From assembly GCA_039915685.1 (NCBI GenBank), contig JBDSMU010000169.1, positions 1-62,056 on the forward strand: a stretch of DNA of 62,056 nt, given 5' to 3'. Both the position numbers and the translations under genes were made by a program. Below are positions 1 to 62,056 of this stretch, piece by piece. Source of the stretch: Gemmatimonadales bacterium. Lineage in GTDB: Bacteria > Gemmatimonadota > Gemmatimonadetes > Gemmatimonadales > GWC2-71-9. The notes below the pieces were generated by a model that saw only the letters and a program-made list of their open reading frames with translations, ran no database searches and was not told the DNA's origin. Position 1 is the stretch's first letter, and the number at the start of each line of letters is the position of its first letter.

Positions 1-139
1 TTACATCGAATCAGGGATCATCGACGGCGATCCGTTCCAGACTCTCGACGTCAATGGTGTCGGGAAGCTGGTGAAGATGGCCTGCGAGCTGGGCCGGAAG
101 ACGCGGGCCGACCTCAAACTGGGCATATGCGGCGAGCAT
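1..139 (+). repeat. Inverted, diverged copy of a ppdK 3' segment (matches reverse complement of 511..649)
   Basis: Manual alignment gives 15 mismatches in 139 nt, 14 synonymous and 1 V/I. It encodes [46 protein letters not shown]. Confidence 0.9.
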
Positions 140-361
140 CCCGGGAAGGTGCGCCGCGCCTCCTGCGCCCGCGATGATGCACCGGATCCCGCGCGCTTCG
201 GCCTCCGCTGCATACTCGAAGAGCAGGTCGGGGGTGCGGTGCGCTGAGACGACCTTGGCCTCGAATGCGACGCCGAACTCCTCGAGGCGCGTGGCGGCAT
301 GACGCATCACGCTCCAGTCGGAGTCGCTCCCCATCACCACACCCACCAACGGGGCGCTCAC
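129..361 (-). CDS. purE: N5-CAIR mutase PurE, 5' part only (truncated at about 129 by the inverted ppdK fragment)
   Basis: [19 protein letters not shown] and [15 protein letters not shown] motifs. Homology stops after MLAA. Confidence 0.9.
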
Positions 362-3027
362 AGCGTTGCCTTGCTGCGATCGATCGTGCCGCGCGCGGCA
401 AGTGCTGCCTGGGCCGCGGCGAGTCGGGCAATCGGCACTCTGAACGGCGAGCAGGAGACGTAGTTCATCTTGAGCGTCTCGCAGAAGTTGATCGACGCCG
501 GGTCGCCACCGTGTTCGCCGCAGATGCCGAGCTTGAGGTCGGCGCGGGTCTTCCGGCCCAGCTCACAGGCCATCTTGACCAGCTTCCCCACGCCGTTGAT
601 GTCGAGCGTCTGGAACGGATCGCCGTCGATGATCCCCGATTCGATGTAATGTGGCAAGAACATTCCGGCGTCGTCGCGCGACAAGCCGTAGGTCGTCTGC
701 GTGAGGTCGTTGGTGCCGAATGAGAAGAACTGCGCCTCCCTGGCGATCTCGTCGGCCGTGAGCGCGGCGCGCGGGAGCTCGATCATGGTGCCCAGCAGGT
801 ACGGGACGGTGAGCTGGCGTTCGCGGAAGACTTCTTCCGCGACCTGACGGACCACCAGCGACTGCCGGCGGAACTCAACGACCGACGCCACCAGTGGGAT
901 CATTACCTCTGGCATGACGCGACCCTTGCGGGCCGCTACGGTGCACGCGGCCTCAAAAATCGCTCGGGCCTGCATCGCGGTGATTTCGGGATACATGATG
1001 CCCAGTCGGCAGCCGCGCAGGCCGAGCATCGGGTTTGCCTCATGCAACGAGTCCACGACGCGACGCACATGGGAAAGCGGCTTGCCGAGTGCGTCGGCAA
1101 GCGCTTCGAGCTCCCCATCATCGTGGGGAAGGAACTCGTGCAACGGCGGGTCGAGGAGCCGGATCGTGACCGGGAACCCTTCCATTGCTCGGAAAATCGA
1201 TTCGAAGTCACCCCGCTGCATCGGCAGCAGCTTGTTGAGCGCCTTCTCACGCTCGGCATGACTGTCGGCGAGGATCATCTCGCGCATCGCCAGGAGCCGA
1301 TCACCCTCGAAGAACATGTGCTCAGTGCGACAGAGCCCGATTCCCTCTGCGCCGAAATCACGCCCGCGGTGCGCATCAGCGGGTGTGTCGGCATTCACCC
1401 GCACCTTCATCGGGCGAATGCGGTCGGCCCACGCCATCAAGCGGTGATAATGCTCACCGAGCACGGGAGCGAGCAGCTTTGCCTGGCCGAGGTACACGGT
1501 GCCAGTGGCACCGTCGAGCGTGATCCAGTCGCCCGCGCGGACTTCGCGGTCTCCGACACGCATCACCAGCCCTGCTTCGTCCACGTCGAGGGCCTGCGCG
1601 CCGGCAACGCAAGGCTTGCCCATGCCGCGCGCCACCACCGCGGCGTGCGAGGTCATGCCGCCCCGCGCGGTGAGAATCGCCCGCGACGCGACCATGCCGT
1701 GAAAATCTTCCGGGCTCGTCTCGCGGCGTACCAGGATAACGGCGTCGCCCTCGCGTGCGCGGTCGGCGGCGGTGTCGGCGTCGAACACGACCATGCCGGT
1801 GGCGGCACCGGGGGACGCTGGCAGGCCGGTGGTCAGCGCGTCGAGGTCGGCACCTGGATCGATCGCCGGATGGAGGAGCTGCTCCAGCGCATGCGGGGCG
1901 ATTCGGGCGACCGCCTCCTCCTCGCTGATCAGGTCTTCGTCGACCATCTCGCAGGCAATCCGGAACGCAGCCGGTCCCGAGCGCTGCCCGCGCCGCGTCT
2001 GCAGCATGAAGAGCCGACCATCCTCGATGGTGAACTCCATGTCCTGCACATCCCGAAAGTGACGCTCGAGCGTGCGGGCCATCCGTTCCATCTCCTGGAA
2101 AACACCCGGCATCGAATCATTCAGCGAGCTGATCGGTTGCGGGGTGCGGGCGCCCGACACGACATCCTCACCCTGCGCGTTCGGCAGAAACTCGCCATAG
2201 AGCAGTTTCTCGCCGGTCGACGGATCGCGCGAGAACGCCACGCCGGTTCCTGAGCCATCACCCATGTTGCCATACACCATGGTGACGATACTCACTGCCG
2301 TGCCCATCGAGTCCGGGATGTCATGCAGGCGCCGGTAGTCGATGGCGCGGCGGGTGTTCCAGCTCTCGAACACCGCCGCGATCGCTCCCCAGAGTTGTTC
2401 CATCGGAGCGTCGGGGAACGTCTGCCCCGTTTCCTCGGCAACAATCGCCTTGAAGCGGGCCACGATGGTCCGCAGCGCGGCGACCGGCAGCTCGATCTCA
2501 CTGGCGGCGCCGTGCGCGTGCCGCGCCTCCTCAAGAATCTGATCGAACGGTGCGCGGGGCCGATCGTACACCACCACGGCATACATCTGGACGAACCGCC
2601 GGTAGCAATCCCACGCGAACGCCGGATTCGCGCTGCGCTTCGCGAGTCCCTCCACCGTGCTGTCATTGAGGCCGAGGTTGAGAATCGTCTCCATCATGCC
2701 GGGCATCGACACCTGCGCACCGCTTCGCACCGATACCAAGAGCGGGTTCTCCACCCCACCGAACTCCTTGCCGGTTGCTGCCTCGAGGCGTTGGAGTGCC
2801 TTCTCCACCTGTGCCCGCAACCGCGTCGGAAAACTGCGGGTGTCGAGGTAGGTCTCACAAAGGGTGGATGCGATTGTAAAGCCCGGCGGCACTGCGATGC
2901 CGAGGTTGGTCATCTCGGCGAGACCCGCACCTTTGCCGCCGAGGATGTCCTTCATGGCGGAGGTGCCGTCGGCGTGGCCGCGATCAAACGAGAAAACGAG
3001 CGGCTGCTGGACGAAAGGATCGGTCAT
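358..3027 (-). CDS. ppdK: Pyruvate, phosphate dikinase
   Basis: [29 protein letters not shown] (phospho-His), [10 protein letters not shown] and [10 protein letters not shown]. 889 aa. Confidence 0.97.
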
Positions 3028-4418
3028 GCGGGGACCGCCGCGGCAGGGGAGAATCGGCGAGTGGCCGACGATGTGAGTGTGACTGGTGTCGGATAGTCGC
3101 CCGAAAAGCAGGCGTGACAGTAGGGCGTGCCGTGGCCGGCGGCGTCGATCATCTCGTTGAGCGTAAGGTATTCAAGGGTGTCAACGCCGAGGTACTGGCG
3201 AATTTCCTCACGCGAATGGGTCGCCGCAATCAGTTCGTTTCGGTTCGGCGTGTCGATGCCATAATGACACGGGCCGGTAATCGGCGGTGAGCCGAGCCGG
3301 AAGTGAACTTCACGCGCGCCCGCGGCCCGAATCATCCGAACCAGTCCCTTGCTCGTGGTGCCGCGCACCAAGGAGTCGTCAATCACGACCACGCTCTGAC
3401 CCTCGATCACCTCTCGCACCGGGTTGAATTTGATGCGAACCTTTTCAACCCGGAGTGCCTGTGTCGGGTTGATGAACGTGCGGCCAACGTAATGATTGCG
3501 GATGAGACCGTGCTCCAGCTTCACGCCGGTGATCTCGGAATAACCCAGTGCCATCACGTTCGCGCTGTCGGGGACGGAGAACACCACGTCGGCGCCGGGC
3601 GCGGGATGAAACCGCGCGAGTTGTCGCCCGAGCTCACGGCGCACCTGGTCCACGCTGCAACCGAAGATGGTCGAGTCGGGGCGGGCAAAGTACACCAGCT
3701 CGAAGATGCACCGCGACACACGACGCGGTGACAGTGCCTCGAGGTCGGTGATCTCGCCATCTTCGATGCGCACGAACTGGCCGGGTTCGAGTTCGCACAT
3801 GCTCGCAGCACCCACAAGGTCGAGCGCGCAGCTCTCCGAGGCCACGATGATCCCATCGCCGAGGCGGCCGATGACCATCGGCCGAAAACCTCGGCTGTCG
3901 ACCGCGGCATAAATTGCACGGCCCACCGAAATCACCACCGTGCAGGCGCCGTCGACCCGCTCGAGTGCCGAACGGATCTGGCCCTCGACGTCCGGAGCAT
4001 CGGACCGCGCGATCAGGTGAATGAGCACCTCGGTGTCACTGCTCGACGAGAAGATCGCGCCGTCGCGAACGAGCTCCTCCCGGATCTCATCGGCGTTGAC
4101 GATGTTGCCGTTGTGGGAGACCGACAGCGGGCCGGCATGGTAATTGACGAGATATGGCTGGGCGTTGGCGAGGATGGTGCTGCCAGCCGTCGAGTAGCGG
4201 GTGTGCCCAACCGCTACGTCGCCTGTCAGCCCCGCAAACACCGATTCGTCGAAGCCATCGGCCACCAGCCCCATGACGCGATGGATGCGGGCCCGTTCCG
4301 CCGCATCAATGGCGACGATTCCCGCACTCTCTTGCCCCCGGTGCTGCAGGGCGTAGAGGCCGAGGTACGCCACTCGCGAGGCATCGGGAATTCCGGAAAC
4401 GCCGATCACGCCGCACAT
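3024..4418 (-). CDS. purF: Amidophosphoribosyltransferase
   Basis: N-terminal MCG, LQHRGQESAG, GHTRYST, VIDDSLVRGTT PRPP loop, C-terminal CHACFSGDYP. Confidence 0.97.
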   Translation of the reverse strand: MCGVIGVSGIPDASRVAYLGLYALQHRGQESAGIVAIDAAERARIHRVMGLVADGFDESVFAGLTGDVAVGHTRYSTAGSTILANAQPYLVNYHAGPLSVSHNGNIVNADEIREELVRDGAIFSSSSDTEVLIHLIARSDAPDVEGQIRSALERVDGACTVVISVGRAIYAAVDSRGFRPMVIGRLGDGIIVASESCALDLVGAASMCELEPGQFVRIEDGEITDLEALSPRRVSRCIFELVYFARPDSTIFGCSVDQVRRELGRQLARFHPAPGADVVFSVPDSANVMALGYSEITGVKLEHGLIRNHYVGRTFINPTQALRVEKVRIKFNPVREVIEGQSVVVIDDSLVRGTTSKGLVRMIRAAGAREVHFRLGSPPITGPCHYGIDTPNRNELIAATHSREEIRQYLGVDTLEYLTLNEMIDAAGHGTPYCHACFSGDYPTPVTLTSSATRRFSPAAAVPA

Positions 4419-4421
4419 GGT

Positions 4422-6713
4422 TCAGCTCCCTGCAATGACGTTGCTGTCGGCGGCCATCCGACGGGGGATCGCGTCGAGGTGAAGCTTCCGCAGCCTGCGG
4501 ACATGCCACTTGAACACCCGCTCGCGACGCTGCACTTGCATGTCGCCGTCCGGCTCCCCGACGAGGCCCATGTAATGACAGGGAGTATCGTGCGACGCCG
4601 CCAGTCGCTGCAGCTCGGCGACATGAACGGGAGGGCATGACACCACGGCACGCGCACCCTCCTCGCCGAACAGCCACTGCTCATCGGTGAGTTCGTCGGC
4701 GTGCTGACCCAGCGCGACGTCGCAGCCGAAGGTCGTCGTCGCCCATGGCCCCCCGATGCAGCACTCTGCCAGCGCCACCGCGAACCCGCCGTCGGACAGG
4801 TCGTGCGCGGATGTCAACAGGCCCTTTGCCGCCGCCCCAATCAATGTTTCCTGTATCCCGCGCTCGGCCACGAGATCGACGGCCGGCGGCGGTCCCCCCA
4901 CGCAATCAAGCACGTCTGCCCAGTACGCGCTCCCGCCGAGGTGGCCCTTCGGCCTGCCGATCAGGAGGATTGCGTCGCCCGGGTGACGGAAATGGCTGGG
5001 CACCGCCCGAGTCACGTCATCGAGCAGTCCCACCATCCCGATCGTGGGCGTCGGGTCAATCGCTCCATCTGGATTCTGATTGTACAACGAGACGTTGCCG
5101 CCAGTCACCGGGGTATCGAACGCGATGCACGCATCAGTGATGCCGCGACACGCCTCAACGAACTGATGAAAGATCGCCGGTACCTGCGGGTTGCCGAAGT
5201 TGAGGCAGTCGGTGATCCCCAGCGGTCGGGCTCCCGTGCATGCGATGTTGCGCGCGGCTTCGGCGACAGCACCCTTGCCTCCCTCAAACGGGTCGAGGAG
5301 CACGTGGCGCGCATTGCAGTCGACGGTCATCGCAACGCCGAAATGCGTGCCGGGAACCTGGAGCACACCGGCGTCGCCACCCGGGAGGATGGCCGATCCC
5401 GCACGCACGGTGGAGTCGTACTGCTCGAACACCCACCGCTTGCTCGCGATGGTGGGCGTGTCCAGCAACTGCTCGAGGGAGAGGTGGAGGTCTGGGGCCG
5501 CCTTCGTGGGCACAAGGGCTCTGCGCTCGCGGGCCTTCGGCGATTCCTCGGCAGGCGGCGCATACATCGGGCAGCCATCAACCAGCTCCGCACCGGGGAT
5601 CGCCGCGACCGTACGACCGTCATGGATCACGCGGAAGATGCCATCGTCGGTGACCCGACCGACTGGTGTCGCGTCGAGTTCCCACTTCCGGCAAATCGCC
5701 TGGATCCGTTCGACCTGATGCGGCTCGGCGACGACGAGCATCCGTTCCTGCGATTCGGAGAGCATGATCTCGTACGGGGTCATCCCCGGCTCGCGAGTCG
5801 GGACGAGCGACGTGTCGAGTTCGACGCCCACGCCACCTCGCGCCGCCATCTCGGCTGAAGACGACGTGAGCCCCGCCGCGCCCATGTCCTGAATCGCGAC
5901 GATCTGTCCGGAGGTAATGAGTTCCAGCGATGCCTCGAGCAGAAGCTTCTCGGTGAACGGATCGCCTACCTGAACTTGGGGCCGACGCTTCTCGCTCTCG
6001 GCCGTGAGATCCTCCGACGCGAACGACGCACCGTGGATGCCGTCGCGTCCAGTGCTGGCGCCAACCGTGAGCAGCACGTTGCCGACGCCGTGCGCGCGGG
6101 CAGTGGCGAGGTCGGTCTCGCGGAGCAGCCCGACCGCCATCGCGTTCACCAGTGGATTGCCGCTGTAGCACGACGAGAACGACACCTCGCCACCCAGTGT
6201 TGGCACCCCCATGCAGTTGCCGTAGTCACCGACGCCTTTGACGATCCCGGCGAAGAGGTAGCGATTGCGTGGGTCGTCCAGCGGACCGAGACGAAGCGAA
6301 TTGAGCACGGCAACCGGACGGGCACCCATCGTGAACACGTCGCGGAGGATCCCGCCGACACCGGTGGCCGCGCCCTGGTACGGCTCTACAGCGCTCGGAT
6401 GGTTATGCGACTCGATCTTGAACGCGACCGCCCAGCCATCAGGCAGCCGGAGAACCCCGGCGTTCTCGCCCGGCCCCTGAACCACCTGCGGCCCCGCCGT
6501 GGGAAAGCGGCGGAGGATGGGCTTGGTGTGCTTGTACGAGCAGTGCTCCGACCACAGCGCCGAGAAGATGCCAATTTCGGTGAGGGTGGGGGTGCGTCCG
6601 AGCAACCGCTCGATGGCGGTGAACTCGAGCTCGTTGATTTTGTGCTCCCGAACCACCGCCTCGGTGACCGGTCGCTCTCCAGGAAAGGCCTCAGCGTGAA
6701 CGACGGCAGTCAT
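4422..6713 (-). CDS. purL: FGAM synthase large subunit (small-form PurL)
   Basis: [33 protein letters not shown] and TGGNVSLYN motifs. Confidence 0.97.
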
Positions 6714-7414
6714 GCGGGCACCGCAGCGCCAAGCCGATCGACCAGGGATGTGAAGACCCGGTGTCCGGCGTCGGATCCCAAAACAGCGTCGGCAAGACGC
6801 TCGGGATGGGGCATGAAACCGACCACATTGCCGGCCTCATTGCAGATGCCCGCTATGTCACGGGCAGACCCGTTCGGGTTGTGCGGAGCGTCGGCGCCAA
6901 CTTCCTGCACGTATCGCATCACCACAAGTCCGTCGCCTTCGAGGCGGTCGAGCGTGTCAGCGTCAGCGACGTAGCGTCCCTCGCCGTGCGCAACCGGAAT
7001 GCGGATCAGATCGCCGACCGTGAACCCGCTGGTGCACGCCGTGTCCGTGCGCTCGATCCGAACGTCGACCGGTCGGGACGTGAATCGTTGTTGCGCGTTG
7101 CGCAGTAGCGCGCCTGGCAGCAAGCCAGCCTCGCAGGCGATCTGGAAACCGTTGCAAATGCCGATCACGACGCCGCCAGCCTCGGCGTGAGCGCGTACGG
7201 CGTCCATGACTGGCGCGAACCGAGCGATGGCACCGGAACGGAGGTAGTCGCCGTAGGAGAATCCGCCCGGAAGCAGGACGGCATCAACGCTGTCGAGCGA
7301 GGTGGCACGGTAGTCGAGCAGGACACCTGATGCGCCGGCGCGCTCAACCGCCGCTATTGTCTCGTCCTCGCAGTTGCTGCCGGGAAATCGGACCACCCCA
7401 ATGCGTGTGGTCAC
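6710..7414 (-). CDS. purQ: FGAM synthase glutaminase subunit
   Basis: [24 protein letters not shown] and MPHPER. Confidence 0.97.
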
Positions 7415-7659
7415 GCGTCAACCTCGATCGCGTAATCCTCGGTCACCGGGTTGGCGAGCAGGCGATCACACATTGCTCGTGCCGCAGCGCGTGCCTCGTC
7501 GGCCGATCGCGCGTCGATGGCGAACTCGATGGCCTTGCCAACCCGCACGGAGCGAACACCGGCGAAACCGAGCGAGCCGAGGGCGTGTTCGACGGCCTGA
7601 CCCTGTGGATCGAGTAATCCGGGACGCGGAATCACCCGCACGTGAACACGAAAGTTCAT
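7411..7659 (-). CDS. purS: FGAM synthase subunit PurS
   Basis: LDPQGQAV, VRVGK and LLANPVTEDY. 82 aa. Confidence 0.95.
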   Translation of the reverse strand: MNFRVHVRVIPRPGLLDPQGQAVEHALGSLGFAGVRSVRVGKAIEFAIDARSADEARAAARAMCDRLLANPVTEDYAIEVDA

Positions 7660-8489
7660 CCGTCCTGCTCCTGGCGATTCTCTCGCCGCCGCCGATGCCG
7701 CGCAATGTCTCCCCGTTCGGAATCGTCGGGCTCATCGTTGCGATTCAGGTTGATCACGAGTGAGCGGAGCAGCCCGAACGCCATATATGTCAAGCCGAGC
7801 GGAAAGAAGAAGTACGCCGGAACGGTAAGCGCGCCGACGAGCAGTCCGATGTAGAGCGCAAGCCCTGCCAGCCGGGCTGTACCACGAAAACCAGCTGCCG
7901 GAAATTTCGGGTACTTGACGTTGCTTACCATCAACACCGAGATCAGGACGATCAGCGCCACGAGGCCCTGGTGCTGCAGGTCGAAATAGGCGAGGGACCG
8001 TCCGTACCAATCAGTCTGCGAAAAAGCGTAGTACACCGCGAGTGTGATGCCGGCTGCTGGAGATGGGAGGCCGGTGAACCACGACGAGTACTTCCCACTG
8101 CTCTGGGCGGCGATAACGTTGTAGCGCGCGAGGCGCACGGCGGCCGCCACGACATACAGGAAGCAAATCACCCACGCGAACCGACCAGCCGTGGAGAACT
8201 CCAGGAAGTACATGATCAGCGCTGGGGCGACACCGAACGAGATGACATCAACCAGCGAATCGAGTTCGGCGCCGAAGCGCGAACCTGTGTTCGACATTCT
8301 CGCGACGCGACCGTCGAGTGTGTCGAGAATGGCCGCGAACACGATGAACCAGCCTGCCCAGACATAATTGCCATTGTACGCCGAGACGATTGACCAGATG
8401 CCGAAAAAGAGGTTCCCGAGGGTGAACGCACTCGGCACCACGACGACGACCCGGCGCATCGCGGTGCGACGCGCGGGGGGGCTGCTCAT
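7656..8489 (-). CDS. pssA: CDP-diacylglycerol--serine O-phosphatidyltransferase
   Basis: PSAFTLGNLFFG and the DGRVAR...FGAELDSLVDVISFG CDP-alcohol phosphotransferase motif. Start placed at the ATGA overlap with the psd stop. Confidence 0.92.
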   Translation of the reverse strand: MSSPPARRTAMRRVVVVVPSAFTLGNLFFGIWSIVSAYNGNYVWAGWFIVFAAILDTLDGRVARMSNTGSRFGAELDSLVDVISFGVAPALIMYFLEFSTAGRFAWVICFLYVVAAAVRLARYNVIAAQSSGKYSSWFTGLPSPAAGITLAVYYAFSQTDWYGRSLAYFDLQHQGLVALIVLISVLMVSNVKYPKFPAAGFRGTARLAGLALYIGLLVGALTVPAYFFFPLGLTYMAFGLLRSLVINLNRNDEPDDSERGDIARHRRRRENRQEQDG

Positions 8490-9112
8490 TTCCATCGCGC
8501 GATCACCGTCTCGCCCGCCGTTGTCATCTCACCTTCCTTGACCAGCACCTCGACGCCCGGCGGCACGAAGACGTCGACCCGCGATCCAAACCTGATCAAT
8601 CCCATGCGATCACCCTGCCGGGCGATCACGCCTTCGCCGTCGTCGGTGATGATCCGCCGGGCAATCAGGCCGGCGATCTGGCGGGTAAGAATCGGCCCGT
8701 GAACAGTGGTGATGCCGACGTCGCTCTGCTCATTCTCGAGGGCGGCCTTGTCGTCGGCGGCATTGAAAAACTTGCCCGGACGGTAGCGCCGAAAGGTGAT
8801 CGGGCCGTCGACGGGATACCGATTCACATGGACGTTAAAGACGTTCATGAAGATCGAGATACGGGTTGCGGAGCCGGCGATGACATCGGGCTCGTGCATC
8901 GGGATCACGCTCACCACCTTGCCGTCGGCTGGCGCGATGATCACCTCGTTGCCCCGAGGCCCGCTCCGCACCGGGTCGCGAAAGAAGACCAGCAGCCAGA
9001 TGGCGATCGGCAGCCACAGGGCGGCCGCAATCCACCATCCCAATCCCGCCAGCACGAGCTGTAAGACCCATCCGCCAATGATGAACGGCCATCCTTCGGG
9101 AGCAATGCGCAT
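8486..9112 (-). CDS. psd: Phosphatidylserine decarboxylase proenzyme (short form)
   Basis: FFRDP, APADG, IFMNVFNVHVNRYP and IRFGSRVD self-cleavage site. Start MRIAPEG. Confidence 0.93.
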   Translation of the reverse strand: MRIAPEGWPFIIGGWVLQLVLAGLGWWIAAALWLPIAIWLLVFFRDPVRSGPRGNEVIIAPADGKVVSVIPMHEPDVIAGSATRISIFMNVFNVHVNRYPVDGPITFRRYRPGKFFNAADDKAALENEQSDVGITTVHGPILTRQIAGLIARRIITDDGEGVIARQGDRMGLIRFGSRVDVFVPPGVEVLVKEGEMTTAGETVIARWK

Positions 9113-10035
9113 CAGGAATACTCCTGCAGGGCGTGGCCGGTGATCCGGCGAAACGCCTCGGTATATCGATTGGAAGTGGCTGCGACGACATGGTCGGGCA
9201 GCGGGGGAGGGGGAGCGTCGCCGTTCCAACGTCCAGCGGTGCGCTCAGTGGCGAGCCAGTCGCGAAGCGGTTGCTTGTCGAAACTGGGCTGGCCCCGGCC
9301 GGGATGGTATGTGTCGGCAGGCCAGAAACGCGAGCTGTCGGGTGTGAGCACCTCGTCGATCAGCAGCGGGTGACCGGTGCGGTCGAGCCCGAACTCGAAT
9401 TTGGTGTCGGCGATGATCAGACTGCTTTGGGCAGCCCGGTCGCGGCCGGCCGCATACAGCGCGAGCGACGTATCGCGCAGCGTGTTCGCGAGGTCCGGAC
9501 CGAGCGCTGCGCGCATGGTGTGGAAGGTCACGTTCTCGTCGTGGCCCGTCTCGGCTTTCGTCGCGGGCGAGAAAATCGGGGGATCAAGGCGTGACGACTC
9601 GACAAGCCCTTGAGGAAGGCGCTCATCGGCGAGCGTGCCGCGCTGTTTGTACTCCAGCCACGCGGAGCCGGCGAGATACCCGCGGACGACGCATTCGAAG
9701 GCCACCGGCGCGGTGCGGTGCACCAGCATTGCGCGACCCTCGATTTCGTCGCGGTGCGGCCCAATGGACGGGATCGCCTCTAGAATGGTGTCGGTGTCGG
9801 CGGTGATGAAATGCGAGGCCGTAACGCCGGCCAACTGCTCGAACCAGTATGCCGAGAGTTGGGTCAATACCGCACCTTTGTGGGGCACCGCCTCGGCCAT
9901 CACGACATCGAAGGCGCTGACCCGGTCGCTGGCCACGATGAGAAGGCGGTCGGCGTCGACTCCGTACACCTCGCGCACCTTGCCGCGGCGCCAGAGTGTG
10001 AGCGGAAGGTCGCTCGCGGTCATCGGGGCGGTCAT
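9112..10035 (-). CDS. purC: SAICAR synthetase
   Basis: [31 protein letters not shown] and [12 protein letters not shown]. Confidence 0.97.
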
Positions 10036-11471
10036 ACCCTGAGCGCTCCGGCGTCGGCATCCCGGGCAAGCGGGGCGGCGTCCGCGATCAGGCCATCGAG
10101 GTATTCGCGATGAAAATCCGCCACCTGTTCGGGCGCGCGGCCGACGTAGCGAGCTGGATCAAGTTCCGCAGCGAGAGCGAACCGATCGACACCGGCGAAT
10201 GCGTCGTCGCCAGTCAGCCGATCGATCAGGTCGTTTGATTCCCCTGCGCCCACCCGCTCCGACGCGGCGATCGAATGCACCCGAATCACCTCATGCAATG
10301 CCTGGCGATCGCCACCGGCTCGCACCGCGAGCATCAACCACCGTTCCGTCGCCATGAATGGCATCTGCTCCGATACGTGACGGGCGATCACCACCGGCCG
10401 GATCTCGAGACCCCCGGCAATGTTCAGCGCGAGCAGGAGGATGGCGTCCACGGAAAGAAACGCCTCCGGAAGGGTGAGCCGCCGGTTGGCCGAGTCGTCG
10501 AGGGTGCGCTCGAGCCATTGGGCGGCCGCAGTATGCGCGCCGTTGGCCTGTAGCGTGATGACATGCCTCGCCAGTGACCCCATCCGTTCGGCGCGCATCG
10601 GGTTGCGTTTGTAGGCCATCGCACTCGATCCGATCTGCTCCGACTCGAACGGCTCGAGCAACTCGCCCTCGTGCTGCAGCAGCCGGAGGTCGCCACCAAA
10701 CTTGGCCGCCGACTGCGCGATCCCGCTGAGCACATCGAGGACATGCGCGTCGAGCTTTCGGGGATAGGTCTGACCGGTGACGGCGTAGGCACGGTCCATC
10801 CCCAGTTTGCGCACCACCCGCTGCTCGAGGTCGCGCACCTTGGCGTGGTCCCCAGCAAACAACTCCAGAAATGAGGCCTGCGTGCCGGTGGTGCCTTTGC
10901 AGCCGCGAAGACGAAGCGTCCGAAGTAGCTCGACCATCCTCTCGATGTCGAGGGCGAGGTCCTGGGCCCAGAGTGTCGCGCGCTTGCCGACCGTGGTGAG
11001 TTGGGCCGGCTGGAAGTGGGTGTACGCGAGACATGGTACGCCGGCGTGCTGGTCGGCGAACTTGCGCAGGGCCGACACCACGCTGATCACCCGACCGAGG
11101 GTCACCTGCAGCGCCTCGCGCATCACCAGCACGTCGGCGTTGTCGGTCACGAATGCTGAGGTGGCACCAAGGTGCAGGTAGGGGCGTGCGGCCGGAGCCT
11201 GTTCCCCGAACGCGTGGACATGCGCCATCACGTCGTGGCGAAAACGACGTTCATAGTCGGCGGCACTGTCCAGGTCAACATCATCAAGATGCTCGCGCAT
11301 CGCCTCGAGCGCCGACGCGGGGATCTCCAGCCCGAGCTCGTGCTCCGCCTCGGCAAGGGCGAGCCACACCCGGCGCCACCGCCCAATCTTGTACTCCTCG
11401 CTCCACAGCCGCTGCATGGCGGGGGACGCGTAACGAGTGCCCAACGGCGACACCCAACGGGGCTGGGTCAT
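10032..11471 (-). CDS. purB: Adenylosuccinate lyase
   Basis: RHDVMAH, HLGATS, THFQPAQ and [11 protein letters not shown] signature. Confidence 0.97.
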
Positions 11472-12850
11472 TGCAGTCGGAGTGGCACGGTGCCGCGCAT
11501 CCCGCCCCGCTCGATGTTGAGGTAGAACTGCTGACCCGGCTGCATCCCGCGCACCTGCTCAGCCACTTCTTCAGCGGTCCGGAGTGCCTGACCGTTGATG
11601 CCGATGATCACGTCGCCCGCGGTTATCCCGGTACGTTGGGTGATGTCACTGGGCACACGGTACACCAGCGCGCCGAACATCGACTGGATCCCGCGCTCGG
11701 CACGAATCGACGGCGTGATGGTGATGAGGTCAAGGTCGCGCAGCACCCGCACCTTTTCCGCCGTCACCGTGGGCAGATCGCCCGTGACGATGCGCACCGC
11801 CGTGGTCCGCCCGCGACTGCTCACCGTCGCGTCGACTGCGTCGCCCACGTGCAGGTCGAGCAGCACCGCGTCCCAATCGAGATAGTTGCGCAGTGCGCGG
11901 TTGTTGGCGCGCACCAGCACGTCGCCGGGCTGAATGTTCGCGCGCGCGGCCGGTCCGCCGGGTGCCACTTCGCCCACGGTCACACCTCCACTTTGCTTCC
12001 AGTCGCCGCTCACGCCTCCCACGCGCACGGTGAGGCCGACCCACGCACGGCGTACGGCACCGTTGCGGATGATCTCGTCCGCGACCCGCACAGCGCGCTC
12101 GATGGGAATCGCGAAACCGAGCCCGACCGACCCCCCCGTCGATGAGAAGATTGACGAGTTGACGCCGATCACCTCGCCCAGGGCATTCACCAGCGGGCCT
12201 CCGGAGTTGCCCGGATTGATCGCCGCATCGGTCTGGATCATGTCGAGATACGATCCCGCCTGATCGCCGACCGGCAGGATGTTCCGGCCGGTGGCACTGA
12301 TCACGCCCGCCGTCACGGTGGGTTCAGAGTTGCCGAGCAGATAGCTATACGGGTTACCCAGCGCGATCGCCCACTCACCAATCATGAGGTCGCGCGAGTT
12401 GCCGATCCGAACAACGGGAAGTCCCGCCCGTTCAAGTTTGATCACCGCAATATCGGTCAGGGGATCCTCGCCGAGCACGCGCCCCTCGACGTCGGTCCCG
12501 TCCGGCAGGGTAACCGTCACCTGCTGCGCATCAGCCACCACGTGCTGGTTGGTGATGACGATACCGTTCTGGTGCAGGATGAATCCGGTGCCAAAGCTCT
12601 GCGGGGTCCCGCGTGGCTGTCCGATCCAGAGATCATATGCCGAGGGGCGGGGTGATGGCCGGGTTGTGCGCACCGATACCACTGCAGCGGAAACCTGCTC
12701 CGTCGCAACGACGATCGCGGTCCGGCGCGTCGCGTCGATCGACGTCGCCGACTGCTGCGCGCCAGCTTGGGGCACGAACCCGTTGTCGCCGCCGCTGCTG
12801 CAGGCGACCAACAACGCCATCGCAGCGATTCGCAGCGTGCGGGTCACCAC
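11468..12850 (-). CDS. HtrA/DegP-family serine protease with two PDZ domains, probable lipoprotein
   Basis: Catalytic triad TNQHVV / TDIAV / INPGNSGG, two PDZ-like C-terminal segments, LLVAC lipobox-like signal. Confidence 0.93.
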   Translation of the reverse strand: MVTRTLRIAAMALLVACSSGGDNGFVPQAGAQQSATSIDATRRTAIVVATEQVSAAVVSVRTTRPSPRPSAYDLWIGQPRGTPQSFGTGFILHQNGIVITNQHVVADAQQVTVTLPDGTDVEGRVLGEDPLTDIAVIKLERAGLPVVRIGNSRDLMIGEWAIALGNPYSYLLGNSEPTVTAGVISATGRNILPVGDQAGSYLDMIQTDAAINPGNSGGPLVNALGEVIGVNSSIFSSTGGSVGLGFAIPIERAVRVADEIIRNGAVRRAWVGLTVRVGGVSGDWKQSGGVTVGEVAPGGPAARANIQPGDVLVRANNRALRNYLDWDAVLLDLHVGDAVDATVSSRGRTTAVRIVTGDLPTVTAEKVRVLRDLDLITITPSIRAERGIQSMFGALVYRVPSDITQRTGITAGDVIIGINGQALRTAEEVAEQVRGMQPGQQFYLNIERGGMRGTVPLRLQ

Positions 12851-13623
12851 GACACCCCGTCTCCGGTGACGAGTTCGGCGGGGTAACCTGCCGACACGAA
12901 CGCAAGACCCGCCGCGGGTGCCGGCGGGCTGGTATCCCCGTTGTGCTCAAGGTGGATCAGGCGGGCCATGTCGCCCTCCGGTCGTCGTCCGAGTCCGATA
13001 TCAACCATCGTTCCGACCAGCATGCGCACCATGTGGTGCAGGAAGCGGTCGGCGGCAATCGTGAAGTACGCGCATCCGTCACCGTCGTGGTTCCATCGCG
13101 CTTCGGTGACCTGGCAACGATAGTGGGGCTTGGGCTCGCCGACCGCCGCGAAGGCCCGGAAGTCGTGCAGGCCAGGCAACAGGTCGGCGCATCGTTGCAT
13201 CGCGGCCAGGTCAAGCGTCCGACCGAGTGCCCAAGCGAGGCGGTTCCGAAACGGCGAGCGTGCCTGAACGGTGGTCGCAACCGTGTAGCGATACCGACGG
13301 CCGAGCGCGCTACGACGTGCGTTCGCGCTGTCCTGCACCGGGTACACGGCTCGCACGGCGATGTCGATCGGCAGCAGCGCATTCGCGGCGCGCTGCAAGT
13401 CGGCGCAGCTCCATCGGTCTGGCATTGCGATGGTCACGGGCATCGCGTGCGCGTGGACGCCGGCATCGGTTCGCCCCGCGGCAGTAGCCTTTCGCGGCGT
13501 ACCCGCGAGCCGCGACATCGCACCCTCCACCGCCTGTTGCACCGAGCGCCCATCGGGCTGCGACTGCCAGCCGCAGAACCGCGTGCCATCGTACTCCAGG
13601 ACCAGCATGAAAACGCGCTCCAT
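12844..13623 (-). CDS. truA: tRNA pseudouridine(38-40) synthase
   Basis: YDGTRFCGWQ, AGRTDAGVHA, HDFRAF and FLHHMVR. Confidence 0.96.
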   Translation of the reverse strand: MERVFMLVLEYDGTRFCGWQSQPDGRSVQQAVEGAMSRLAGTPRKATAAGRTDAGVHAHAMPVTIAMPDRWSCADLQRAANALLPIDIAVRAVYPVQDSANARRSALGRRYRYTVATTVQARSPFRNRLAWALGRTLDLAAMQRCADLLPGLHDFRAFAAVGEPKPHYRCQVTEARWNHDGDGCAYFTIAADRFLHHMVRMLVGTMVDIGLGRRPEGDMARLIHLEHNGDTSPPAPAAGLAFVSAGYPAELVTGDGVSW

Positions 13624-13683
13624 GAACCTCCGAATCTAGCTCGCCCTTAGGAGGGCGGCAACTTGCGTAAGCTGTTGTGAATG

Positions 13684-13713
13684 TTGACAAAACGTTGGCT
13701 GTCCCCGTACGCT
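13684..13713 (+). promoter_or_regulatory. Putative sigma70 promoter of trpD (TTGACA-N18-TACGCT)
   Basis: Perfect -35 at 13684-13689 and TAnnnT at 13708-13713, 10 nt before the ATG at 13724. Confidence 0.55.
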
Positions 13714-13723
13714 TGCCCGCTTC

Positions 13724-14788
13724 ATGACCCCAACCCAGCCGTTCTCCGTCTCGCCTGCGATCCGGGCTGCCATCAATGTGGCGCAGCGGGGTAGCGGGCT
13801 CGACGAAACCGCGGCGCACGCTGCAGTGCTTGAGATGCTCGACGGCACGGCTGATCCCGCGCTGACCGAGGCGCTGTTGGTGGCCCTCCGGGACAAAGGG
13901 GAGACCGCGGCGGAACTTGCCGGGGCCGCGCGGGCACTCCGCGAAACCATGGAGCGTGTTGACCACCCTGACCCCGACTCGTTGGTCGACACCTGCGGCA
14001 CCGGTGGAGGGTTGGTCACGACGCTGAACATCTCCACGGCGGCGGCGTTCGTGGTTGCCGGCGCCGGAATTACCGTCGCGAAGCACGGCAACCGGTCGTT
14101 CACGTCGCGGTCGGGATCGGCCGACGTACTGGAGGCGATGGGCGTCGCGATCGATGGCAACCCAGCTCGGGCCGGGAAAATCCTGCGTGACATTGGGATC
14201 GCATTCCTCTTCGCGCCGACCCACCATCCCGCGATGCGCCACGTGGCCCCCGTGCGTCGCAAGCTGGGGACGTCCACCATCATGAATCTCGTCGGTCCGC
14301 TCGCTAATCCGGCCGGGGCGACACGTCAGGTGATCGGCGTTGCCGACCCAAGTAGGGGTGCGCTGATGGCGGCGGCGCTGGCCCGCTTGGGTACTCCCCA
14401 CGCGATCGTCGTCCACGGAGTGGACGGCTTGGATGAAATAGCCCCCAGGGGCGAGACCCGTGTTTGGGAAGTGCGGTCGGGGAATGTCCGAGAGTGGTCG
14501 ATCGTGGCGCAGACCCTCGGCTTCAAGGTCGACTCGCTTGCCGGACTCGCCGGGGGCGAGCCCGCTGAGAACGCCGCAGCGATTGTCCATTTGTTCGAGC
14601 GACCCGACCAAGCTGCGGAGGCGGTGCTCGCAGCTGTTGTACTGAACGCTGCTGGAGCAATCATGGTGAGCGGCACCGCGCGGTCGATGAACGAGGCAGT
14701 GGAAATCGCTCGCGAGGTGCTCGACTCCGGTCGCGCGCTGGCTGCATTGGAGGCGCTTCGCCGCGCGTCAGTCAGTATTTCCGAATGA
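13724..14788 (+). CDS. trpD: Anthranilate phosphoribosyltransferase
   Basis: DTCGTGG, NISTAAAF, KHGNRSFTSRSGSADVLE and GLDEI. Confidence 0.96.
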   Translation: MTPTQPFSVSPAIRAAINVAQRGSGLDETAAHAAVLEMLDGTADPALTEALLVALRDKGETAAELAGAARALRETMERVDHPDPDSLVDTCGTGGGLVTTLNISTAAAFVVAGAGITVAKHGNRSFTSRSGSADVLEAMGVAIDGNPARAGKILRDIGIAFLFAPTHHPAMRHVAPVRRKLGTSTIMNLVGPLANPAGATRQVIGVADPSRGALMAAALARLGTPHAIVVHGVDGLDEIAPRGETRVWEVRSGNVREWSIVAQTLGFKVDSLAGLAGGEPAENAAAIVHLFERPDQAAEAVLAAVVLNAAGAIMVSGTARSMNEAVEIAREVLDSGRALAALEALRRASVSISE

Positions 14789-15380
14789 CGCCCACGACGA
14801 TGCCCTGGATCAGGACGTCGCTTTCCTGATAGCGCAGCGGTCGCATCTCGGTGTTGGCTGGCTGAAGGCGGATCCAGCCACCCGGCTCGCGGTAGAACCG
14901 CTTGACGGTGGCTTCTGCTCCGTTGACGAGTGCAATGACCATTTCGCCGTTGTCGGCACTCTCCCGCCCGTTGACCACCACCAGGTCGCCGTCCAGGATC
15001 TGCTCATCGATCATCGACGCCCCACGAACCCGCAGCGCATAGTTGGCGCCGCGCCGGGGCAGCATCGCGTCGGGCACGGCAACCACATCGCCGGTCATGA
15101 CCGACTCGATCGGATAGCCGGCCGCGACCGTTCCGAGCAGCGGGATTTCGGTCGCTCCGGTGAGGCCGCGGGCGGGAAGAACCTCGATGGCCCGGCTCTC
15201 GTTGTAGCTGCGACGGATGTAGCCCTTGCGCTCGAGATTGGTCAGGTGCTCGTGCACCGTGGCCAACGATTGGTACCCGAACTTTTCGGCAATTTCCTCG
15301 AAGCTCGGTGCGTAGCCGTGATCGGCGATAACTTCCCCGAGGAAATCGAGGATTTCGCGCTGCTTTCGGGTCAGGGGCAC
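14772..15380 (-). CDS. lexA: SOS repressor LexA
   Basis: LTRKQREILDF winged HTH, VAAG cleavage site, GASM Ser and ATVKR Lys. GTG start gives MPLTRKQ. Confidence 0.96.
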   Translation of the reverse strand: MPLTRKQREILDFLGEVIADHGYAPSFEEIAEKFGYQSLATVHEHLTNLERKGYIRRSYNESRAIEVLPARGLTGATEIPLLGTVAAGYPIESVMTGDVVAVPDAMLPRRGANYALRVRGASMIDEQILDGDLVVVNGRESADNGEMVIALVNGAEATVKRFYREPGGWIRLQPANTEMRPLRYQESDVLIQGIVVGVIRKY

Positions 15381-15400
15381 GATGGCCTCGGGTCGAATGG

Positions 15401-15440
15401 CGAAGAGAACCCGAATAAACGTACCCGAAGGTAACCCGAA
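15401..15440. promoter_or_regulatory. Candidate LexA operators: two CGAA-N7-CGAA direct-repeat pairs
   Basis: CGAA at 15401/15412 and 15426/15437. ACCCGAA occurs three times in the 67-bp lexA-trpC gap. Confidence 0.55.
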
Positions 15441-15447
15441 CTTCAAG

Positions 15448-16239
15448 ATGCCAGCGACACTACTCGACGCGATCCTCGCCCACAGCCGTCAGCGGGCTGC
15501 CAAGCTGCACGCCAGTCGTGCTTCGCTTGAGGCGGCCTGCGCGGTGGCTGCTCCCATCCCCGATTTCGCCACGGCGCTCCGCCGGAGCACGGTCGCCGTG
15601 ATCGCCGAGGTCAAGCGCCGGTCGCCTTCGCTCGGACCTATCGACGAGTCGGTCGATCCGGTCCGACTTGCCGCCGAGTACGTGAATGGTGGATCGGCGG
15701 CGATCTCGGTGCTGACTGAGCCGAGTCGTTTCGGCGGTTCGCTTGAGGATCTGCGCCGGGTAAGCGGTTCCGTCGACCTGCCGGTGTTGCGGAAGGATTT
15801 CATCGTGGACCTGGTGCAGCTCCTCGAAGCGAGGGCTTCGGGCGCGGCGGCGGTCCTGCTGATTGTGAGAGCGATGACCCCGCGGGAGCTCGGCCGGCTT
15901 CACGCCGAAGCACTCGGCATTGGACTCGGTGTCCTGGTAGAGGCGCACACCGCGGATGAGATTCGCATCGCTCTCGACGCAGGCGCGGGGGTGGTGGGCG
16001 TCAACGCTCGAGATCTCGATACGCTTCAGATCGATTGCGCGGGAGCGTGGAGAATGATCGAGACGATTCCGTCGGATGTGATCGCAGTGGCAGAAAGCGG
16101 AATGGGATCCGCAGCCGACGTGGCCGCGGCGGCGTCTGCGGGCGCCGATGCCGTCCTGATCGGATCGGCGCTAGTGGGTGCTGGAAATGCGGAAGCGTCG
16201 GTACGCGTCATGGCGGGAATCGTTCGCCGTGCTCGTTGA
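15448..16239 (+). CDS. trpC: Indole-3-glycerol phosphate synthase
   Basis: IAEVKRRSPS, ISVLTE, LRKDF, GVNARDL and AESG. Start MPATLLDAI. Confidence 0.96.
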   Translation: MPATLLDAILAHSRQRAAKLHASRASLEAACAVAAPIPDFATALRRSTVAVIAEVKRRSPSLGPIDESVDPVRLAAEYVNGGSAAISVLTEPSRFGGSLEDLRRVSGSVDLPVLRKDFIVDLVQLLEARASGAAAVLLIVRAMTPRELGRLHAEALGIGLGVLVEAHTADEIRIALDAGAGVVGVNARDLDTLQIDCAGAWRMIETIPSDVIAVAESGMGSAADVAAAASAGADAVLIGSALVGAGNAEASVRVMAGIVRRAR

Positions 16240-16873
16240 CGCCAAGGTGTGCGGCCTTACCCGTCCGGAAGACGCGGCGCTGGCGGTTGCGTCGGGCGCC
16301 GCATACCTCGGCGTGATCTTCGCGGGCGGACCTCGCCAAGTGGATAGTGACCGCGCCCGGACCATTGTCGCCGCCGCCGACGGCGTCCCCGTACTTGGTG
16401 TCTTCGGAATGCAACCCACCCGGACGATCCTCGAGGTGATCAGGTCGGCGGGGTTGGCCGGCGCTCAGTTGCATGGCGACCACGGTCCCGACGTGTCCAA
16501 GCAACTTGTAGATGCCGGCATGGTCATTTGGCACGTGGCGCGCTTCAACGATACGTCGACCCTGCGAATTGAGATCGGCCGAATCGGTGTCGGGTTCGAA
16601 CCAATCCTCATTGAACCCCGATCGTCGGGCGGGGGCGGTCAGGGAATTGTCCTTCCGTTGGACCTTGCAGTCGCCGCCCGCGAGGCATTCCACCAACGTC
16701 GGCTCGTCCTGGCCGGCGGCCTGCACCCTGGGAATGTCGCCGAGGCGATCCGGCTCGTTGGTCCGGACATCGTCGATGTAAGTTCCGGGGTCGAATTGGC
16801 GCCGGGCATCAAGGATCCGATCCGGCTTGTTGCCTTCCTGGAGGCTGTGCGTGACGCTCGTTCTGCCGCGTGA
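16229..16873 (+). CDS. trpF: Phosphoribosylanthranilate isomerase
   Basis: KVCGLTR, QLHG, LAGGL and VDVSSGVE...PGIKD. Confidence 0.95.
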
Positions 16874-18053
16874 AACCGCCGTTGATGGCCGATTTGGCCC
16901 TTACGGTGGGCGCTACGTTCCCGAGACTCTTGTGGCGGCGTTGGACGACCTCACCGCCCTCTACGACGCGGCCCGCGACGACCACGCCTTCTGGGACGAG
17001 TTTCACCGCATCCTTCGCGACTTTGTCGGACGCCCATCCGCGCTGTCGGAGGCGCCCCGTTTCAGCGCGACCGTCGGCGCTCGAGTGCTTCTCAAGCGGG
17101 AGGACCTGAACCACACCGGCGCCCACAAGATCAACAATGCGGTGGGGCAGGTGTTGCTGGCGCAGCGGATGGGGAAGCGTCGGATCATCGCCGAAACCGG
17201 GGCGGGCCAGCACGGCGTGGCAACGGCGACGGTGTGCGCCCGTTTCGGGCTGGAGTGCGTCGTCTACATGGGCTCCGAGGATGTGGCGCGCCAGGCGCCG
17301 AACGTCTACCGGATGCAACTCCTTGGCGCCACCGTGATTCCAGTCACCTCTGGCACACGGACACTCAAGGATGCGACCAACGAGGCGCTCCGCGATTGGG
17401 TCAGCAACGTGCCGGACACCCATTACATCATCGGCTCCGTCGTGGGCCCCGATCCATTCCCTCGCATGGTTCGCGACTTCCAATCGGTCATTGGTGACGA
17501 GGCGCGTCGGCAAGTGATCGAGCGCACTGGCGCGCTCCCTGAGACGGTGGTCGCGTGCGTCGGTGGAGGCTCGAATGCGATGGGGATCTTCGCCGGCTTC
17601 ATCGACGACAGCGAGGTCGAACTGGTGGGCGTCGAAGCGGCCGGTGAGGGCATTGATACTGCGGCCCACAGCGCGACACTCACCCTCGGGCGGCCCGGCG
17701 TGCTGCACGGGTCACTCTCGTACCTGTTGCAGGATGCCGATGGGCAGGTGCTTCCCGCGCATTCGGTATCGGCGGGCCTGGACTATCCTGGCGTGGGCCC
17801 CGAACACAGCTGGATGCGGGACACCGGACGCGTCAAGTATGCATCGGCAGGTGATCGTGACGCGCTCGAGGCGTTTCGCAGCTTCACGCGCATGGAGGGG
17901 ATCATTCCCGCGCTCGAGACATCGCATGCAATCGCATGGATCACAGCCCAATCGGGTAAATGGGCGCCTGACCAGGTCGTGTTGCTCTGCCTGAGTGGCC
18001 GGGGCGACAAGGATGTCGCCCACGTCGCGGCACTTGATGGACCGCCCGCGTGA
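16851..18053 (+). CDS. trpB: Tryptophan synthase beta chain
   Basis: [37 protein letters not shown] and LSGRGDKD. Confidence 0.98.
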
Positions 18054-19735
18054 GCGCCCCGGTGCACGCATCCTCTGATCTGGACGTTCGCGTTGTGGAG
18101 GAACTTCTTCGCACGCTCACGAAGGGCCAGCGTGCGCTGCAGATGTACCTCCCGAACAATCCCGTGTACCAGCGTGCGATGGAGGCGCTGGTCGAAGCGT
18201 TCACGCCGGTATGGAATGTCACCGGTCGGCTTGTGCTGGAGATCCACGAACAGCACATCGACTGGGAGGGCGTCGCCGTCTATCAGCAGCCGAACTCGGG
18301 CGAAGGGCTCCCGTGGCAACTCTACACCGACGGGTTGCGGCGCCTCACGCTGCTCCCCGGCGTCGAGTCTGAGGAGATCATCCGACTCCTTCACGTGGTC
18401 AACCGCGCCCGTCTGCTGCCGGTCGATGCAGCCGATGACCTGCTCACGCTGCTGTGGGAGCAGGAGTTCGTGCTGATCACATACGCATTCGTCGAGGTGA
18501 TCGGCGAGGGAACCGAGTTCCTCCAGGAAAGCGAGGCGCGCGATCCACCGCCCGAGCCCGGGGAGGCACGACGGGAGGTGGATGCCGCCCGCGGAACACC
18601 AACGCACCCGGGGCTGGTCGACCTCGCCGATTTCGATGCGACGCCGTACTTCCTTGATGAGGCGGAGACTCGCCTGATCAGGTCGGAGCTGGAGGACGAG
18701 TACCGGCGCGACTATCGGACCAATGCCATCGACGCGCTCATGGATATTTTGGAGGCGCAGCGCGAGCCGGCGGTGCGTCACGAAGCCGTCTCCCTCCTTG
18801 AAGATGTGCTCCCCGCGCAGCTCGCGATCGGCGGGTTCAGGGCCGTCGCCCGCATCCTGCGCGAATTGCGGGTGATCGCCGCCCGCGCGCCGGGCCTCGA
18901 CCAGGAACTGCACACTGCCGTGCTCTCGTTTGAGGAGCGGCTGAGCCAACCCGAGATTTTAGAGCAACTTTTCCGCGCGCTCGAGGATGCGATCGGTCGT
19001 CCTGCCGATGAGGACGTGAGCGAGGTGATGCGGGAACTCAAGCCGTCGGCGCTCCCGACGATCCTCACGCACCTGGGTCGAACGCTGAACCCCGATGTCC
19101 GTCGTGCGCTTGAGCCGAGCCTTGAGGGCCTCGCGCGGGCCGGTCCGGCCGCGCTGTCCGACGTGCTCGACAACGGTCCGCCTGAGGCGCTCGATCCAGC
19201 CATCGGGTTGGCCGCCCGCTTGGGCATGACCGCGCTCGTGCCCGCCATCATCGGACACTACAAGTCAGGCGGCGTGGCAGTCCGACTCACTGCCATCACC
19301 GCTCTTGGTGGGTTCGGCACCCCGACAGCGATCGCGACGGTGGAGGAGGCACTGGGCGATTCCGATCGAACGGTGCGACAGGCTGCGCTCGCCGTGTTGC
19401 AGCAGCGGGGCGGTTCAGGCGGCATGGTGCGTCGGCTGGAGGGCCTTCTCTTTGCCGAAACCGACGGTGGATGGGATCGGCTGGAACGGCGTACGCTGTT
19501 CGAGGCCTACGGAAGTCTCGCCGGCGACGCCGCCCTGCCGAAGATCCGCGAACTGCTTGAGCCGCGGGGCCTCTTCCGCCGCCGCGCGCATCCCGACGTG
19601 CGCGCTTGCGCACTGTTCGGGCTTGGCAAGGTGCGTTCGTTCGATGCGCGCATGGTCGTTGACGCGTACACCAACGACAAGGAACCAGTGGTGCGAAGCG
19701 CCGCCAACAGCGTTCTGCGAGACTGGATTCCATGA
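18050..19735 (+). CDS. HEAT-repeat-containing protein with an unnamed N-terminal domain
   Basis: C-terminal HEAT-like repeats ([38 protein letters not shown]). Overlaps the trpB stop (GTGA). Confidence 0.8.
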
Positions 19736-21174
19736 CGTCATCCGCCGCCGAAGACGGCGTCCTGCGCCAGGCGGGTCGGTCACTGCTGGTGTCGATTCAC
19801 GGCGCGCAGCGGGCGATCAAGCTTTACCCGACCGACAACACCACGGTCGAGCGCGCCCTCGACGAACTGCAGGCCCACACCATCAGCATCGTGCGCCTCG
19901 AGGGATCGGTTGAAATCCGACTCTCCGGCGATTTCCTCTTCATCAACCAGATCCGCCTGCGGCTAGGCCTCGACAACTTCGCCGCGTTCAGCGGATTCGT
20001 GTCGTTGATGCGCTACTTCGGGATCGGGCTTCTTCGAATCGATGACGGCATCACCCGGCGCGAGTGGCAGCTCTGGTTGTCGATGCTGGGCGCCACAACA
20101 CCGGACGTCGATCCCGAGGAGCGCCTCGACGCGCTGCGTCAGCGGATGCAGCAGGCCGACATTATCCGTCTCTGGATCGACGCCGCCGGCGACACCGAGG
20201 AGGAAGATCGGGTGGGCGACGAGGCGCTGGAGAGCGCCAAACGAACCTATTCGCATGGCGTGGCGGCTGCGCGGGATGTCGTTCAGGGCGTTCGTATGGG
20301 CCGCACGCCCAGTGTGCGGCGAATCAAGCGGGCCATCCAACTCATTGTCGATCAGGTTCTCGAGAATGAACTGTCGATCACGGGATTGACAACACTTCGC
20401 GCCTACGACGAGTACACCTTCACCCATTCGGTCAACGTCAGCATCTTTGCGGTGGCACTCGGCAAGCGGCTCGGCTTTGATCGCCTGCAGCTCTATGATC
20501 TCGGCCTCGCCGCCATGATGCATGACATCGGCAAGGCGCGGCTCGATCTCGCGCTGCTCAACAAGGAGTCGTCGCTCGACGAGCAGGAATGGCGGATGAT
20601 GCAGGCCCACCCCTGGCTCGGCACACTGACCCTCTTCAAGATGCGGGAAGGCGACGAGCTGCCGTGGCGGGCAATCCTGGCGGCGCACGAACACCACATG
20701 AAGATCGATCTCACCGGGTATCCGCGGGCCATCCGACCTCGCCGGCTCGGCCTCTTCACCCGCTTGATCTCGGTGGCCGACGGCTATGATGCGGCCACGA
20801 CGCGCCGGGCTTACCAGACCGAACCACTCGAGCCCGACTCGGTGTTGAAGGAAATGTGGATGAATGCCGCGCGGGGCTATGACCCCGTCCTCGTCAAGGC
20901 ACTCATCAACCTGCTCGGGATCTATCCGGTTGGAACATGCGTAATCCTCGACACCTTCGAGGTCGCGATCGTCGCCGGACCGAGCCCCGACCAGCAATTG
21001 CTTCACCGGCCGCTGGTACGCATTGCGGTTTCCGCGGACGGCATCCTGTTGGCGCTCCCCGGTGAGCTTGTCGACCTGTCGGTCGCCGACCCGGGCGGGA
21101 ATCACGCGCGAACGATCGTCAAGGTCACCGCTCCGGAACGCTACGGACTCGTCGTCGGCCATTATTTTGTCTGA
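19732..21174 (+). CDS. HD-GYP domain protein (putative cyclic di-nucleotide phosphodiesterase)
   Basis: YTFTHSVNV, MHDIGK, HP, HEHH, TGYP and RLISVADGYDA...RRAY motifs. Confidence 0.9.
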   Translation: MTSSAAEDGVLRQAGRSLLVSIHGAQRAIKLYPTDNTTVERALDELQAHTISIVRLEGSVEIRLSGDFLFINQIRLRLGLDNFAAFSGFVSLMRYFGIGLLRIDDGITRREWQLWLSMLGATTPDVDPEERLDALRQRMQQADIIRLWIDAAGDTEEEDRVGDEALESAKRTYSHGVAAARDVVQGVRMGRTPSVRRIKRAIQLIVDQVLENELSITGLTTLRAYDEYTFTHSVNVSIFAVALGKRLGFDRLQLYDLGLAAMMHDIGKARLDLALLNKESSLDEQEWRMMQAHPWLGTLTLFKMREGDELPWRAILAAHEHHMKIDLTGYPRAIRPRRLGLFTRLISVADGYDAATTRRAYQTEPLEPDSVLKEMWMNAARGYDPVLVKALINLLGIYPVGTCVILDTFEVAIVAGPSPDQQLLHRPLVRIAVSADGILLALPGELVDLSVADPGGNHARTIVKVTAPERYGLVVGHYFV

Positions 21175-21964
21175 CACAGTGGTGGCTGAGTCGGCCATCG
21201 AGCGTGCGTGGAATGCATCGCGCGCCGAGTGCCGGACAGCTCTCATCCCCTACCTGACGGCGGGGTTTCCGACGGTTGTGGATTCGCGGGCGATGCTCGA
21301 GGCATCAGCGGAATGGTCCGATATCATTGAAGTCGGTGTACCGTTCAGTGATCCCCTCGCTGATGGCCCCACTATCCAGGCATCTACGTTCCGCGCACTC
21401 GAGAACGGGATGACGCTGCCGCGGACCCTTGAGCTCGTTGCCGATGCTGCGGTACAGCGACCGGTTGTTCTCTTTTCCTACCTCAACCCGATCCTGCAAT
21501 ACGGTGCCGAACGCCTGGTACGGGACGCCGCGAGCATCGGCGTGCGAGGCATCCTCCTCACTGACCTTCCCGTGGGCGGCGATGCGGCGCTGGAGGAGTC
21601 CCTCGGCGGCGGTCCACTGAACCTCATCCGTTTGGTGGCACCGACCACGACGGGTGAGCGATTGCAGCGGTCCGTGGACGGCGCCCGGGGCTTTATTTAT
21701 CTCGTCGCACGGCTTGGGGTGACCGGCGCGTCGAATGCGGTCGACGCGGGCCTCGAAGCCTCCATTGCCAGGGTCCGCGCGGCGACCCCCCTTCCCATTG
21801 CGGTGGGATTCGGGATCTCGAATCCCGAACAGGCGGCATCGGTGGCACGACACGCCGACGGAGTGGTCGTAGGCAGTGCGCTGGTGGACATTCTTGGTCG
21901 GGAGGGTGTGGCGGCCTCGGCACGCTTCCTGGCTGGACTTCGTGCCGCGCTGGGCCCCACGTGA
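21167..21964 (+). CDS. trpA: Tryptophan synthase alpha chain
   Basis: LIPYLTAGFP, IEVGVPFSDPLADGPTIQ, YLNP and AVGFGIS. Start uncertain (TTG at 21167 or GTG about 21179). Confidence 0.96.
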   Translation: MSDTVVAESAIERAWNASRAECRTALIPYLTAGFPTVVDSRAMLEASAEWSDIIEVGVPFSDPLADGPTIQASTFRALENGMTLPRTLELVADAAVQRPVVLFSYLNPILQYGAERLVRDAASIGVRGILLTDLPVGGDAALEESLGGGPLNLIRLVAPTTTGERLQRSVDGARGFIYLVARLGVTGASNAVDAGLEASIARVRAATPLPIAVGFGISNPEQAASVARHADGVVVGSALVDILGREGVAASARFLAGLRAALGPT

Positions 21965-22368
21965 TGCCGATAGCCTATGTAGCGGTGGGCAGCAACCTCG
22001 GTGACCGCGAACGGTGGCACGCGCTCGCGAAGTCGGGGCTGGGCGACTTGGACGGTGTCCGCCTCGACACGGCCACACGGGCGCAGGAGACGGCTCCGCT
22101 CGGCGGCGCCGATCAGCCGTTGTACCTCAACCGCATGATTCGCCTCGAAACGACCCTCACACCCCACGCGCTGCTCGGTGCCTGTCACGATCTTGAACGG
22201 GCCGCCGGTCGGGACCGCAGCCAGCGCTGGGCGTCGCGGACCCTCGACCTTGACCTCGTGCGCTACGACGACGTGACGTGTGACACCCCAACATTGGTGT
22301 TGCCGCACCCGGGCTTGCGCGACCGCACGTTCTGGGCACGCGAGATCGCTGAGCTGGAGGCACGATGA
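21961..22368 (+). CDS. folK: 6-hydroxymethyl-7,8-dihydropterin pyrophosphokinase
   Basis: YVAVGSNLGDR, RWASRTLDLDL and LPHP. Confidence 0.93.
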   Translation: MMPIAYVAVGSNLGDRERWHALAKSGLGDLDGVRLDTATRAQETAPLGGADQPLYLNRMIRLETTLTPHALLGACHDLERAAGRDRSQRWASRTLDLDLVRYDDVTCDTPTLVLPHPGLRDRTFWAREIAELEAR

Positions 22369-23171
22369 CCGACCGGGCGCCGACGATGCGCGACCTCACT
22401 ACCCGCAAGGCGGCTGGTGAGAAGCTGGTCATGCTGACATGCTATGACGCCCTTTTCGCGCGTCTCCTTGAGGCTGCCGGCATCGAGCTCCTGCTCGTCG
22501 GCGACTCGCTCAATGAGGTGATCGCGGGCCGGCGCAGCACGCTAAGCGCAACGCTCGACCAGATGGTGTACCACGCTGCGGCCGTGCGGCGGGGTACCGA
22601 GCGGGCGCTCGTGGTCGTTGACCTGCCCTTCATGTCGTATCAGGTCAGCATTGAAGATGCGATCCGCAATGCCGGTCGGGTGATGGCCGAGACCGACTGC
22701 CATGCAGTGAAGCTCGAAGGCGGTGCAGTGATGGTGCCCACCGTGCGCGCCCTTGTGGAGCGTGGCATCCCGGTCGTCGCGCACTTGGGGCTGACTCCGC
22801 AGAGCCTACATGCGCTAGGTGGATATCGGGTCCAGGGGCGGGCGGACGATGACGCGGCGACGCTGCTCGCTGACGCGCTGGCGCTCGAGGAGGCCGGTGC
22901 AAGTGCGGTCGTGCTCGAGCTTGTCGCCCGCACGCGGGCGACCGACATCTCCCTCGCGCTCCGCATTCCCACGATCGGGATCGGCGCGGGCGCGGGCTGC
23001 GATGGCCAAGTGCTGGTGCTTCACGATGTCTTGGGCCTCAACGAGGGGTTTACTCCGCGTTTCCTCAAGCAGTACGCGACGCTGGGCGCTGAGGTGCGCG
23101 ACGCGATTGCGAGGTTTGCCAGCGACGTGCGGAGCGGCGCGTATCCCGACGACGCCCACTCGTTCGAGTGA
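22365..23171 (+). CDS. panB: Ketopantoate hydroxymethyltransferase
   Basis: MLTCYD, LVGDSL, VKLEGG, HLGLTPQS and GIGAG. Confidence 0.97.
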   Translation: MTDRAPTMRDLTTRKAAGEKLVMLTCYDALFARLLEAAGIELLLVGDSLNEVIAGRRSTLSATLDQMVYHAAAVRRGTERALVVVDLPFMSYQVSIEDAIRNAGRVMAETDCHAVKLEGGAVMVPTVRALVERGIPVVAHLGLTPQSLHALGGYRVQGRADDDAATLLADALALEEAGASAVVLELVARTRATDISLALRIPTIGIGAGAGCDGQVLVLHDVLGLNEGFTPRFLKQYATLGAEVRDAIARFASDVRSGAYPDDAHSFE

Positions 23172-23175
23172 GCTG

Positions 23176-24030
23176 ATGCAGAAGTTCACCACGGTCGACT
23201 CGATCCGGCATCACCTCGCGCCGCTGCGCACCGACCGGTCCACCATCGCGCTGGTGCCGACGATGGGCGCACTACACCGGGGGCACGTCGCGCTCGTCAC
23301 CGCGGCCCGGGAGCACGCCGATATCGTGGTGCTATCCATCTTCGTCAACCCATTGCAGTTTCTCCCTGAAGAGGACCTGGCGCGCTATCCCCGTCCGCTC
23401 GACCATGATCGGGCCATTGCAGACGAAAACGGCGTCGACATCCTGTTCGTCCCCCGAGTCGACGAGATGTACCACGGCGCCACGGAGACTCGCGTCGTGC
23501 CCGGTGCCATTGCCGGCAGGTGGGAAGGCGCGCATCGACCAGGCCATTTCGAGGGTGTTCTCACCGTGGTGGCGAAGCTGCTCAACATTGTCCAACCGCA
23601 CATCGCGGTCTTCGGCCAGAAGGACATCCAGCAGGTCACCCTCGTGCGACGGATGGTCGCTGATCTGGACGTCCCGGTGGCGATCCGGACCGTGCCGACC
23701 GTACGTGAAGCAGACGGCCTCGCGCTGAGTTCCCGCAACGTATTCCTCAGCGCGGCCGACCGAATCGCCGCGTTGACGATTCCGCACGCACTTGACGCCG
23801 TGCGAGCCCGATGGACCGAAGGGGAGCGTCACGGGCCGGTACTGGAACGGGTTGCGGCAGGCGTGCTGGCGCGAACTTCGGGGGTGGTACCGGACTATAT
23901 TGCGGTGGTGGATCCGGACCGGCTTGCCCCGGTTGAGCATGCGGGGTCGGGCACCGTCGTGGCCGTGGCCGCGCGCGTGGGATCGACTCGCCTGATCGAC
24001 AATGTCATCCTCGGAGAGGACCCGGGCTGA
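23176..24030 (+). CDS. panC: Pantoate--beta-alanine ligase
   Basis: VPTMGALHRGH, SIFVNPLQF, RPGHF, FGQKD, LSSRN and RLIDN. Confidence 0.97.
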   Translation: MQKFTTVDSIRHHLAPLRTDRSTIALVPTMGALHRGHVALVTAAREHADIVVLSIFVNPLQFLPEEDLARYPRPLDHDRAIADENGVDILFVPRVDEMYHGATETRVVPGAIAGRWEGAHRPGHFEGVLTVVAKLLNIVQPHIAVFGQKDIQQVTLVRRMVADLDVPVAIRTVPTVREADGLALSSRNVFLSAADRIAALTIPHALDAVRARWTEGERHGPVLERVAAGVLARTSGVVPDYIAVVDPDRLAPVEHAGSGTVVAVAARVGSTRLIDNVILGEDPG

Positions 24031-24399
24031 ATGCGCCGTCGCCTCATGAAATCGAAAATCCACCGCGCCACGATCACGGCGGCGGACCTGCACTACGAGG
24101 GTTCACTCACCCTCGACACCGATCTGATGGCTGCGGCCGACCTCGTCGAGTACGAAGAAATACAGGTCGTGAACGTGAACAACGGTTCACGGTTCACCAC
24201 GTACGTGATTCCCGGTCCTGCCGGGAGCGGTGTGCTGCAACTCAACGGCGCTGCCGCGCGGCTCGGCATGACCGGTGACGTGGTGATCCTGATAGCGTAT
24301 GCGGATGTCGAGGACGTTGACGTGGCTGGGTTTCACCCGTCGGTGGTGTTCGTCGATGCGGCTAACCGCGCCCTGCCCGAGATCGCCTCGGCCTCGTGA
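24031..24399 (+). CDS. panD: Aspartate 1-decarboxylase
   Basis: KSKIHRA, YEG|S cleavage site and LNGAAAR. Confidence 0.97.
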   Translation: MRRRLMKSKIHRATITAADLHYEGSLTLDTDLMAAADLVEYEEIQVVNVNNGSRFTTYVIPGPAGSGVLQLNGAAARLGMTGDVVILIAYADVEDVDVAGFHPSVVFVDAANRALPEIASAS

Positions 24400-24965
24400 C
24401 CGTCAGGGGCGACGAACAGACTCGACTGGCCCAGGACGGCTTGCCGCCCTGGGCCATTGTCTCGCCCCGACGCCAGGAGCACGTCGGCCGAGTGGCAGCG
24501 CTCGTGACTGCGTGGACGGTGGCGATGCGACTCCCGATCGAAGAGTCGCACCGGTGGCTAAGGGCCGTCTGGCTGCACGACGCGCTCCGGGATGCGCCAG
24601 AGGACGAGATGCGCCGGTGGGCGCCAAACGTTGAGGGACCGGTTGAGCTTCGGCATGGGCCGGCGGCGGCGGCCCGTGCGGAACTCGAAGGGGAATGCGA
24701 CGACGATGTTCTCAGCGCAGTGAGATGGCACTCGGTGGGTTGGAATGGATGGGCGCAAACCGGTCGCACGCTGTATTGTGCAGACTTTCTCGAGCCCGGC
24801 AGGGACTTCGATCGTGATGAGCGCGGGGCGCTCGCTGCGCGGTTCCCCGACGATCCCGCCGGAGTCCTTCGCGATGTCGTGCGGCGGCGGTTCGCCTACG
24901 CGGATCTTCAGGGGTGGAGCCATCCTCCCGAAAGCCTGGCATTCCGCGCGGAGGTGTTGCGATGA
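24396..24965 (+). CDS. YqeK-like HD-domain hydrolase (putative Ap4A hydrolase)
   Basis: RQEH, WLHDA, HGPAAA, VRWHSVG and LYCADFLEPGR pattern, typical of the YqeK family. Confidence 0.8.
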   Translation: MTVRGDEQTRLAQDGLPPWAIVSPRRQEHVGRVAALVTAWTVAMRLPIEESHRWLRAVWLHDALRDAPEDEMRRWAPNVEGPVELRHGPAAAARAELEGECDDDVLSAVRWHSVGWNGWAQTGRTLYCADFLEPGRDFDRDERGALAARFPDDPAGVLRDVVRRRFAYADLQGWSHPPESLAFRAEVLR

Positions 24966-25378
24966 CCGCGCGCCATGCCGGTTGGGCGGTCGGGGTCGTC
25001 CTCTTTATCGCGGCGGCTGCCGTGGGGATGCGGAGATCAACGACCCGAGTTGCCGCGTCGGTTCCTCAAGCCTGGGATTCGCTGCCGCGCAATGTCGATG
25101 TCGAGGTGCTCAATGGTGCGGGTGTATCGGGCGTGGCACGTGATGGGGCAAACCTGCTTCGCCGCGCACTGCTCGATGTCGTGTGGTTTGGCGATGCCGA
25201 TTCCGCACTCGCAGGACAGGAACGCAACGTGATCCTGGTCCGTCGTCGCGACACGACCGGGGTCGGTCGCGTGCGCACCGTCATTGGCGGCGCCGACGTC
25301 GTCGATGCATACGATGTCTCGAGGGTGGTGGACCTCAGCGTAGTGCTGGGTCGTGACTTCGTCCGTCGCCGACCCTGA
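24962..25378 (+). CDS. Membrane-anchored LytR C-terminal domain protein
   Basis: N-terminal TM helix, VEVLNGAGVSGVA and DLSVVLGRDF. Confidence 0.85.
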   Translation: MTARHAGWAVGVVLFIAAAAVGMRRSTTRVAASVPQAWDSLPRNVDVEVLNGAGVSGVARDGANLLRRALLDVVWFGDADSALAGQERNVILVRRRDTTGVGRVRTVIGGADVVDAYDVSRVVDLSVVLGRDFVRRRP

Positions 25379-25417
25379 TCCTGAACGTTCCGCATTCCTG
25401 TGTGGAGGGACGATGCG

Positions 25418-25810
25418 ATGTCATCAATAGCGCTGCTGGCCGCACTCCGCGCCGAGATCCTGGCTTCGCATCGGGCGCTGCTTGACGCCGAGCGTGTCGC
25501 CTATGAACGGCTTTTCGGCCGAATCCCGGGGAGCACCGAGCTGTTGCAGCTCGCGATCCACGATCCGTGGTTTGGTTGGTTGCGGCCCTTGACGGCGCTG
25601 ATCGCGGCCATGGACGAATTGGCCGTGGACGATGAGCCGGGGGATCTGTCGATTCGGGTCGCCCAGTTCCGGGCATCAGCACGCGACCTGATGCGCCCCG
25701 ACGAGAACGGCACCGAATTCCAGCAGCGGTACTTCGACCTGGTGCAGAAGTCGCCGGATGTGGCCCTGGCACGCGGGCGACTCGCGCGACTGCTGGAGGG
25801 CGACCGCTAG
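25418..25810 (+). CDS. Hypothetical all-alpha protein
   Basis: GGAGG upstream and a natural-looking helical sequence (LLQLAIHDPWFGWLRPLTALIAAMDE). Confidence 0.75.
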   Translation: MSSIALLAALRAEILASHRALLDAERVAYERLFGRIPGSTELLQLAIHDPWFGWLRPLTALIAAMDELAVDDEPGDLSIRVAQFRASARDLMRPDENGTEFQQRYFDLVQKSPDVALARGRLARLLEGDR

Positions 25811-27150
25811 CGGCTGGCGTCGGTGCGGAACGAGGGCATCACCACCGCGAGGACCAGATCCATCACATTTGTGCCCGTTGGACCGGTCCGCACCAGCGCC
25901 CCGACGGACTCGAGCGCCGGATGGGCATCGTGCGTTTCAAGGGCAGCGGTGCCGTCGATTCCGCGTTTGCGGAGCCGTTCCCAGGTTGTATTGTCGACCA
26001 CTGCACCTGCCGCGTCGGTCGAACCATCACGACCGTCGGTGCCGGCCGCGAGAAGCGTCACCGGATGGGGTGAGACCTCGAGTGCCTCGGCGGCGGCGAG
26101 CGCGAGTTCCTGGCAGCGGCCGCCGCGTCCCGGGTCTTCGGCGATCTGCACGGTGGTTTCGCCTCCCCACACCAAAAACAATGGCTTGATCGAGGCACCA
26201 AACCCCTCCTCCACGAGCGCCGCGTTCTGGGCGTGCCATTCGATTGCTGCGCGGATCGTGGTGGCAGCGACGCGGCGGCCGGTCGTGGCCGCTGAACCGG
26301 AGAGCAGCTCGTCCGCCGCTCGGATGACGCACCCCGCTTCCTGCGCGGCGCCCACTGCGCCCTGCATCGCCGTTCTGTTCGACGCGATGATGATCGACTC
26401 TACCCCTGGAATGAGTTCCGCTGCCGGTGTGTCGCGTCTGCAGGCTGCCTGCAGGCCGACGGGCATTCGTGCGCCAACTCCCGACTCGTGAAGGACGCCT
26501 TGCAGCGCTTCGACGGTCCATGGGTCGACGACGCAGGGCCCCGATCCGACGGTTGAGACATCATCGCCCGGGACGTCGGAGACAATCCACGTTGTCATCG
26601 TGCACGGGTGACAGGCGAGGGCGAGCCGTCCGGCACTCCACCGCGTGACGCGCTTGCGTACGGCGTTCACGGCGTCGATGTCGAGCCCGGAATGGAGCAA
26701 CAGCCGAAAGAGCACCGCGACGTCGTCCATGGCGAGTTCGGGGAGCGGGCCGGCGATGAGCGAGCTCGCGCCTCCCGAAATGGCGACGTGCACCGCAGCT
26801 CCAGATGGAATCGTGCCGACCAGGCGGTGGATCGCCTGCGCCGCCGCACCTGACGCCGCGGCGGGCAGCGGGTGGTCGCCGGTGTAGCTGGCGAGGGATG
26901 GATGAATGGCGCCACCGCTCTCCGTCTCCACCACGATTCCGCCCGCTGGCTCACGCTGGTGCCGGGCGAGCCAGGCGACCAATGATTCTGCCATTGCGCG
27001 GGAGGCCTTGCCCGCGGCGATGATATAAACGGGCACATCGGGCGGCGTGCGCGTTGCCAGCGCGCGGTCCATGGCGGGCCGGGGGTCGGCCGACCGGACG
27101 GCAGCGGCGAGGCACGACTCGAGCAATGCGCGTGGTGAAGCTGGGATCAC
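25807..27150 (-). CDS. Glycerate 2-kinase, MOFRL/DUF4147 family
   Basis: AAGKAS, GDHPLP, ISGGASSL, SDVPGDD, GGETTV, GGRCQE, GTDGRDG and TGPTGTNVMD. Confidence 0.93.
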   Translation of the reverse strand: MIPASPRALLESCLAAAVRSADPRPAMDRALATRTPPDVPVYIIAAGKASRAMAESLVAWLARHQREPAGGIVVETESGGAIHPSLASYTGDHPLPAAASGAAAQAIHRLVGTIPSGAAVHVAISGGASSLIAGPLPELAMDDVAVLFRLLLHSGLDIDAVNAVRKRVTRWSAGRLALACHPCTMTTWIVSDVPGDDVSTVGSGPCVVDPWTVEALQGVLHESGVGARMPVGLQAACRRDTPAAELIPGVESIIIASNRTAMQGAVGAAQEAGCVIRAADELLSGSAATTGRRVAATTIRAAIEWHAQNAALVEEGFGASIKPLFLVWGGETTVQIAEDPGRGGRCQELALAAAEALEVSPHPVTLLAAGTDGRDGSTDAAGAVVDNTTWERLRKRGIDGTAALETHDAHPALESVGALVRTGPTGTNVMDLVLAVVMPSFRTDASR

Positions 27151-27208
27151 GGTGACTCCGGACGGTTCGGTGCAATATTACCGGCATGATATCTCTGTAC
27201 AGCCATCG

Positions 27209-28183
27209 ATGACCGCGCGCCCCCGGGTACACGTCACCCGCCGCCTTGTCCGCGCCGTGGAGGAGCAGCTTGGCCAGTGGTTCGACGCGGTTATCCCCGA
27301 ATCCGACCAGCCGTCGACCCCACTCTCGTTGCAGCGTGCGCTGGGTGACGCCGACGCGCTGCTCTGCACGCTCACCGACCGAATCACCGGCGAGGTTCTG
27401 GCCGCGTATCCGCTCCGCACCCGGATCATCGCGAGCTATGGCGCGGGCACCGATCACATCGACCTCGACGCCGCGCGGGCTCACGGCATTGTGGTGACCA
27501 ATACCCCTGACGTGCTAACCGATTGCACCGCGGACCTGACGATAATGCTCATCCTGATGGCCCTGCGCCGAGCGGGCGAGGGGGAACGGGAACTCCGGTC
27601 GGGAACGTGGCAAGGATGGCATCCCACTCACCTCCTCGGCCGTCGGGTGGGCGGCGCCACGCTGGGGCTTGTGGGAACAGGGCGCATCGCGCGCGCCGTC
27701 GCACGCCGCGCGATCGACGGGTTCGGGATGCGGGTGCGATACCACAACCCACATCACCCCGCCGTCGCCGAACTTGACGCACTGGGTGCGGCGCCGTGCG
27801 GGAGTCTCGGCGAGCTCCTCGCCGGCGCTGATGTCATCTCGCTGCATTGTCCGAGCACGCCGGACACCCGCGGGCTGATCAACGCTGAGCGGATCGCGGC
27901 CATGCCCCCCGGCTCCGTTCTGATCAACACCGCGCGCGGCGACGTATTGGATGACAATGCAGTCATTGCAGCCCTTGGGTCGGGCCATCTCGGTGCTGCA
28001 GGCCTGGACGTGTACCGGGGCGAACCGGCGTTCAACCCTCGCTACCTTGCACTCGACAATGTCGTGCTGCTGCCACACCTCGGCTCGGCCACGCGGGAGA
28101 CGCGCGAGGCGATGGGACACCGCGTGATCGACAACCTGGCGGCCTTCTTCGCCGGAGAGACACCGCCCGACAGAGTCGCATGA
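27209..28183 (+). CDS. D-2-hydroxyacid dehydrogenase (glyoxylate/hydroxypyruvate reductase, GyaR/GhrB-like)
   Basis: VTNTPDVLT, GxGxxA Rossmann motif, INTARG, LDVYRGEP and LPHLGSAT. Confidence 0.92.
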   Translation: MTARPRVHVTRRLVRAVEEQLGQWFDAVIPESDQPSTPLSLQRALGDADALLCTLTDRITGEVLAAYPLRTRIIASYGAGTDHIDLDAARAHGIVVTNTPDVLTDCTADLTIMLILMALRRAGEGERELRSGTWQGWHPTHLLGRRVGGATLGLVGTGRIARAVARRAIDGFGMRVRYHNPHHPAVAELDALGAAPCGSLGELLAGADVISLHCPSTPDTRGLINAERIAAMPPGSVLINTARGDVLDDNAVIAALGSGHLGAAGLDVYRGEPAFNPRYLALDNVVLLPHLGSATRETREAMGHRVIDNLAAFFAGETPPDRVA

Positions 28184-28206
28184 CCAACGCGAACAGGAGG
28201 AGCACC

Positions 28207-29220
28207 GTGCACGTCCGAACGTTGGTATGCAGGAGCTTGCTGGTATTCCCCATCCTGGGTTGCAGTGTCAACGCCGCAACACCTGGGACGACCTCCGCGG
28301 GTCCCATCGAACGCGCACTGGAGGTCCCGACACCCGCGGGTCCACTGGGTGCGACCTTCGTCGCGCCTGCCGGGTCTCGGCGCCACCCCGCGGTCGTGAT
28401 CGTGCACGGATCTGGTGCAGCTGACCGCGACCTGACCTTCGGGCGGAACGCGCCGTACCGCGATTTGGCCACCGGCCTGATGGCACGAGGGGTTGCCTCG
28501 CTGCGCTATGACAAGCGCACCAAGGTGAAGCCGTTCTGGTTTGCCAACCGGCCGTTCACCGTCCAGGACGAGACCATCGACGATGCGCTGGCGGCGGTGG
28601 CGCTCGTGCGCCGACAGCCAGAGGTCGATCCCAGCCGCGTTGTGGTAATCGGGCATTCTCTGGGTGGCATGCTGGCGCCACGCATCGCTCTCTCTGATCC
28701 AGCGCTGGCTGGCATCGTGATCCTGGCGGGTGCGACGGAGCGTTCCATCACCGATCAGATCACGCGTCAGTTTGCGTACATCGGTGCGCTGCCCGGCTCC
28801 GACACCGCTGCGATCAGTTTGCAGTTGCGTGCGATGGCGCCGATGATCGAGCGAGTGCGAAACCTTACATCTGCCGATTCCGCGAGCACACAACTCGTGC
28901 TGGGCGCTCCGCCGGCGTACTGGCTTGACCTGGCGATGTATTCATCGGCTGCTACCCTGCGGCAGATCCGGACTCCCGCGCTGGTTCTCCAAGGCGGCCG
29001 TGACTATCAGGTGACGACGGCGCAACTCGATGAATGGCTTGGGGCCGTGGGGCCGAGGGAGAGACTGACGGTGCGGCGATACCCCGCACTCAATCATTTC
29101 TTCATTCCGGGAACGGGCGCATCACGACCGGAGGAGTACGCCGTGGAGGGGCACGTGGACCCGGCAGTGATCGATGACATCGCCAGGTGGACACGGGCAC
29201 TGGGGCCCGCGCGGCGCTAA
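28207..29220 (+). CDS. Alpha/beta hydrolase, possible lipoprotein
   Basis: HGSG, RYDKR, GHSLGG nucleophile, QGGRDYQV and LNH. AGGAGG precedes GTG 28207, followed by an ILGC lipobox-like motif. Alternative start 28180. Confidence 0.88.
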   Translation: MHVRTLVCRSLLVFPILGCSVNAATPGTTSAGPIERALEVPTPAGPLGATFVAPAGSRRHPAVVIVHGSGAADRDLTFGRNAPYRDLATGLMARGVASLRYDKRTKVKPFWFANRPFTVQDETIDDALAAVALVRRQPEVDPSRVVVIGHSLGGMLAPRIALSDPALAGIVILAGATERSITDQITRQFAYIGALPGSDTAAISLQLRAMAPMIERVRNLTSADSASTQLVLGAPPAYWLDLAMYSSAATLRQIRTPALVLQGGRDYQVTTAQLDEWLGAVGPRERLTVRRYPALNHFFIPGTGASRPEEYAVEGHVDPAVIDDIARWTRALGPARR

Positions 29221-29221
29221 C

Positions 29222-30274
29222 TCACCCCGCCTGCCGTTCACGACGCGCCATCTTGACGTGTAGCTGGCCGCAGGCAGCTTCAATGTCGAGCCCCCGACTG
29301 CGTCGCACGACGGCCTCGATGCCCTGATCGAGCAGGCGTGCGCGAAAGGACTTGATCCCGCGGGCGTCAGTGGGCACGAGCGTGGGGTCGCCACCGGGAT
29401 GCAGTGGCAACAGGTTGACGTGGGCGCCGAGCTTCCGCGCCAGTGCGGCGAGGATGGCGGCGTCATCATCGGTGTCATTCCGGCCAGCAATCAGTACGTA
29501 CTCGAAGGTGATCCGCCTCGCGAAGCTGCTCGCCGCGACCAGCACTTCGCGCAGCGGGTATTTCTTCTCAATTGGCATGATTGCCGCTCGTTGGTCGGCC
29601 CGCGGCGAGTGCAACGAGATCGCCAGCCGGAATTGCTCAGGCCGGGCGGCGAGCTGCTCCATGCCCGGCACGATGCCCACCGTCGACACGGTGATGTGCC
29701 GCGCGCCGATACCGAACCCATCGGGATTGTTCAGAATTGTGAGTGACGTGTCGACGGCCGGCCAGTTCAGGAGCGGCTCGCCCATTCCCATGAATACAAT
29801 GTTGGTCGGCTTGTCGTCGGGGTTGCGAAGCACGATCTCGCGCACCTGCGCGACGATCTCCCACGCGGCAAGATTGCGCCGGAAGCCCATCCTGCCGGTT
29901 GCGCAGAACCTGCAGCCAAGCGCACAGCCCGCCTGCGACGAGATGCAGAGCGTTCGGCGGGACGCGGTGGGAATGAGCACCGACTCAACCTTTTCGCCAT
30001 CAGGTAGTTCCCATAGGAATTTCTGGGTTCCATCCATCGACTGCTGCACGGTGACGGTGGCCAGACGGGGCAGGGGAAAGGCGACCTCGAGTTGCTCGCG
30101 CAATGCGCCTGGAAGCTCGGTGGCGTCGGTCCACGTAGCCACAGGGCGCTGCCAGAGACGGGCCTCAATCTGTCGGGCACGGTATGCGGGCAGCGATGAT
30201 GCCCGCACCCAAGCCTCGATGGCCGTACGGGCGTCTGCGGGTGCGAGGTCGAGGAGATTCCTGGGTGGTGGCAT
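29222..30274 (-). CDS. rlmN: Dual-specificity RNA methyltransferase RlmN
   Basis: CISSQAGCALGCRFCATG radical-SAM motif, FMGMGEP and AACGQL. Confidence 0.97.
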   Translation of the reverse strand: MPPPRNLLDLAPADARTAIEAWVRASSLPAYRARQIEARLWQRPVATWTDATELPGALREQLEVAFPLPRLATVTVQQSMDGTQKFLWELPDGEKVESVLIPTASRRTLCISSQAGCALGCRFCATGRMGFRRNLAAWEIVAQVREIVLRNPDDKPTNIVFMGMGEPLLNWPAVDTSLTILNNPDGFGIGARHITVSTVGIVPGMEQLAARPEQFRLAISLHSPRADQRAAIMPIEKKYPLREVLVAASSFARRITFEYVLIAGRNDTDDDAAILAALARKLGAHVNLLPLHPGGDPTLVPTDARGIKSFRARLLDQGIEAVVRRSRGLDIEAACGQLHVKMARRERQAG

Positions 30275-30424
30275 TCAAGAAAACTAGCCGGTGGACCACC
30301 GAGGCGTGCCGATTCCAACCCCGCCGTCGCGCCCCGTGCCGCGTTGGTCGCCCATCGGTGCTGGGTTAACTTTCGAGTTCGTTCCGATCACGGCGCACGC
30401 GCCATTTCTTCGGCCCCAGGCTCG

Positions 30425-32200
30425 ATGTCACAGACGGCATTCCGGACCCATCGCTGCGGTTCCATCACGGCCGCCGAGATCGGGCAGACAGTCCGTCTCG
30501 GCGGCTGGGTCCATCGGCGCCGCGATCTCGGCGGGATCGTCTTTCTCGATCTGCGCGACCGCGACGGCCTCCTGCAGCTCTCGTTCGACCCTGAGTGGAC
30601 ACCGCCCGACGTCCTGGCGCTGGCCGCGGGGTTGGGCGCCGAGACGGTCGTGCTAGTCGAGGGAGTGGTGACGCAACGGGTTGACCCAGCTAGAGATGCA
30701 GCGATGACCTCACGTGAAGTCGAGGTCCGGGTACGCTCGCTCAAGGTGGTCGGCCCAGCGCTGACCCCTGCCATTCCGGTGGCCCGTCGCGAGGGAGAGG
30801 AACTGGCCACCGAAGAGCTTCGGCTTCAGCACCGGATTCTCGACCTGCGCCGGCCGGAGCTTCAGGCGAACATCATCATGAGGCACGGCCTGCTCCAGCA
30901 GGCACGGCGGACGCTTGCCGAGCTGGGCTTTCTCGAGATCGAAACGCCTATCCTGACCAAGCCGACGCCGGAGGGGGCACGTGACTATCTGGTACCGAGC
31001 CGGGTTCACCCGGGCGAATGTTACGCGCTTCCCCAGTCGCCCCAGATCTACAAGCAGTTGCTGATGGTCGCCGGCTTTGACCGTTATTTTCAGGTTGCAC
31101 GGTGCTTTCGTGACGAGGACCTGCGGGCAGACCGCCAGCCCGAGTTCACCCAGATCGATCTCGAGGCGTCATTCGTATCGCAGGACGATATCCTGGCGGT
31201 GGTCGAACAGGTGCTGCACGACCTCTGGGCAGAAGTTGGCTACGCCGTGTCCGTTCCGTTCCCACGGCTGCGTCATGCCGAGGCGATGGAGCGGTTCGGC
31301 ATCGACAAGCCCGATTTGCGGTACGGCTTCGAGATCTCCGATATCACGGGCAGTGTTGGCGCCGATGCGGCCCCCTTCGTCGCGGATGCCATTGCAGCAG
31401 GTGGCAGGCTGAGGATGATTCGGGTTCTCGGCGGCGCCTCGTACAGTCGTCGGGAGATCGACGCACTGACCGATGCAGCCCGCGCGGCCGGGGCGGGTGG
31501 GCTGGCCTGGTCACGCCGCAGCGAACTCGGATGGGAGGGGCAGGGGGTCAAGGCGCTCGGCATCGCGACGCTCGACGCGATCGGTGGCAAGGTCGGCGAC
31601 CTGGTGCTCGCCGCCGTCGGTCCGGATCGCGTGACCAGCGGTGCGCTTCATGCCGTGCGAATGGTGCTCACCCGGAGACCCGATGTTATCCCCAACATCG
31701 CCCATGCGTTCTGCTGGGTGGTCGACTTCCCGCTGTTCGAGGCGGATCCGCAGTCGGGAGAATGGGTGTTCACGCACCACCCGTTCACGTCACCACACGC
31801 AGATGACATTCCCTTCGTCGAGAGCGATCCGGGCCGGTGCCGCGCCCTCCATTATGACGCGGTCTACAATGGCAACGAACTCGGGTCAGGATCGATCCGA
31901 ATCACTGACCCGAACCTGCAGTCGACCGTATTCCGTGCATTGGGTCTCGATGACGACCAGCAACGTGGCCGTTTCGGCTTTCTACTCGACGCGCTGGCTG
32001 CCGGCGCACCCCCGCACGGAGGGTTCGCGCTGGGTTTCGACCGCATCGCGATGCTGCTCGCCGGCGCGCCGTCGTTGCGTGACGTGATTGCGTTTCCGAA
32101 GACGGCCGCCGCACGGGCGTTGTTGGAAGGCGCGCCGACCGCGGTCGCGGCCGCTGATCTCGCTGTGCTCGGCCTGGCCACGACCATCGAGGCTTCATGA
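30425..32200 (+). CDS. aspS: Aspartyl-tRNA synthetase
   Basis: RTHRCG, GWVHRRRD, PEGARDYLVP, FRDEDLRADRQPEFTQ and PPHGGFALGFDR. Confidence 0.97.
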   Translation: MSQTAFRTHRCGSITAAEIGQTVRLGGWVHRRRDLGGIVFLDLRDRDGLLQLSFDPEWTPPDVLALAAGLGAETVVLVEGVVTQRVDPARDAAMTSREVEVRVRSLKVVGPALTPAIPVARREGEELATEELRLQHRILDLRRPELQANIIMRHGLLQQARRTLAELGFLEIETPILTKPTPEGARDYLVPSRVHPGECYALPQSPQIYKQLLMVAGFDRYFQVARCFRDEDLRADRQPEFTQIDLEASFVSQDDILAVVEQVLHDLWAEVGYAVSVPFPRLRHAEAMERFGIDKPDLRYGFEISDITGSVGADAAPFVADAIAAGGRLRMIRVLGGASYSRREIDALTDAARAAGAGGLAWSRRSELGWEGQGVKALGIATLDAIGGKVGDLVLAAVGPDRVTSGALHAVRMVLTRRPDVIPNIAHAFCWVVDFPLFEADPQSGEWVFTHHPFTSPHADDIPFVESDPGRCRALHYDAVYNGNELGSGSIRITDPNLQSTVFRALGLDDDQQRGRFGFLLDALAAGAPPHGGFALGFDRIAMLLAGAPSLRDVIAFPKTAAARALLEGAPTAVAAADLAVLGLATTIEAS

Positions 32201-33150
32201 CCGACGAAGTTCGACACACCATCAGCGCCGAAGGCGCCGACCCGCTCCTTCTCTCCGGCGTCAATGACGGCAACTTTACCGAGCTGCAGCGCGCGCTGGG
32301 CGTGCGCGTGTCGCAGCGCGGTGACATCATCAACGTCAGCGGCTCGCAGCAGCAGCTCGACCGGGCCACGCCGATCATCCAGGGATTCGTGGACATGGCC
32401 CGTGCCGGCCAGCCAATCGAGCCGGAAGATGTCTTCCGGATCGCGAGCGAGGGCCATACCAGCGAGCTCGCTGTCACGCGTGATGCTGGCAAGATCGTGC
32501 TGCCCGGACAACGCCGCGCCGTCGTTCCGAAGACACCTGGGCAGCGGGAGTACCTTGCGCTCATTCAGGAGCACGATGTCGTCGTGGGAATCGGGCCTGC
32601 GGGCACCGGCAAGACTTATCTAGCCGTGGCAAAAGCGGTCGAAGCCTTGGCGCGCAAACAGGTCAAGCGGATCGTTTTGGCCCGCCCTGCGGTTGAGGCC
32701 GGCGAGTCGCTCGGCTTCCTACCGGGCGACTTGCAACAGAAAGTCGATCCGTATTTGCGGCCGCTTTACGACGCGCTGGAGGATATGATGTCTCACGAGC
32801 GCGTCCAGAAAGCGCTCGAGACTCGCACCATCGAGATCGCCCCACTGGCGTACATGCGCGGACGCACGCTCGCCGACGCGTTCATCATCCTCGACGAGGC
32901 ACAGAACGCCACCGGCGCCCAGATGAAGATGTTTCTCACCCGGCTTGGCGTGAACAGCAAGGTGGTCGTGACCGGCGACAAGACGCAGGTTGACCTTCCT
33001 CGGCGTGAGGATTCAGGGCTCATCCAGATCGAGCGCGTCCTCCCCGGCATCGATGGCATTGCTTTCCACTACCTCACCGATGAAGACGTCGTGCGCCACC
33101 GGCTCGTCAAGGACATCATCCGGGCGTACGCCGTCGATCAGGCGGGATGA
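32197..33150 (+). CDS. PhoH family ATPase (YbeZ-like)
   Basis: GPAGTGKTYLA, RPAVEAGE, MRGRTL and LDEAQN. Confidence 0.96.
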   Translation: MTDEVRHTISAEGADPLLLSGVNDGNFTELQRALGVRVSQRGDIINVSGSQQQLDRATPIIQGFVDMARAGQPIEPEDVFRIASEGHTSELAVTRDAGKIVLPGQRRAVVPKTPGQREYLALIQEHDVVVGIGPAGTGKTYLAVAKAVEALARKQVKRIVLARPAVEAGESLGFLPGDLQQKVDPYLRPLYDALEDMMSHERVQKALETRTIEIAPLAYMRGRTLADAFIILDEAQNATGAQMKMFLTRLGVNSKVVVTGDKTQVDLPRREDSGLIQIERVLPGIDGIAFHYLTDEDVVRHRLVKDIIRAYAVDQAG

Positions 33151-33587
33151 TGACCGCGCGGCCTTTTGGCCAGGACACCATAGTCGTTGGCGGAGCCGCA
33201 GCGCCTGTTTCAGCCGCGCTGGTTCGAAGTGCCGTCGGGCACGTCCTGCAGTGCGAGGGCACCGCCGCGCACGTGGCTGTGACATTCCTCGGCAAGGACA
33301 CGATGCGGCGCCTCAATCACCAGCACCTGGATCACAACTGGCCCACTGACGTGATCTCGTTCGCGCTGCCGCAGCCCGATGGCGGTGTGGCGGGTGACAT
33401 CTACATTTGCCGATATGTGGCGGCGCGCGAAGCGCGGCGGCGGGGCATCGCCGTCAGGGAGGAACTGGTGCGACTCGTGGTGCACGGCACACTGCACGTA
33501 ATCGGTCATGAACACGATGAGGGCGAAGCGCGCACTCGATCCCGAATGTGGTCGTTGCAGGAGCGGTACGTGCGGGCGCTCGGATGA
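33147..33587 (+). CDS. ybeY: rRNA maturation endoribonuclease YbeY
   Basis: PTDVISF, GDIYI and HGTLHVIGHEH. Confidence 0.95.
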   Translation: MMTARPFGQDTIVVGGAAAPVSAALVRSAVGHVLQCEGTAAHVAVTFLGKDTMRRLNHQHLDHNWPTDVISFALPQPDGGVAGDIYICRYVAAREARRRGIAVREELVRLVVHGTLHVIGHEHDEGEARTRSRMWSLQERYVRALG

Positions 33588-34780
33588 GTGCACTGGTGAT
33601 GGGGGCATTGCCGGCGCTCACCGGGCTGGTGATGATGTGGGCCGCGCTCGTGGCTCTTGCGGGTCAGGGCGACGGCGAGCTCGGCGCGCGTGCGCTCGCC
33701 CGCGACCCCGCGAGGTCGCGACTGTCTCCCGAGCGCACCCTGCACGTGATGCACCTCGCGTCGCTGACCATCGCGGCTGGGCTAGCCTCCACCCTGACAG
33801 GGTGGTGGGCCTTCCCGCCGGCGCTCGGTGCGCTGCGAGTAGTGCTGGTATCGGTTCTGGTGTGGGCGGTGGGAGATCTTGTGCCCCGCCTGCTCGGGGT
33901 GCTGGCCCCAGAACTGGTGCCGTATGCGCGACGTGTGGCGTTGGCGTCGGCGCCGGCGTTTGGCCCCCTCCTCTGGATCGCGGAGCGGCTCGACGGCGCG
34001 GCAGCCGATCCGCCCCAAGCTGCATCCCGCGGCGGTGCGCCGTCACCACAGGACATGGCGCTCGGCGTCTTCTCGCTGGCATCGATGAACGTTTCGGAAG
34101 TGATGACGCCCCGCATCGACATTGTGTCGGTCGACGTCAGCGAGGACGAGGCTGCAGTGACAAGCACTCTGCGGCGGAGCGAGCATGCCCGATTGCTGGT
34201 GTTCGACGAGCACGCTGACGAAGTCGTCGGCGTGTTGTACGCCAAGGACATTCTTCCGCGCCTTCGAGGCGGCAGCGAAACGCAGGAATCGTGGCAGGCG
34301 CTCATCCGCCCACCCGCATTCGTTCCGGAAGCAAAGCGGCTGGACCGCCAGTTGCGCGATTTCCAGCGCGGTCCGGGTCACATTGCGGTGGTGGTGGATG
34401 AGTTCGGCGGGACAGCGGGCTTGGTAACGCTTGAAGATATCCTCGAACAGATCGTCGGTGAGATCCAGGACGAGCACGACGTTGATGAGGTGCAGCCCGT
34501 ATACCGGCACGATGACGGTCACCTGACGGTGCAGGGCGGCGTTGCGCTTGCCGACCTCGAGGCCGAACTGAATCATGATTTTGAGCGCGAGGACGTGGAC
34601 ACCGTGGGCGGGTTGGTACTGGCCGCGCTCGGGCGCGTGCCGCGAACAGGGGAGGAGTTCGAACTCGATGGATGGCGGGTGGTCGTCGAACTCGTGATCC
34701 GCAGGCGTGTCCGGCGCGTTTCACTCCGGCGACCTGATCCGGTAGGTGTCGCCGTGTCACCGCGGCTGGGCAAAGTATGA
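33584..34780 (+). CDS. CNNM/CorB-like protein (degenerate TM region, CBS pair, CorC domain)
   Basis: EVMTPRIDI, VVDEFGGTAGLVTLEDILEQIVGEIQDE and DTVGGLV. Confidence 0.9.
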   Translation: MSALVMGALPALTGLVMMWAALVALAGQGDGELGARALARDPARSRLSPERTLHVMHLASLTIAAGLASTLTGWWAFPPALGALRVVLVSVLVWAVGDLVPRLLGVLAPELVPYARRVALASAPAFGPLLWIAERLDGAAADPPQAASRGGAPSPQDMALGVFSLASMNVSEVMTPRIDIVSVDVSEDEAAVTSTLRRSEHARLLVFDEHADEVVGVLYAKDILPRLRGGSETQESWQALIRPPAFVPEAKRLDRQLRDFQRGPGHIAVVVDEFGGTAGLVTLEDILEQIVGEIQDEHDVDEVQPVYRHDDGHLTVQGGVALADLEAELNHDFEREDVDTVGGLVLAALGRVPRTGEEFELDGWRVVVELVIRRRVRRVSLRRPDPVGVAVSPRLGKV

Positions 34781-35967
34781 CCTGGCTACTCCTGCTGATC
34801 GCCATGACGATCTCGGTGTTGGGGGCGGTCGCCTCGGTCGCGGTGGTGACTACCGCCCGCGCGCAGGTGGCGGAGGCGATTTCCCGGCGTCTCCGCGGCA
34901 GCGATGATTCGTTCCTCTGGCTCGCAGTGACCCAGCGTCAGGTTGCGTCGGCGACTGCCGCCATCTCCCTCGGCGTGGCACTGATCGGTGCCATCGTGCC
35001 GGGAATGTTCTCCGGCTTCTCCGTCCTGCAGCTTGCCGCATTCCTGTTGGTCATCGTCGTTCCCGTCACCCTCGTCGGCGCGTACCTGCTGCCGCGATCC
35101 CTCACCGTTCCACGCGCGGCGCGCGCGGCCGCCGCCCTCCGCCCGCTACTGCAGGCATGGACGGGGGCGATCGGCTTGGTGCTCCCGGCTCGGAGCGGCG
35201 ACGCCGCGAGCGACCTCCGAGACCTGGCCCGCGAAGGATTCGCGAACGGCATGTCGGATGGCGACGAGTTGGTGATGGTCGGCGGCGTGATGACGTTCGC
35301 CGAGCGACCGGTGCGTGCCGTGATGACTCCACGGACCGACGTCATCGCCGTGGCGCACGACGCCTCGTATCACACGGTATTCGAGGTGTTCGCCGAGAGC
35401 GGCTACACCCGCCTGCCCATGTATCGCGACACCCTCGATGACATTGTGGGCATGGTCCACGCCTTCGATCTCTTCAAACTTCGCCCGGAAGACGCCGTCC
35501 CGGTCCGTGCGGTGGCGTTTGCCCCCGAGTCTCGGCTCGCCGGCGACCTGTTGATCGACATGCAACGTGAGCGGCGGCACTTCGCCGTGGTGCTCGACGA
35601 GTTTGGCGGAACGGCGGGGGTCGTGACGCTGGAAGACCTCCTCGAGGCGCTCGTTGGAGAGATCTCTGACGAAGACGACCCGTCGTTCCCCGCGCCGGTT
35701 ACGGCAGGCGCACCGCTCGAACTCGAGGGCACGACTACGCCCACGGAGGTGGCCGAACATTTCGGCGTGTCATTGCCGCGCAGCGATACCGCCAGTTTTG
35801 CGGGCCTGGTCGCCGAGCTTGCCGGGCGCATTCCGGCGACGGGCGAGCGTTTCGCCATGCGCGGTCTTGACATCGATATCCTCCAGGCGAGTCCGACGCG
35901 GATCGACCGCCTCCTGGTGCGCCGCGGCGGTGCCACGCCGACGACGCTCGACAGGGGCAACCCGTGA
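34777..35967 (+). CDS. Second CNNM/CorB-like CBS-CorC protein
   Basis: VMTPRTDV, SGYTRLP and VLDEFGGTAGVVTLEDLLEALVGEISDE. Confidence 0.9.
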   Translation: MTWLLLLIAMTISVLGAVASVAVVTTARAQVAEAISRRLRGSDDSFLWLAVTQRQVASATAAISLGVALIGAIVPGMFSGFSVLQLAAFLLVIVVPVTLVGAYLLPRSLTVPRAARAAAALRPLLQAWTGAIGLVLPARSGDAASDLRDLAREGFANGMSDGDELVMVGGVMTFAERPVRAVMTPRTDVIAVAHDASYHTVFEVFAESGYTRLPMYRDTLDDIVGMVHAFDLFKLRPEDAVPVRAVAFAPESRLAGDLLIDMQRERRHFAVVLDEFGGTAGVVTLEDLLEALVGEISDEDDPSFPAPVTAGAPLELEGTTTPTEVAEHFGVSLPRSDTASFAGLVAELAGRIPATGERFAMRGLDIDILQASPTRIDRLLVRRGGATPTTLDRGNP

Positions 35968-37304
35968 CGCAGCCAATCGGAACACGCGTCGAGGAGCTGG
36001 TGTCCCTGGTCCGCGAGGGCAGGATCGACACCTTTATCGAACGCGCGTGGCTCCTCGAGCCGGCTGACCTCGCCGACGTCCTTTCCGAGCTGGACGACGA
36101 CGAGCGCCTCGCGCTCGTCCGAGTGCTCCCGGTCGAGATCTCGTCGCAGGCTCTTGTCGAGATGGCGTATGAGGAGCATGCCGAGGAAATCGTGGCGGCG
36201 CTCGACCGGGAACAGGCCGCCGGGATCGTCGACGAGCTCGAGGATGACGACGCCGCCGACCTACTGGGTGAGCTCAATCGCGACGACCAGGAGCGGATCC
36301 TCTCGGCCGTCGGAAATCGTCGCGATGTCGACCGTCTCCTCGGGTACCACGAGGAGACGGCCGGAGGACTCATGACCCTCCAGGTGGTCACCGTCACCGA
36401 TCACGACACTGTTGGTCTCGCGCTCGAGGCGGTGCGCCGCCAAGCCGAAGATATCGATGATGTCACCGAGATCTTTGTTGTCGACACCGCTCGGCGCCTC
36501 GCTGGCGTCCTGACCTTCAAGCAACTGGTGCTGGCGAACACGGGGCGGCAGGTACGCGAGGTGATGGAAGATGTCGTGGCGCAGGTCTTTCCCGACGTCG
36601 ACCAGGAGGAGGTCGCGCGATTGATGGCGCGCTACAACCTGCCCAGCATTCCGGTCGTCGATGCCACCAATCGCTTGCTGGGTCGGGTCACGTACGACGA
36701 CGTGGTCGATGTCACGGAGGCAGAGGCCACCGAGGACCTGCTTCGCTTCGGCGGGGTGTCGCCGGACGAGGCGCTGGGTGGCAGCTGGGGTGACGCGGTG
36801 CGAAGTCGCCTTCCGTGGCTTTACGTCAACCTGCTCACGGCGTTCCTGGCCGCAGCGGTGGTGTATTTCTTCGAGCGCTCCATCGCGGCGATCCCGACAC
36901 TCGCGGTCTGGATGCCGATCATCGCCGGCATGGGGGGAAACACCGGCACCCAGGCACTCGCGGTATCAGTGCGCCGGATATCGCTCGGCATGGTTCCCGT
37001 TTCGCGTATGTGGTCCGTCATCTCGAAGGAGATCCTGGTCGGGGCCTTCAATGGTCTCGCGATCGGCGTCGTCATCGGCGTCCTGGCGGTCCTGCTCGGC
37101 GAGCCTTGGCGCTTCGGGTTGGTGGTGTTCCTCGCGATGACCGGGAATCTTGTTGTGGCGGGCTTCGCCGGATCCTTCATCCCGGTGTTTCTCGAGCGCC
37201 TGGGCGTCGATCCCGCCGTGGCCTCGTCGATCTTTGTGACGACATTTACCGACGTCTGCGGCTTCCTGCTGCTGCTTGGCCTCGGCACGATGGTGCTGCT
37301 GTGA
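35964..37304 (+). CDS. mgtE: Magnesium transporter MgtE
   Basis: Acidic N-domain, TAGGLM CBS pair, RLPWL, GMGGNTGTQ and DPAVAS..VTTFTDV. Confidence 0.96.
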   Translation: MTQPIGTRVEELVSLVREGRIDTFIERAWLLEPADLADVLSELDDDERLALVRVLPVEISSQALVEMAYEEHAEEIVAALDREQAAGIVDELEDDDAADLLGELNRDDQERILSAVGNRRDVDRLLGYHEETAGGLMTLQVVTVTDHDTVGLALEAVRRQAEDIDDVTEIFVVDTARRLAGVLTFKQLVLANTGRQVREVMEDVVAQVFPDVDQEEVARLMARYNLPSIPVVDATNRLLGRVTYDDVVDVTEAEATEDLLRFGGVSPDEALGGSWGDAVRSRLPWLYVNLLTAFLAAAVVYFFERSIAAIPTLAVWMPIIAGMGGNTGTQALAVSVRRISLGMVPVSRMWSVISKEILVGAFNGLAIGVVIGVLAVLLGEPWRFGLVVFLAMTGNLVVAGFAGSFIPVFLERLGVDPAVASSIFVTTFTDVCGFLLLLGLGTMVLL

Positions 37305-37352
37305 AGCGCCCCGCTGCCTTGCCCCGCACCCGCGAACGGTGAAGGTTCCGCC

Positions 37353-38387
37353 ATGACGCATGACGGACTGATCGTCGGGCTGCTCGCGGGTCAGGTGGCC
37401 GCCATGGCTCGCGCGGTGTCGGTAGTGGAGAACGGTCGGCCAGGCTTCGAGCGGCTGCTCACCGCGATCCATCCCAAGGTGGGACGAGCGCGTCGCATTG
37501 GGATCACCGGCCCGCCGGGGGCAGGGAAATCGACCCTCACGGAACGCCTCGTGGCGACCTACCGCGCCCAGGGGTTGCGGGTCGCGGTGGTCGCCGTCGA
37601 TCCCACCTCGCCGTTTACCGGCGGGGCGCTGCTCGGCGACCGAATCAGGATGGAGTCCATCGCGCTCGACCCGGGCGTGTTTATCCGTTCGATGGCCACC
37701 CGTGGCTCCCTCGGTGGACTGGCCACCACGACTCGCGAGGTATGCGACGTGTTGGACGCCGCCGGCTTCGATCGCATCCTGGTGGAGACGGTGGGTGTCG
37801 GCCAATCCGAACTGGACGTTGCCCGGATGGCGGACACCACGGTGCTGGCGCTGGTGCCCGAGTCCGGCGACGGAATTCAGGCGCTCAAGTCAGGCGTGAT
37901 GGAGGCGGCTGATGTGTTCGTGGTGAACAAATCCGACCGGCCGGGTGCCGACAAGATTCGGCGCGAAGTGGAACTGGCCCTCGACCTGCGTGCCGGAAAG
38001 GCGTTCCGGAACATGCCGGCACATCACGGCGCGCTGAAGGGCGCTCCGCGCGAGCAGCAAGCGGCGACGGACGATTCGGAATGGCGTTCCCCGGTGCTGC
38101 TCACCGTGGCGTCAGCGGGAACGGGCATCGACGAGCTGGCCTCGGCCATAGAACGGCACTGGGCATGGATGGCGACCGGCGGCGAGCTGCAACGTCGTCG
38201 CCTGGCACGCCTCGCCGAGCGAACCCGCGAGGTGGTCGACCGCGCGACCCGCCGATGGGTGTGGCAGGAGTCTCGCGCGGACCAGCTCATTGATGCGCGG
38301 GTCGCGGACGTCGCGAGTGGTTCGTTGAGTCCGTACGACCTGGCTACAGAAATTGTCGGGTTGCTCAAGGAAGGAGCGCAGGTATGA
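37353..38387 (+). CDS. meaB: MeaB/MMAA GTPase, chaperone of B12-dependent mutases
   Basis: [39 protein letters not shown] and NKSD. Confidence 0.96.
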
Positions 38388-40060
38388 CCGTACAGATGCC
38401 GGACAATACCACGGACCAGGCCATCGAGATTCTGCGCCTACGCGCCGAGCTCGAGGCGTGGAAGGCGGCGGCGATGGCGACACGCCAGCGCGCGGCCGAG
38501 TTTTCAACGATCTCGGGGCTGCCCATCGAGCCGGTCTATACCGCACTCGACGTCGGTGCACCCGAGCCGCTTCCCGCCGACTACCCGTATACCCGCGGGA
38601 TTCACCCGACGATGTACCGAGGCCGCCTGTGGACGATGCGCCAGTTTGCTGGCTTTGGCACGGCTGAGGACACGAACACCCGGTACAAGTTCCTGCTCGA
38701 GCGCGGGCAGACCGGCCTCTCGGTGGCCTTCGACTTCCCGACCCTGATGGGATATGACTCCGACCACCCGCGCTCAGAGGGCGAGGTGGGGAAGTGCGGC
38801 GTGGCGATCTCGTCGCTCGCTGACATGGAGACCCTCTTCGACGGCATTCCGCTCGACAAGGTGTCGGTCTCGATGACGATCAATGGGCCAGCCGCCATCC
38901 TCTTCTGTTTCTTCGTCGCCGCGGCGGAACGGCAGGGTGTGGACATCGCGGCGCTACAGGGGACGATCCAGAACGATATCCTCAAGGAGTTCGTGGCGCA
39001 GCACGCGTGGATCTACCCAGTCGAGCCGTCGCTCAAGATCATTGTCGACCTGTTCGAGTGGACCAGCACCCACACGCCGAACTGGAACTCCATCTCGATC
39101 TCGGGCTACCACATCAGGGAGGCGGGGTCGACCGCGGCGCAAGAACTTGCGTTCACCCTCGCCAACGGCTTCACGTACGTGGAGCGAGGCATCGCCCGCG
39201 GACTTGATGTCGATCACTTCGCGCCGCGTCTTTCGTTCTTCTGGGATGTCCACAACGACTTCTTCGAGGAGATCGCGAAGATGCGGGCGGCGCGGCGTAT
39301 CTGGGCGCGACACCTGCGTGAGCGTTACGGTGCCACTGATGATCGATCGCTGAAGATGCGATTCCACTGCCAGACCGCGGGCGTGTCGCTGACCGCCCAG
39401 CAGCCGCTCAACAACGTGGCGCGGGTGGCGTACCAGGCAATGGCAGCGGTCCTCGGTGGCACGCAGTCGCTGCACACCAATGCGTTCGACGAGACACTCG
39501 CGCTGCCCACAGAGCACTCGGTCCGAGTGGCACTCCGTACCCAGCAAATCCTCGCCTACGAGACCGGCGTGGCCAATTCGGCCGATCCCCTTGGCGGCTC
39601 CTACCTGGTTGAGGCCCTGACCGACAGGCTGGAAGAGGAGGCCGAGGCGATCTTTGCGGAGGTGGACGCGATCGGCGGGACCGTTGCCGCAATCGAGGCC
39701 GGCTGGTTCCAGCGGGAGATCGCGCAGTCAGCCGCGCGATTCCAGGCCGAAGTGGAGGCTGGCGGAAAGGTGGTCGTCGGCCTGAATGCCTTCGTCGAAG
39801 ATGACGAACAGCCAATTGACATCCTTCGCATCGATGAATCGGCGGAGGTTGAGCAGCGCCGCCGAATGGTCGCGATGCGAGCCACCCGCGATGAGTTGCT
39901 CGTCGCCTCGCGCTTGACGGTTCTTGAGGAAGCGGCGCGCGAAGATCGCAACATCATTCCCGCGATGCTTGATTGCGCACGAGCATATTGCACCCTCTAC
40001 GAGATCCGGCATGTCCTCGAGCAGGTCTGGGGCGCATACCGCGAACCCGTGTTCTTCTAG
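38384..40060 (+). CDS. Acyl-CoA mutase large (substrate-binding) subunit, isobutyryl-CoA mutase (IcmA)-type residues
   Basis: [36 protein letters not shown] and QSLHTN. No fused B12 domain. Confidence 0.9.
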
Positions 40061-40079
40061 CAGAAGGAGCACCTTTCAG

Positions 40080-41243
40080 ATGGCAACACGCACCGCGAAG
40101 GCACCGACAACGACAACGGGCACTGACCTGCTCCGCATGAAGCCGGGGAAGCACCCGGTTGTCACCTGCTACCTCAAGATCGAGCCGCGCGACCGCGCCC
40201 GGAAGAAGTACCTGGTGAAGCTGCGCAATCGGGTTCGCGACCTGGAACTCGCACTCGACACGATGGGCTGGGACAAGTCACAGCAGGACGACATTCGCGC
40301 CGACCTGGCCCGTGTGATCGACCATGTGGCCGACGAAGCCACGCTGCCAAGCAGCCAGGGTATTGCGATCTTCGCCAGTCGCGGCAACAACTTGTTCGAG
40401 GTCAAGCACCTGCCGCTGGTACACCGTTCTCGACTCGTCGTGGACCGCACCCCGTTGGTTCGGGAGCTGGCCTCGAACGAAGAGGAATTTGGAAAGATGT
40501 TCACGATCACCAGTGATCGCGCGTCGGCGCTGATCTGGGAAGTGACCGCGTTTGACGCCAAGGTCGTGCGCAAGATTGAGAGCGAAGTCACCCGCGGCGG
40601 TCGGTACCACTCCGACGGTGGCGGCGATGCGAACGCTGAGCATGCGTTCCACAACAGGATCCAGAACGAGAAGCGCCGCCACCTTGAGGCCGTTGCGCGT
40701 GCGCTGTTCGAGCTGGAGCGCAGCGAACCGGGACATCAGATCGTGTTGGCAGGCGTGGGTGCCGACGCTGGCGCGCTTGAGCCCTTCCTCCACAACTACG
40801 TGGCCGACCGCCTGATCGGGGTTGCCCGCTTGGCACCGCGTGACGCCACGCCGGCGGCGGTGCACGCCCTGTCCATGGAGGTTCGCGAAGCCCATGCCCG
40901 AGCTTCCGAAGCAGGACACGTCGAGGAGCTCGCCGAGGGACTCGGCACCGGGTGGGCGGTCAACGGGGTCAAGGAAACGCTTCGCGCCCTTTCAAAGGGG
41001 CAGATTCGCACGCTGCTGGTCCGGCATGACGCGGCTGTGCCGGGTTTTCGGTCGATGGCATCCGGACGGTTGGCCATCGCGGCGCGCGAGCTGCGCGAGG
41101 ATGGGGCGGTGATCCCGACGCTTGACGTAATCGACGATGCGATCGAAGAGGCACTGCGGCAGCGCGTGGCCCTCGATGTGGTATACGATGCGGCGTCGGC
41201 CGACGCCATCGACGGAATCGCCGGGCTACTCCGGTTCAAGTGA
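40080..41243 (+). CDS. Bacterial archaeo-eukaryotic release factor-like protein (baeRF / aeRF1 fold)
   Basis: VVTCYL...GIAIFA N-domain, DRASA RNase-H-like M domain, and [22 protein letters not shown]...[10 protein letters not shown] eRF1 domain 3. No GGQ seen. Confidence 0.8.
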
Positions 41244-41250
41244 GGAGCGC

Positions 41251-41688
41251 ATGATGATGGCCACGCTCGATTCTCCGCCGCTGCCGCGCCCGGTGCGCGT
41301 GCTGGTGGCGAAGCCGGGACTCGACGGGCACGATCGGGGTGCCAAGGTTGTCGCCGCCGCCCTCCGCGACGCCGGCATGGAGGTGATCTACACCGGCCTC
41401 CATCAAACGCCAGAGATGATCGCAATGGCTGCTGTGCAAGAGGATGTGGACGTGGTCGGACTCTCAATTCTATCCGGCGCCCACATGACCCTCTTCCCGC
41501 GGGTACGCGCACTGCTTGTGAAGATGGACCGACCTGACATTCTCCTCACTGGCGGCGGCATCATCCCGGCGGAGGATATCGAGTCGCTGATGACGCTCGG
41601 CGTGGGCAGACTGTTCGGGCCCGGCACGCCGACCGCCGACCTCATCGCATATATCAACGATTGGGCGCGCACCAATCTTGGCGCGTGA
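41251..41688 (+). CDS. Cobalamin-binding small subunit of acyl-CoA mutase (IcmB/McmB type)
   Basis: [13 protein letters not shown] (DxHxxG), SILSGAH, GGIIP and FGPGT. Confidence 0.95.
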
Positions 41689-41692
41689 CAAC

Positions 41693-43333
41693 ATGAGCGA
41701 CGTGAAGCGCGCCACGCGCACGCCCCGCTTGCGTGCCCTTACCGACGAGTACCTCGAGCTGGCCGCACGCCTCCGGGAGGGGGGCGGCGCGAAGCGGGTC
41801 GCCCGAATGCACGCCAAGGGGCAGCTTTCACCGCGGGAGCGCGTCACCGCGCTGCTTGATCCCGGCGCACCATGGCTTGAATTGGGCCTGCTCGTGGCCT
41901 GGGACCGCTACGACGGCGAGGCGCCTGCGGCGGGCGTGATCACCGGCGTCGGTGTCGTGGCCGGTCGCGAGGTCGTGGTCGTGGCCAATGATGCGACGGT
42001 CAAGGCGGGTTCGTGGTGGCCGGAAACGATCGGCAAGATCCTGCGCGCGCAGGAAACGGCGATGCGGCAGCGCATCCCGATCATCTACCTCGTCGATTCA
42101 GCCGGCGTGAACCTGCCGTATCAGGAGGGGGTCTTCCCGGGGCAGTACGGTGCAGCACGCATCTTCTATTACAACTCGCTGATGCGTCGGTACCTGCACG
42201 TCCCGCAGATCGCTGCGGTGATGGGAAGCTGCATCGCCGGTGGCGCATATCTCCCCGCGCTCTCCGATGTAATTTTCATGGTCGAGGGCACGTCCTTCAT
42301 GGGTCTGGGCGGGCCGAACCTGGTGAAGGGTGCCACCGGCCAATCGGTCGATGCGGAGAGCCTGGGCGGTGCGCGGGCGCACACCGAGGTCAGCGCCGTC
42401 GCGCACTATCGGTCGACCAACGATGTCGACTGCATCGCTCGGATCCGTGATTACGTTGAACGACTGCCGTTGCTGCCGGCTTCTCGCCAAGCGGTTCGCC
42501 AATCCATCCCTCCGCAATCTGATGCCACAGCGATTTACGACATCCTTCCTGCTGATCACCGCATGTCCTACGATATGCGTGACGTGCTCGCGGCGCTGCT
42601 CGACGGCAGCCACCTCGATGAGTTCCAGCCTGACCTCGCTGCCGAAATGTTGTGCGGCCATGCCCGCATCGAGGGCCGGCCGGTCGCCGTCATTGCCAAC
42701 CAGCGCGGCCTGATCAAGGGGCGCGAGGGTGAGAAGCCCCGGTTCGGCGGGATTGTGTACGCCGAGAGCGCCGAGAAAGTGGCGTTCTTCATCGAGACCG
42801 CGAATCGCGAGAAGATTCCGATCCTCTTCGTGCAGGATGTGAGCGGATTCATGGTTGGTCCCGAAGCGGAACACGAGGGGATAATCCGCGCCGGGGCACG
42901 ATTCGTGGAAGCGATGGCGACCACGTTCGTGCCGAAGATTGTGCTCACCGTCAACCACGCGTCTGGGGCAGGCTACTACGCGATGGCGGGTCAGGGATTC
43001 GATCCCGATTTCATTCTGTCGTGGCCGACCGGTCGGATGGCCGTCATGGAAGGTGAGTCGGCGGTGATGGCCGTTCACGGCGGCACGATCCAGAAGGCCC
43101 AACAGGCGAAACAGCCGCTCGATGAAGCCACGCAGAATGCGATCGAGGGCATGCGGAACGATTACGAGGCGCAGCTTGACGCCCGATACGCGGCGGCGCG
43201 CGGGTTTGTCGATGCGATTGTCACACCGGAGGAGACGCGGTCGCTCCTTGGTTTTCTTCTCACGGTGACCGCGAGTTACGGAGGTCCGCACCTGGGGCCG
43301 TTCGTGCTGGACGGCAGCGAGGTAATGCGATGA
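41693..43333 (+). CDS. Acyl-CoA carboxylase carboxyltransferase (beta) subunit, MCC/GCC-like
   Basis: [29 protein letters not shown] and [16 protein letters not shown]. Confidence 0.93.
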
Positions 43334-44703
43334 GCAAGCGATCGACGATACGGATCGCCGCGGGGCAGGGATTCTGGGGCGACTGGCTGGAGGCTCCTGT
43401 TCGGCAGGTGGAGGGCGGGGAGATCGATTATCTCGTCCTCGACTATCTCGCGGAAGTCACCATGTCGATCCTGCAGAAACAGCGATCGCGCGACCCGGCC
43501 GCCGGATACGCCCGCGACTTCGTGTCGCAACTCGAGCGGATACTTCCGACCGTGGCGGCCAAGGGAATTCGAGTGGTATCGAACGCCGGCGGCGTCAATC
43601 CGCGCGCCTGCGCCGAAGCGGTGCGGGCGCTTGCCAACCGCCTCGGGCTTGGCAATGCAATCAAGATCGCCCTTGTCGAGGGTGACGATCTCATGGACCG
43701 GCTCGACGAACTGGCGGTCAGTGGCGAACCGCTCGCCAACATGGACACCGACCGGCCCCTCACCGACGTGCGCGACCAGGTGAGGTCGGCCAATGCCTAC
43801 CTCGGTATGACGCCGATCGTTGAGGCGCTGCGGCGTGGCGCCAACGTGGTCATCACCGGTCGGGTCACCGACACCGGGCTGACACTCGGACCCCTGGTTC
43901 ACGAATTCGGCTGGGCCCACGACGACTGGGATCGAATCGCAGCGGGCACGATTGCCGGTCACATCCTCGAGTGCGGGGCGCAGTGTTCAGGCGGTAACCT
44001 CTCCAAGGACTGGCGTGACGTGGAGTGCCTGGAGGATGTCGGCTTTCCGATTGTGGAGGCGTCGCCCGATGGTACATTCGTGGTCACGAAGCACGACAAC
44101 ACCGGTGGAGTGGTGAACATCGCATCGGTCACCGAGCAACTCGTCTACGAGATGGGCGATCCGGAGATGTATATCTCGCCAGACGGCATCACCGATTTCA
44201 CCAGTATCCAACTCGAGAAGGATGGCAAGAACCGCGTCCGTGTGTCGGGCATCACCGGGGGTCCGCGCACGCCGTTGCTCAAGGTGTCGATCGCGTACTT
44301 CCACGGCTACAAAGCCGTAGGCTCGCTTGTCTACTCGTGGCCCGAGGCATACGACAAGGCGCAAGCCGCGGATCGCATTCTGCGGCGTCGTCTCGATGCG
44401 CTGGGCCTCGAGTTCGAGCAGGTGCTGACTGAGTACGTCGGCGTCAACTCCACGCACGGCCCCCTCGCCGGCGAACCCGATCCCGAGATCCCTGAGGTGA
44501 TGCTGCGAGTGGGCGTGCGCGGCACCAATCGCGCATCCGTGGAACGGTTTACCCGCGAGATCGCGCCCCTGGTGCTCACCGGCCCGCCGAGTGTCACCGG
44601 TTTCGCCGGCGGTCGGCCGCAGGTCGAGGAGATCGTCGCATACTGGCCCGCGCTAGTCGCGCGCGAGAAGATCGAACCCTTCGTGCGCGTGGAGATGATC
44701 TGA
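43330..44703 (+). CDS. AtuA family (DUF1446) N-terminal part
   Basis: [41 protein letters not shown] and EQLVYE. Confidence 0.9.
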
Positions 44704-45053
44704 TGGCTTCCATCGAGCTGCGATATCTCGCGCACGCGCGTTCGGGCGACAAAGGCGATACTGCCAACGTCGGCCTCATTGCGCTCAAGCCCGCGTACTA
44801 CGAACTCCTCGTGGACCAGGTGACTCGGAAGCGGGTGGCGCAACACTTCAAGGGGATGGTGAGCGGCGTGGAACGCTTCGAGCTCCCCAACCTCAACGCG
44901 CTCAACTTTTTGTTGCATGGTGCACTCGATGGCGGGGGGACGCTGTCACTAAAGACGGATGCCCAGGGCAAGGTGTACTCGACCGCCTTGTTGCGCATGA
45001 AGGTCGACGTCCCGGCCAAGGTGGCGAAGAAGGCGATGGAGCGAGCCGGATGA
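44703..45053 (+). CDS. AtuA-related C-terminal domain as a stand-alone protein
   Basis: AHARSGDKGDTANVG and ALDGGGT..LKTDAQGK. TGATG coupling. Confidence 0.88.
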   Translation: MASIELRYLAHARSGDKGDTANVGLIALKPAYYELLVDQVTRKRVAQHFKGMVSGVERFELPNLNALNFLLHGALDGGGTLSLKTDAQGKVYSTALLRMKVDVPAKVAKKAMERAG

Positions 45054-45805
45054 GTGCGGGACTCACGACAACGCTCGATGGTGGGGTTTTGACACTCACG
45101 CTCGACCGGGCCGACAAGCGCAACGCACTCAACACCGCAATCATCGACGGACTGGCGCAAGGCATGGCGCGCGCCGAGCTGGAACCCGGCGTGCGCGTCG
45201 TAGTGATCCGGGGCAAGGGCATCGATTTCTGCGCGGGAGCCGACCTCGCCGAGATGCTCGCATCGGTTAACAACTCCCTCGACGAGAACGAGCGTGACGC
45301 GCTCGGCCTGGGCGAGATTTTCCTCGCGCTCCGCCGACTCCCCAAGCCCACGGTCGCGGTGGTGCAGGGCCGTGCACTGGCGGGGGGCGCCGGGCTGGCG
45401 CTGGCGTGCGACATTGTCATCGCGTCCGACACTGCCCGGCTCGGCTTCCCCGAAATTGCGCGCGGGTTCGTTCCAGCCATGGTGATGACGCTGCTCCGAC
45501 GATCGGTCACGGAGAAGCGCGCCTTCGACCTGGTGGCTACCGGTCGGCTGGTCGGCGCCGATGAGGCGCTGTCACTCGGCTTGGTGAGTCGGGTGGTTCC
45601 CGCGGAGGCGCTGGACGCTCGGGCGGCGGAAGTTGTCGCGACGTTGCTGGCCTCCAGCACGACCGCCTTCGCGCTCACCAAGCAATTATTCACGGAACTC
45701 GACGGAGTGTCGTTTGCCGACGGCGTGCTCCTCGGCGCGCGCGTCAACGCGCTCTCGCGGTCTACTCCCGATTTTCGGCAACGCATACAGGAATTCCTCA
45801 CATGA
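45050..45805 (+). CDS. Enoyl-CoA hydratase/crotonase family protein (methylglutaconyl-CoA hydratase-like)
   Basis: KRNAL, FCAGADL, AGGAGLALACD and FPE. Confidence 0.9.
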   Translation: MSAGLTTTLDGGVLTLTLDRADKRNALNTAIIDGLAQGMARAELEPGVRVVVIRGKGIDFCAGADLAEMLASVNNSLDENERDALGLGEIFLALRRLPKPTVAVVQGRALAGGAGLALACDIVIASDTARLGFPEIARGFVPAMVMTLLRRSVTEKRAFDLVATGRLVGADEALSLGLVSRVVPAEALDARAAEVVATLLASSTTAFALTKQLFTELDGVSFADGVLLGARVNALSRSTPDFRQRIQEFLT

Positions 45806-45978
45806 CCCTCGCCCCATTTCGGTTTGTGCTCTCGCTCGTGGGGCTCATGATGGCATTCGTCGCGGTGCTGGCCAAAGATCAGCGGGTCACATGGGCCGCG
45901 ATCGCCGTGCTCGTCGTGGCGTTCGCGCTTCGGTTTGCCCCTGGAGGCAAGCGTCCGCCGACCGTAGGCGACCAGTAA
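45802..45978 (+). CDS. Small 58-aa two-helix membrane protein (absent from the ORF track)
   Basis: ATGA overlap with the crotonase stop. Translation MTLAPFRFVLSLVGLMMAFVAVLAKDQRVTWAAIAVLVVAFALRFAPGGKRPPTVGDQ*. Confidence 0.65.
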   Translation: MTLAPFRFVLSLVGLMMAFVAVLAKDQRVTWAAIAVLVVAFALRFAPGGKRPPTVGDQ

Positions 45979-46048
45979 CGCATCGGGGCGCCACGCGCCG
46001 CGCAGCGAGGTACCCCAGCCCCACGGCCTTGCCCGCCATAGTGTCGCC

Positions 46049-47395
46049 ATGGCATCGCTCGAGGTCGCCCGTCACGTCTTGCAGACCACGTTTGGTCACC
46101 CCGATTTTCGTCCGCTCCAGGCGCGTGTGGTGTCGCCACTCATGGCCGGCCGTGATGTGCTCGCGGTGCTCCCGACCGGCGGCGGCAAGTCGGTGTGCTT
46201 TCAGGTTCCCGCGCTCGCCACGCGCGGGGTCACGGTGGTTGTCTCGCCACTCATTGCCCTGATGCAGGATCAGGTCGCCGCGCTCAGTGCCCGCGGCGTC
46301 CGTGCAGTGGCGTTCAACTCAACGGTCGGTCGCGAGGCTCAGGACGCCGCGATGCAGGCCGCGTCGGCGGGTCGTCTTCGCCTGCTGTACACTTCGCCCG
46401 AACGCCTGCCCCGACTGGCCGACGAACTGGCAGCCCGTCACATCCCAGTCGCGCGACTGGCTGTCGACGAGGCGCACTGCATTGTCGAATGGGGTCATGA
46501 TTTCAGGCCAAGCTACCGCGCGATTCGCGCCGCGAGGGAGTCATTGGGGACACCCCAGTGCATCGCCCTCACCGGAAGCGCCACACCGGATGTACGACGG
46601 GAGATCACGTGCGCACTCGCGCTGCGGCCCGACGCCGCGACCGTCATCGGCTCGTTTGATCGTCCCAACCTGCACTTCGATGTGGTGCCCGTCTCAGGCC
46701 GGGAAGATCGCTTGGCCAAGCTCGTGGTGTTGGTCCGGTCATCGCGGGATCCGGCGATTGTGTACGCGCCAACACGTGGTCTGGTCGACGGTCTTACACG
46801 GATATTGCGCGAGGCCGGCGTCGATGCCGCACCGTACCACGCCGGAATGACGCCCGACGAGCGACGGTCAACGCTCGAACAATTCCTCGGCGGCGAATTT
46901 CGAGTGGTGGTGGCCACTTGCGCGTTCGGGATGGGCATCGACAAGCCGAATGTTTGTCTGGTCGTGCACTGGTCGAGCCCGGCCACGCCCGAGTCGTACT
47001 ATCAGGAGGCCGGGAGGGCGGGTCGCGATGGCGCCGCCGCTCGGTGCGTGCTGTTGCATCATCCGGCCGACGACGTCGTGCCGCGTAAACAACTCGAGGT
47101 GACCTTCCCGCCAGAGCGGCTTGTCGAGCGGGCTTGGGCTGATACAGCACTGCGCGATCGCCAGCCGGGGGGCGTGGTAGCGTCGATCGACCGACTCGCC
47201 GCGGAACTCCGACCCGATCGCGGCCGCGTCAGATGGCAGGGTGTGCGCCGGCGGAAGCGGGAGGCCGAGCGTCGGCTCACCGCGATGATGCGCTACGCCA
47301 CGGCACGAGAGTGCCGGCGTCGGATGCTGGTTGGGTGGTTTGGCGAGACGCTGCGCCGGTGCAGCGGTTGCGATCAATGCACCGGGAGGGGCTAA
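46049..47395 (+). CDS. recQ: RecQ-family ATP-dependent DNA helicase (short form)
   Basis: PTGGGKS, VDEAHC.EWGHDFRPSY, YYQEAGRAGRDG and a C-terminal CRR...CSGCDQC Zn motif. Confidence 0.93.
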   Translation: MASLEVARHVLQTTFGHPDFRPLQARVVSPLMAGRDVLAVLPTGGGKSVCFQVPALATRGVTVVVSPLIALMQDQVAALSARGVRAVAFNSTVGREAQDAAMQAASAGRLRLLYTSPERLPRLADELAARHIPVARLAVDEAHCIVEWGHDFRPSYRAIRAARESLGTPQCIALTGSATPDVRREITCALALRPDAATVIGSFDRPNLHFDVVPVSGREDRLAKLVVLVRSSRDPAIVYAPTRGLVDGLTRILREAGVDAAPYHAGMTPDERRSTLEQFLGGEFRVVVATCAFGMGIDKPNVCLVVHWSSPATPESYYQEAGRAGRDGAAARCVLLHHPADDVVPRKQLEVTFPPERLVERAWADTALRDRQPGGVVASIDRLAAELRPDRGRVRWQGVRRRKREAERRLTAMMRYATARECRRRMLVGWFGETLRRCSGCDQCTGRG

Positions 47396-47416
47396 GCCGG
47401 CACTGGCCGGCCGCGA

Positions 47417-49243
47417 TCAGTTGATCTGCTTGAGCCTGCCGGATGGCTCGACTTCGTATTTCGCTGGATGCAGTACTTCATTCAGCAGGAACTTCGGGTA
47501 CCGGGAGCTCATCTCACTGGGGAACGAGATGTTGGTCAGGAACGGGTCGGCCTTGTTCATGTCAACCACGTAGCCCAGATCAGCCAGCGATGCGACGGAA
47601 AGGCGAGACAGCGGCATGAAGACGCCGCTCGCCTCGACAAAGGGTGTCATCAGTTCCGTGTCGAGAATGCTCTCCCGCCAATGCGAATCGGCCGACCCAC
47701 CACCATCGGTATTGTGGACGGGAACGAGGCGACCGGTGTACGAGATCGCGAACGAAGGCCAGATCGCGTTCGTTTGGACGCCGGTGAAGATCGGGTCCGG
47801 CGAGCCGACGTCAGTGAGTAGGCCGCGGGGGACCCACCCTGCCTTTCCGATGCCCAGCACATGCCCGATCTCGTGGGTGACCACGGGCACCAGGCGATTG
47901 CTGACCTTCAGATTTAGCAGGTCCGCTTCCTCGAACTGCATGCCGCCGACGGATGTCAAGATCGTGGAGCTTCGCTGCACGCAAGGTGCAGCGGCGCCCA
48001 GCACGCCGCCAGGCCCGTCGATGTACGTGACCTGCGCAAAGATCACCAGGTCGTCGACTATTTCGTTGAGGGGCCCCGTGCTGATGAAACCGGGACACGC
48101 TGTGGAGGGGATATTGATCAGTTGATCAGGGATATCGGCCGTGATGATCCCCATCCACCGGAGTCCGGCCTCGGCGAACGCGTCGCGCAGGTCGGGGATC
48201 ATCGGCGTCACGAAGCGAATGTCGATGAGGTACGGCGACAGGGCGCCGGTCGCTGTGAAAGTGACCTTTGGCAGGTTGAAACCACCGCCGATCGTCGCCT
48301 CGACAGTGCTGTTGGCGGCAAAGCCTAGTCGCCAGTCGGACGGTGTCGCGACGCCGGCGCCGTCGGTGACGGTGCTGCCTCCGGTGAGCACCGCGTCGCC
48401 ACCCCCAACGATCGCAAAGGTGACCGCTATCCCCGGCGACGGGTTGCCGAACTCGTCGACCAGCTTGATCCGCGGAAGTTTGGGCACCATGTAGCGAAGG
48501 AATCCGCTCTGCGAGGTCGGCGATTGGGCCGACACCGCAGCCGGCGCTGCGCCCAGTGCCTGAGCCTCGAAGATCAGCGACGCGTTTCCAGCGCGGGCGA
48601 TGAGGCGGTTGAGGCCGGCCGCCGAGCCCAGAGCCCAGGAGCCGACCGCCGCCCGGCCGGCGGCGTCAGTGGTTACCGATCCGCCGGTGACGGTTCCGCC
48701 GCCCAACGTGACCGTGAAGGTGACAGCCACGCCGGCCAATGCATTGCCGAAGCCATCTCGAACCTCGATGGTCGGCACCGGCATCACCGACGCAGCGACC
48801 AGCGCCGCAGACGATTGAGCCGTGACAGGGACGATCACAGCCGGTGCCCCCGGCGTTGCCGTCGCTGTGATTGTGACCGACGCGGCCTGCGCGGTTGCCT
48901 TCAAGGTCTGCGGGCCGGTCGCGTTGCCGAGGCGCCAGCTTCCCAATGGCGCCAAGCCGGAGGCGTCGGTCCGGGCCGAATCGCCCGTCACCGTGCCGCC
49001 GCCACTCTGAACTTTGTACCGGACGATGATCCCTGCCAACGCATTCCCGTTCGCGTCCCGAACCCTTACGCTCGGCGGGATCGGCACAAAGTTGGTCACC
49101 ACGGCGGACTGGCCATCTCCCACGACAACTTCCAGCGTCGCCGGTGGCCCCGATTGGCTCGAGCTATCGCCGCCACAGGCGCCGACTGCTATCAAGAACG
49201 CGGCGACGAGGCACCTTGGGACGATGGAGGGGGCGACGTTCAT
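47417..49243 (-). CDS. Lipoprotein with Ig-like repeats and a leishmanolysin-like (M8) zinc metalloprotease domain
   Basis: IAVGAC lipobox, three TDxxGxA..xWxLG repeats, HEIGHVLG, SHWRES and ELMT Met-turn. GGAG RBS before ATG 49243. Confidence 0.85.
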   Translation of the reverse strand: MNVAPSIVPRCLVAAFLIAVGACGGDSSSQSGPPATLEVVVGDGQSAVVTNFVPIPPSVRVRDANGNALAGIIVRYKVQSGGGTVTGDSARTDASGLAPLGSWRLGNATGPQTLKATAQAASVTITATATPGAPAVIVPVTAQSSAALVAASVMPVPTIEVRDGFGNALAGVAVTFTVTLGGGTVTGGSVTTDAAGRAAVGSWALGSAAGLNRLIARAGNASLIFEAQALGAAPAAVSAQSPTSQSGFLRYMVPKLPRIKLVDEFGNPSPGIAVTFAIVGGGDAVLTGGSTVTDGAGVATPSDWRLGFAANSTVEATIGGGFNLPKVTFTATGALSPYLIDIRFVTPMIPDLRDAFAEAGLRWMGIITADIPDQLINIPSTACPGFISTGPLNEIVDDLVIFAQVTYIDGPGGVLGAAAPCVQRSSTILTSVGGMQFEEADLLNLKVSNRLVPVVTHEIGHVLGIGKAGWVPRGLLTDVGSPDPIFTGVQTNAIWPSFAISYTGRLVPVHNTDGGGSADSHWRESILDTELMTPFVEASGVFMPLSRLSVASLADLGYVVDMNKADPFLTNISFPSEMSSRYPKFLLNEVLHPAKYEVEPSGRLKQIN

Positions 49244-49273
49244 GATCTCCGCGTGTTGTATTGGAATCCATAA

Positions 49274-49279
49274 ATTATA
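49274..49279 (-). promoter_or_regulatory. Putative -10 element (TATAAT) for the metalloprotease gene
   Basis: Perfect TATAAT 30 nt upstream of the start in a locally AT-rich patch. No clear -35. Confidence 0.5.
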
Positions 49280-49587
49280 CTGCGGGTCCGGCCCGTTGCC
49301 GAGTGCTGCCCGACCCAGCAATTGATATGAACGTCACATAGAGGCCCACGGTTCGCCTGGGAGGTGTCCGGGGCTCCTCCAAGTTGTCGCAAGTGCCGCA
49401 GCCGCATATCCTTCTGCGATGCAACCCACCCGGTGTGATGGTCGTCTACATCGCGTCGCTCGCCAACCGGCGAGGATCCGGGATTTTGCATGCATGATTC
49501 TGGACGGATTTCGCCGGATCATCGCCGTATTTCAGACACCCTGCCTCGACCAGAAGCGACAGCCCCAGCCCTCGGTGACGGCCGTGA

Positions 49588-49792
49588 CGGCGGGGGGCGC
49601 CATCGACCTCGGATGGTCGGTTACGCCCCCCGTTGCCCGCGCCCCTCGGTGCCGGTCGGGGCTCTCGCTCGCAGGGTGCCGCAGTTCCGGCCGCAAGGCG
49701 GAACGGGATACGGGACAGGACCGGCCCTCCGCCGCCGATCATCGGCGTCGGCGCCAACCATTGACCGCGCCAGGCCCCACTCGACATCGAGT
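49588..49792 (+). promoter_or_regulatory. Structured 5' leader upstream of rne/rng (several hairpins)
   Basis: Stems seen by eye at 49588-49635, 49651-49725 (containing a GCAA tetraloop hairpin), 49733-49746 and 49779-49792. Confidence 0.45.
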
Positions 49793-49815
49793 CGCGCCGC
49801 GCAGCAGAGACATCC

Positions 49816-51438
49816 GTGAAGCGCGAGATCCTGATTTCCGGCACGCCGCGCGAGACGCGCGTTGCCATTCTCGAGGACGACCGACTCGTCGAGCTCCTCG
49901 TTGACCGCCCGGACCAACGACGTACCGTAGGCGACGTCTACCTGGGGCGAGTGGAGGCTGTGCTGCCTGGGATCCAGGCGGCGTTCGTCGACATCGGCCT
50001 TGAGAAGAGCGCTTTTTTGCACGCCTCGGACCTGCTCGAACCAGAGGACGACGATGATCCGGCCGACCGAGACGACGCGGACGACGAGGAAGCCGAGGAT
50101 TCGGAGGAAGCTGGCGAAGAAGGTCCGGCCCCTTCCGAGCCCAAACGCCGAGGTGAGGGCGGGCGTCGCGAGGTGGGAGCCCGGCGGGCCGTTCCCGACA
50201 TCTCCGAGATCCTGAAAAAGGGCCAGATGATCCCGGTGCAGGTCACCAAGGAGCCGATCTCGACCAAGGGCTGCCGGGTCACAGCGCAAATTTCGCTCGC
50301 CGGTCGATTCCTGGTGTACATGCCCTACGCCTCCAAAGTCGGTATCTCCCGCAAGATCGAGAGCCGCGAGCAGCGGGCGAAGCTCCGTGAAATGGTCTCA
50401 AGGCTGTTGCCGTCCGATGCCGGCGGCCTGATCGTCCGGACCGTTGCCGAGGGGGTCACGGAGGACCACTTCCGCCGCGAGATCGCGACCTTGGTCGACA
50501 CCTGGAGCAAGGTGAAGCGCAAGGAAGGGCAGGGGCGCCGCACGCCGGCGCTGCTCCACCGCGAGGCGTCGCTGACCCGTTCGCTCATTCGCGACGTCTT
50601 CTCCGACAAGGTTGATGCGCTTTGGGTCGACTCAAAGGAGTTGCACCACGAGATTTGCCAGTACCTCGAGATGATCGACCCAGAGCTGATTGAGCGGGTG
50701 CATTTCTACGGCGACAATGCTCCGCTCTTCGACACCTTCCGGGTGGAACAGGAACTTCGCGACCTCTTCAAACCCCGCGTGGATCTGCCGACCGGCGGTT
50801 ACGTGATCATCCAGCCCACCGAGGCGCTGGTCTCGATCGACGTGAACACGGGCCGCTACACTGGCAAGCGCGATCCAGAGAAGACAATCCTCCGCACCAA
50901 CGTTGAGGCTGCCCGCGAGATAGCCCGCCAGATCCGGCTGCGCGACGTCGGTGGCATCATCGTCTGCGACTTCATCGACATGGAGTCGAAAGGAAACCGC
51001 GACCGGGTGCTTCAGGAGCTACGTACCCACCTCGGCCGGGACCGCGCCAGAACCAGAGCGTTCGCCGTCTCCGAACTGGGGCTGATCGAGATGACCCGCC
51101 AGCGGGTCCGGCCTTCGCTCTGGGCGTCGATGACTCGCGAGTGCAACACCTGCCACGGTACCGGCCGAGTGTTTTCGCCCGAGGTGGTGTCTCGCCGACT
51201 CGAGCGGGCGCTCCAGCGGGCCGCGATGGAGAAGAAGGAGCGCCGGCTCGCGATTCGCCTCCACCCCGATGTAGCGCTTTACCTCATTGAGGAAGAGCCG
51301 AAGCTGGTTGCCATGATGGGCCGGCAGGGGAGCATCGAGCTGGAAGTGCGCGACGATCCGATGCTCCGGCTCGACGAGTTCCGTCTCATGAGCCGTCCAG
51401 CAGGGCGAGACGTCACCGAACTGTATGCGGTTGCTTAG
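49816..51438 (+). CDS. Ribonuclease E/G family (Rne/Rng)
   Basis: AAFVDIG, QVTKEPISTKG, SIDVNTG, IRLRDVGGIIVCDFIDM and CNTCHGTG Zn-link. 540 aa. Confidence 0.96.
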   Translation: MKREILISGTPRETRVAILEDDRLVELLVDRPDQRRTVGDVYLGRVEAVLPGIQAAFVDIGLEKSAFLHASDLLEPEDDDDPADRDDADDEEAEDSEEAGEEGPAPSEPKRRGEGGRREVGARRAVPDISEILKKGQMIPVQVTKEPISTKGCRVTAQISLAGRFLVYMPYASKVGISRKIESREQRAKLREMVSRLLPSDAGGLIVRTVAEGVTEDHFRREIATLVDTWSKVKRKEGQGRRTPALLHREASLTRSLIRDVFSDKVDALWVDSKELHHEICQYLEMIDPELIERVHFYGDNAPLFDTFRVEQELRDLFKPRVDLPTGGYVIIQPTEALVSIDVNTGRYTGKRDPEKTILRTNVEAAREIARQIRLRDVGGIIVCDFIDMESKGNRDRVLQELRTHLGRDRARTRAFAVSELGLIEMTRQRVRPSLWASMTRECNTCHGTGRVFSPEVVSRRLERALQRAAMEKKERRLAIRLHPDVALYLIEEEPKLVAMMGRQGSIELEVRDDPMLRLDEFRLMSRPAGRDVTELYAVA

Positions 51439-51514
51439 GTTGGCCCTTGTTTCCCGGCCGGTCCGGCACTATTCTTGGTGGCTGTAGTCCACGGACCACG
51501 ACCAGAAGGGCACT

Positions 51515-51832
51515 ATGTACGCGATTTTCAAGGCATTGGGGAAGCAGTTCCGCGCCGTCAAGGGCGGATCGATTCGTCTGCCATACCAGGAAAAGGCCAT
51601 TGCCGGCGACAAGCTGACCTTCGACGAGGTCCTGCTTACATCGAGCGGTGATGCCATCAAGACCGGTGCGCCGATGGTTTCCGGCGCCTCAGTGGTGGCA
51701 GAGGTCGTGGGTCACGGCAAGGAAGACAAGATTTACGTGTTCAAGTTCAAGCGCAGGAAAGGTTATCGGCGCAAGACCGGGCATCGGCAGAAGTACACCG
51801 AAGTCCGCATCACCGACGTTGTCCTCGGATAA
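51515..51832 (+). CDS. rplU: 50S ribosomal protein L21
   Basis: MYAI...GKQF and [16 protein letters not shown]. Confidence 0.98.
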
Positions 51833-51840
51833 GGTAAGTC

Positions 51841-52110
51841 ATGGCACATAAAAAGGGCGTCGGCTCCAGCCGCAATGGTCGCGATTCCAATCCGCAATAT
51901 CTCGGCGTCAAGCATTTTGGTGGCGAGCGGGTCACGGCGGGCAGCATACTTGTGAAGCAGCGTGGCACCAAGTTCCATCCGGGGCGCAATGTGTTTCGCG
52001 CGAAGGATGACTCGCTGCACACCTACATCGATGGCGTGGTGAAGTTCGAGCGCAAGGATCGCGATCGCCTCCGCATCTCGGTGTATCCGCAGGAAACCGT
52101 GACGGCCTGA
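51841..52110 (+). CDS. rpmA: 50S ribosomal protein L27
   Basis: [24 protein letters not shown]. Confidence 0.98.
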
Positions 52111-52135
52111 GGCCGCATGGGATCGCAATACCCCG

Positions 52136-52165
52136 GGGGGCGCCGCAATGCGGTGCCCCCTTTGT
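52136..52165 (+). terminator. Intrinsic terminator after rpmA
   Basis: GGGGGCGCCGC-AAT-GCGGTGCCCCC followed by TTTGT. Confidence 0.75.
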
Positions 52166-52172
52166 CCGTCCG

Positions 52173-52868
52173 TCAGCCGACGGCAGCACGAAGGCGTTCC
52201 GGCCAGTTGCTGCAGAGTCCCGAGACGCCGACCTGCATCAGCCTTTCCGCATCGCGCTGGCTGTTCACCGTCCAAGCGATCACCCGGCCACCCACGCTAT
52301 CGACCGCCCCGACCAGCTCGGCATCGATGAGGTGGTGCTCCTGCCAGAGTGTCATGGCGCCGGTGTCGCGCAGCGCGGCGACGGGGTCGATCGGATACGA
52401 TGCCGACAGCGCGCCGAGTGACAGGCCAGGCCGAAGTGCGGCCAGTCGTGCGATGATCCGATGGTCGAAGGCGTGCACATGCAGGTTGCCGGGTACCGGC
52501 GAGGCATCGATCATCGCAAGCAACGACGCATCTGAAGTGGGTGGCAGCGACTTCGCCTCTATGAAAATCTGGATGGAGGCGCCGTACCGGGCCACGACCT
52601 GGTCGAGTAACGGCGGGGTTGAATCGTCGGCGAGCGCGCTGTCGAGCACTTGGGCCCGCAGTGCACGGCCGATCACGAGTCCGCCGCGCAGGACCGGATC
52701 GTGGTGGACCACTAACGCGCCGTCCGCCGTCGCATGAACGTCGATCTCGATCCCGTCACAACCCATGTCCACGGCCAGTCCGATCGCGTGCCATGAGTTC
52801 TCGACGGCGTGGCCCGAAGCACCGCGGTGGGCGATGACCAGGGGCGGCTGCCGAGAGAAATTGTTCAT
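52173..52868 (-). CDS. Glycerophosphodiester phosphodiesterase
   Basis: IAHRGAS..VENS, IEIDVH.TADG, VHHD and AWTVN. Confidence 0.93.
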   Translation of the reverse strand: MNNFSRQPPLVIAHRGASGHAVENSWHAIGLAVDMGCDGIEIDVHATADGALVVHHDPVLRGGLVIGRALRAQVLDSALADDSTPPLLDQVVARYGASIQIFIEAKSLPPTSDASLLAMIDASPVPGNLHVHAFDHRIIARLAALRPGLSLGALSASYPIDPVAALRDTGAMTLWQEHHLIDAELVGAVDSVGGRVIAWTVNSQRDAERLMQVGVSGLCSNWPERLRAAVG

Positions 52869-52944
52869 GGTAACTCCCTGCGGGTGCTAGGTGAGCGTTC
52901 GCCCGTCGTCTTAACATCAACACCACAATTCCGTCACCGGAGCA

Positions 52945-53490
52945 ATGGCCGCCATCGCGTTCGATCTCTCTTCTGACGACGATCTCGTCGCCGCGTGGCA
53001 ACGGGGCGACGAACTGGCGGCCTCTGAACTCGTGCAGCGGCACGCGCCTGCGCTCGGACGCTACCTCGTTGCGCTCGGCGCCGCCACCAGTGATGTCGAA
53101 GACATCCTTCAGGACGCGTTCTTCAAGGCCTTCCGTCGGGTCGAGACCTGGAGTGGCGACGGCAGTTTCCGTGGGTGGCTCTTCCGGATCGGTGCCAATG
53201 TGCTCCGCGACCGATTCCGTGGGGGGAGAGGCCGGACCGTGCTTTCGCTGGACGGGCATGATGTGGCGCACCACGACGACCCGGCGGCGGAACTCGCGGC
53301 TTCAGATGTCGAGGCCCGGCTGGCTGCGGCGTTGCTCCGCTTGCCGCCGATGCAGCGAGCCGTTTTCCTGCTTCGAGCCCAGCAGGGCATGGACTATATC
53401 GAGACGGCTCGCGCAGCTGGCACAACACCCGGTGCGGCTCGCGTCCACTATCACCACGCAGTACGGCAGCTCAAGGAGTGGATCCAATGA
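52945..53490 (+). CDS. ECF-type RNA polymerase sigma factor
   Basis: sigma2 (DILQDAF.KAF, FRGWLFRI) and sigma4 (LPPMQRAVFLLR). 181 aa. Confidence 0.93.
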   Translation: MAAIAFDLSSDDDLVAAWQRGDELAASELVQRHAPALGRYLVALGAATSDVEDILQDAFFKAFRRVETWSGDGSFRGWLFRIGANVLRDRFRGGRGRTVLSLDGHDVAHHDDPAAELAASDVEARLAAALLRLPPMQRAVFLLRAQQGMDYIETARAAGTTPGAARVHYHHAVRQLKEWIQ

Positions 53491-54005
53491 ATCAATGCGA
53501 ACGGATGCGCGATGCGATGGTTGATGTGGCCGGACACCGCGCCGGGTGGACAGACCAGGAAGCCGCTCACCTGGCGCAGTGCGAAGAGTGCCGTGCGGGG
53601 TGGATGGTGATCAGCGCGGCGGCAGTGATCGGTCGCACGCTGGTGATCGATGGCTCCCGGGTCGCCGGCGCGGTGCGCCAGCGGCTAGTCAGCGCCCCAG
53701 CGATCGTGACTCGCAATCGCTGGGCGCGAATCGCCGTGGGTTTGGCGGCCGCCACCCTGATCAGTGTCGGGCTCACCTCGGATGCCTTGGTCACGACGGC
53801 ACGTCCCGACGAGGCCGGTGCCGTCGGGACGGCGGCTGCAATGTTCCCGGAGCTCGAGGCGCTCAGCGAGCCTCAGCTTGAAGTAATTCTCGCTACCGTG
53901 GCGGATCCGGATTCGGTGCTTCACGACGGCGCCGCACTTCCGCGACTTGGTGACCTGAACGACAAACAACTCGAGGAACTGATTCTCTCGGTGGAGGGCG
54001 AATGA
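53487..54005 (+). CDS. Putative ZAS-type membrane anti-sigma factor
   Basis: HLAQCEEC (HxxxCxxC) and one TM helix. Coupled to the sigma gene. Confidence 0.8.
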   Translation: MNQCERMRDAMVDVAGHRAGWTDQEAAHLAQCEECRAGWMVISAAAVIGRTLVIDGSRVAGAVRQRLVSAPAIVTRNRWARIAVGLAAATLISVGLTSDALVTTARPDEAGAVGTAAAMFPELEALSEPQLEVILATVADPDSVLHDGAALPRLGDLNDKQLEELILSVEGE

Positions 54006-54499
54006 TGCGGGTAACAATCTGTGCCGTGATCCTGCTCGCGGTTGCTGTGCTGCCGGCTCAGGCCCAGCAGCAACCGCGCATGAGCCAGCGAGCACCGATG
54101 CTGCGCGCCCGCGTCGAGGAGGCCTTCCTCCGCCGCGCCCGTCAGGAGATGGCGCTGAACGATGACCAGGCGCAACGCCTCGGACGGGTGTTGGAAGCGT
54201 CGGGAACACGGCGCGCCGACCTCGACGATGCTGATCGCTTGGCGCGGAAAGCGCTGATGTCCCAATTGCGCCCCGGCATCGGGGCCAACGCCGACAGCGT
54301 GGTCCGCCTGGTCGACGCGATCACCGCGAATCGGGTTGCGCATGCCGAGACCTTCCGCAGTGAGATGCGGGAACTCAACGACATCCTCTCACCGGTGCAA
54401 CGGGGACAGTTTCTCCTACTTCGCGATCGCATGCTGAATCAGGTACGCACCATGCTCAATAACCCCGAGCCGACAGCGGGTCGGCCGCGAGTGCCCTGA
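54002..54499 (+). CDS. Periplasmic Spy/CpxP/ZraP-like helical protein
   Basis: Signal peptide (AQA) and two LxxxQ motifs (LNDDQ, LSPVQ). Confidence 0.7.
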   Translation: MMRVTICAVILLAVAVLPAQAQQQPRMSQRAPMLRARVEEAFLRRARQEMALNDDQAQRLGRVLEASGTRRADLDDADRLARKALMSQLRPGIGANADSVVRLVDAITANRVAHAETFRSEMRELNDILSPVQRGQFLLLRDRMLNQVRTMLNNPEPTAGRPRVP

Positions 54500-54624
54500 G
54501 CGGCCGCCTGGCGATCCGGATTGGCCCAGAAAACCTCGCGGGGCATGGGCCTGAACAGTTCGTGCCCCACTCGCGCTTGCCGGAGCGGCACGGGGAGCCC
54601 ATTCTTCCGCGCGACAGGACACCC

Positions 54625-54708
54625 GCCGGGGTGGCGAAACTGGTAGACGCGAACGACTCAAAATCGTTTGCCGGCAACGGCTTGCGGGTTCGAATCCCGC
54701 CCTCGGCA
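54625..54708 (+). tRNA. tRNA-Leu(CAA), CCA not encoded
   Basis: Acceptor GCCGGGG/CCTCGGC, anticodon arm AACGA-CTCAAAA-TCGTT, long variable arm and GTTCGAATCC T-loop. Confidence 0.96.
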
Positions 54709-54776
54709 TGGCTGGCGCGGCCGCGACGGCGCGAGCACCATAACGCTTGAATCTCCCTCATTCCACCGGGACCGCC

Positions 54777-56252
54777 ATGGGGCTCTCCGTCGTTTGCCGC
54801 TCAATGCCAGTCGTCGAGATCGAAACTCCCCTGCTCATCATCCCCGTGCGAAAAGGTTCCATGCCTGCCGATCTCGCACCGCTCGACGCAGCGTGCGACG
54901 GGGCGCTGGCGCGGTGTTGGGCAGCCAGCGATTTCAGCGGCAAGAAGAACGAGACCGCACTGATTTACCCAGCCGGCAAAGCACAGCGGATCCTGCTGGT
55001 GGGCCTCGATGCGGAGCCGGATGCGGGATCCGTTCGCCGCGCCGCGATGATCGCTGGGAAGCGGGCACGTACGCTGTGCGTGGCGTCGGCGGTAGTCTTC
55101 TGGATGGCCGACAATACGAATCTGTCGGCGGATAGGGCCGGTCAGGCGCTCGCCGAGGGGCTGCCCTACGGTGCGTGGCACTATCCAGACCTGAAGCGCC
55201 CCGTTGACGATCCGAAGCCCCCGTTCGAGAATGCGGAGATCGTCACGGCGGCCGACGACGCCGACTTTTGCCTCGGCGTCGACCGCGGTAACGCCATCGC
55301 CGCCGGTCAGTCATACACACGCCGCCTTCAGATGCTCCCGGGCAATACCTGCACGCCCGAGTACCTCGGGGACCGTGCCCGTGACCTGGCTACGCAACAT
55401 GGATTTACGGTGACGGTGATGGACCGGGCGGCGATTGAGGCCGAGGGCATGCACGCCCTGCTCGCCGTCGGAAAGGGCAGTGCGCTTGAACCCCGATTCA
55501 TTGTCCTGGAGTACAAGGGAAGCTCGGACGCTCCGGTGGTTCTGGTCGGCAAGGGGGTCACGTTCGACACCGGTGGTATCTCGATCAAGCCGGCACCGTC
55601 GATGGAAGATATGAAGTACGACATGTCGGGGGCCGCCGCCGTCCTCGGCACATTCGAGACGCTCGGCCACCTCAAGCCGAAGGTGCACGTCGTGGGACTG
55701 GTGCCATCGGCGGAAAACATGCCGTCGAGCACCGCCTACAAGCCGGGCGATGTCGTGAACTCGCATTTCGGCAAGACGATCGAAGTGCAGAACACCGATG
55801 CAGAGGGGCGGCTGATCCTTTGCGACGCGCTGTCATGGGCCCGGCGGCTCAACCCCGCTGCGGTCGTCGACTGCGCGACACTCACGGGAGCCGTCGTGAT
55901 CGGCCTCGGTCACACCGCCACCGCCGTGATGGGCACTGACGCACCGTTGATTCGCGCACTGATCGACGCAGGGGAGACCGCCGGCGAGCGGCTATGGGAA
56001 CTACCGCTGTGGGATGACTATCGCGACCTGATCAAGTCTGACATCGCCGACGTGAAAAACACCGGTGGACGGCCGGCAGGCAGCATTACCGCGGGATGGT
56101 TTCTCCGTGAGTTCGTCGAGGGCTATCCGTGGGCGCACCTCGACATCGCAGGCACGGCGTACACCGATCGGGAATCCCCGATGCAGGTGCGCGGCCCGAC
56201 CGGCGTGCTGGTCCGCCTCTTTTCCGAGTTCCTGCTCGCGCGCAGCGCCTGA
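54777..56252 (+). CDS. pepA: Leucyl aminopeptidase (M17)
   Basis: VGKGVTFDTGG, MKYDMSG, NTDAEGRL and HLDIAGT. Confidence 0.96.
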   Translation: MGLSVVCRSMPVVEIETPLLIIPVRKGSMPADLAPLDAACDGALARCWAASDFSGKKNETALIYPAGKAQRILLVGLDAEPDAGSVRRAAMIAGKRARTLCVASAVVFWMADNTNLSADRAGQALAEGLPYGAWHYPDLKRPVDDPKPPFENAEIVTAADDADFCLGVDRGNAIAAGQSYTRRLQMLPGNTCTPEYLGDRARDLATQHGFTVTVMDRAAIEAEGMHALLAVGKGSALEPRFIVLEYKGSSDAPVVLVGKGVTFDTGGISIKPAPSMEDMKYDMSGAAAVLGTFETLGHLKPKVHVVGLVPSAENMPSSTAYKPGDVVNSHFGKTIEVQNTDAEGRLILCDALSWARRLNPAAVVDCATLTGAVVIGLGHTATAVMGTDAPLIRALIDAGETAGERLWELPLWDDYRDLIKSDIADVKNTGGRPAGSITAGWFLREFVEGYPWAHLDIAGTAYTDRESPMQVRGPTGVLVRLFSEFLLARSA

Positions 56253-56254
56253 TC

Positions 56255-58138
56255 ATGCGTTTGCCCCGCGCCGCATTCGCGCTGGGCGCTCTACTGTGCC
56301 TCGTCGCCCGCGCGTCGGCGCAGGACCGGAGCCCACCGGCCGATTCCGCGCGCGCGGACACGCTTCGGACAAAGCCCGACACGATGTCGTCGACGGATCG
56401 GCTCCTTGAAGTCGAGAAGCAGCGGCGCGTGCAACTCACACCGATGCCGCAGGTCGGCATCGACGGCCTGTTGCCCGCGACCTCGCGCATCGTGCTCACC
56501 CGCGACTCCCTCGACTGGGCTGCTGCCCGCACGCTGGGCGACCTGCTCGACCGTGTCCCCGGTGTGTTCCTCTGGCGCGGCGGTTGGCTCGGCCGGGTCG
56601 AGCAGCCCAATTATCTCGGCCGCGGCGCGGCGTCCGCCGAGTACTTCCTCGACGGAATGCCCTACCTCCCGCTCGGCCCAGACAGTGTCACCGTGGATGC
56701 AGCCCTGCCTGCGCTGTCGCTCCTCGAGCGGGTCGAGGTCGAACGCTCGCCGGTCGGCTTGATCGTACATCTGTTCACCCGCCGCCACGATCGTCAGGCG
56801 CCCCGAACGCGCATCGGCGTGTCGTCGGGCGACCGCGCCCTCGCGACATACCTTGCCGCGCTTGAGCGCCGCTACCCAAGTGGAATCGGGTTGAGCGTTG
56901 GCGCCGAGTACTTCGGCGTGAACGCACCGCAGGGCGGCAGTGGGGCGGCCAACGTCACCAACGGATGGGTGCAGTTCGGATGGATCCCGTCACCACGGTT
57001 CGGCGTGCAGGTACAGGGCGTTATTACGGCGGCAGACCGCGACAGTCTTTTCAGCAGTGGCGATGAGTCCACTCGGAGCCTCGCAAGTCCCGCCATCCGG
57101 GGCACGCGCACCGACCTGCAGCTGCGCGGGATGTGGCGCAAACGGAATGACGGCCTCGGCCTCGGCGCTGACGCATTGATCGGGCGGGCTCGGTGGAACA
57201 GCACCGACGACCCGGTCGTGATTCCCGGTGATGGCGGGTCGATTCCCGACTCGGTCATCACGCCGCCCTCGCACGACATCGGGATATTCGGTGCGATCCT
57301 CGCCTGGCGCCAGCCGTCCTGGTCAGCAACGCTGCGGGCCTTTCACCAGACCGAATGGACGCCGCTCGATGCGCGGCTCTCGGTTGGATGGAGCCCGCAG
57401 GCGTGGGTTACGGGATCAGTCGGTTACATAGTGCAGCAGCATGACGACGATCGCACGAGCGGGTGGACAACGGCACGCCTTGGCGTTGTGGTGCCGCTGC
57501 TGCAGGTCGCTGTCACCGGCACGGTGGCGTCCGGCCATCGAGTGGCCTCGCCGATGATCAGCGCCGACCCCGAACAGCGTTTCACTGACATGCAGGTCAC
57601 CGCCGCGTTCGAGCGCAGCCGCTTGGCGCTCGAGGCGAGTTGGCTCAGGACCGACGGTTGGCAGCCGCGCGCGTTCTCGCAGTTCCTGCGGGTGCCGTCG
57701 TTAACTACCGTTGACGATGTGGAATGGGCGGTTGCGCGCGCGCGGCTGGCCGCACTCCGCTGGCTCACTCTCGAGTCACGGTACGAACATCCGATCCGGT
57801 TGGGCAGCCCCGACGGCTCTCCGCCGCACCACGCGCTCACGAGTGCCACAGTCCGCTCGAAGTTCCTGCGGAATTTCCCCTCGGGCATCTTCGATCTCAA
57901 GGCACAGGTCCTGGTTGAGAGCTGGAGTCCGGGCGTTGTGGGACGGGACGCGGAGGGCGAGCCGATCCCGATGCCTGGACGAACGTTCGTGCGCGGGATT
58001 TTGCAACTTCAGATCGGCCCATTCCTCGCCTACTACGACCGGGTGAACTTTCAGGCCAATCGCGCGGGCAATATCCCCGGGTATCCGTTCCCCACGGTGG
58101 CTTCAAGCTTCGGGATCCGGTGGGAGTTCGCAAACTGA
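56255..58138 (+). CDS. Outer-membrane beta-barrel protein with a TonB-receptor-like plug domain
   Basis: Signal peptide, TRDSLD..AARTLGDLLDRVPGV plug, LERVEV, and C-terminal FGIRWEF beta-signal. Confidence 0.78.
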   Translation: MRLPRAAFALGALLCLVARASAQDRSPPADSARADTLRTKPDTMSSTDRLLEVEKQRRVQLTPMPQVGIDGLLPATSRIVLTRDSLDWAAARTLGDLLDRVPGVFLWRGGWLGRVEQPNYLGRGAASAEYFLDGMPYLPLGPDSVTVDAALPALSLLERVEVERSPVGLIVHLFTRRHDRQAPRTRIGVSSGDRALATYLAALERRYPSGIGLSVGAEYFGVNAPQGGSGAANVTNGWVQFGWIPSPRFGVQVQGVITAADRDSLFSSGDESTRSLASPAIRGTRTDLQLRGMWRKRNDGLGLGADALIGRARWNSTDDPVVIPGDGGSIPDSVITPPSHDIGIFGAILAWRQPSWSATLRAFHQTEWTPLDARLSVGWSPQAWVTGSVGYIVQQHDDDRTSGWTTARLGVVVPLLQVAVTGTVASGHRVASPMISADPEQRFTDMQVTAAFERSRLALEASWLRTDGWQPRAFSQFLRVPSLTTVDDVEWAVARARLAALRWLTLESRYEHPIRLGSPDGSPPHHALTSATVRSKFLRNFPSGIFDLKAQVLVESWSPGVVGRDAEGEPIPMPGRTFVRGILQLQIGPFLAYYDRVNFQANRAGNIPGYPFPTVASSFGIRWEFAN

Positions 58139-58223
58139 CCCGATGCGCCGGTGGACCCATCTGTGGGCGCCATGGTGACCGAATTCGGCTATATTTCAGG
58201 GCTACCCAGCGACCGGGGTTGTC

Positions 58224-59105
58224 GTGGTCCTGAGCATGACCGGATTTGGTGCCGCCGAGGGCGACCTCGGCACCAGGCGGGTCAGGGTCGAGATCCGGAC
58301 GGTGAACCACCGGTATTTCAACCTTTCGATCCGTCTTCCCGCGGAACTCGGGTCGCTGGAGACGGAGTGCCGCGAGGCGTTGCGCCGTGACTTCGAGAGG
58401 GGCCACCTGTCGGTGTCGGTCCGGTGGACCGAGAGTGCAATCGCGGGAACCGCCAGTGAGCAGGTCGACTGGGAGCGAGCCGGCGAGATCGTGGAGATGC
58501 TTCGCGCGGTTCAGAAACGTTTTGGCCTTGCGGGCAATGTGACGGCAGAAATGGTGATGCGGCACGCCGATGTGTTGCGCCGTACCGTCGAGGAAGCCGC
58601 GCCCGACGATGCCTGGGCGCAGCTGGCGCCGATCGTCGCTGCTGCCGCGATGGAGTGCCGAGCAGCCCGTCTGCGTGAGGGTGCGGTGCTGGCCGCCGAT
58701 CTTGGCGCGCGGCTCGACGGTGTGGACGCAGGATCGGCGCGAGTCGAGCAGCAAATGGGTGGACGGTTGGTCCGTGAGCGCGATCGACTGCGCGCCAACA
58801 TCGAGCAGTTGATTGACGGTCGATCCGTCGACGACCAACGGTTGGCGCACGAACTCGCGATGATGGCTGATCGCGTCGATATTGCCGAGGAACTGGTTCG
58901 GTTGAGTGCGCACGTCGCGGCGGCGCGGGATGCACTGACGCGCGGCGGTCCGGTCGGCAAGGCGCTCGGCTTTCTCGCCCAGGAAATTGGGCGCGAGGTC
59001 AATACAATCGGCTCGAAGGCCAACGACGCGACGATCGCGCATCACGTCGTGGACATGAAGGGCGAGCTGGAGAAGTTTCGCGAACAATTGGAGAATGTCG
59101 AGTGA
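58224..59105 (+). CDS. yicC: YicC/YloC family endoribonuclease
   Basis: SMTGFG, RTVNHRY, DIAEELVRL, QEIGREVNTIGSK and REQLENVE. Confidence 0.95.
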   Translation: MVLSMTGFGAAEGDLGTRRVRVEIRTVNHRYFNLSIRLPAELGSLETECREALRRDFERGHLSVSVRWTESAIAGTASEQVDWERAGEIVEMLRAVQKRFGLAGNVTAEMVMRHADVLRRTVEEAAPDDAWAQLAPIVAAAAMECRAARLREGAVLAADLGARLDGVDAGSARVEQQMGGRLVRERDRLRANIEQLIDGRSVDDQRLAHELAMMADRVDIAEELVRLSAHVAAARDALTRGGPVGKALGFLAQEIGREVNTIGSKANDATIAHHVVDMKGELEKFREQLENVE

Positions 59106-59737
59106 CGCCGCTGGTGGTGGTGCTGTCATCGCCTTCGGGTGGCGGCAAGTCGTCGATCACTCGGCGACTGCTGGTCGAGCGGGCCGACGCGGGATACTCG
59201 GTGTCAGCGACGACGCGGGGGCCCCGACCGGGCGAGGTAGCGGGCGAGGCCTACCATTTCCTGTCGGCCGACGAGTTTGCCCGACGGGTGGAGGCGGGCG
59301 AGTTCCTCGAGCACGCGACGTACAATGGGCAGTCGTACGGATCGCTGGTGGAGGAGGTGCGGGCCGTCACCCGGTCCGGCCGGCACGTGTTGCTCGACAT
59401 TGAGGTGGTCGGGGCGCGGCTCATTCGCGAGCGGTTCCCGGATGCGGTGCTGATCTTCGTGGTGCCGCCCAACGGCGCCGTGCTGGCCGAACGGTTGCGC
59501 GGGCGAGGCACCGAGTCGCCTGCGGTGGTGCGAGCCCGGCTCGAGCGGGCGTTGCATGAGCTCGACGCGGCACCGGGATACGATTACGTCGTGGTGAACG
59601 ACGACCTCGACGACGCAGTGCGCGCCGTCCATGCAATTATCGATGCCGAGTCACGGCGCACCAGCAGGCAGCGGGACACAAACGTATTACTCGATCGATT
59701 GCGATCCGAGATCAGCGCGGAACTCGCGCGGGATTGA
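59102..59737 (+). CDS. gmk: Guanylate kinase
   Basis: SSPSGGGKSS, SATTR.PRPGE and RLRGRGTES. Confidence 0.96.
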   Translation: MTPLVVVLSSPSGGGKSSITRRLLVERADAGYSVSATTRGPRPGEVAGEAYHFLSADEFARRVEAGEFLEHATYNGQSYGSLVEEVRAVTRSGRHVLLDIEVVGARLIRERFPDAVLIFVVPPNGAVLAERLRGRGTESPAVVRARLERALHELDAAPGYDYVVVNDDLDDAVRAVHAIIDAESRRTSRQRDTNVLLDRLRSEISAELARD

Positions 59738-59767
59738 TTCAGGCAGTACTCACACGCAGGGGGAAGC

Positions 59768-59995
59768 ATGGAAATCTTCACGCCGCACGAAGTCGCTGAG
59801 CACACAGGGTCGAAGTACCGCGGCATTCTCGTCGCCTCGAAATTCGCCCGCTACCTCAACGATTTCCCGCGAGATGCGGTCGAGCGTTGGGAGCGCACCG
59901 AAGGCGTCAAGAAGCTCACCACGCTCGCGCTGATGAAGCTCACCAGCGGTGAGTTGACCTTCCGCGAGCTGCGCCGGCGCCGTACCGAGACCTGA
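59768..59995 (+). CDS. rpoZ: RNA polymerase omega subunit
   Basis: SKYRGILVASKFAR motif and position between gmk and coaBC. Confidence 0.8.
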   Translation: MEIFTPHEVAEHTGSKYRGILVASKFARYLNDFPRDAVERWERTEGVKKLTTLALMKLTSGELTFRELRRRRTET

Positions 59996-59996
59996 G

Positions 59997-61190
59997 ATGT
60001 GGGAGGGCCGTCGCGTCGTGCTGGGTGTCACCGGCGGTGTCGCGGCTTACAAGGCCGTGCTGCTCGCACGGGACCTTACGCGTCGCGGCGCGCTCGTCGA
60101 TGTCGTGATGACCCGTGGCGCCAGGGAATTCGTCGGCGCCGTGACCTTCGAGGCGGTGACCCGCAGGACAGTCCGGACTTCACTCTGGGAACGTGACGGA
60201 GCGCTCGACCATGTGACGGTGGCCGATCGCGCCGACCTCGTCGTCATCGCTCCGGCCACTGCGCACGTGATCGCGCGCCTCGCCGCCGGCATGGCCGACG
60301 ACCTGCTGACTGCGCTGGTCCTCGCCGCTCCGGGTCCCATCCTCCTCGCTCCTGCGATGAACGACGAAATGCACGCCGATGCGGCGACGACGGCCAACAT
60401 CGCAACCTTGCGAGATCGTGGCTGGGAGATCGTCGGCCCCGCAGTCGGCGCACTCGCCGAGGGCCCATCTTCACGGCCCGGCCGTATGGTAGAGCCCGCC
60501 GAGATCATTGCCTGGGCAGCGCGCGCCCTGGCGGGACCGGGCCCGATGCGCGGCCTGAATGTGCTCGTCACCGCCGGCCCCACCCGCGAACCGATCGACC
60601 CGGTGCGGTTCGTGTCGAATCGCTCCAGCGGCAAGATGGGATACCGGATTGCTGAGGCAGCGTGGCGTCGCGGGGCCGATGTCACGCTGATTTCGGGCCC
60701 ATCGAGCGAGCCGGTTCCGTTCGGCGTGAACATCACCTTTGTCGAGACGACGTCGGAGATGGCGGCGGCGGTGCTGGCCGAGATTGGCAGCGTGGATCTG
60801 CTGGTGATGGCAGCCGCCCCCGCCGATTTCCGGCCGTCGGTCGTGCGGGATGCCAAGGTGCCGCGGTCCAATGGGGGCTTCACGCTCGCATTCGATGCCA
60901 CCGAGGACATCCTCGAGGCGACACTCCCCCATCGGCACGCCGGGCTCACGATTGTCGGATTTGCCCTGGAGACCGGGGCCGCGCTGGATCGTGGACGGGC
61001 GAAGCTGTCTCGCAAGCAGCTCGACATGATTGTGATCAACGATGCGCTTGAGGTCGGGGCAGGATTTGATGTCGACACCAATGCCGTCACCATCGTCGAT
61101 TGCCTCGGCGGCGAACAACATGTGTCGCTGCGATCGAAGGCCGACGTCGCCGAATCAATCCTTGACGCGATCGCATGTTACCGTGAATGA
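59997..61190 (+). CDS. coaBC: Phosphopantothenoylcysteine decarboxylase/synthetase
   Basis: GVTGGVAAYK, APATA, APAMN and TAGPTREPIDPVRFVSNRSSGKMG. Confidence 0.97.
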   Translation: MWEGRRVVLGVTGGVAAYKAVLLARDLTRRGALVDVVMTRGAREFVGAVTFEAVTRRTVRTSLWERDGALDHVTVADRADLVVIAPATAHVIARLAAGMADDLLTALVLAAPGPILLAPAMNDEMHADAATTANIATLRDRGWEIVGPAVGALAEGPSSRPGRMVEPAEIIAWAARALAGPGPMRGLNVLVTAGPTREPIDPVRFVSNRSSGKMGYRIAEAAWRRGADVTLISGPSSEPVPFGVNITFVETTSEMAAAVLAEIGSVDLLVMAAAPADFRPSVVRDAKVPRSNGGFTLAFDATEDILEATLPHRHAGLTIVGFALETGAALDRGRAKLSRKQLDMIVINDALEVGAGFDVDTNAVTIVDCLGGEQHVSLRSKADVAESILDAIACYRE

Positions 61191-62056
61191 GGCGACCCGC
61201 CGTTGGATCGAGTTGCAGCGCGACCTCGGCGGCGATGAGGTCATTTTCGATCGTCCGTTGCCGACACGTCATGCCCGCGTCGGACCGATCGGGCCTGCGT
61301 TGATCCCTGCGCCCCAAAAGTCGTCGCGGTCGTCGCGGCCCGCCCCGTACCGGCCAGCGACTGCGCGGGCGATCGAGATGGCGCCCGACGTCGCATGGCG
61401 CCTCGCCCCCACCGGTGATCCGGCTGCGGCATGGCGCACTGGGGCGCCGCCCATCCCCGGGCCGGGCCTTTCGGTCAACGTCCCTGCTCCGACCGTCGGA
61501 GCCGGCACCTGGGCCACGCTGGAGGAGATTGCGGCGGTGGTGTCGGGGTGCGTGCGCTGCCCGCTGGCGACCGGGCGTATCTTGGCCGTGCCGGGCGAGG
61601 GGAACCCATCCGCGGGCCTCTTTTGCGTCGGCGAGGGTCCGGGCGAGTCGGAGGACAAGTCGGGGCGCCCGTTTGTGGGGCGTGCCGGGGCGACGCTCGA
61701 CAAGATCCTTGACGCGATCGAGGCTCCACGGCCAACGGTCTACATTGGGAATGTCGTGAAGTGTCGGCCCCCCGGGAACCGCGCTCCGCTTCCTGATGAA
61801 CGGGAAGCGTGCATGCCGTATCTTCATCGGCAGATCGCGTTGGTACGCCCGAGGGTGATTCTCGCCCTTGGGACCTCTGCGGCCGAGGCGCTCCTCGGCG
61901 TTCGTAAGCCACTAGGCGAGCTCCGACTGAAGGTGCACCGTTACAACGGGATTCCGCTCGTCGTGACATATCACCCCGCGGCATTGCTGCGAAACCCCAA
62001 CTGGAAGCGGCCCGCCTGGGATGACGTCCGTATCGCTCGCCAACTCCTCGACGCAA
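61183..62056 (+). CDS. Uracil-DNA glycosylase family 4 (Fe-S), runs off the window end
   Basis: Translated by hand, since the ORF has no stop and is absent from the track: CVRCPL, VGEGPG.SED..GRPFVGRAG, NVVKCRPPGNR and TYHPAALLRNP. Confidence 0.93.
   Translation, partial: MNEATRRWIELQRDLGGDEVIFDRPLPTRHARVGPIGPALIPAPQKSSRSSRPAPYRPATARAIEMAPDVAWRLAPTGDPAAAWRTGAPPIPGPGLSVNVPAPTVGAGTWATLEEIAAVVSGCVRCPLATGRILAVPGEGNPSAGLFCVGEGPGESEDKSGRPFVGRAGATLDKILDAIEAPRPTVYIGNVVKCRPPGNRAPLPDEREACMPYLHRQIALVRPRVILALGTSAAEALLGVRKPLGELRLKVHRYNGIPLVVTYHPAALLRNPNWKRPAWDDVRIARQLLDA

What the first reader, a model, noticed from the sequence alone, without database searches (positions are those of the whole stretch)
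18050..21174. HEAT-repeat + HD-GYP pair sharing an unnamed N-terminal domain: a candidate two-protein cyclic-nucleotide signalling module
Seen: the first ~110 aa of the two adjacent proteins align by eye. HEAT protein: [29 protein letters not shown]...LVLEIHE...[21 protein letters not shown] protein: LLVSIHGAQRAIKLYPTDNTTVERALDEL...VEIRLSG...FGIGLLRIDDGITRRE. The HD-GYP domain keeps its metal-ligand motifs (H, HD, H, HH, D) and GYP. It has no recognisable REC, GAF or PAS input, so this shared domain is the apparent input. Known: HD-GYP domains hydrolyse c-di-GMP or cGAMP, and HEAT repeats are protein scaffolds. Inference: the two copies of the domain pair up, so the HEAT protein regulates or localises the phosphodiesterase.
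Basis: partly seen in the sequence, partly recalled or inferred. Interest (0 to 1): 0.72.

Follow-up and report, generated by a model that had tools for sequence, protein, structure and literature searches.

The report
Paired-domain HEAT/HD-GYP signalling module
Two overlapping genes encode a helical-repeat protein and a predicted second-messenger-degrading enzyme that begin with the same uncatalogued domain and travel together across many bacteria, so the repeat protein likely binds and controls the enzyme, whose active site is predicted to favour cGAMP.

Summary
Confirmed. The HEAT protein (18050-19735) and the HD-GYP protein (19732-21174) start with one homologous ~140-aa alpha/beta domain, 'X' (HHalign 97.75%, E 1.3e-12). 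No Pfam or NCBIfam family covers X; it hits 9,582 protein clusters. The genes are adjacent in 44 of 44 and 80 of 80 Gemmatimonadota loci. All 25 X-HD-GYP genes fetched from a second phylum follow a HEAT gene. X-HEAT-X-HD fusions and GGDEF-AAA-X-X-HEAT cyclases exist. The two X copies are old, distinct subtypes (about 10-28% identical), so any pairing would be heterotypic. Binding is untested: the complex predictor was unavailable and coevolution gave no signal. Two additions: (1) the enzyme carries RxxQ (130 of 140 orthologues), the published cGAMP-selectivity signature, but a serine-type cGAMP synthase was not found in this genome; (2) a likely LexA box (TTCG-N7-TTCG, also before recA and uvrB) abuts the start of the operon. 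This scan found the same pair earlier on other genomes; I found no paper on it. New variant of a known kind; interest 0.6.

The parts
18050..19735 (+). X-HEAT gene, 561 aa: domain X, a low-confidence linker (about 160-200), then a helical HEAT-like solenoid (about 204-558)
   Evidence: (HEAT_2 369-450, E 9e-17)
18077..18499 (+). Domain X, HEAT-type copy (residues 10-150); conserved R28, Y33, N36-N-P38, D94-G-x-R97, D129-D-L-x-T-x-L-W136
19732..21174 (+). X-HD-GYP gene, 480 aa: domain X, long linker helices, HD-GYP, small beta C-terminal domain
19744..20181 (+). Domain X, enzyme-type copy (residues about 5-150); conserved L31-Y-P33, N36, N72, R75-L-R77, G99
20194..20406 (+). Linker helices (155-225), like the helices before the HD-GYP domain in Bd1817/DUF3391-type enzymes
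20407..20916 (+). HD-GYP catalytic domain (226-395); all metal ligands kept; Tyr228 at the place of PmGH Glu185 (binuclear type)
   Evidence: bioRxiv 10.1101/2021.11.05.467447
20806..20817 (+). R359-A-Y-Q362: RxxQ in place of the canonical RxxK guanine-binding motif
   Evidence: aligned to PmGH 4mcw; Q in 130 of 140 orthologues
16827..18053 (+). trpB upstream, overlapping the HEAT start (context)
   Evidence: (PALP)
21179..21964 (+). trpA downstream; probable GTG start 4 nt after the HD-GYP stop (context)
   Evidence: (Trp_syntA)
15401..15440 (-). Two TTCG-N7-TTCG direct-repeat sites (15401-15415, 15426-15440) in the lexA/trpC spacer; likely LexA boxes at the head of the operon holding the pair (context)
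14772..15380 (-). lexA, divergent from trpC-trpF-trpB-HEAT-HD-GYP-trpA (context)
   Evidence: TIGR00498, 203 bits

Best explanation
The two overlapping genes encode a cyclic-dinucleotide phosphodiesterase (predicted to prefer cGAMP) and a HEAT-repeat partner that likely binds it through a pair of related N-terminal X domains and would set its activity or location. Shown here: homology of the two X copies; an intact HD-GYP site with RxxQ; strict gene coupling; natural fusions; an ancient split of X into a HEAT-type and an enzyme-type. Inferred: X(HEAT) docks on X(enzyme), and the long helix after X passes the change to the catalytic dimer, as input domains are thought to do in other HD-GYP enzymes (recalled). 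The HEAT solenoid would be the sensing or localising part. Enzyme-type X also sits, in tandem, in GGDEF-AAA cyclases, so the same adaptor logic may wire synthesis as well as breakdown. My odds by step: functional unit 0.9; physical complex 0.7; contact mainly through X-X 0.5; cGAMP preferred 0.45, both substrates 0.3, c-di-GMP only 0.25.
For: Homology. Coupling: HEAT directly upstream in 44 of 44 loci found with the enzyme N-terminus; X-HD-GYP directly downstream in 80 of 80 loci picked by the HEAT gene. Of 47 hand-picked genomes the same 34 have both and 13 have neither. Paralogues are duplicated as pairs (G224 x3; G257, G085, G300, G142 x2), and a second divergent pair lies in this genome (C108). 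In 40 regions fetched from a second phylum, 25 of 25 X-HD genes follow a HEAT ORF (23 an intact X-HEAT), while 12 of 37 X-HEAT genes have no HD gene behind them: the enzyme needs the partner, not the reverse. Fusions X-HEAT-X-HD occur in 3 clusters (P0335, P0352, P0366); GGDEF-AAA-X-X-HEAT and X-X-HEAT proteins also occur. On the X tree the HEAT/enzyme label changes 3 times against at least 42 in 200 shuffles. RxxQ; PmxA Q518R switches cGAMP to c-di-GMP (10.1101/600031, passages).
Against: There is no direct evidence of binding; MI-APC on 140 paired rows gave a top z of 6.5 against 5.3-6.2 with shuffled pairing, which is uninformative. The fusions keep gene order, so they could be read-through fusions of neighbours. 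The interface could be HEAT solenoid to enzyme rather than X-X. On substrate: this genome (86% complete) has no serine-type Hypr GGDEF among 6 GGDEF genes and no SMODS hit. The strict Ser pattern hits only 21 of 251 class genomes, including 0 of 5 same-genus and 0 of 26 in family f2, where the pair is near-universal. Other X-HD lineages are mostly RxxR (46 of 57; only 6 of 26 second-phylum enzymes have Q). All 15 GGDEF-AAA-X cyclases checked have the canonical Asp. In the published screen 3 of 6 RxxQ/N enzymes were selective, 2 cut both and 1 was inactive.
Confidence: 0.5

Rival explanations
1. The proteins form a complex, but the HEAT solenoid grips the enzyme (its X domain, linker or catalytic domain). 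Each X is its own input or self-dimerising domain, and the shared domain is a relic of an old duplication.
For: The most conserved HEAT-protein surfaces include the C-terminal repeats (20 columns at 90% or more in 401-561, against 22 in X). In fusions the HEAT C-terminus is joined directly to the enzyme-type X. The two X types keep different conserved residues and are only about 10-28% identical within a locus (24 loci).
Against: Both X copies are kept in every intact pair seen in Gemmatimonadota. Tandem X-X occurs within single proteins, which fits X-X contact.
Confidence: 0.22
2. Both proteins act in one pathway without touching: each X binds the same ligand or cellular landmark (a third protein, the pole, a nucleotide), which co-localises or co-regulates them.
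For: Solo X-HEAT genes exist (12 of 37), some beside a histidine kinase or an AAA_5 ATPase gene. X also occurs on cyclases. Shared motif residues (Y-x-x-N, G) could form a common binding site.
Against: The strict adjacency, translational overlap and pair-wise duplication are tighter than co-localisation needs. The split into two subtypes fits complementary surfaces better than one shared ligand.
Confidence: 0.18
3. The pair is a tryptophan-linked device (sensing TrpA/TrpB or indole), or mere inherited synteny in a housekeeping operon with no functional tie between the two genes.
For: The pair sits between trpB and trpA in 62 of 83 loci where lexA and trpC/B/A are all in view, joined by overlapping codons.
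Against: The pair stays together where trp genes are gone (L085, L088, L106, L114), in paralogous loci, and in a second phylum with no trp context among the partners seen. Joint absence in 13 of 13 negative genomes and the fusions argue against chance synteny.
Confidence: 0.07

Closest known systems
Bd1817 family (DUF3391-HD-GYP; Bd1817 3TM8, PA4108, VC2497)
   Different: The N-terminal 150 aa is not DUF3391: 14.8 bits against a cut-off of 27.8, and only over 150-197. X profiles do not hit the two DUF3391 proteins. X starts with two long helices, DUF3391 with four strands. No partner gene is mentioned for that family in the passages read.
cGAMP-specific HD-GYP phosphodiesterases (GAPs): PmxA, Bd2325, Gmet_3476
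   Same: RxxQ at the PmGH R314/K317 position; intact metal site.
   Different: PmxA is a membrane Cache-HAMP-HD-GYP protein; this one is soluble, with X and a dedicated partner. The GAPs of Myxococcus and Bdellovibrio pair with Hypr GGDEF synthases; no serine-type synthase was found in this genome. Activity is untested.
Effector-associated domains (EADs; Kaur et al. 2020, PMC7159879) and death-fold adaptors
   Same: Same grammar: a small non-enzymatic domain with one copy on a scaffold and another on an enzyme encoded by the adjacent gene, proposed to couple them (section 30 read). X also occurs in an AAA_16 (STAND-like) protein with GGDEF and HEAT repeats.
   Different: Adjacent EAD copies are each other's closest relatives; X copies are deeply split by partner type. 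The pair is conserved, mostly single-copy and in a housekeeping operon, not a fast-changing conflict system. No Pfam family matches X.
PmGH (GAF-HD-GYP) and RpfG (REC-HD-GYP)
   Different: No GAF or REC input, Tyr instead of Glu185 (binuclear type), RxxQ instead of RxxK.

Membership tests
HD-GYP phosphodiesterases | HD motif plus metal ligands H, H, HH, D | tested here: met
   H232, H264-D265, H293, H321-H322, D350 present and conserved in 137-140 of 140
HD-GYP phosphodiesterases | GYP motif and Lys after HD (PmGH K235 region) | tested here: met
   G329-Y-P331 140/140; K268 138/140 and K278 at 90% or more
HD-GYP phosphodiesterases | HD-GYP fold | tested here: met
   Foldseek and VIA top hits are all HD-GYP structures
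HD-GYP phosphodiesterases | Hydrolysis of a cyclic dinucleotide | not testable with these tools
   needs an enzyme assay
Canonical c-di-GMP HD-GYP (RxxK/R) | Basic residue at the PmGH K317 position | tested here: not met
   Q362; K or R in 5 of 140 orthologues
cGAMP-specific HD-GYP (PmxA/Bd2325 type) | RxxQ/N signature | tested here: met
   R359-x-x-Q362; Q in 130, N in 1 of 140
cGAMP-specific HD-GYP (PmxA/Bd2325 type) | cGAMP synthase in the same genome | tested here: inconclusive
   No Ser-type GGDEF or SMODS hit in this 86%-complete genome; one Asn/GGDEF variant of unknown product; Ser+GGDE[FY] enzymes in 21 of 251 class genomes
cGAMP-specific HD-GYP (PmxA/Bd2325 type) | Measured preference for 3',3'-cGAMP | not testable with these tools
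   needs an assay
Trinuclear HD-GYP class (PmGH) | Glu/Asp at E185 | tested here: not met
   Y228 in 132 of 140
Bd1817 family (DUF3391-HD-GYP) | N-terminal DUF3391 domain | tested here: not met
   14.8 bits against cut-off 27.8, linker only; true members score 99-108 bits; X profiles do not hit them
Bd1817 family (DUF3391-HD-GYP) | Long helices joining the input to HD-GYP | tested here: met
Effector-associated domains (EAD) | Copy on a core protein and copy on an enzyme encoded by the adjacent gene | tested here: met
Effector-associated domains (EAD) | Adjacent copies are closest relatives | tested here: not met
   about 10-28% identity within 24 loci; tree sorts by partner type
Effector-associated domains (EAD) | Homology to a described EAD or death-like family | tested here: inconclusive
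   No Pfam family hit by more than 1 of 61 members; no profile-profile search against Pfam was available and X was not fold-searched alone
Effector-associated domains (EAD) | Domain-domain binding | not tested
HEAT-repeat proteins | Tandem helical hairpins forming a solenoid | tested here: met
   HEAT_2 above cut-off; model and fold matches over about 212-561

The most novel reading that the evidence does not exclude
X is a large, undescribed bacterial adaptor family that works in complementary halves, coupling HEAT-solenoid sensors to both writers (GGDEF-STAND cyclases) and erasers (HD-GYP) of cyclic dinucleotides. In Gemmatimonadetes the eraser is a near-universal cGAMP phosphodiesterase whose operon is under LexA control, so DNA damage would reset cGAMP. 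This would imply cGAMP signalling across a class where I found no report of it, with non-canonical synthases (Ser- and perhaps Asn-type GGDEFs).
Probability: 0.15. Interest if true: 0.88.

Novelty: new variant of a known kind. Interest (0 to 1): 0.6.

Why it matters
HD-GYP enzymes are usually switched by an input domain on the same chain (REC, GAF, PAS). A dedicated trans-acting HEAT partner coupled through a shared adaptor would be a new way to control them. It would also name a domain present in thousands of unannotated protein clusters. The conserved RxxQ predicts a testable cGAMP phosphodiesterase in a major soil phylum, and the LexA box gives a first handle on when the module is used. All three predictions are cheap to test in E. 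coli or in vitro.

Tried and rejected

Inter-protein coevolution (MI-APC, 140 pairs, Meff 123): no better than shuffled pairing.

Sequence search of PDB with the X profile: best hit a designed protein, E 0.0033 over 36 positions. ESM Atlas: only unnamed clusters at 0.89-0.92 (Thermodesulfobacteriota, Gemmatimonadota) and a DUF3391 lead at 0.76, which I tested and rejected.

No X-HEAT match in the plasmid collection. The viral scan with the X alignment could not be run, so phages are untested. No RNA holder was listed. Rfam found only a tRNA in the window. The c-di-GMP-I riboswitch search rang nowhere, controls included. The sigma-70 scan found nothing above shuffles.

Trp-specific role: rejected.

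My own errors: the 'lexA' query was the antisense translation, so the '+' labels there are wrong; corrected. The first box scan used a wrong spacer (and note 4 says N5); the right form is TTCGG-N6-TTCGG.

Literature searches for the pair found nothing relevant in the listings: HD-GYP + HEAT repeat (4 unrelated papers); GGDEF/HEAT/AAA/HD-GYP (4); HD-GYP + Gemmatimonadetes (1, ComFB); cGAMP/Gemmatimonadota/GGDEF (none of the 12 listed of 123 names the phylum); HEAT-like repeat + cyclic diguanylate + Geobacter (0); LexA box + Gemmatimonad (none of 3 names the phylum). Subscription journals and bioRxiv supplements were not searchable; Table 3 and Figure S1 of Galperin and Chou, which could list such an architecture or the domain layout of Gmet_3476, were not visible.
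Full report
**Observation.** The window holds two + strand ORFs at the stated place: a 561-aa protein (18050-19735) and a 480-aa protein (19732-21174). They lie between trpB and trpA, with 4-nt stop/start overlaps at trpB/HEAT and HEAT/HD-GYP. Homologues are named Gemmatimonadales or Gemmatimonadota by their sources. Pfam finds HEAT_2 at 369-450 in the first protein and HD_5 at 226-386 in the second, and nothing above cut-off over either N-terminus.

**The shared domain is real.** BLASTP sees only 29 residues. HHalign of close-homologue alignments gave 74%, E 2.8e-5, against at most 0.83% for 30 shuffled controls. Diverse alignments gave 97.75%, E 1.3e-12, over 132 columns. AlphaFold models (pLDDT 91.5 and 90.5) show the same element order over the first 150 residues. 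I call the domain X. No Pfam or NCBIfam family matched more than 1 of 61 members, and PDB has no credible sequence match. The X profile hits 9,582 clusters at E up to 0.001 and 3,547 at 1e-10 among 1.84 billion representatives; I saw only the best 150. Its fold was not searched alone, so fold novelty is open. X is not DUF3391: that family matches only the linker helix, below cut-off, and X profiles miss two true DUF3391 enzymes, although the linker, catalytic and C-terminal parts are homologous to theirs.

**The two genes form a unit.**
- All 44 loci found with the enzyme N-terminus have the HEAT gene directly upstream.
- The HEAT N-terminus was found in 219 of 301 genomes of the phylum with one query, including 125 of 125 in the family (the tally includes one unpublished genome, G157).
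- All 80 further loci picked by HEAT have X-HD-GYP directly downstream; 79 HEAT genes are intact.
- Among 47 genomes I chose (34 positive, 13 negative), the same 34 have both genes and the 13 have neither with these queries. Kin are not independent.
- Paralogues are duplicated as pairs, and this genome has a second, divergent and partly degenerate pair on C108.
- In a second phylum (centre G301, whose record is titled Vicinamibacterales; the tool gives no group) 38 of 121 genomes have X. In the 40 regions I fetched around those hits, 25 of 25 X-HD genes follow a HEAT ORF, while 12 of 37 X-HEAT genes have no HD gene behind them.
- The pair persists without trp genes, so it is not a tryptophan device.

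**Architectures.** Among the best 150 hits are single-chain X-HEAT-X-HD fusions (3 clusters, one named Deltaproteobacteria), X-X-HEAT proteins (one named Acidobacteria) and ~1,400-aa GGDEF-AAA_16-X-X-HEAT proteins. In L175 such a cyclase, in pieces, lies directly upstream of a pair. A tree of 176 X domains puts all 78 HEAT-type copies on one side and 68 of 71 enzyme-type copies on the other, across both phyla, with weak support at the deepest node. The label changes 3 times against at least 42 in shuffles, and the tandem copies of the cyclases group with the enzyme type. Copies within one locus are about 10-28% identical (24 loci). X therefore split early into two complementary kinds.

**The enzyme.** All metal ligands and GYP are conserved, and Tyr228 replaces the third-metal Glu. 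The guanine-reading RxxK of PmGH is R359-A-Y-Q362, with Q in 130 of 140 orthologues. In passages of bioRxiv 10.1101/600031, RxxQ makes PmxA cGAMP-selective, Q518R reverses it, and only 4.69% of HD-GYPs carry RxxQ/N. Of six screened candidates three were selective, two cut both substrates and one was inactive. Galperin and Chou (10.1101/2021.11.05.467447; parts 2 and 3 of 6 and passages) agree on the motif, and their main text never mentions HEAT, Gemmatimonadota or Acidobacteria. Against a simple cGAMP story: none of this genome's six GGDEF genes has the Hypr serine (PMC6456294, passages), one has Asn, and no SMODS gene was found. A strict Ser pattern hits 21 of 251 class genomes (18 of 45 in the family; all 23 hits with GGDE[FY]) and an Asn pattern 69 of 251, but neither occurs in 26 f2 genomes where the pair is common. 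Other X-HD lineages are mostly RxxR, and the X-bearing cyclases are canonical. So cGAMP preference is a fair bet for this lineage, not for the whole X system.

**Mechanism.** Most likely the HEAT protein binds the enzyme through the two X domains and gates it through the long helix that follows X. Steps shown: homology, intact site, coupling, fusions, subtype split. Steps inferred: binding, the interface, regulation, substrate. The complex predictor was not available, and coevolution on 140 pairs was uninformative. The layout resembles the effector-associated domains of Kaur et al. (PMC7159879, passages and section 30), but X fails their closest-relative criterion, so it may work like an EAD without being one.

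**Regulatory context.** lexA lies on the minus strand, divergent from trpC-trpF-trpB-HEAT-HD-GYP-trpA, in 66 of 83 loci, including four that lost the trp genes. Of these 66 upstream regions, 65 carry TTCG-N7-TTCG and 59 carry it twice or more. A matrix built from other genomes ranks, among the top nine sites in this genome, the two window sites and sites before uvrB, recA, a Pol IV-like gene, uup, darG and two unnamed ORFs. This is very likely the LexA box of the class; direct-repeat LexA boxes are known elsewhere (PMC7739468, passages). The last box ends within 40 nt of the trpC start in 57 of 61 loci (8 nt here), so LexA binding could also repress the operon with the pair. Ten pairs without lexA or trpB in view have no box within 500 nt, and the boxes may serve lexA alone. 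I give SOS control of the pair about 0.35.

**Novelty and verdict.** The catalytic domain is of a known kind. The X domain and the obligate HEAT partner are uncatalogued in the libraries searched, and my literature searches found no description. This scan's earlier agents reported the same pair and shared domain on other genomes (look-alikes in 21 windows); those notes are not independent support. A word search of them for RxxQ/cGAMP/GGDEF/STAND found nothing. Verdict: a real feature, new variant of a known kind, interest 0.6.

Noticed in passing
window 15401-15440; G000 C50, C181, C126, C99, C171, C161 (L394-L399): TTCGG-N6-TTCGG direct repeat, likely the LexA/SOS box of Gemmatimonadetes: twice before lexA in most loci, and before uvrB, recA, a Pol IV-like gene, uup and darG in this genome. 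None of the 3 papers listed for it names this phylum.
   Followed up: partly
G000:C108:43609-46670 (L119, L120, L132): Second, divergent X-HEAT / X-HD pair in the same genome, again with a 4-nt overlap; the HD domain has lost the first Asp of the DxxD stretch and lacks the C-terminal beta domain.
   Followed up: partly
L107, L175, L180, L184; P0245, P0300, P0347, P0351: GGDEF - AAA_16 (STAND-like) - X - X - HEAT proteins of about 1,400 aa: an NLR-like layout with a diguanylate cyclase head and canonical Asp. L184 has one X.
   Followed up: partly
G000:C83:10760-12445 (L124): 4Fe-4S / FeFe-hydrogenase-like sensor fused to a GGDEF with Asn at the Hypr position and GGDEF intact; the Asn pattern occurs in 69 of 251 class genomes. 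Product unknown.
   Followed up: partly
L328 (G069), L341-L363: Ser-type Hypr-signature GGDEFs (L328 is MASE1-GGDEF) in 21 of 251 Gemmatimonadetes genomes: candidate cGAMP synthases.
   Followed up: partly
G000:C92:31310-32398 (L127): A second RxxQ HD-GYP in this genome, with a receiver-like N-terminus by eye.
   Followed up: no
L112:4443-14928 (G221): About 10 kb prophage-like element (integrase, terminase-like and portal-like genes) inserted inside the X-HEAT gene.
   Followed up: partly
L100:3385-4752 (G300): Mutator-family transposase splitting the X-HD-GYP gene; the HEAT gene there is also in two frames.
   Followed up: partly
L173, L174 (G310, G399): Two X-HEAT / X-HD-GYP pairs in tandem, one enzyme RxxQ and the other RxxR, suggesting paired substrate variants.
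   Followed up: no
L186, L199, L200: Solo X-HEAT genes followed by a histidine kinase (L186) or an AAA_5 ATPase (L199, L200), possible alternative outputs.
   Followed up: no
window 54625-54708: A tRNA gene, the only Rfam hit in the window.
   Followed up: no
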